From Vulcanimicrobiota bacterium (GTDB lineage: Bacteria > Vulcanimicrobiota > Vulcanimicrobiia > Vulcanimicrobiales > Vulcanimicrobiaceae): a DNA stretch of 12,255 nt. Positions within the stretch are counted from its first letter, which is position 1, and every line of letters begins with the position of its first letter. Location of the stretch: positions 1-12,255 of the forward strand of contig PKZK01000131.1 of the NCBI GenBank assembly GCA_003133025.1, read 5' to 3'. The notes beneath the pieces are model-generated. The model searched no databases, was not told where the DNA came from, and was given only the letters and a program-made list of their open reading frames with translations. The position numbers and the translations under genes are program-made. Shown here in pieces: positions 1 through 12,255 of the stretch.

Positions 1-837
1 GGCGCGTTCGCGCGCTGCGACGACTTGCGGCTCGTGGTCGTGGCCGGCGGCGCGGCGTTGCGCGCCGCGCGCGCGGCCGCGCACGGCGAGGCGGCCGGTG
101 TGCTCGACGAATTGCTGCGCGCCTTCGAGGCCGGGCGAACGCGACCCGAACGCCTGCGCCTGCGCGCGTACGATCTGGATTTCACCGGCGGCGCGAAAGT
201 CATGGGCATCCTCAACGTGACGCCNNNNNNNNNNNNNNNNNNNNNNNNNNNNNNNNNNNNNNNNNNNNNNNNNNNNNNNNNNNNNNNNNNNNNNNNNNNN
301 NNNNNNNNNNNNNNNNNNNNNNNNNNNNNNNNNNNNNNNNNNNNNGCGCGCTACGACGCCGCGCTCGTGGTCATGCACCTCAAGGGCGAACTCAACGTCC
401 GCGCCGCCGCCTACGCGTATGCCGACGCGCAAGCGGAGATTTCGGATTTCCTGCGCGAGCGGCTCGACCGGGCGCGCGCCGCGGGCGTCGCCCCGGAGTC
501 GTTGATCGTCGATCCGGGCCTGGAGTTCGGCAAGGAGCCCGAAACGGATCTGGAGATCCTCGAACGGTTCGGCGACCTGCGGGCGCTNNGCCGCAAGAGC
601 TTCATCGGGCGCATCTTCGCGCGTCCGGCCAAGGAACTGCTCGTGCCTTCGCTCGCGACCGCCGCGCTCGGGATCGCCGCCGGCGCGCGTCTGGTGCGCG
701 TCCACGACGTGGCCGAGACCAAAGAACTGGCGCGCATGCTCGCGGCGGCGCTGCCCGCGGGCCGGGCCGCGCTGCACGTCGCCCCGGCGATGCCCGGCAC
801 GCCGGGCGGAACCCTATCGACGGCGAAACTCGTCTAG
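1..837 (+). CDS. folP: Dihydropteroate synthase with N-terminal extension; 5'-truncated and interrupted by two N-gaps
   Basis: Frame 1 is open from base 1 to TAG at 835-837. DHPS motifs: VMGILNVT(P), VVMH, IVDPGLEFGK, RKSFIG, GARLVRVHDV. Lies directly upstream of folK. Confidence 0.93.
   Translation, partial: GAFARCDDLRLVVVAGGAALRAARAAAHGEAAGVLDELLRAFEAGRTRPERLRLRAYDLDFTGGAKVMGILNVTXXXXXXXXXXXXXXXXXXXXXXXXXXXXXXXXXXXXXXXXXARYDAALVVMHLKGELNVRAAAYAYADAQAEISDFLRERLDRARAAGVAPESLIVDPGLEFGKEPETDLEILERFGDLRAXXRKSFIGRIFARPAKELLVPSLATAALGIAAGARLVRVHDVAETKELARMLAAALPAGRAALHVAPAMPGTPGGTLSTAKLV
225..345. other. Assembly gap (121 N) inside folP
   Basis: Run of N. About 100 aa normally separate NVTP from the xMH strand in DHPS, so the true gap is probably longer than the 40 codons shown. 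Confidence 0.95.
588..589. other. Small assembly gap (NN) inside folP
   Basis: The beta-strand that normally precedes SRKS (e.g. xPxLxGxSRKS) is absent exactly at the NN. Confidence 0.9.
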
Positions 838-845
838 AGGTGGAT

Positions 846-2324
846 ATGCATACCGTGTACGTCGGCGTCGGGTCGAACCTCGGCGACCGCCAGGGCAACA
901 TTTTGCAGGCTCTGCAAAAGCTGCGCGCCCGCTGCGGCGTCGAGGCCGTTTCCGCCTATTACGAGACGCCGCCGCTGGCCGGGGCCGAAGGCCCCGCATT
1001 TCTCAACGTCGCGGCGCGGCTCACGACCGACCTCGAACCGGTCGAGTTCGAGCGCTTCGCGCGCGCGGTCGAGGTCGGCGTCGGCCGGCAGCGCGCGCGG
1101 CACTTGGCGGCGCGTCCGATCGATATCGACATCCTGGCCATCGACGCGCTGGCCCGCGACTTCGGCCGCTTCGAAGTGCCCCATCCGTATTTGGCCGCGC
1201 GGCCGTTCAACCTGATTCCGCTCGCCGAAATCGCACCGGGCCTCACCCTGCCCGGCCACGCGAAGACCGTCGCGGAATTGGCCGCCGCGGCCGACGCGCG
1301 CGGCATCTCGCGAAAAGTACGGTCCTTGAATTTCTTGGCCAATCGCCAAGAGGACGAACCCGACGTCAAGCTCTCGATCGCGCGCGCCGGCGTTTCCAGC
1401 GTAAAGCGTCAGGTGCGCTTGGCGCTCGACGGCAAGACGACCGTCTTCAACGGCGAGTTCACCATGGTCGCCGACCTCGCGCCCGACAAAGCCGGCGTGC
1501 ACATGTCGCGCTTCTCCGAGTTGCTCGAGGAGGCGTTGCTCGACGTGTTGGCGCGTAGCGAGCCCGCGGGCCGCATCGAGGACGTGGTGGCCACGGTGGC
1601 CCGCGAGATCGTCGATTCGCAGAAGGCGCTGCGCGCCGACGTGCGGCTGCGCGCCGATTTCGGGCTCGAGCGCTGGACGCCGGTCAGCGGCAAGCGCGGT
1701 GAGGAAACGTACACGTTGGTGGGCATCGCGCACGCCGACCGTTCGGGCGTGCGGCGTCTGGTCGGCGTCGAGGCCGAAGGCATGACGGCCTGCCCCTGCG
1801 CGCAACTGATGATCCGCGAACATTCGCTGGTCGAGTTGCGCGAAGCCGGCTTCAGCGAGGCCGATGCCAATCGCGCGCTCGACGCGCTGCCGGTCGCGAC
1901 GCACAACCAGCGCGGGCGCGGCGCGATTCTGTTGGGCACCAAGAGCGGACGCGACGCCGAGATCCGCGCCGAAGACCTCGTGGAAATCGTCGAGAACTCC
2001 ATGTCGAGCGAGACGTACGATCTGCTCAAGCGTCCCGATGAGTTCTTCATCGTGAACAAGGCGCACCACAATCCGAAATTCGTGGAAGACGTGGTGCGCG
2101 GCATCATGGGCCGCGCGCTCGACGTGTACGCCGACTTCCCCGACGACACGTTCGTCTTTGCTTCGCAAGTCAATTACGAGTCGATCCACAAGCACGACGC
2201 GCTGGCCGAGGCCTTCGGCACGTTCGGCGAACTGCGGCACGAATTGCGCACGGGCGAGCACGCGACCGAGAAGACCGATCTCGCGACCTGGCTCGGCGCG
2301 AGAAGCACCGCGGTCCTCGCGTAG
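846..2324 (+). CDS. folK-mptA: Fusion of HPPK (FolK, about 846-1300) and GTP cyclohydrolase of the FolE2/MptA family (about 1341-2324)
   Basis: HPPK motifs: VYVGVGSNLGDR, SAYYETPP, FLNVAA, RPIDIDIL, VPHP...RPFNLIPLAEIAP. FolE2/MptA motifs: GVHMSRF, MTACPCA, THNQRG, LLKRPDE, NPKFVEDVVR, NYESIHKHDA. One uninterrupted ORF with no N. ATG 846 follows AGAGG at 836-840; GTG 840 is an alternative start. Confidence 0.93.
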   Translation: MHTVYVGVGSNLGDRQGNILQALQKLRARCGVEAVSAYYETPPLAGAEGPAFLNVAARLTTDLEPVEFERFARAVEVGVGRQRARHLAARPIDIDILAIDALARDFGRFEVPHPYLAARPFNLIPLAEIAPGLTLPGHAKTVAELAAAADARGISRKVRSLNFLANRQEDEPDVKLSIARAGVSSVKRQVRLALDGKTTVFNGEFTMVADLAPDKAGVHMSRFSELLEEALLDVLARSEPAGRIEDVVATVAREIVDSQKALRADVRLRADFGLERWTPVSGKRGEETYTLVGIAHADRSGVRRLVGVEAEGMTACPCAQLMIREHSLVELREAGFSEADANRALDALPVATHNQRGRGAILLGTKSGRDAEIRAEDLVEIVENSMSSETYDLLKRPDEFFIVNKAHHNPKFVEDVVRGIMGRALDVYADFPDDTFVFASQVNYESIHKHDALAEAFGTFGELRHELRTGEHATEKTDLATWLGARSTAVLA

Positions 2325-2329
2325 TAGAC

Positions 2330-3598
2330 GTGGAAATTTGGGCTTCGCCCGAGCCCACGTTCGCGCGCATCTCCGCGGATGCCACGCGCGACCAGCTCGC
2401 CGAAACGGGCCACGAGGCCCGCGACGGCGACATCGCCCTGCTCGGGTCGCTCGGCGTTCGCGCGTCGCGGTATCCGGTGCTCTGGGAGAAGTGCGCGCCG
2501 CACGCGGGCGTCGCTCCCGACTTCACCTGGGCGCGGCGGCGCCTCGAGGCCTTGCGCGACCAGGGCATCGAGCCGGTGGTCACGCTCGTGCATCACGGCA
2601 GCGGCCCCGGCTACACGAGCCTCGTCGATCCGGGATTTCCCGAGGCGTTGGCCGCCTACGCCGGAGAAGCGGCGCGCGCTTTCCCCTGGGTGCGCCGTTG
2701 GACGCCGATCAACGAACCGCTGACGACGGCCCGGTTCTCGACGCTGTACGGCAATTGGTACCCCAACGGCCGCGACGACGACGTCGCCTTCGGGCACGCG
2801 ATCGTGTACGAAGCGCTGGGCATCCTGCTCGCGATGGAAGCGATCCGCGCGCACGCGCCCGCAGCTGAGCACGTGCTCACCGAGGATCTGCAGAACTTCA
2901 CGCCGGTCGACACCGATCCGCACACGCTCGCGACCGTGGCGCACCAGCGCGAACGCCGCTATCTGTCGGCCGAATTGTTGATGGGCCGCATCGTCGCGGG
3001 CCATCCGATGCATGCCTATCTCACCGGCACGTGCGCCGTCGCGCAGGCGCTGCTCGACCGGATCGCGGCGCATGCCTCGCCCCCCGACGTGATGGGTTGG
3101 AATTATTATCCGAATTCCGAGCGCGTCTTCACCGCGGCCGACGGCTATGTGAGCGACGTCCCGCGCGTGGTGGTGGCGCCGGGCAGCCTCTCGGCCGAAC
3201 GCATGTTGCGCGCCGCGTACGACCGGCTCGGCTTGCCCTTCGGCTTCTCCGAGGTGCACGTCAATGCCGGCGAGCGCGGCCGCATTCGCTGGCTCGCACA
3301 ACGGCGCGACGAACTCGCGCGCATCGCCGCCGACGGCCTGCCGGTGCGCATGCTCGGCGTGTGGGCCGCGTTTGGCCTCGTGGATTGGGATTCGCTCTTG
3401 CTGCGCCGCGAGGGGTATAGCGAAGACGGCGTCTTCACGTTCGCCGCACCCGACGCGACGCCGCGCGAGACCGCGCTGACGGAGGCCGTTCGCGCGCTGG
3501 CCGCCGGACGCGCGTTCGACGTGCCCGAGGAATTGGGTTGGTGGGAGACGCGGGGCACGCCCGACGGGCGCCTCGCACCGCTCGGCACCGCACGGTAG
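2330..3598 (+). CDS. GH1-like (clan GH-A) glycoside hydrolase
   Basis: RYPVLWE, TLVHHGSGP, acid/base motif TPINEPLTTARFS, MGWNYY and likely nucleophile FSEVH. Resembles the GH1-like domain often fused to RmlD. GTG start 5 nt after the previous stop. Confidence 0.85.
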   Translation: MEIWASPEPTFARISADATRDQLAETGHEARDGDIALLGSLGVRASRYPVLWEKCAPHAGVAPDFTWARRRLEALRDQGIEPVVTLVHHGSGPGYTSLVDPGFPEALAAYAGEAARAFPWVRRWTPINEPLTTARFSTLYGNWYPNGRDDDVAFGHAIVYEALGILLAMEAIRAHAPAAEHVLTEDLQNFTPVDTDPHTLATVAHQRERRYLSAELLMGRIVAGHPMHAYLTGTCAVAQALLDRIAAHASPPDVMGWNYYPNSERVFTAADGYVSDVPRVVVAPGSLSAERMLRAAYDRLGLPFGFSEVHVNAGERGRIRWLAQRRDELARIAADGLPVRMLGVWAAFGLVDWDSLLLRREGYSEDGVFTFAAPDATPRETALTEAVRALAAGRAFDVPEELGWWETRGTPDGRLAPLGTAR

Positions 3599-3606
3599 AC
3601 TCCAGC

Positions 3607-4674
3607 GTGCGCTTCGATTGCATCGTCGCGGGTTCTCACCTGCGCTACGCGGGCGTGTGGCAACGCCCGCAGCAATTGCTCTCGCGGATGGCGCGGCGCG
3701 TTCCCGTGCTCGTCGTCGAAGAGCCGTTCCTGGGCGCGCACGACGGCGAACACCGTGAGACGCGCGGCGCACTCGAGGTGCTCAGGCCGATCCGCACGAC
3801 GTTCGACGTCGAACGCGTCGACGACGCGACGGTTGCGGCGGTGAAGGCGTGGGTCGGAGCGCGCGCGCCGCTGATCTGGCTCTATTCGCCGATGTTGCTC
3901 GCGCTCGCCGAGGCGTTTCCCGACGCACCGCTGGTCTACGATTGCATGGACGAACTGGCCGCTTTCGCCTTCGCACCGCCTCAGATGAAGGCGCTCGAAC
4001 GCGACCTCTCCGCGCGTGCGAACCTGATCTTCACGGGCGGCCGCTCGCTGCACGAAGCGCGCAAGGCCCTCGGGGCAAAGGTGAAGCTGTACGAGAGCGG
4101 CGTCGAGTTCGCGCGCTTCGCCGAGGCCGCGCGCATCGCGCCGCACGCGCTCTACGCGCACTTGCCGCGGCCGGTCTACGGCTACTTCGGCGTGATCGAC
4201 GAACGCTTGGACCTCGAGGTGCTCGAGGCGCTCGCGCGCAGCGAGGCGCAGACCGTGATGGTCGGCCCGGTGGTCAAGATCGATCCCGCGGTGTTGCCGC
4301 GCCGGCCGAACGTCCACTTCACGGGCGCGGTCGACTATGCGGAATTGCCCGCGTTCCTGGCGGGCTTCGACGTCGCGCTCTTGCCCTTCGCACGCAACGC
4401 GGCGACGGCCAATATCTCGCCGACCAAGACGCCGGAGTACCTCGCCGGCGGCAAGCCGGTCGTCTCCACGCCGATCGCCGACGTCGTTGCCGGCTGGGGC
4501 GACGTGGTCGAGGTCGCGGAGACGCCCGCAGCGTTCGCAGCCGCCTGCGCGGCCGCGGCCGCCGCACCCGATGCCGCACGCATCGCGCGGGGCACGGAAC
4601 GCGCGCGCGGTGCCGGCTGGGACGCCATCGCCGAGCGCATGTGGATCGACCTCTGGGATGGGCAGGCCGGCTAG
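3607..4674 (+). CDS. GT-B fold glycosyltransferase (GT4 / Glycos_transf_1-like, of the type often found with UDP-galactopyranose mutase)
   Basis: SHLRY..VWQRPQQLL, VYDCMDELAAF, GYFGVIDERLD, GPVVKID, FDVALLPF, ISPTKTPEYLAGGKPVVST. Start taken as GTG 3607, just after the GH stop, rather than 3538. Confidence 0.9.
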   Translation: MRFDCIVAGSHLRYAGVWQRPQQLLSRMARRVPVLVVEEPFLGAHDGEHRETRGALEVLRPIRTTFDVERVDDATVAAVKAWVGARAPLIWLYSPMLLALAEAFPDAPLVYDCMDELAAFAFAPPQMKALERDLSARANLIFTGGRSLHEARKALGAKVKLYESGVEFARFAEAARIAPHALYAHLPRPVYGYFGVIDERLDLEVLEALARSEAQTVMVGPVVKIDPAVLPRRPNVHFTGAVDYAELPAFLAGFDVALLPFARNAATANISPTKTPEYLAGGKPVVSTPIADVVAGWGDVVEVAETPAAFAAACAAAAAAPDAARIARGTERARGAGWDAIAERMWIDLWDGQAG

Positions 4675-4691
4675 CCGATACTCAAGGGGAC

Positions 4692-5747
4692 GTGCGCCGA
4701 GCCTCCCACCTGGAAACGATCGACGGCCTGCGGGCGCTGGCCGTGCTGGCGGTGCTCGGGTATCACGCGCTCGTGCACGCCTGGACGGGCACCGCTCCGG
4801 CCTGGATCGCCTGCGGAGCGCGGGGCGTCGATCTCTTCTTCGCGATCTCGGGTTTCTGTCTGGCCTTTCCGTATCTGCGCGCGTACCGGAGTGCCGGCGT
4901 GCTCGAGATCGGCTATGGCCGCTTCATGGTGCGCCGCATCGCGCGCATCGTACCGCCGTATCTCGCCGCGCTCGCGCTCTTCGCGCTGCTCTCGCTGACG
5001 AGCTTCGGGTTGCCGACGGCGCCCGGCGTGCACTTGACGCCCGCGGCCGCGCTACGCGAATTGGGGTTGGAGAGCGTCTTCTTGACCGACATGTCGCCCG
5101 CGTACGACGCCTCGTTCTGGACGCTCGGCGTCGAGATGCGCTGGTATCTGCTCTTTCCTTTGCTGCTCGAACTCTACGTGCGCTCGCGCATGGGCTTCTA
5201 TCTCGTGGGCGGCCTGTGCTACGCGCTCTATTTCCTCACGCCGTGGAGCGTGGCCGACGAAGGTACGCTGCCGTGCTTCATGCTCGGCATCGTCGCCGCC
5301 GATCTCCACCTCGCCGAGAGTCCGCTGCGCCGGTTTGCGCCCGTCGTCGCGGTCGTCACGCTCGCGGCCGCGGCGTTGTGGCAGTCGCGCGTGGATTGGG
5401 TCGATCACGGCAACCCGCTCTGGCACGCCGCGGCCTTTTCACTCGTCGTCGCCTCGGGTTCGGGCCTCTTCGCGCGCGCGTTGCGCTGGAAAGCGCTGGC
5501 CTTCACGGGCGTCGCGTCGTATAGCATCTATTTGATTCATCAGCCGGTGCTCGACGCGCTCGCCGCGGCGGGCGCACCGGCCCCGGTCGCCGCCGCCGCG
5601 GCCTTGGCCTGCGGCTTCGCGTTCTACTTCGCCGTCGAACGTCGCGCGCTCGACCCGCGCTTCCGCAAGCCCGCCGAGGCACTGCTTTCGAAGGTGCTGA
5701 CGCCGCTGCTCAAGAGACCGATTCGAGCCGTTCGATCCGGCTCTTGA
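4692..5747 (+). CDS. Acyltransferase family 3 (OafA/YrhL-like) integral membrane O-acyltransferase
   Basis: IDGLRALAVLAVLGYH, GVDLFFAISGF, FMVRRIARIVPPY, FWTLGVEMRWYLLFP, SYSIYLIHQP, VER, with many hydrophobic segments. This is the 3' part of ORF 3849..5747; the GTG 4692 start is inferred. Confidence 0.9.
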   Translation: MRRASHLETIDGLRALAVLAVLGYHALVHAWTGTAPAWIACGARGVDLFFAISGFCLAFPYLRAYRSAGVLEIGYGRFMVRRIARIVPPYLAALALFALLSLTSFGLPTAPGVHLTPAAALRELGLESVFLTDMSPAYDASFWTLGVEMRWYLLFPLLLELYVRSRMGFYLVGGLCYALYFLTPWSVADEGTLPCFMLGIVAADLHLAESPLRRFAPVVAVVTLAAAALWQSRVDWVDHGNPLWHAAAFSLVVASGSGLFARALRWKALAFTGVASYSIYLIHQPVLDALAAAGAPAPVAAAAALACGFAFYFAVERRALDPRFRKPAEALLSKVLTPLLKRPIRAVRSGS

Positions 5748-6879
5748 GCGAGGGGTGCGAGGAGAAGAGCACCTCCATCCAACGCGGCTGCTCGTCTTCG
5801 GCCATGTTCTTGTCGCGCAAGCGCCTGAAGGCCGCAGCGCCGGAGTGCGCGGCGCCGGTCGCTTCGAGCGCGAACCCGTCGGCGGCGCGTTCGCGCGAGC
5901 GCGAGAAGGCCGCGAGCGCGGGTCCCGCCGCGAGCGTCAGGAACGACGCCGCGAAGAACGTGCGGGCCAAGCCCAGCGTCGAATCGAGCGGCGTGCCGTC
6001 GCGACCGGCCACCGCTCGCGCACCGAAGAAGACGAACGCGGCGGCGGCGGTGCCGCCCGCGACCGAACGCCACACGTCGCGACTGACGTAGTGACCCAGT
6101 TCGTGGGCGACGACGAAGACCGTTTCGTCTTCCGCAAAATCGCGCAGCAAGGTATCGCCCAGCACGATCCGCTTCGAACCGAAGAGTCCGGTGACGTAGG
6201 CGTTGGCCTTCTCCGTCTGCTTGCTCATGTCGACGCGTAAGATCTTCGCATCGCCGGCGCCGTAGCGCGCGGCGAGCTCGCGCAGCTTGACTTCGAGCGG
6301 ACCGTCCAACGGTTCGAAGGTGTTGAAGAGAGGCGCGATCAGGTTGGGCATCAACACGTTGGCCAGCACCAGCAACGGCAGCGCGCCGCCCGTTGCGAGC
6401 AACGGCCACGAGCGCGGCGCCTTGGCGATCGCCGTCGCCAGCAATTCGAGCAGCGGCAGCGAGATCGCGGTGGAGACGGCAAAGCTCTTGACCTGATCGA
6501 CCGCCCAATCGCGCCCGCTCTGCTTGCTCAAAGCGTAACGCCGTTCGAGCACGTGTCCCTCGACGTAGTTCGCCGGAACGTCGAGCAGCGCGCTGAGGGC
6601 CATGCCGCCGGCCAACAGGCCCAGACGGCGCAGGCGCGGTTCGCCGCCGGCGGGCGGCGCGAGCGCCTCCGCAGCGGGCCCGTAGGCGAGCGCGCCGAGT
6701 TGCGCGAGCGAGCGTGCGATGCCTGCGAGCATCAGGCGCCGGCGCAGCCTGCCGTAGGCTTTGGGATCGGGTTCCAACGGAGCCTGCTTGGCGCGCAGGT
6801 CCGCGAGCGCTTCGAAGGCGCGAGTGGTGGCGTAGCCGAGCGCGAATCCGCCCGCGGCTCCGATGATTAGCCGGCGCAT
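5710..6879 (-). CDS. M48 family (Ste24-like) membrane zinc metalloprotease
   Basis: ANAYVTGLFGSKRIVLGDTLL, HELGH (HExxH), SRSRERAADGFA, SHPSLKSRI and N-terminal hydrophobic segments. Confidence 0.93.
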   Translation of the reverse strand: MRRLIIGAAGGFALGYATTRAFEALADLRAKQAPLEPDPKAYGRLRRRLMLAGIARSLAQLGALAYGPAAEALAPPAGGEPRLRRLGLLAGGMALSALLDVPANYVEGHVLERRYALSKQSGRDWAVDQVKSFAVSTAISLPLLELLATAIAKAPRSWPLLATGGALPLLVLANVLMPNLIAPLFNTFEPLDGPLEVKLRELAARYGAGDAKILRVDMSKQTEKANAYVTGLFGSKRIVLGDTLLRDFAEDETVFVVAHELGHYVSRDVWRSVAGGTAAAAFVFFGARAVAGRDGTPLDSTLGLARTFFAASFLTLAAGPALAAFSRSRERAADGFALEATGAAHSGAAAFRRLRDKNMAEDEQPRWMEVLFSSHPSLKSRIERLESVS

Positions 6880-6896
6880 GGCCGAAGTCGTACGCC

Positions 6897-8426
6897 GTGC
6901 GACGCTTCGTCAACTGCCGGGCCTACGCTTTCGATCCCGTCGTTCGTGATTATCGGGTGTGCGACGAGATGGCGATCGACGGCTCGACCATCCTCGCCGT
7001 CGGCACCGGCTTGGCGGGCGCGAACGTCGCCACGGTCGACCTCGACGGCGCGACCGTCGTGCCGGCCTTCGCCGATTGTCACCTGCACCTGGTCGAAACC
7101 GGGCTGAGCATCGGGCCGCGCGACCTCGGCGGGGTTCGCGACGCGGCCGAGTTCGCGCGGCGCGTGGCCGCGTTGCCCGCCGACGGTGCGGTGTTCGGCG
7201 CGCACTACGACGAGTCGCTCTGGCACGACGGCGCGCAGGCTGGGGCGGCGCCGCTCGAACGCGCCTTCCCCGACCGGACGGCGATGCTCATTCGCATCGA
7301 CGGCCACTCGTCGCTGGTCAACCGGCATACGCTTGCGGAATTAGCCCTCGATCCCGCGCTCGAAGGCATCGAACGCGACGCGGACGGTGCGCCGACCGGA
7401 CGCCTCTTCGCGGCCGCGAATTGGGCCGCGCAAGCGAAGTTCTACGCGCTCTTGCCCGAGCCTCAACGCCGCTCCGCAATAGCCGATGCGCTCGAACTCG
7501 CGCTCTCGCGGGGCGCCGTGCACCTGCACGCGCAGTTGATGGGACTCGATTCGCGCGAAGCCTATGCCGACGAGATCGAGACCTTGCGCGGGCTCGGGCG
7601 CGCGAAGTGGCATCCCAAGATCTGCGAGCGCGATGCGGCGCTCGCGCGCGATCTGGGATTGCCCTACGTCGGCGGGGACGTCTTCCTCGACGGTTCGCTC
7701 GGCAGCGGTACCGCGGCACTGTGCGCGCCCTATTGCGACCGCCCCGGAAACGGACGGCTGGCGCTCGACGACGACGCGGTGCACGCGTTCTTCGCCGAGG
7801 CCGACGCGCTCGGAATCGCGGCCGGCGTGCACGCGATCGGCGATCGCGCGATCGAGCAATGTTTGTCGGCCTGGGAGCGCGTCGCGCGCGACAACGGCGG
7901 CCGGCTGCGCGCGCGCCATTTCATCGAGCACTTCGAGCTGGCGAGCGCGGACCAGATCGAGCGCGTCGCCGCACTCGGCTTGTATCTCTCCATGCAGCCG
8001 CAGTTCGATGCGCTGTGGGGCGCGCGCGGCGGCATGTACGACGCGCGACTGGGCTCCGAACGCGCGCGCGGCATGAATGCGCTCGCCGCGGCGCTCGCAG
8101 CCGGTGCGACGCTCTGCGGCGGCGACGACAGTCCGGTCTGCGCGCTCGCGCCGCTCGAGGGCATGGCGGCCGCTTGCGCGCATCACAATCCGCTCTCGCG
8201 CTTGACGCCGCTGCAGGCGCTGACGATGTACGCATACGATGCGGCGCGTCTGGGTTATGCGGAAGACAGCACGGGCGCGCTCGCGCCCGGCTTCGATGCG
8301 GATTTCGTGGTGCTCGACCGCGATCCGTTTGCGCAGGGAGACTTTGCCGGCACGAACGTGCTCGAGACGTGGGTGCGCGGCGAACGCGTCTACGCCGCAT
8401 CCGCGCGGACGGGCTCGAGCGCCTAG
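6897..8426 (+). CDS. Metal-dependent amidohydrolase, YtcJ-like (Amidohydro_3)
   Basis: VDLDGATVVPAFADCHLH, RIDGHS, FLDGSLGSGTAAL, HAIGDRA, IEH, SMQPQF, DSPV, GALAPGFDADFVVLDRDP. Confidence 0.9.
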   Translation: MRRFVNCRAYAFDPVVRDYRVCDEMAIDGSTILAVGTGLAGANVATVDLDGATVVPAFADCHLHLVETGLSIGPRDLGGVRDAAEFARRVAALPADGAVFGAHYDESLWHDGAQAGAAPLERAFPDRTAMLIRIDGHSSLVNRHTLAELALDPALEGIERDADGAPTGRLFAAANWAAQAKFYALLPEPQRRSAIADALELALSRGAVHLHAQLMGLDSREAYADEIETLRGLGRAKWHPKICERDAALARDLGLPYVGGDVFLDGSLGSGTAALCAPYCDRPGNGRLALDDDAVHAFFAEADALGIAAGVHAIGDRAIEQCLSAWERVARDNGGRLRARHFIEHFELASADQIERVAALGLYLSMQPQFDALWGARGGMYDARLGSERARGMNALAAALAAGATLCGGDDSPVCALAPLEGMAAACAHHNPLSRLTPLQALTMYAYDAARLGYAEDSTGALAPGFDADFVVLDRDPFAQGDFAGTNVLETWVRGERVYAASARTGSSA

Positions 8427-9419
8427 ATCAGCGAGATCGTCTCGGTCTTCTTCGGTTGCGCGGCAAGTGCCGCGAGCAGCGAACGCGCCAGGTCGTCGGC
8501 GACCGGATCGTCGAGTTCGTCGAGTTTGCCCGCATCGGCGATGGCCATCAGTTCCGGCCGCAGCGGAATGCGCGCCAGCACCGGCGCCTTGGCGAGATCG
8601 GCGACCTGATCGGCGTAGCTCGGGCCGAAGACGTCGTACCGCACGCCGGTGTCGGGCGCGACGAAGTACGACATGTTTTCGACGACGCCCAGAATCGGCT
8701 TCTTCAGTTGATGGATCAGGTTCGCGGCCTTGCGCACGATCATCGTGGCCAGCGCCTGCGGCATCGTGACCAGTACCACGCCATCGATCGANNTGTTCGT
8801 AGAACTGGCGGATGACGCCGGAGAGGATCGGACCGCGCCAGACCATCGCCGTGTCTTCCTCGGGCGTCAGCAGGTTGGAACTGACGACCTCGATCGCCGA
8901 GCGGGTCAACGCGGGCACGAAGAGCGGCCGCGGCTGGGCGCTGCTGTCCTGCGGGTCGCGTTCCATGCCCAGCGGCTCGCGCAGGCCGAAGAGGCGCGGG
9001 ATCGACGGACCGGTGATGTCCGCATCGAGGATGCCCACGCGCAGATTCGCGCGGCGCAGGCCGACGGCGAGCATTCCGGTGGTCAGCGACTTGCCGACCC
9101 CGCCCTTGCCGGACATGACCGCAACCACGTGCTTGAACGGTGCGCGGCGTGCGAACGCCCCGGGCGCCCGCTTCTCCGGACGGCGATCCTCGTTCATGAT
9201 CGTGGGCACCCGGCCCGAGAGCCGAGCCTGGGTCAGCGCTGCCAGAATGGGTTCGACCCGCAACCCGTGTGCCGAAGCTCCCTGTTCGAGAGTCTCATTG
9301 GCATTGACCGCACACCCCGTGCAACCCAAACCAAAGGCCGACAGCACGTCTTGGGCTATCGGCAGGGCTGCAACCAGTTCGCGCAGATTGGTCTGCGGAG
9401 AGATTTCTACGTACGGCAT
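8423..9419 (-). CDS. mrp: Mrp/ApbC/NBP35 Fe-S cluster carrier P-loop ATPase with N-terminal DUF1858-like domain; frame break at the NN gap
   Basis: 5' part (ORF from 9419): VMSGKGGVGKS, GILDADITGPS, MVWRGP. 3' part (ORF 8423..8779): DGVVLVTMPQ, PILGVVENMS, ARIPL. The two parts join across NN at 8792-8793, where the conserved WGxLDxLxxDxPPGT segment is missing. Confidence 0.92.
8792..8793. other. Small assembly gap (NN) inside mrp
   Basis: NN coincides with the frame change and with a missing conserved segment of roughly 25-30 aa. Confidence 0.9.
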
Positions 9420-9456
9420 GACGCGGCGGCTACAACACAGCGGGCCGCGTCCGGGT

Positions 9457-9462
9457 TACAAT
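9457..9462 (+). promoter_or_regulatory. Candidate sigma70-type -10 element (TACAAT) for the carotenoid operon
   Basis: TACAAT (5/6 match to TATAAT) in the divergent intergenic region 9420-9527, 65 nt before ATG 9528. No convincing -35 element. Confidence 0.5.
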
Positions 9463-9513
9463 CGGTGCGTGTCGCGCGGCGAGACCGCCGGCCCGACTGT
9501 GGACACATTGAAG

Positions 9514-9521
9514 AAGGAAGG
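9514..9521 (+). promoter_or_regulatory. Shine-Dalgarno sequence for the ORF at 9528
   Basis: AAGGAAGG ends 6 nt before ATG 9528. Confidence 0.75.
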
Positions 9522-9527
9522 AACACC

Positions 9528-9977
9528 ATGGCAGCCTTCGGATCGCTGACGATTCCCCTCGAAATAACCTCATCGCAGGCGAGGGAAGACGCCCTCAAGG
9601 TGCTCAACCAGACGCCCGGTGCGGAGGATGTCTCGATCGATGCCGCCGGAACCGCGTCCTTGAAGCTGCAGTTTCCGGGCAACATCGATGCGTTGATCGG
9701 GAAGCTCCGCGGCAAGCGCGTCCTCGAGGGCCTGCCCTTGCTGACGGTCTCGGTGCCCGTCAAGCCGATGATCGAGCACATCGATGCGGCCGACGTGCTG
9801 GAGCGGCTGCGCGCCTCCGCGACGCTCTCCAACGTCGTCTACGACGGCGCCACCGTGTCGGCCACCGCGATCGCCACGACCTCCGCGCTCCGCTACATCT
9901 TCGAAGAAGTCGTCAATGCGGGGCTCATGCCCGTCGATTTCCCGACCGTCGCCGGGAGTTTGGAGTTCGTCCTCTGA
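9528..9977 (+). CDS. Hypothetical 149-aa protein, apparently two tandem HMA/ferredoxin-like modules without cysteines
   Basis: Strong SD plus ATG, GC3-rich codon use, globular-looking sequence MAAFGSLTIP...GSLEFVL (3' part of ORF 8730..9977). Its stop overlaps the next gene. The fold is inferred from hydrophobic patterning only. Confidence 0.8.
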   Translation: MAAFGSLTIPLEITSSQAREDALKVLNQTPGAEDVSIDAAGTASLKLQFPGNIDALIGKLRGKRVLEGLPLLTVSVPVKPMIEHIDAADVLERLRASATLSNVVYDGATVSATAIATTSALRYIFEEVVNAGLMPVDFPTVAGSLEFVL

Positions 9978-11371
9978 TCGCGACTGCCGATCCCGACGTT
10001 CTCGTCGTCGGAGCTGGTCCGGCCGGCCTCGCAGCCGCCAAATTTCTCGCAGAAGCCGGTAAGTCGGCCGTGGTCATCGAGCGTCGCACGATGGCCGGCG
10101 GCAAGCTTTCGTCGTGGCGCGATCGCGACGGCGACTGGATCGAGAGTGGCCTGCACTCGTTCTTCGGCGGCTACGACCACGTGCACAAGCTGCTCGAAGA
10201 CGTGGGCATCTCGCACCACGTCCTCTGGCAGCCGCATACGCTGACCTGGGCGTTCCCGCCCGGCTTCAGCAACCGTTGGGATTCCACGGACCCCGTGTTC
10301 GAAGAGTTCCACTTCGTCGATCTGCCCGCGCCGCTCAACGGCGTGGGTGCCGTGTTGAAGGGCAAGTACGTCTTCAATACGGTCGAGAAGCTGCTCTTCG
10401 CCAAGGGCACGCTTCCCGTGCTGTTGGGCGATCACGAGTACGCCGAGCGTCAAGACGACATCAGCTACTCGACGTGGCATCGCGCCCGGGGCATGAGCGA
10501 GCACATGTTGCGCGCCTTCTTCGCGCCGATGTCGCTGGCGCTGAACTTCACCTCGATCGACCAGATCTCGGCCGAAGCGATGCTGCGCGTGATGGCCTAC
10601 TTCGCCTCGAGCAAGAACGCCAGCCGGGCCGGCTTCCTCGACGGACCGCCCTCGGAGCGCTTCGTCAAGCCGATCGTCGAGCACATCGGCGCGCGCGGGC
10701 AGCAGGTACACCTCAGCGCGGGCGCCGCCGAATTGATCTTCGAAGGCGACCGCGTGGCGGGCGTCAAGACGCTCGACGGCCGGGAGTACCGCGCCGAGGC
10801 CACGATCCTCGCGGTGCCCGTGCACAATGCGGCGCGGCTGCTGCCGGCGGAGATGCTGCGCGATCCGCTCGTCCACGGCGTGGGCAAGCTCACCTCGAGC
10901 CCGATCATCAACGCGCACCTCTGGTTCGACCGCCCGGTGTCGCGCTTCACCAACCTGATCTTTGCCCCGGGCACGATCCTGCCGGTGCACGCCGACCTGG
11001 GTCAGGCCTCGGCCGGGTACGAGTGGCCGGGTAAATCGTTCATCGAGGTCTGCGTGGCCCCGGCCGACGATCTGATCAAACAGGACGACGAGACGGTGAT
11101 CGGCCGCGTGCTCGACGACCTGCACAAACTGTATCCGCTCGCCTCGCGCGAGAACCTCGTCAAAGCCAAGCTCGTACGCATTCCGCGCAGCGTCTACCGG
11201 GCAAGTCCGGGCGCCGAACGGTTGCGACCAGGCGCGCGGACGCCGGTGAGGAATCTGTTTCTGGCTGGTTGTTATACCAACCATCGTTTCCCCGCGAGCT
11301 TGGAAGGGGCTGTCAGGAGTGCGCGAGTCGCCGTCGACCTGGCCTTGGAGCAGGTCGGTGTTCGAACGTAA
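9974..11371 (+). CDS. crtP: FAD-dependent carotenoid desaturase, CrtP/PDS-like (CrtP/CrtQ family)
   Basis: In frame upstream of the track's GTG 10070 lies DVLVVGAGPAGLAAAKFL (GxGxxG). Then GGKLSSWRDRDGDWIESGLHSFFGGY, LPAPLNG, MSLALNF, FLDGPPSER, INAHLWFDR, LAGCYT, ASLEGAVRS. Adjacent to crtB. Start inferred at CTG 9974. CrtP versus CrtQ is not certain. Confidence 0.8.
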   Translation: MIATADPDVLVVGAGPAGLAAAKFLAEAGKSAVVIERRTMAGGKLSSWRDRDGDWIESGLHSFFGGYDHVHKLLEDVGISHHVLWQPHTLTWAFPPGFSNRWDSTDPVFEEFHFVDLPAPLNGVGAVLKGKYVFNTVEKLLFAKGTLPVLLGDHEYAERQDDISYSTWHRARGMSEHMLRAFFAPMSLALNFTSIDQISAEAMLRVMAYFASSKNASRAGFLDGPPSERFVKPIVEHIGARGQQVHLSAGAAELIFEGDRVAGVKTLDGREYRAEATILAVPVHNAARLLPAEMLRDPLVHGVGKLTSSPIINAHLWFDRPVSRFTNLIFAPGTILPVHADLGQASAGYEWPGKSFIEVCVAPADDLIKQDDETVIGRVLDDLHKLYPLASRENLVKAKLVRIPRSVYRASPGAERLRPGARTPVRNLFLAGCYTNHRFPASLEGAVRSARVAVDLALEQVGVRT

Positions 11372-12255
11372 GTCCGAGATCCTCGCATCGAGCGAAGCGC
11401 CGCTGCATGCGGCGGCGCCCGAGCTTCGTGCTGCATACGCGACCTGCCGCGAAATCACGAGCGTCGCCTCGAAGACGTTCTATTTGGCCTCGCTCTTCCT
11501 CAATCCGGAGCGCCGGCGCGCGGTCTGGGCCGTGTACGCGGTCTGTCGCACGGCCGACGACATCGTCGACCGCACGGCGCCGCCGGCCGAACGCCTCGCG
11601 GCGATCGACGCCCTCGAGCGCAAGCTGCTCGACGCGCTGAGCGGGAATGCGAGTGAACCGATTTTCCTGGCCTACGCCGATGCGGCCGCCAGATACGACA
11701 TCCCGCTCGACCCGGCGCTCGCACTCTTGCGCGGAGCGCGCATGGACGTGACCGTCAGGCGCTACGCGACCTTCGAGGAGCTGTGCGATTACTGCTACCT
11801 CGTCGCATCGACGGTGGGCCTGTTGGTGTCGCCGATCCTCGGCTTCGCTTCGCCCGAAGCGCTCGAGTACGGCATCACCTTGGGCCGGGCCATGCAACTG
11901 ACCAACATTCTGCGCGACGTCGGTGAAGACGCGCTGATGGGCAGGATATACCTTCCTGCGGAAGACCTGCAACGCTTCGGTTACCCCGAGCAGGCCATCT
12001 TCGAAGGCGTGGTCGACGAGCCGTTCACCGAGATGATGCGCTTCCAGATCGAGCGCGTCCGCGCGCTCTACGCCCAGGCCGAGCCCGGCATCGCCCTGCT
12101 CGCGCCCGAGTCGCGCTACACCGTCAAGCTAGCCCTCTCGCTCTACAGCCGCATCCTGCGCTCGATCGAGCTGAATCGCTACGACGTCTTCACCAAGCGC
12201 GCCTACGTCCCGCTCCGTTCGAAGATCGTCACCGCGTTAGGGCTAGCCCTAACGC
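11358..12255 (+). CDS. crtB: Phytoene synthase, 3'-truncated near its end (absent from the ORF track because it has no stop in the window)
   Basis: Own translation from GTG 11358 (GGAG at 11347-11350): SKTFYLAS, AVWAVYAVCRTADDIVD, YCYLVASTVG, MQLTNILRDVGEDALMGRIYLP, NRYDVFTKRAYV. Frame is open to the window end and overlaps crtP by 14 nt. Confidence 0.93.
   Translation, partial: MFERKSEILASSEAPLHAAAPELRAAYATCREITSVASKTFYLASLFLNPERRRAVWAVYAVCRTADDIVDRTAPPAERLAAIDALERKLLDALSGNASEPIFLAYADAAARYDIPLDPALALLRGARMDVTVRRYATFEELCDYCYLVASTVGLLVSPILGFASPEALEYGITLGRAMQLTNILRDVGEDALMGRIYLPAEDLQRFGYPEQAIFEGVVDEPFTEMMRFQIERVRALYAQAEPGIALLAPESRYTVKLALSLYSRILRSIELNRYDVFTKRAYVPLRSKIVTALGLALT

Follow-up and report, generated by a model that had tools for sequence, protein, structure and literature searches.

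A conserved HPPK–GTP cyclohydrolase fusion gene in a folate-synthesis context in Vulcanimicrobiota

The locus and the layout of the fused gene

The window, that is, the whole stretch of 12,255 nucleotides analysed here, opens within the 3′ part of folP, the gene for dihydropteroate synthase (positions 1–837, forward strand; Pterin_bind, 73 bits; partial match to TIGR01496). The 5′ end of folP lies outside the window, and bases 225–345 and 588–589 within it are N-masked. Its TAG stop codon (835–837) is located 8 nt upstream of the ATG of a second forward-strand gene, the fused folK–cyclohydrolase gene (846–2324). A Shine–Dalgarno-like AGGTGG (838–843, forward strand) abuts the folP stop and lies 2 nt before this ATG, an arrangement that suggests translational coupling of folP and the fused gene. 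Five nucleotides past the stop of the fused gene begins a further gene on the same strand (2330–3598), encoding a distant GH1-like protein of 422 residues (Glyco_hydro_1, 33.5 bits, residues 27–260), which matches beta-glucosidases of the PDB at E 2e-10 and weaker. This gene is probably co-transcribed with the fused gene, and it was detected by tblastn downstream of the fusion in 32 of 80 related loci. No riboswitch or other RNA family was found in the window, and a scan of the window returned no promoter-like sites and two terminator-like sites, as against 2.9 expected.

The fused gene runs from the ATG at 846 to a TAG at 2322–2324, with a second TAG directly after it and no internal stop, and encodes 492 residues in which HPPK is followed by a GTP cyclohydrolase of the MptA/FolE2 family. 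The core of the HPPK (FolK) domain comprises residues 5–131 (858–1238, forward strand, as for all features below) and matches both PF01288 (Pfam HPPK; profile positions 1–116 of 116, 102.4 bits against a cut-off of 25.7, E 2.5e-29) and TIGR01498 (NCBIfam folK; model positions 1–128 of 128, 97 bits against a cut-off of 54.1), while the HPPK fold extends to about residue 150 (nt 1295). The linker that follows (residues ~151–167, of which about 15 are poorly conserved; 1296–1346) is lowest in both conservation and model confidence; the conserved motif NRQ-E-x-P-D-V, with which it ends, already belongs to the N-terminal arm of the next domain. The latter, a bimodular T-fold (residues 168–467; 1347–2246), is covered by PF02649 (Pfam GCHY-1; residues 168–454, profile positions 5–260 of 260, 210.8 bits, E 3.3e-62) and by TIGR00294 ('GTP cyclohydrolase MptA'; residues 168–467, model positions 4–301 of 302, 263 bits against a cut-off of 220). 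It contains a helical insert of about 30 residues between the CPC and HNQR motifs (residues 319–352; 1800–1901) and is followed by a C-terminal tail (residues 468–492; 2247–2321) with a Trp482 that is invariant in two alignments. A preliminary, sequence-only reading of this DNA had described a single gap-free frame joining two full domains through a short linker, and this description holds. Among 81 sequences, namely the window gene and the 80 related loci (some positions below are counted over 80), mean column conservation was 0.715 for the HPPK half, 0.54 for residues 132–167, 0.855 for the cyclohydrolase half and 0.775 for residues 455–492.

The AlphaFold2 model of the 492-residue protein has a mean pLDDT of 89.1, with weak blocks (57 and 74) only within residues 161–180. 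Foldseek paired it with solved GCYH-IB structures (8g6c, 3d2o and 2r5r; E ~1e-18, TM 0.79–0.82 on target) and with solved HPPK (E ~1e-12 to 1e-13, TM 0.82–0.93 on target), the best HPPK folds being 5etq, 2qx0 and 4crj (TM 0.91–0.93 on target, rmsd 1.7–1.9). None of the Foldseek matches listed was a single PDB structure covering both halves.

State of the two halves and their contact

By alignment to 8g6c, the metal ligands of the cyclohydrolase half are Cys316 (1791–1793), His353 (1902–1904) and Glu399 (2040–2042). Each of them, as well as Cys318 and Arg396, is conserved in 81 of 81 sequences; the equivalents in the Burkholderia pseudomallei enzyme are, in the same order, Cys154, His166, Glu208, Cys156 and Arg205, according to the alignment and PMC11573665. 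With its three metal ligands kept throughout, this half looks active. The 'FolE2/MptA' label that it had received from the sequence-only reading can be sharpened, since model scores place the domain in the long 'MptA-like' branch rather than in the characterised short FolE2 branch. With 136.8 bits, the fused protein falls short of the FolE2 equivalog NF010200 (cut-off 215), as do all 17 relatives tested (99–173 bits), and it also falls short of the second 'GTP cyclohydrolase IV' model, NF010204 (134 bits against 468). TIGR00294, on the other hand, was passed by 16 of the 17 relatives, the exception being P0141 at 157.7 bits; its best scorer was P0174, a standalone protein, at 426 bits. The helical insert forms a gap between two aligned stretches in the comparisons with 8g6c, 3d2o and 2r5r, whereas TIGR00294 aligns through it unbroken; the solved short FolE2 enzymes have no such insert and the long form described by TIGR00294 does. 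In the predicted model, helices span residues 317–333 and 338–347 of this region. Because the domain belongs to the 'MptA-like' branch, its product may be that of FolE2, 7,8-dihydroneopterin triphosphate, or that of archaeal MptA, the 2′,3′-cyclic phosphate. A FolB aldolase domain hidden in the fusion was also considered and rejected: weak FolB matches in the first T-fold half of three out of four Chloroflexota members (21–25.5 bits, cut-off 31.8) were taken as kinship within the T-fold superfamily.

The FolE2 enzymes of known structure form homotetramers in which several subunits contribute to the active sites, which would imply four HPPK domains per T-fold tetramer in the fused protein. The sequence-only reading had raised scaffolding of HPPK on the T-fold oligomer, or feedback control, as possibilities. 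In a domain-against-domain fold, HPPK against cyclohydrolase scored 0.34, while the best of three controls scored 0.00; at least 79% of contacts agreed between runs, and the pLDDT of the partner was at least 81. Of 157 solved complexes, 116 attained this mark, as did 2 of 215 mismatched pairs, counts that apply only roughly since the alignment used was our own; 18 of the 157 complexes and both passing mismatched pairs passed at scores of 0.60 or below. The fold thus lends weak support to a docking of HPPK on the cyclohydrolase domain. One alternative explanation builds on such docking and proposes that in both phyla carrying the fusion folate synthesis starts in the archaeal style, with MptA, while HPPK sits on the T-fold tetramer. 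This would amount to a hybrid archaeal/bacterial pterin pathway with an iron-dependent first step yielding the 2′,3′-cyclic phosphate, and the repeated fusion, here and in Lactococcus, would then reflect functional coupling, for instance a first step regulated by whether the HPPK site is occupied. We consider this combination unlikely. An MptA-type start is compatible with the passing of the MptA model, the failure of the FolE2 model and the lack of a folB or folQ among the neighbours tested.

Residues of the HPPK half were mapped onto E. coli HPPK by means of an alignment with chain 3hd2. Residues D93, D95, R81, R90 and N54 of the window protein correspond to E. coli D95, D97, R82, R92 and N55, and F52, R119, F121 and H113 to Y53, R121, F123 and H115; Asp93 (1122–1124) and Asp95 (1128–1130) are the Mg-binding pair. 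Most of the roles in Mg, ATP and pterin contacts are those of the general HPPK literature; in E. coli HPPK, those backed here by a specific source are confined to Asp95, Trp89 and the stacking Phe54/Phe123. The positions of E. coli R82, R92, D95, N55 and Y53 are conserved in 80 of 80 loci, that of D97 in 79 of 80, that of R121 in 81 of 81 and that of H115 in 78 of 81, and the position of F123 is occupied by F or Y among relatives. Furthermore, N54, R81, R90, D93, D95 and R119 are invariant in 77 fused proteins spanning both phyla. The HPPK half, too, looks active, its Mg, ATP and pterin residues being kept in 78–81 of 80–81 sequences.

The tip of catalytic loop 3 departs from this pattern. It reads His-Leu-Ala-Ala-Arg in the window, the canonical Arg-Trp-Gly-Pro-Arg being absent save for its final Arg, and throughout the Eremiobacterota clade R88-W89-G90-P91 of the E. 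coli enzyme is replaced by x-Leu-x-Ala, which makes the tip in this branch unlike that of every solved HPPK; the Chloroflexota fused forms retain Gly-Pro-Arg. One may ask, then, whether the HPPK half is catalytically dead and persists as a pterin- or nucleotide-binding module of regulatory or structural use, with the real HPPK encoded elsewhere. Such a role would fit the missing Trp-Gly-Pro, the lower conservation of this half than of the cyclohydrolase, the variability among relatives of the pterin-pocket positions equivalent to P43 and L45, and the existence of distant fused relatives with degenerate HPPK halves, P0135 having neither the Asp-x-Asp motif nor a folK match and P0125 no His/Arg region. 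The latter two imply that the fused architecture can survive loss of the HPPK motifs. The clade of the window, however, keeps the Mg ligands and two catalytic arginines in 79–80 of 80 loci and retains R121 and H115 as given above, and its HPPK half passes TIGR01498 and folds like solved HPPKs (TM up to 0.93). Moreover, the altered loop has been preserved in its turn (79 of 80 loci have the Leu and all 80 the Ala), a sign of constraint rather than decay. Taken together, these observations make a dead HPPK half decidedly unlikely.

Genomic context, continuity and spread

A folP gene or a pabB–pabC fusion lies upstream of the fused gene in 57 of the 80 loci: folP, on the same strand, in 36 (in 25 of these the match ends no more than 150 nt away) and pabB–pabC in 21 (within 1 kb in 20). 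The genomic context of the fused gene is thus folate synthesis. Representatives of 47 of the 53 neighbour-ORF clusters (at least eight loci each) included neither folB nor Nudix/folQ nor an HD-type phosphodiesterase, so that the intermediate pathway steps are unaccounted for within 8 kb; a search for FolB in the N-terminal extension of FolP came back without a Pfam match, although E values of up to 10 were allowed.

Could the fused protein nevertheless serve a pterin pathway other than that of folate, for example one leading through the cyclic phosphate to a methanopterin-like cofactor? Its passing of the 'MptA' model together with its failure on the FolE2 equivalog, and the lack of a folB among the neighbours tested, would be in keeping with this. 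So would the tree, in which a branch with support of 99 splits the bacterial group holding the fusions from a standalone group that includes P0174, the 426-bit scorer. On the other hand, folP and pabB–pabC are two hallmarks of folate synthesis, the fusion partner is a canonical bacterial FolK rather than an archaeal kinase, no methanopterin gene occurs among the conserved neighbours tested, and the nearest named standalone relatives are bacterial (Gaiellaceae). A non-folate role is therefore very improbable.

Both domains lie on a single tblastn segment in 80 of 80 related loci. All but one of these are full length, L055 ending at a contig edge, and the titles of four of the records (L029, L041, L066 and L075) describe a whole chromosome; across the loci the junction sequence is kept in register. 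Relatives are encoded in 360 genome stretches, counted at species level. In a first database search, both Pfam domains were present in 120 of the 120 matches listed, the named ones being of Eremiobacterota type, and in a second search again in 120 of the 120 listed, here named mostly as Chloroflexota with one Eremiobacteraceae; the taxa of these divergent proteins are inferred from record names, which a minority of the matches carry. The HPPK–cyclohydrolase architecture is shared by all three Atlas clusters listed. In Eremiobacterota (Vulcanimicrobiota) the fusion is accordingly the norm, and it is also present in Anaerolineae-type Chloroflexota. Two of the database relatives, P0226 and P0262, are visibly frameshifted.

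In the tree, 21 of the 22 rows labelled as fused on the basis of match position fall into one group of 26 rows (SH-aLRT 92). The fusion may thus have originated once or a few times and then been inherited across Eremiobacterota, occurring also in the Anaerolineae-type Chloroflexota. The window, with a G+C content of 68%, holds 64 ORFs of at least 60 residues, and the frame of the fused gene is open from base 3 to base 2324; even in DNA so rich in long frames, the domain scores of the fused ORF are far above chance. The notion of an artefact, by which a sequencing error or a misassembly merged adjacent genes or a frame stayed open by chance in G+C-rich DNA prone to long spurious ORFs, as the early opening of the frame and the frameshifted relatives might hint, is refuted by the recurrence of the same continuous gene in all 80 independent assemblies, four of them titled as chromosomes, by the in-register junction, and by the two domains seen in every match listed.

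The rarity implied by the sequence-only reading is not supported by this distribution: as the standard form in two soil phyla, the fusion represents a variant that has gone unstudied rather than one that is rare. That reading had also stated that no characterised FolK–FolE2/MptA fusion was known and that its view would fall if the architecture were widespread and already described. Widespread it is, but no description was found in the literature searched, which did not extend to the two primary FolE2 papers (JBC 2006 and J Bacteriol 2009) or to the MptA paper. Specifically, the accessible parts of PMC1971073, PMC2474590, PMC5041015, PMC4790348 and PMC5445326 do not mention the fusion. Of four Chloroflexi genera sought by name in the supplementary table of PMC1971073, only Dehalococcoides is present; its folK and folP are separate genes, and FolE2 is lacking.

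Proposed function and comparison with known systems

As a whole, the observations are best explained, and with good probability, by a bifunctional protein of the pterin branch of folate synthesis that combines HPPK with a metal-dependent GTP cyclohydrolase. The C-terminal COG1469/PF02649 cyclohydrolase would open the pathway from GTP, and the N-terminal HPPK would move pyrophosphate from ATP onto 6-hydroxymethyl-7,8-dihydropterin, the two being tethered by a short, flexible linker. The gene lies directly behind folP and is probably translated together with it. The most economical benefit of the fusion would be that two pathway enzymes are always produced together at a 1:1 ratio; channelling of substrate seems unlikely, since the steps in between are catalysed elsewhere.

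Databases name these proteins after the cyclohydrolase only ("GTP cyclohydrolase MptA" or FolE2 at NCBI, "GTP cyclohydrolase-4/IV" at IMG), which renders the HPPK half invisible in annotation. Automatic naming thereby attaches an archaeal methanopterin label to a bacterial folate gene. In pathway reconstructions that assign each gene a single function, folK and the folate-type GTP cyclohydrolase step would both count as missing, and two widespread soil and peat phyla could be wrongly called folate auxotrophs. The fused family also constitutes a large natural test set for the product of the bacterial "MptA-like" FolE2 branch.

The closest functional parallel is FolKE of Lactococcus lactis, a bifunctional HPPK/GTP cyclohydrolase I of cyclohydrolase type IA (PMC10764224), encoded in the folate cluster folKEPQC (PMC10764224, PMC1971073). 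Both proteins unite the same two activities in one polypeptide with HPPK first. In the lactococcal protein, however, the cyclohydrolase is a type IA FolE, whereas PF02649, which is unrelated to it, is the sole cyclohydrolase family matched by the fused protein (Pfam, E up to 0.01). Because the two cyclohydrolases are unrelated, the convergent evolution of the folKE architecture proposed by the sequence-only reading is a fair inference. To judge from its sequence, the fusion is a real, conserved and uncharacterised analogue of lactococcal FolKE on a non-homologous cyclohydrolase, and as such a second, independent invention of the HPPK–cyclohydrolase fusion. That non-adjacent steps were fused a second time suggests some selective advantage in linking them. 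Lactococcal FolKE has been studied by overexpression, and the Eremiobacterota fusion is known from sequence alone.

With GCYH-IB/FolE2 (Neisseria gonorrhoeae 3D2O, B. pseudomallei 8G6C and Nitrosomonas europaea 2R5R) the fused protein shares the Pfam family, the bimodular T-fold, the Cys/His/Glu metal site and the CPC, HNQR and KRPDE motifs, at only 24–27% identity in structural alignments. Unlike these standalone enzymes of about 250–270 residues, it carries HPPK, the helical insert and the C-terminal tail. Archaeal MptA, or GTP cyclohydrolase IV, is an Fe(II)-dependent enzyme whose product is 7,8-dihydroneopterin 2′,3′-cyclic phosphate. The fused protein resembles it in passing the full-length curated model TIGR00294 and in a length and insert that fit the long form. 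It differs in its bacterial host, its folP/pabBC context and its fused bacterial FolK, and its score of 263 bits is much lower than those of the best TIGR00294 matches, such as P0174.

Homologous HPPK domains serve as folate-pathway fusion partners also in FolB–FolK (Streptococcus pneumoniae, 2CG8) and FolK–FolP (Francisella, 3MCM and 4PZV; yeast and plant multi-enzymes). These join consecutive steps, whereas the present fusion, as the sequence-only reading had rightly recognised, joins two that are non-consecutive, namely the first step and pyrophosphorylation.

Continuity and distribution of the fused gene

The fused gene starts at ATG 846 and comprises 492 codons on the plus strand, closed by a double stop (TAG TAG, 2322–2327); the coordinates proposed for it from the sequence alone, up to the stop ending at 2324, were exact. 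It occupies the distal part of an open frame (3–2324) that spans two genes, the other being the 3′ part of folP, which is recognized by the Pterin_bind and DHPS models in frame 1 of the plus strand and extends to TAG 835–837. Directly 3′ of this stop, on the same strand, stands AGGTGG, 2 bases before ATG 846. The window has a G+C content of 68%, so long open frames are common. It contains N runs at 225–345, 588–589 and 8792–8793, the first of which costs folP about 40 codons in mid-gene.

The fusion is a genuine, inherited feature. Scanning one genome per species gave 599 pattern matches, 360 of them encoding a relative; in all of the best 80 of these 360 loci, tblastn returned one continuous stop-free segment across both domains, which bears out the absence of an intervening stop noted in the sequence-only reading. 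The gene is full length (471–500 aa) in 79 of the 80, the remaining locus (L055) being cut by a contig end, and four loci (L029, L041, L066 and L075) come from records titled as whole chromosomes. Most carry the labels Vulcanimicrobiota, Eremiobacteraeota, Baltobacteraceae or Vulcanimicrobiaceae. A 68–80% identical fused gene was also found in bins labelled Rhodospirillales, Alphaproteobacteria, Armatimonadota, Binatia and Verrucomicrobiia (loci L002, L003, L005, L013, L016, L017 and L048), labels that probably reflect a binning or naming effect rather than the true taxonomic range.

The rarity implied by the sequence-only reading did not hold, the architecture being far commoner than supposed: besides the 360 species-level relatives, a large protein collection gave at least 120 matches, and both Pfam domains were present in all 120 listed. 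A profile built from seven divergent fused representatives likewise gave at least 120 matches, again with both domains in all 120 listed; the named ones belong to Chloroflexota, Anaerolineae, Anaerolineaceae, Ardenticatenaceae and one Eremiobacteraceae. The three nearest clusters listed in a language-model atlas are all HPPK–cyclohydrolase proteins, one mostly of Chloroflexota and two of Vulcanimicrobiota. Both halves aligned in 30 of the 150 best 50%-identity representatives, 11 of them over near-complete length, with identity down to 35%.

Domains, active sites and predicted structure

As had been proposed, a single ORF encodes two complete domains: HPPK at residues 5–131 (Pfam, 116-position profile covered whole, 102 bits) and GCHY-1, of the FolE2 family, at residues 168–454 (positions 5–260 of 260, 211 bits). 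Among the NCBIfam models, the protein passed folK TIGR01498 (97 bits versus a cut-off of 54.1) and TIGR00294, 'GTP cyclohydrolase MptA' (263 versus 220, residues 168–467), but fell below the cut-offs of the FolE2 equivalog NF010200 (137 versus 215) and of a second 'GTP cyclohydrolase IV' model (134 versus 468). An AlphaFold2 model computed from a 77-sequence alignment reached a mean pLDDT of 89.1 and a pTM of 0.66. Confidence was low at residues 161–180, which form the linker, and at residues 41–50 and 81–90, the known mobile HPPK loops. Foldseek matched the model in the PDB to the GCYH-IB structures 8g8v, 8g6c, 3d2o and 2r5r (E ~1e-18, TM 0.79–0.82 on the target) and to HPPK structures (E ~1e-12 to 1e-13, TM 0.82–0.93); none of the matches listed spans both halves.

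According to published passages (PMC11573665), the Burkholderia pseudomallei enzyme is a homotetramer in which three subunits meet at each active site, the metal site comprising Cys154 and His166 of one subunit and Glu208 of another, with Cys156 and Arg205 nearby. Alignment to chain 8g6c, with a 34-residue offset, gives Cys316, His353, Glu399, Cys318 and Arg396 as the respective equivalents, and all five, together with the GxHMSRF, HNQR and ESIHxH motifs, are kept in the 81 sequences formed by the window and the 80 loci. Mean column conservation is 0.855 in the cyclohydrolase half versus 0.715 in the HPPK half. When four Chloroflexota fused proteins were compared with the FolB (dihydroneopterin aldolase) profile, three (P0341, P0291 and P0304) gave sub-threshold matches in the first T-fold half (21–25.5 bits versus 31.8), which probably indicate superfamily kinship only.

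The HPPK half was mapped by alignment to Escherichia coli chain 3hd2. The residue roles are for the most part those commonly assigned in HPPK, and published passages back those of Asp95, Trp89 and the stacking Phe54/Phe123. Equivalents of R82, R92, D95, N55 and Y53 are kept in 80 of 80 sequences, that of R121 in 81 of 81, D97 in 79 of 80 and H115 in 78 of 81, while the F123 position holds Phe or Tyr throughout. The catalytic positions are also invariant across 77 fused proteins from both phyla, an alignment from which the degenerate P0125 and P0135 were left out. The tip of loop 3 differs: the Eremiobacterota clade has Leu-x-Ala (Leu in 79 of 80, Ala in 80 of 80) instead of the Trp-Gly-Pro of all solved HPPKs. 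Since this altered loop is itself conserved, and since the Chloroflexota copies retain Gly-Pro-Arg, we read the change as a lineage variant rather than as decay. HPPK motifs can be lost in some distant lineages, as two fused relatives illustrate: P0135 has neither Asp-x-Asp nor GSNLGD and no folK match, and in P0125 the His/Arg region is gone. Both proteins keep an intact cyclohydrolase half, and their HPPK halves may be pseudo-enzyme domains.

Genomic neighbourhood

In 36 of the 80 loci the fused gene is preceded by folP on its own strand, and in 25 of these no more than 150 nt separate it from the end of the folP match. Another 21 loci have upstream, on the opposite strand, a PabB–PabC fusion gene (chorismate-binding domain plus class IV aminotransferase), as in locus L054 (5859–7589, minus strand, 576 aa, divergent and just upstream); the distance is at most 1 kb in 20. 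PabB and PabC serve p-aminobenzoate synthesis. The PabB–PabC gene holds the place of folP in Baltobacteraceae-type loci, folP being found in the window's own group. In all, 57 of the 80 loci put the fused gene beside another folate gene. ORFs of at least 90 aa from the 80 loci formed 53 clusters present in at least eight loci; representatives of 47 were scanned, leaving out the fused gene and five clusters inside it, without a match to FolB, a Nudix hydrolase or an HD phosphodiesterase. Genes for the intermediate steps would thus lie elsewhere, or be of a kind not recognized.

Some 60–118 residues precede the pterin-binding domain in the upstream FolP ORF (window 1–210; L026:3035–3400; L033:6921–7175). 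In L033 the Pterin_bind match begins at residue 83, in L026 at residue 119. The stretch ahead of it had no Pfam match at an E limit of 10; it may be a true extension or merely reflect a start codon placed early in DNA rich in G+C. One relative, P0120 (803 aa), presents FolP, HPPK and cyclohydrolase as one protein, either by read-through of the 8-nt gap between folP and the fused gene or as a true triple fusion.

Downstream, 5 nt past the stop, begins a 422-aa protein (2330–3598, plus strand), conserved in 32 of the 80 loci by tblastn, with a distant and partial likeness to GH1 beta-glucosidases (33.5 bits over residues 27–260; PDB E 2e-10). Further on, a 692-aa minus-strand ORF (7341–9419) resembles Mrp/ApbC-type P-loop ATPase and DUF1858 models only over residues 1–210 and overlaps a plus-strand amidohydrolase gene (6897–8426); the true gene is probably much shorter, the copy in locus L023 having 367 aa. 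At the 3′ end of the window, plus-strand genes for a phytoene-desaturase/HpnE-like amine oxidase (10070–11371) and a phytoene/squalene-synthase-family protein (11319–12254) overlap by 53 nt; neither reaches an equivalog cut-off, and the pathway may be one for carotenoids or for hopanoids.

Origin, function and comparison with known enzymes

In a quick maximum-likelihood analysis (LG+G4, SH-aLRT support only) of 85 cyclohydrolase domains, with rows labelled fused when the domain's BLAST match begins past residue 120, 21 of the 22 fused rows clustered in one 26-row group (support 92). The five other rows of this group include the truncated fused P0226 and the frameshifted P0262, along with P0142 and P0147, which look genuinely standalone. 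Outside it falls the last fused row, P0225, which has a different N-terminal partner. At least three changes of state are needed when only strongly supported branches are considered, so that a single fusion event with a few later fissions would be compatible with the data. The closest named standalone relatives, at ~50% identity, are from Gaiellaceae (Actinomycetota). Across a branch with support 99 lies a second large standalone group, which includes the best TIGR00294 scorer (P0174, 426 bits) and is assumed to be the archaeal MptA side. Other architectures were also seen: P0225 (599 aa) carries a 280-residue part ahead of its cyclohydrolase domain, and P0220 (763 aa) joins the domain to an Fpg-type H2TH domain.

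The fused protein probably has two independent active sites, one opening and rearranging the ring of GTP at the start of the pterin branch and the other performing the pyrophosphorylation. In FolE2 the active sites form where subunits of a tetramer meet, according to the passages cited (PMC11573665), so one T-fold core would carry four HPPK domains. A tether rather than a fixed interface is suggested by the linker, which is short, little conserved and modelled with low confidence. With the two halves folded as separate chains, the score was 0.34, against 0.00 for the best of three controls, a weak hint of contact; contact agreement between runs was at least 79% and partner pLDDT at least 81. 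Among 157 solved complexes 116 reach the mark concerned, as do 2 of 215 mismatched pairs, but values of 0.60 or under come from only 18 of the solved complexes and from both passing mismatches. These counts hold only roughly here given the custom alignment. Substrate channelling between the halves is unlikely, since what one site makes is not what the other consumes. The plainest benefit of the fusion would be fixed stoichiometry and co-regulation with folP. The cyclohydrolase may yield a triphosphate, as FolE2 does, or a cyclic phosphate, as MptA does; model scores lean towards the MptA-like product, whereas the organism and the neighbouring genes lean towards folate.

No published description of an HPPK–FolE2/MptA fusion was found in a literature search that left aside the primary FolE2 and MptA papers, and the architecture already stands in public databases under automatic names. 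The fusion is thus uncharacterized, real, conserved and mildly instructive. Solved FolE2 enzymes are its closest structural relatives, and TIGR00294 is the closest curated family. In function the nearest precedent is FolKE of Lactococcus, for which published passages (PMC10764224) describe these two activities joined in identical order; its cyclohydrolase, however, is of type IA and unrelated to the one described here.
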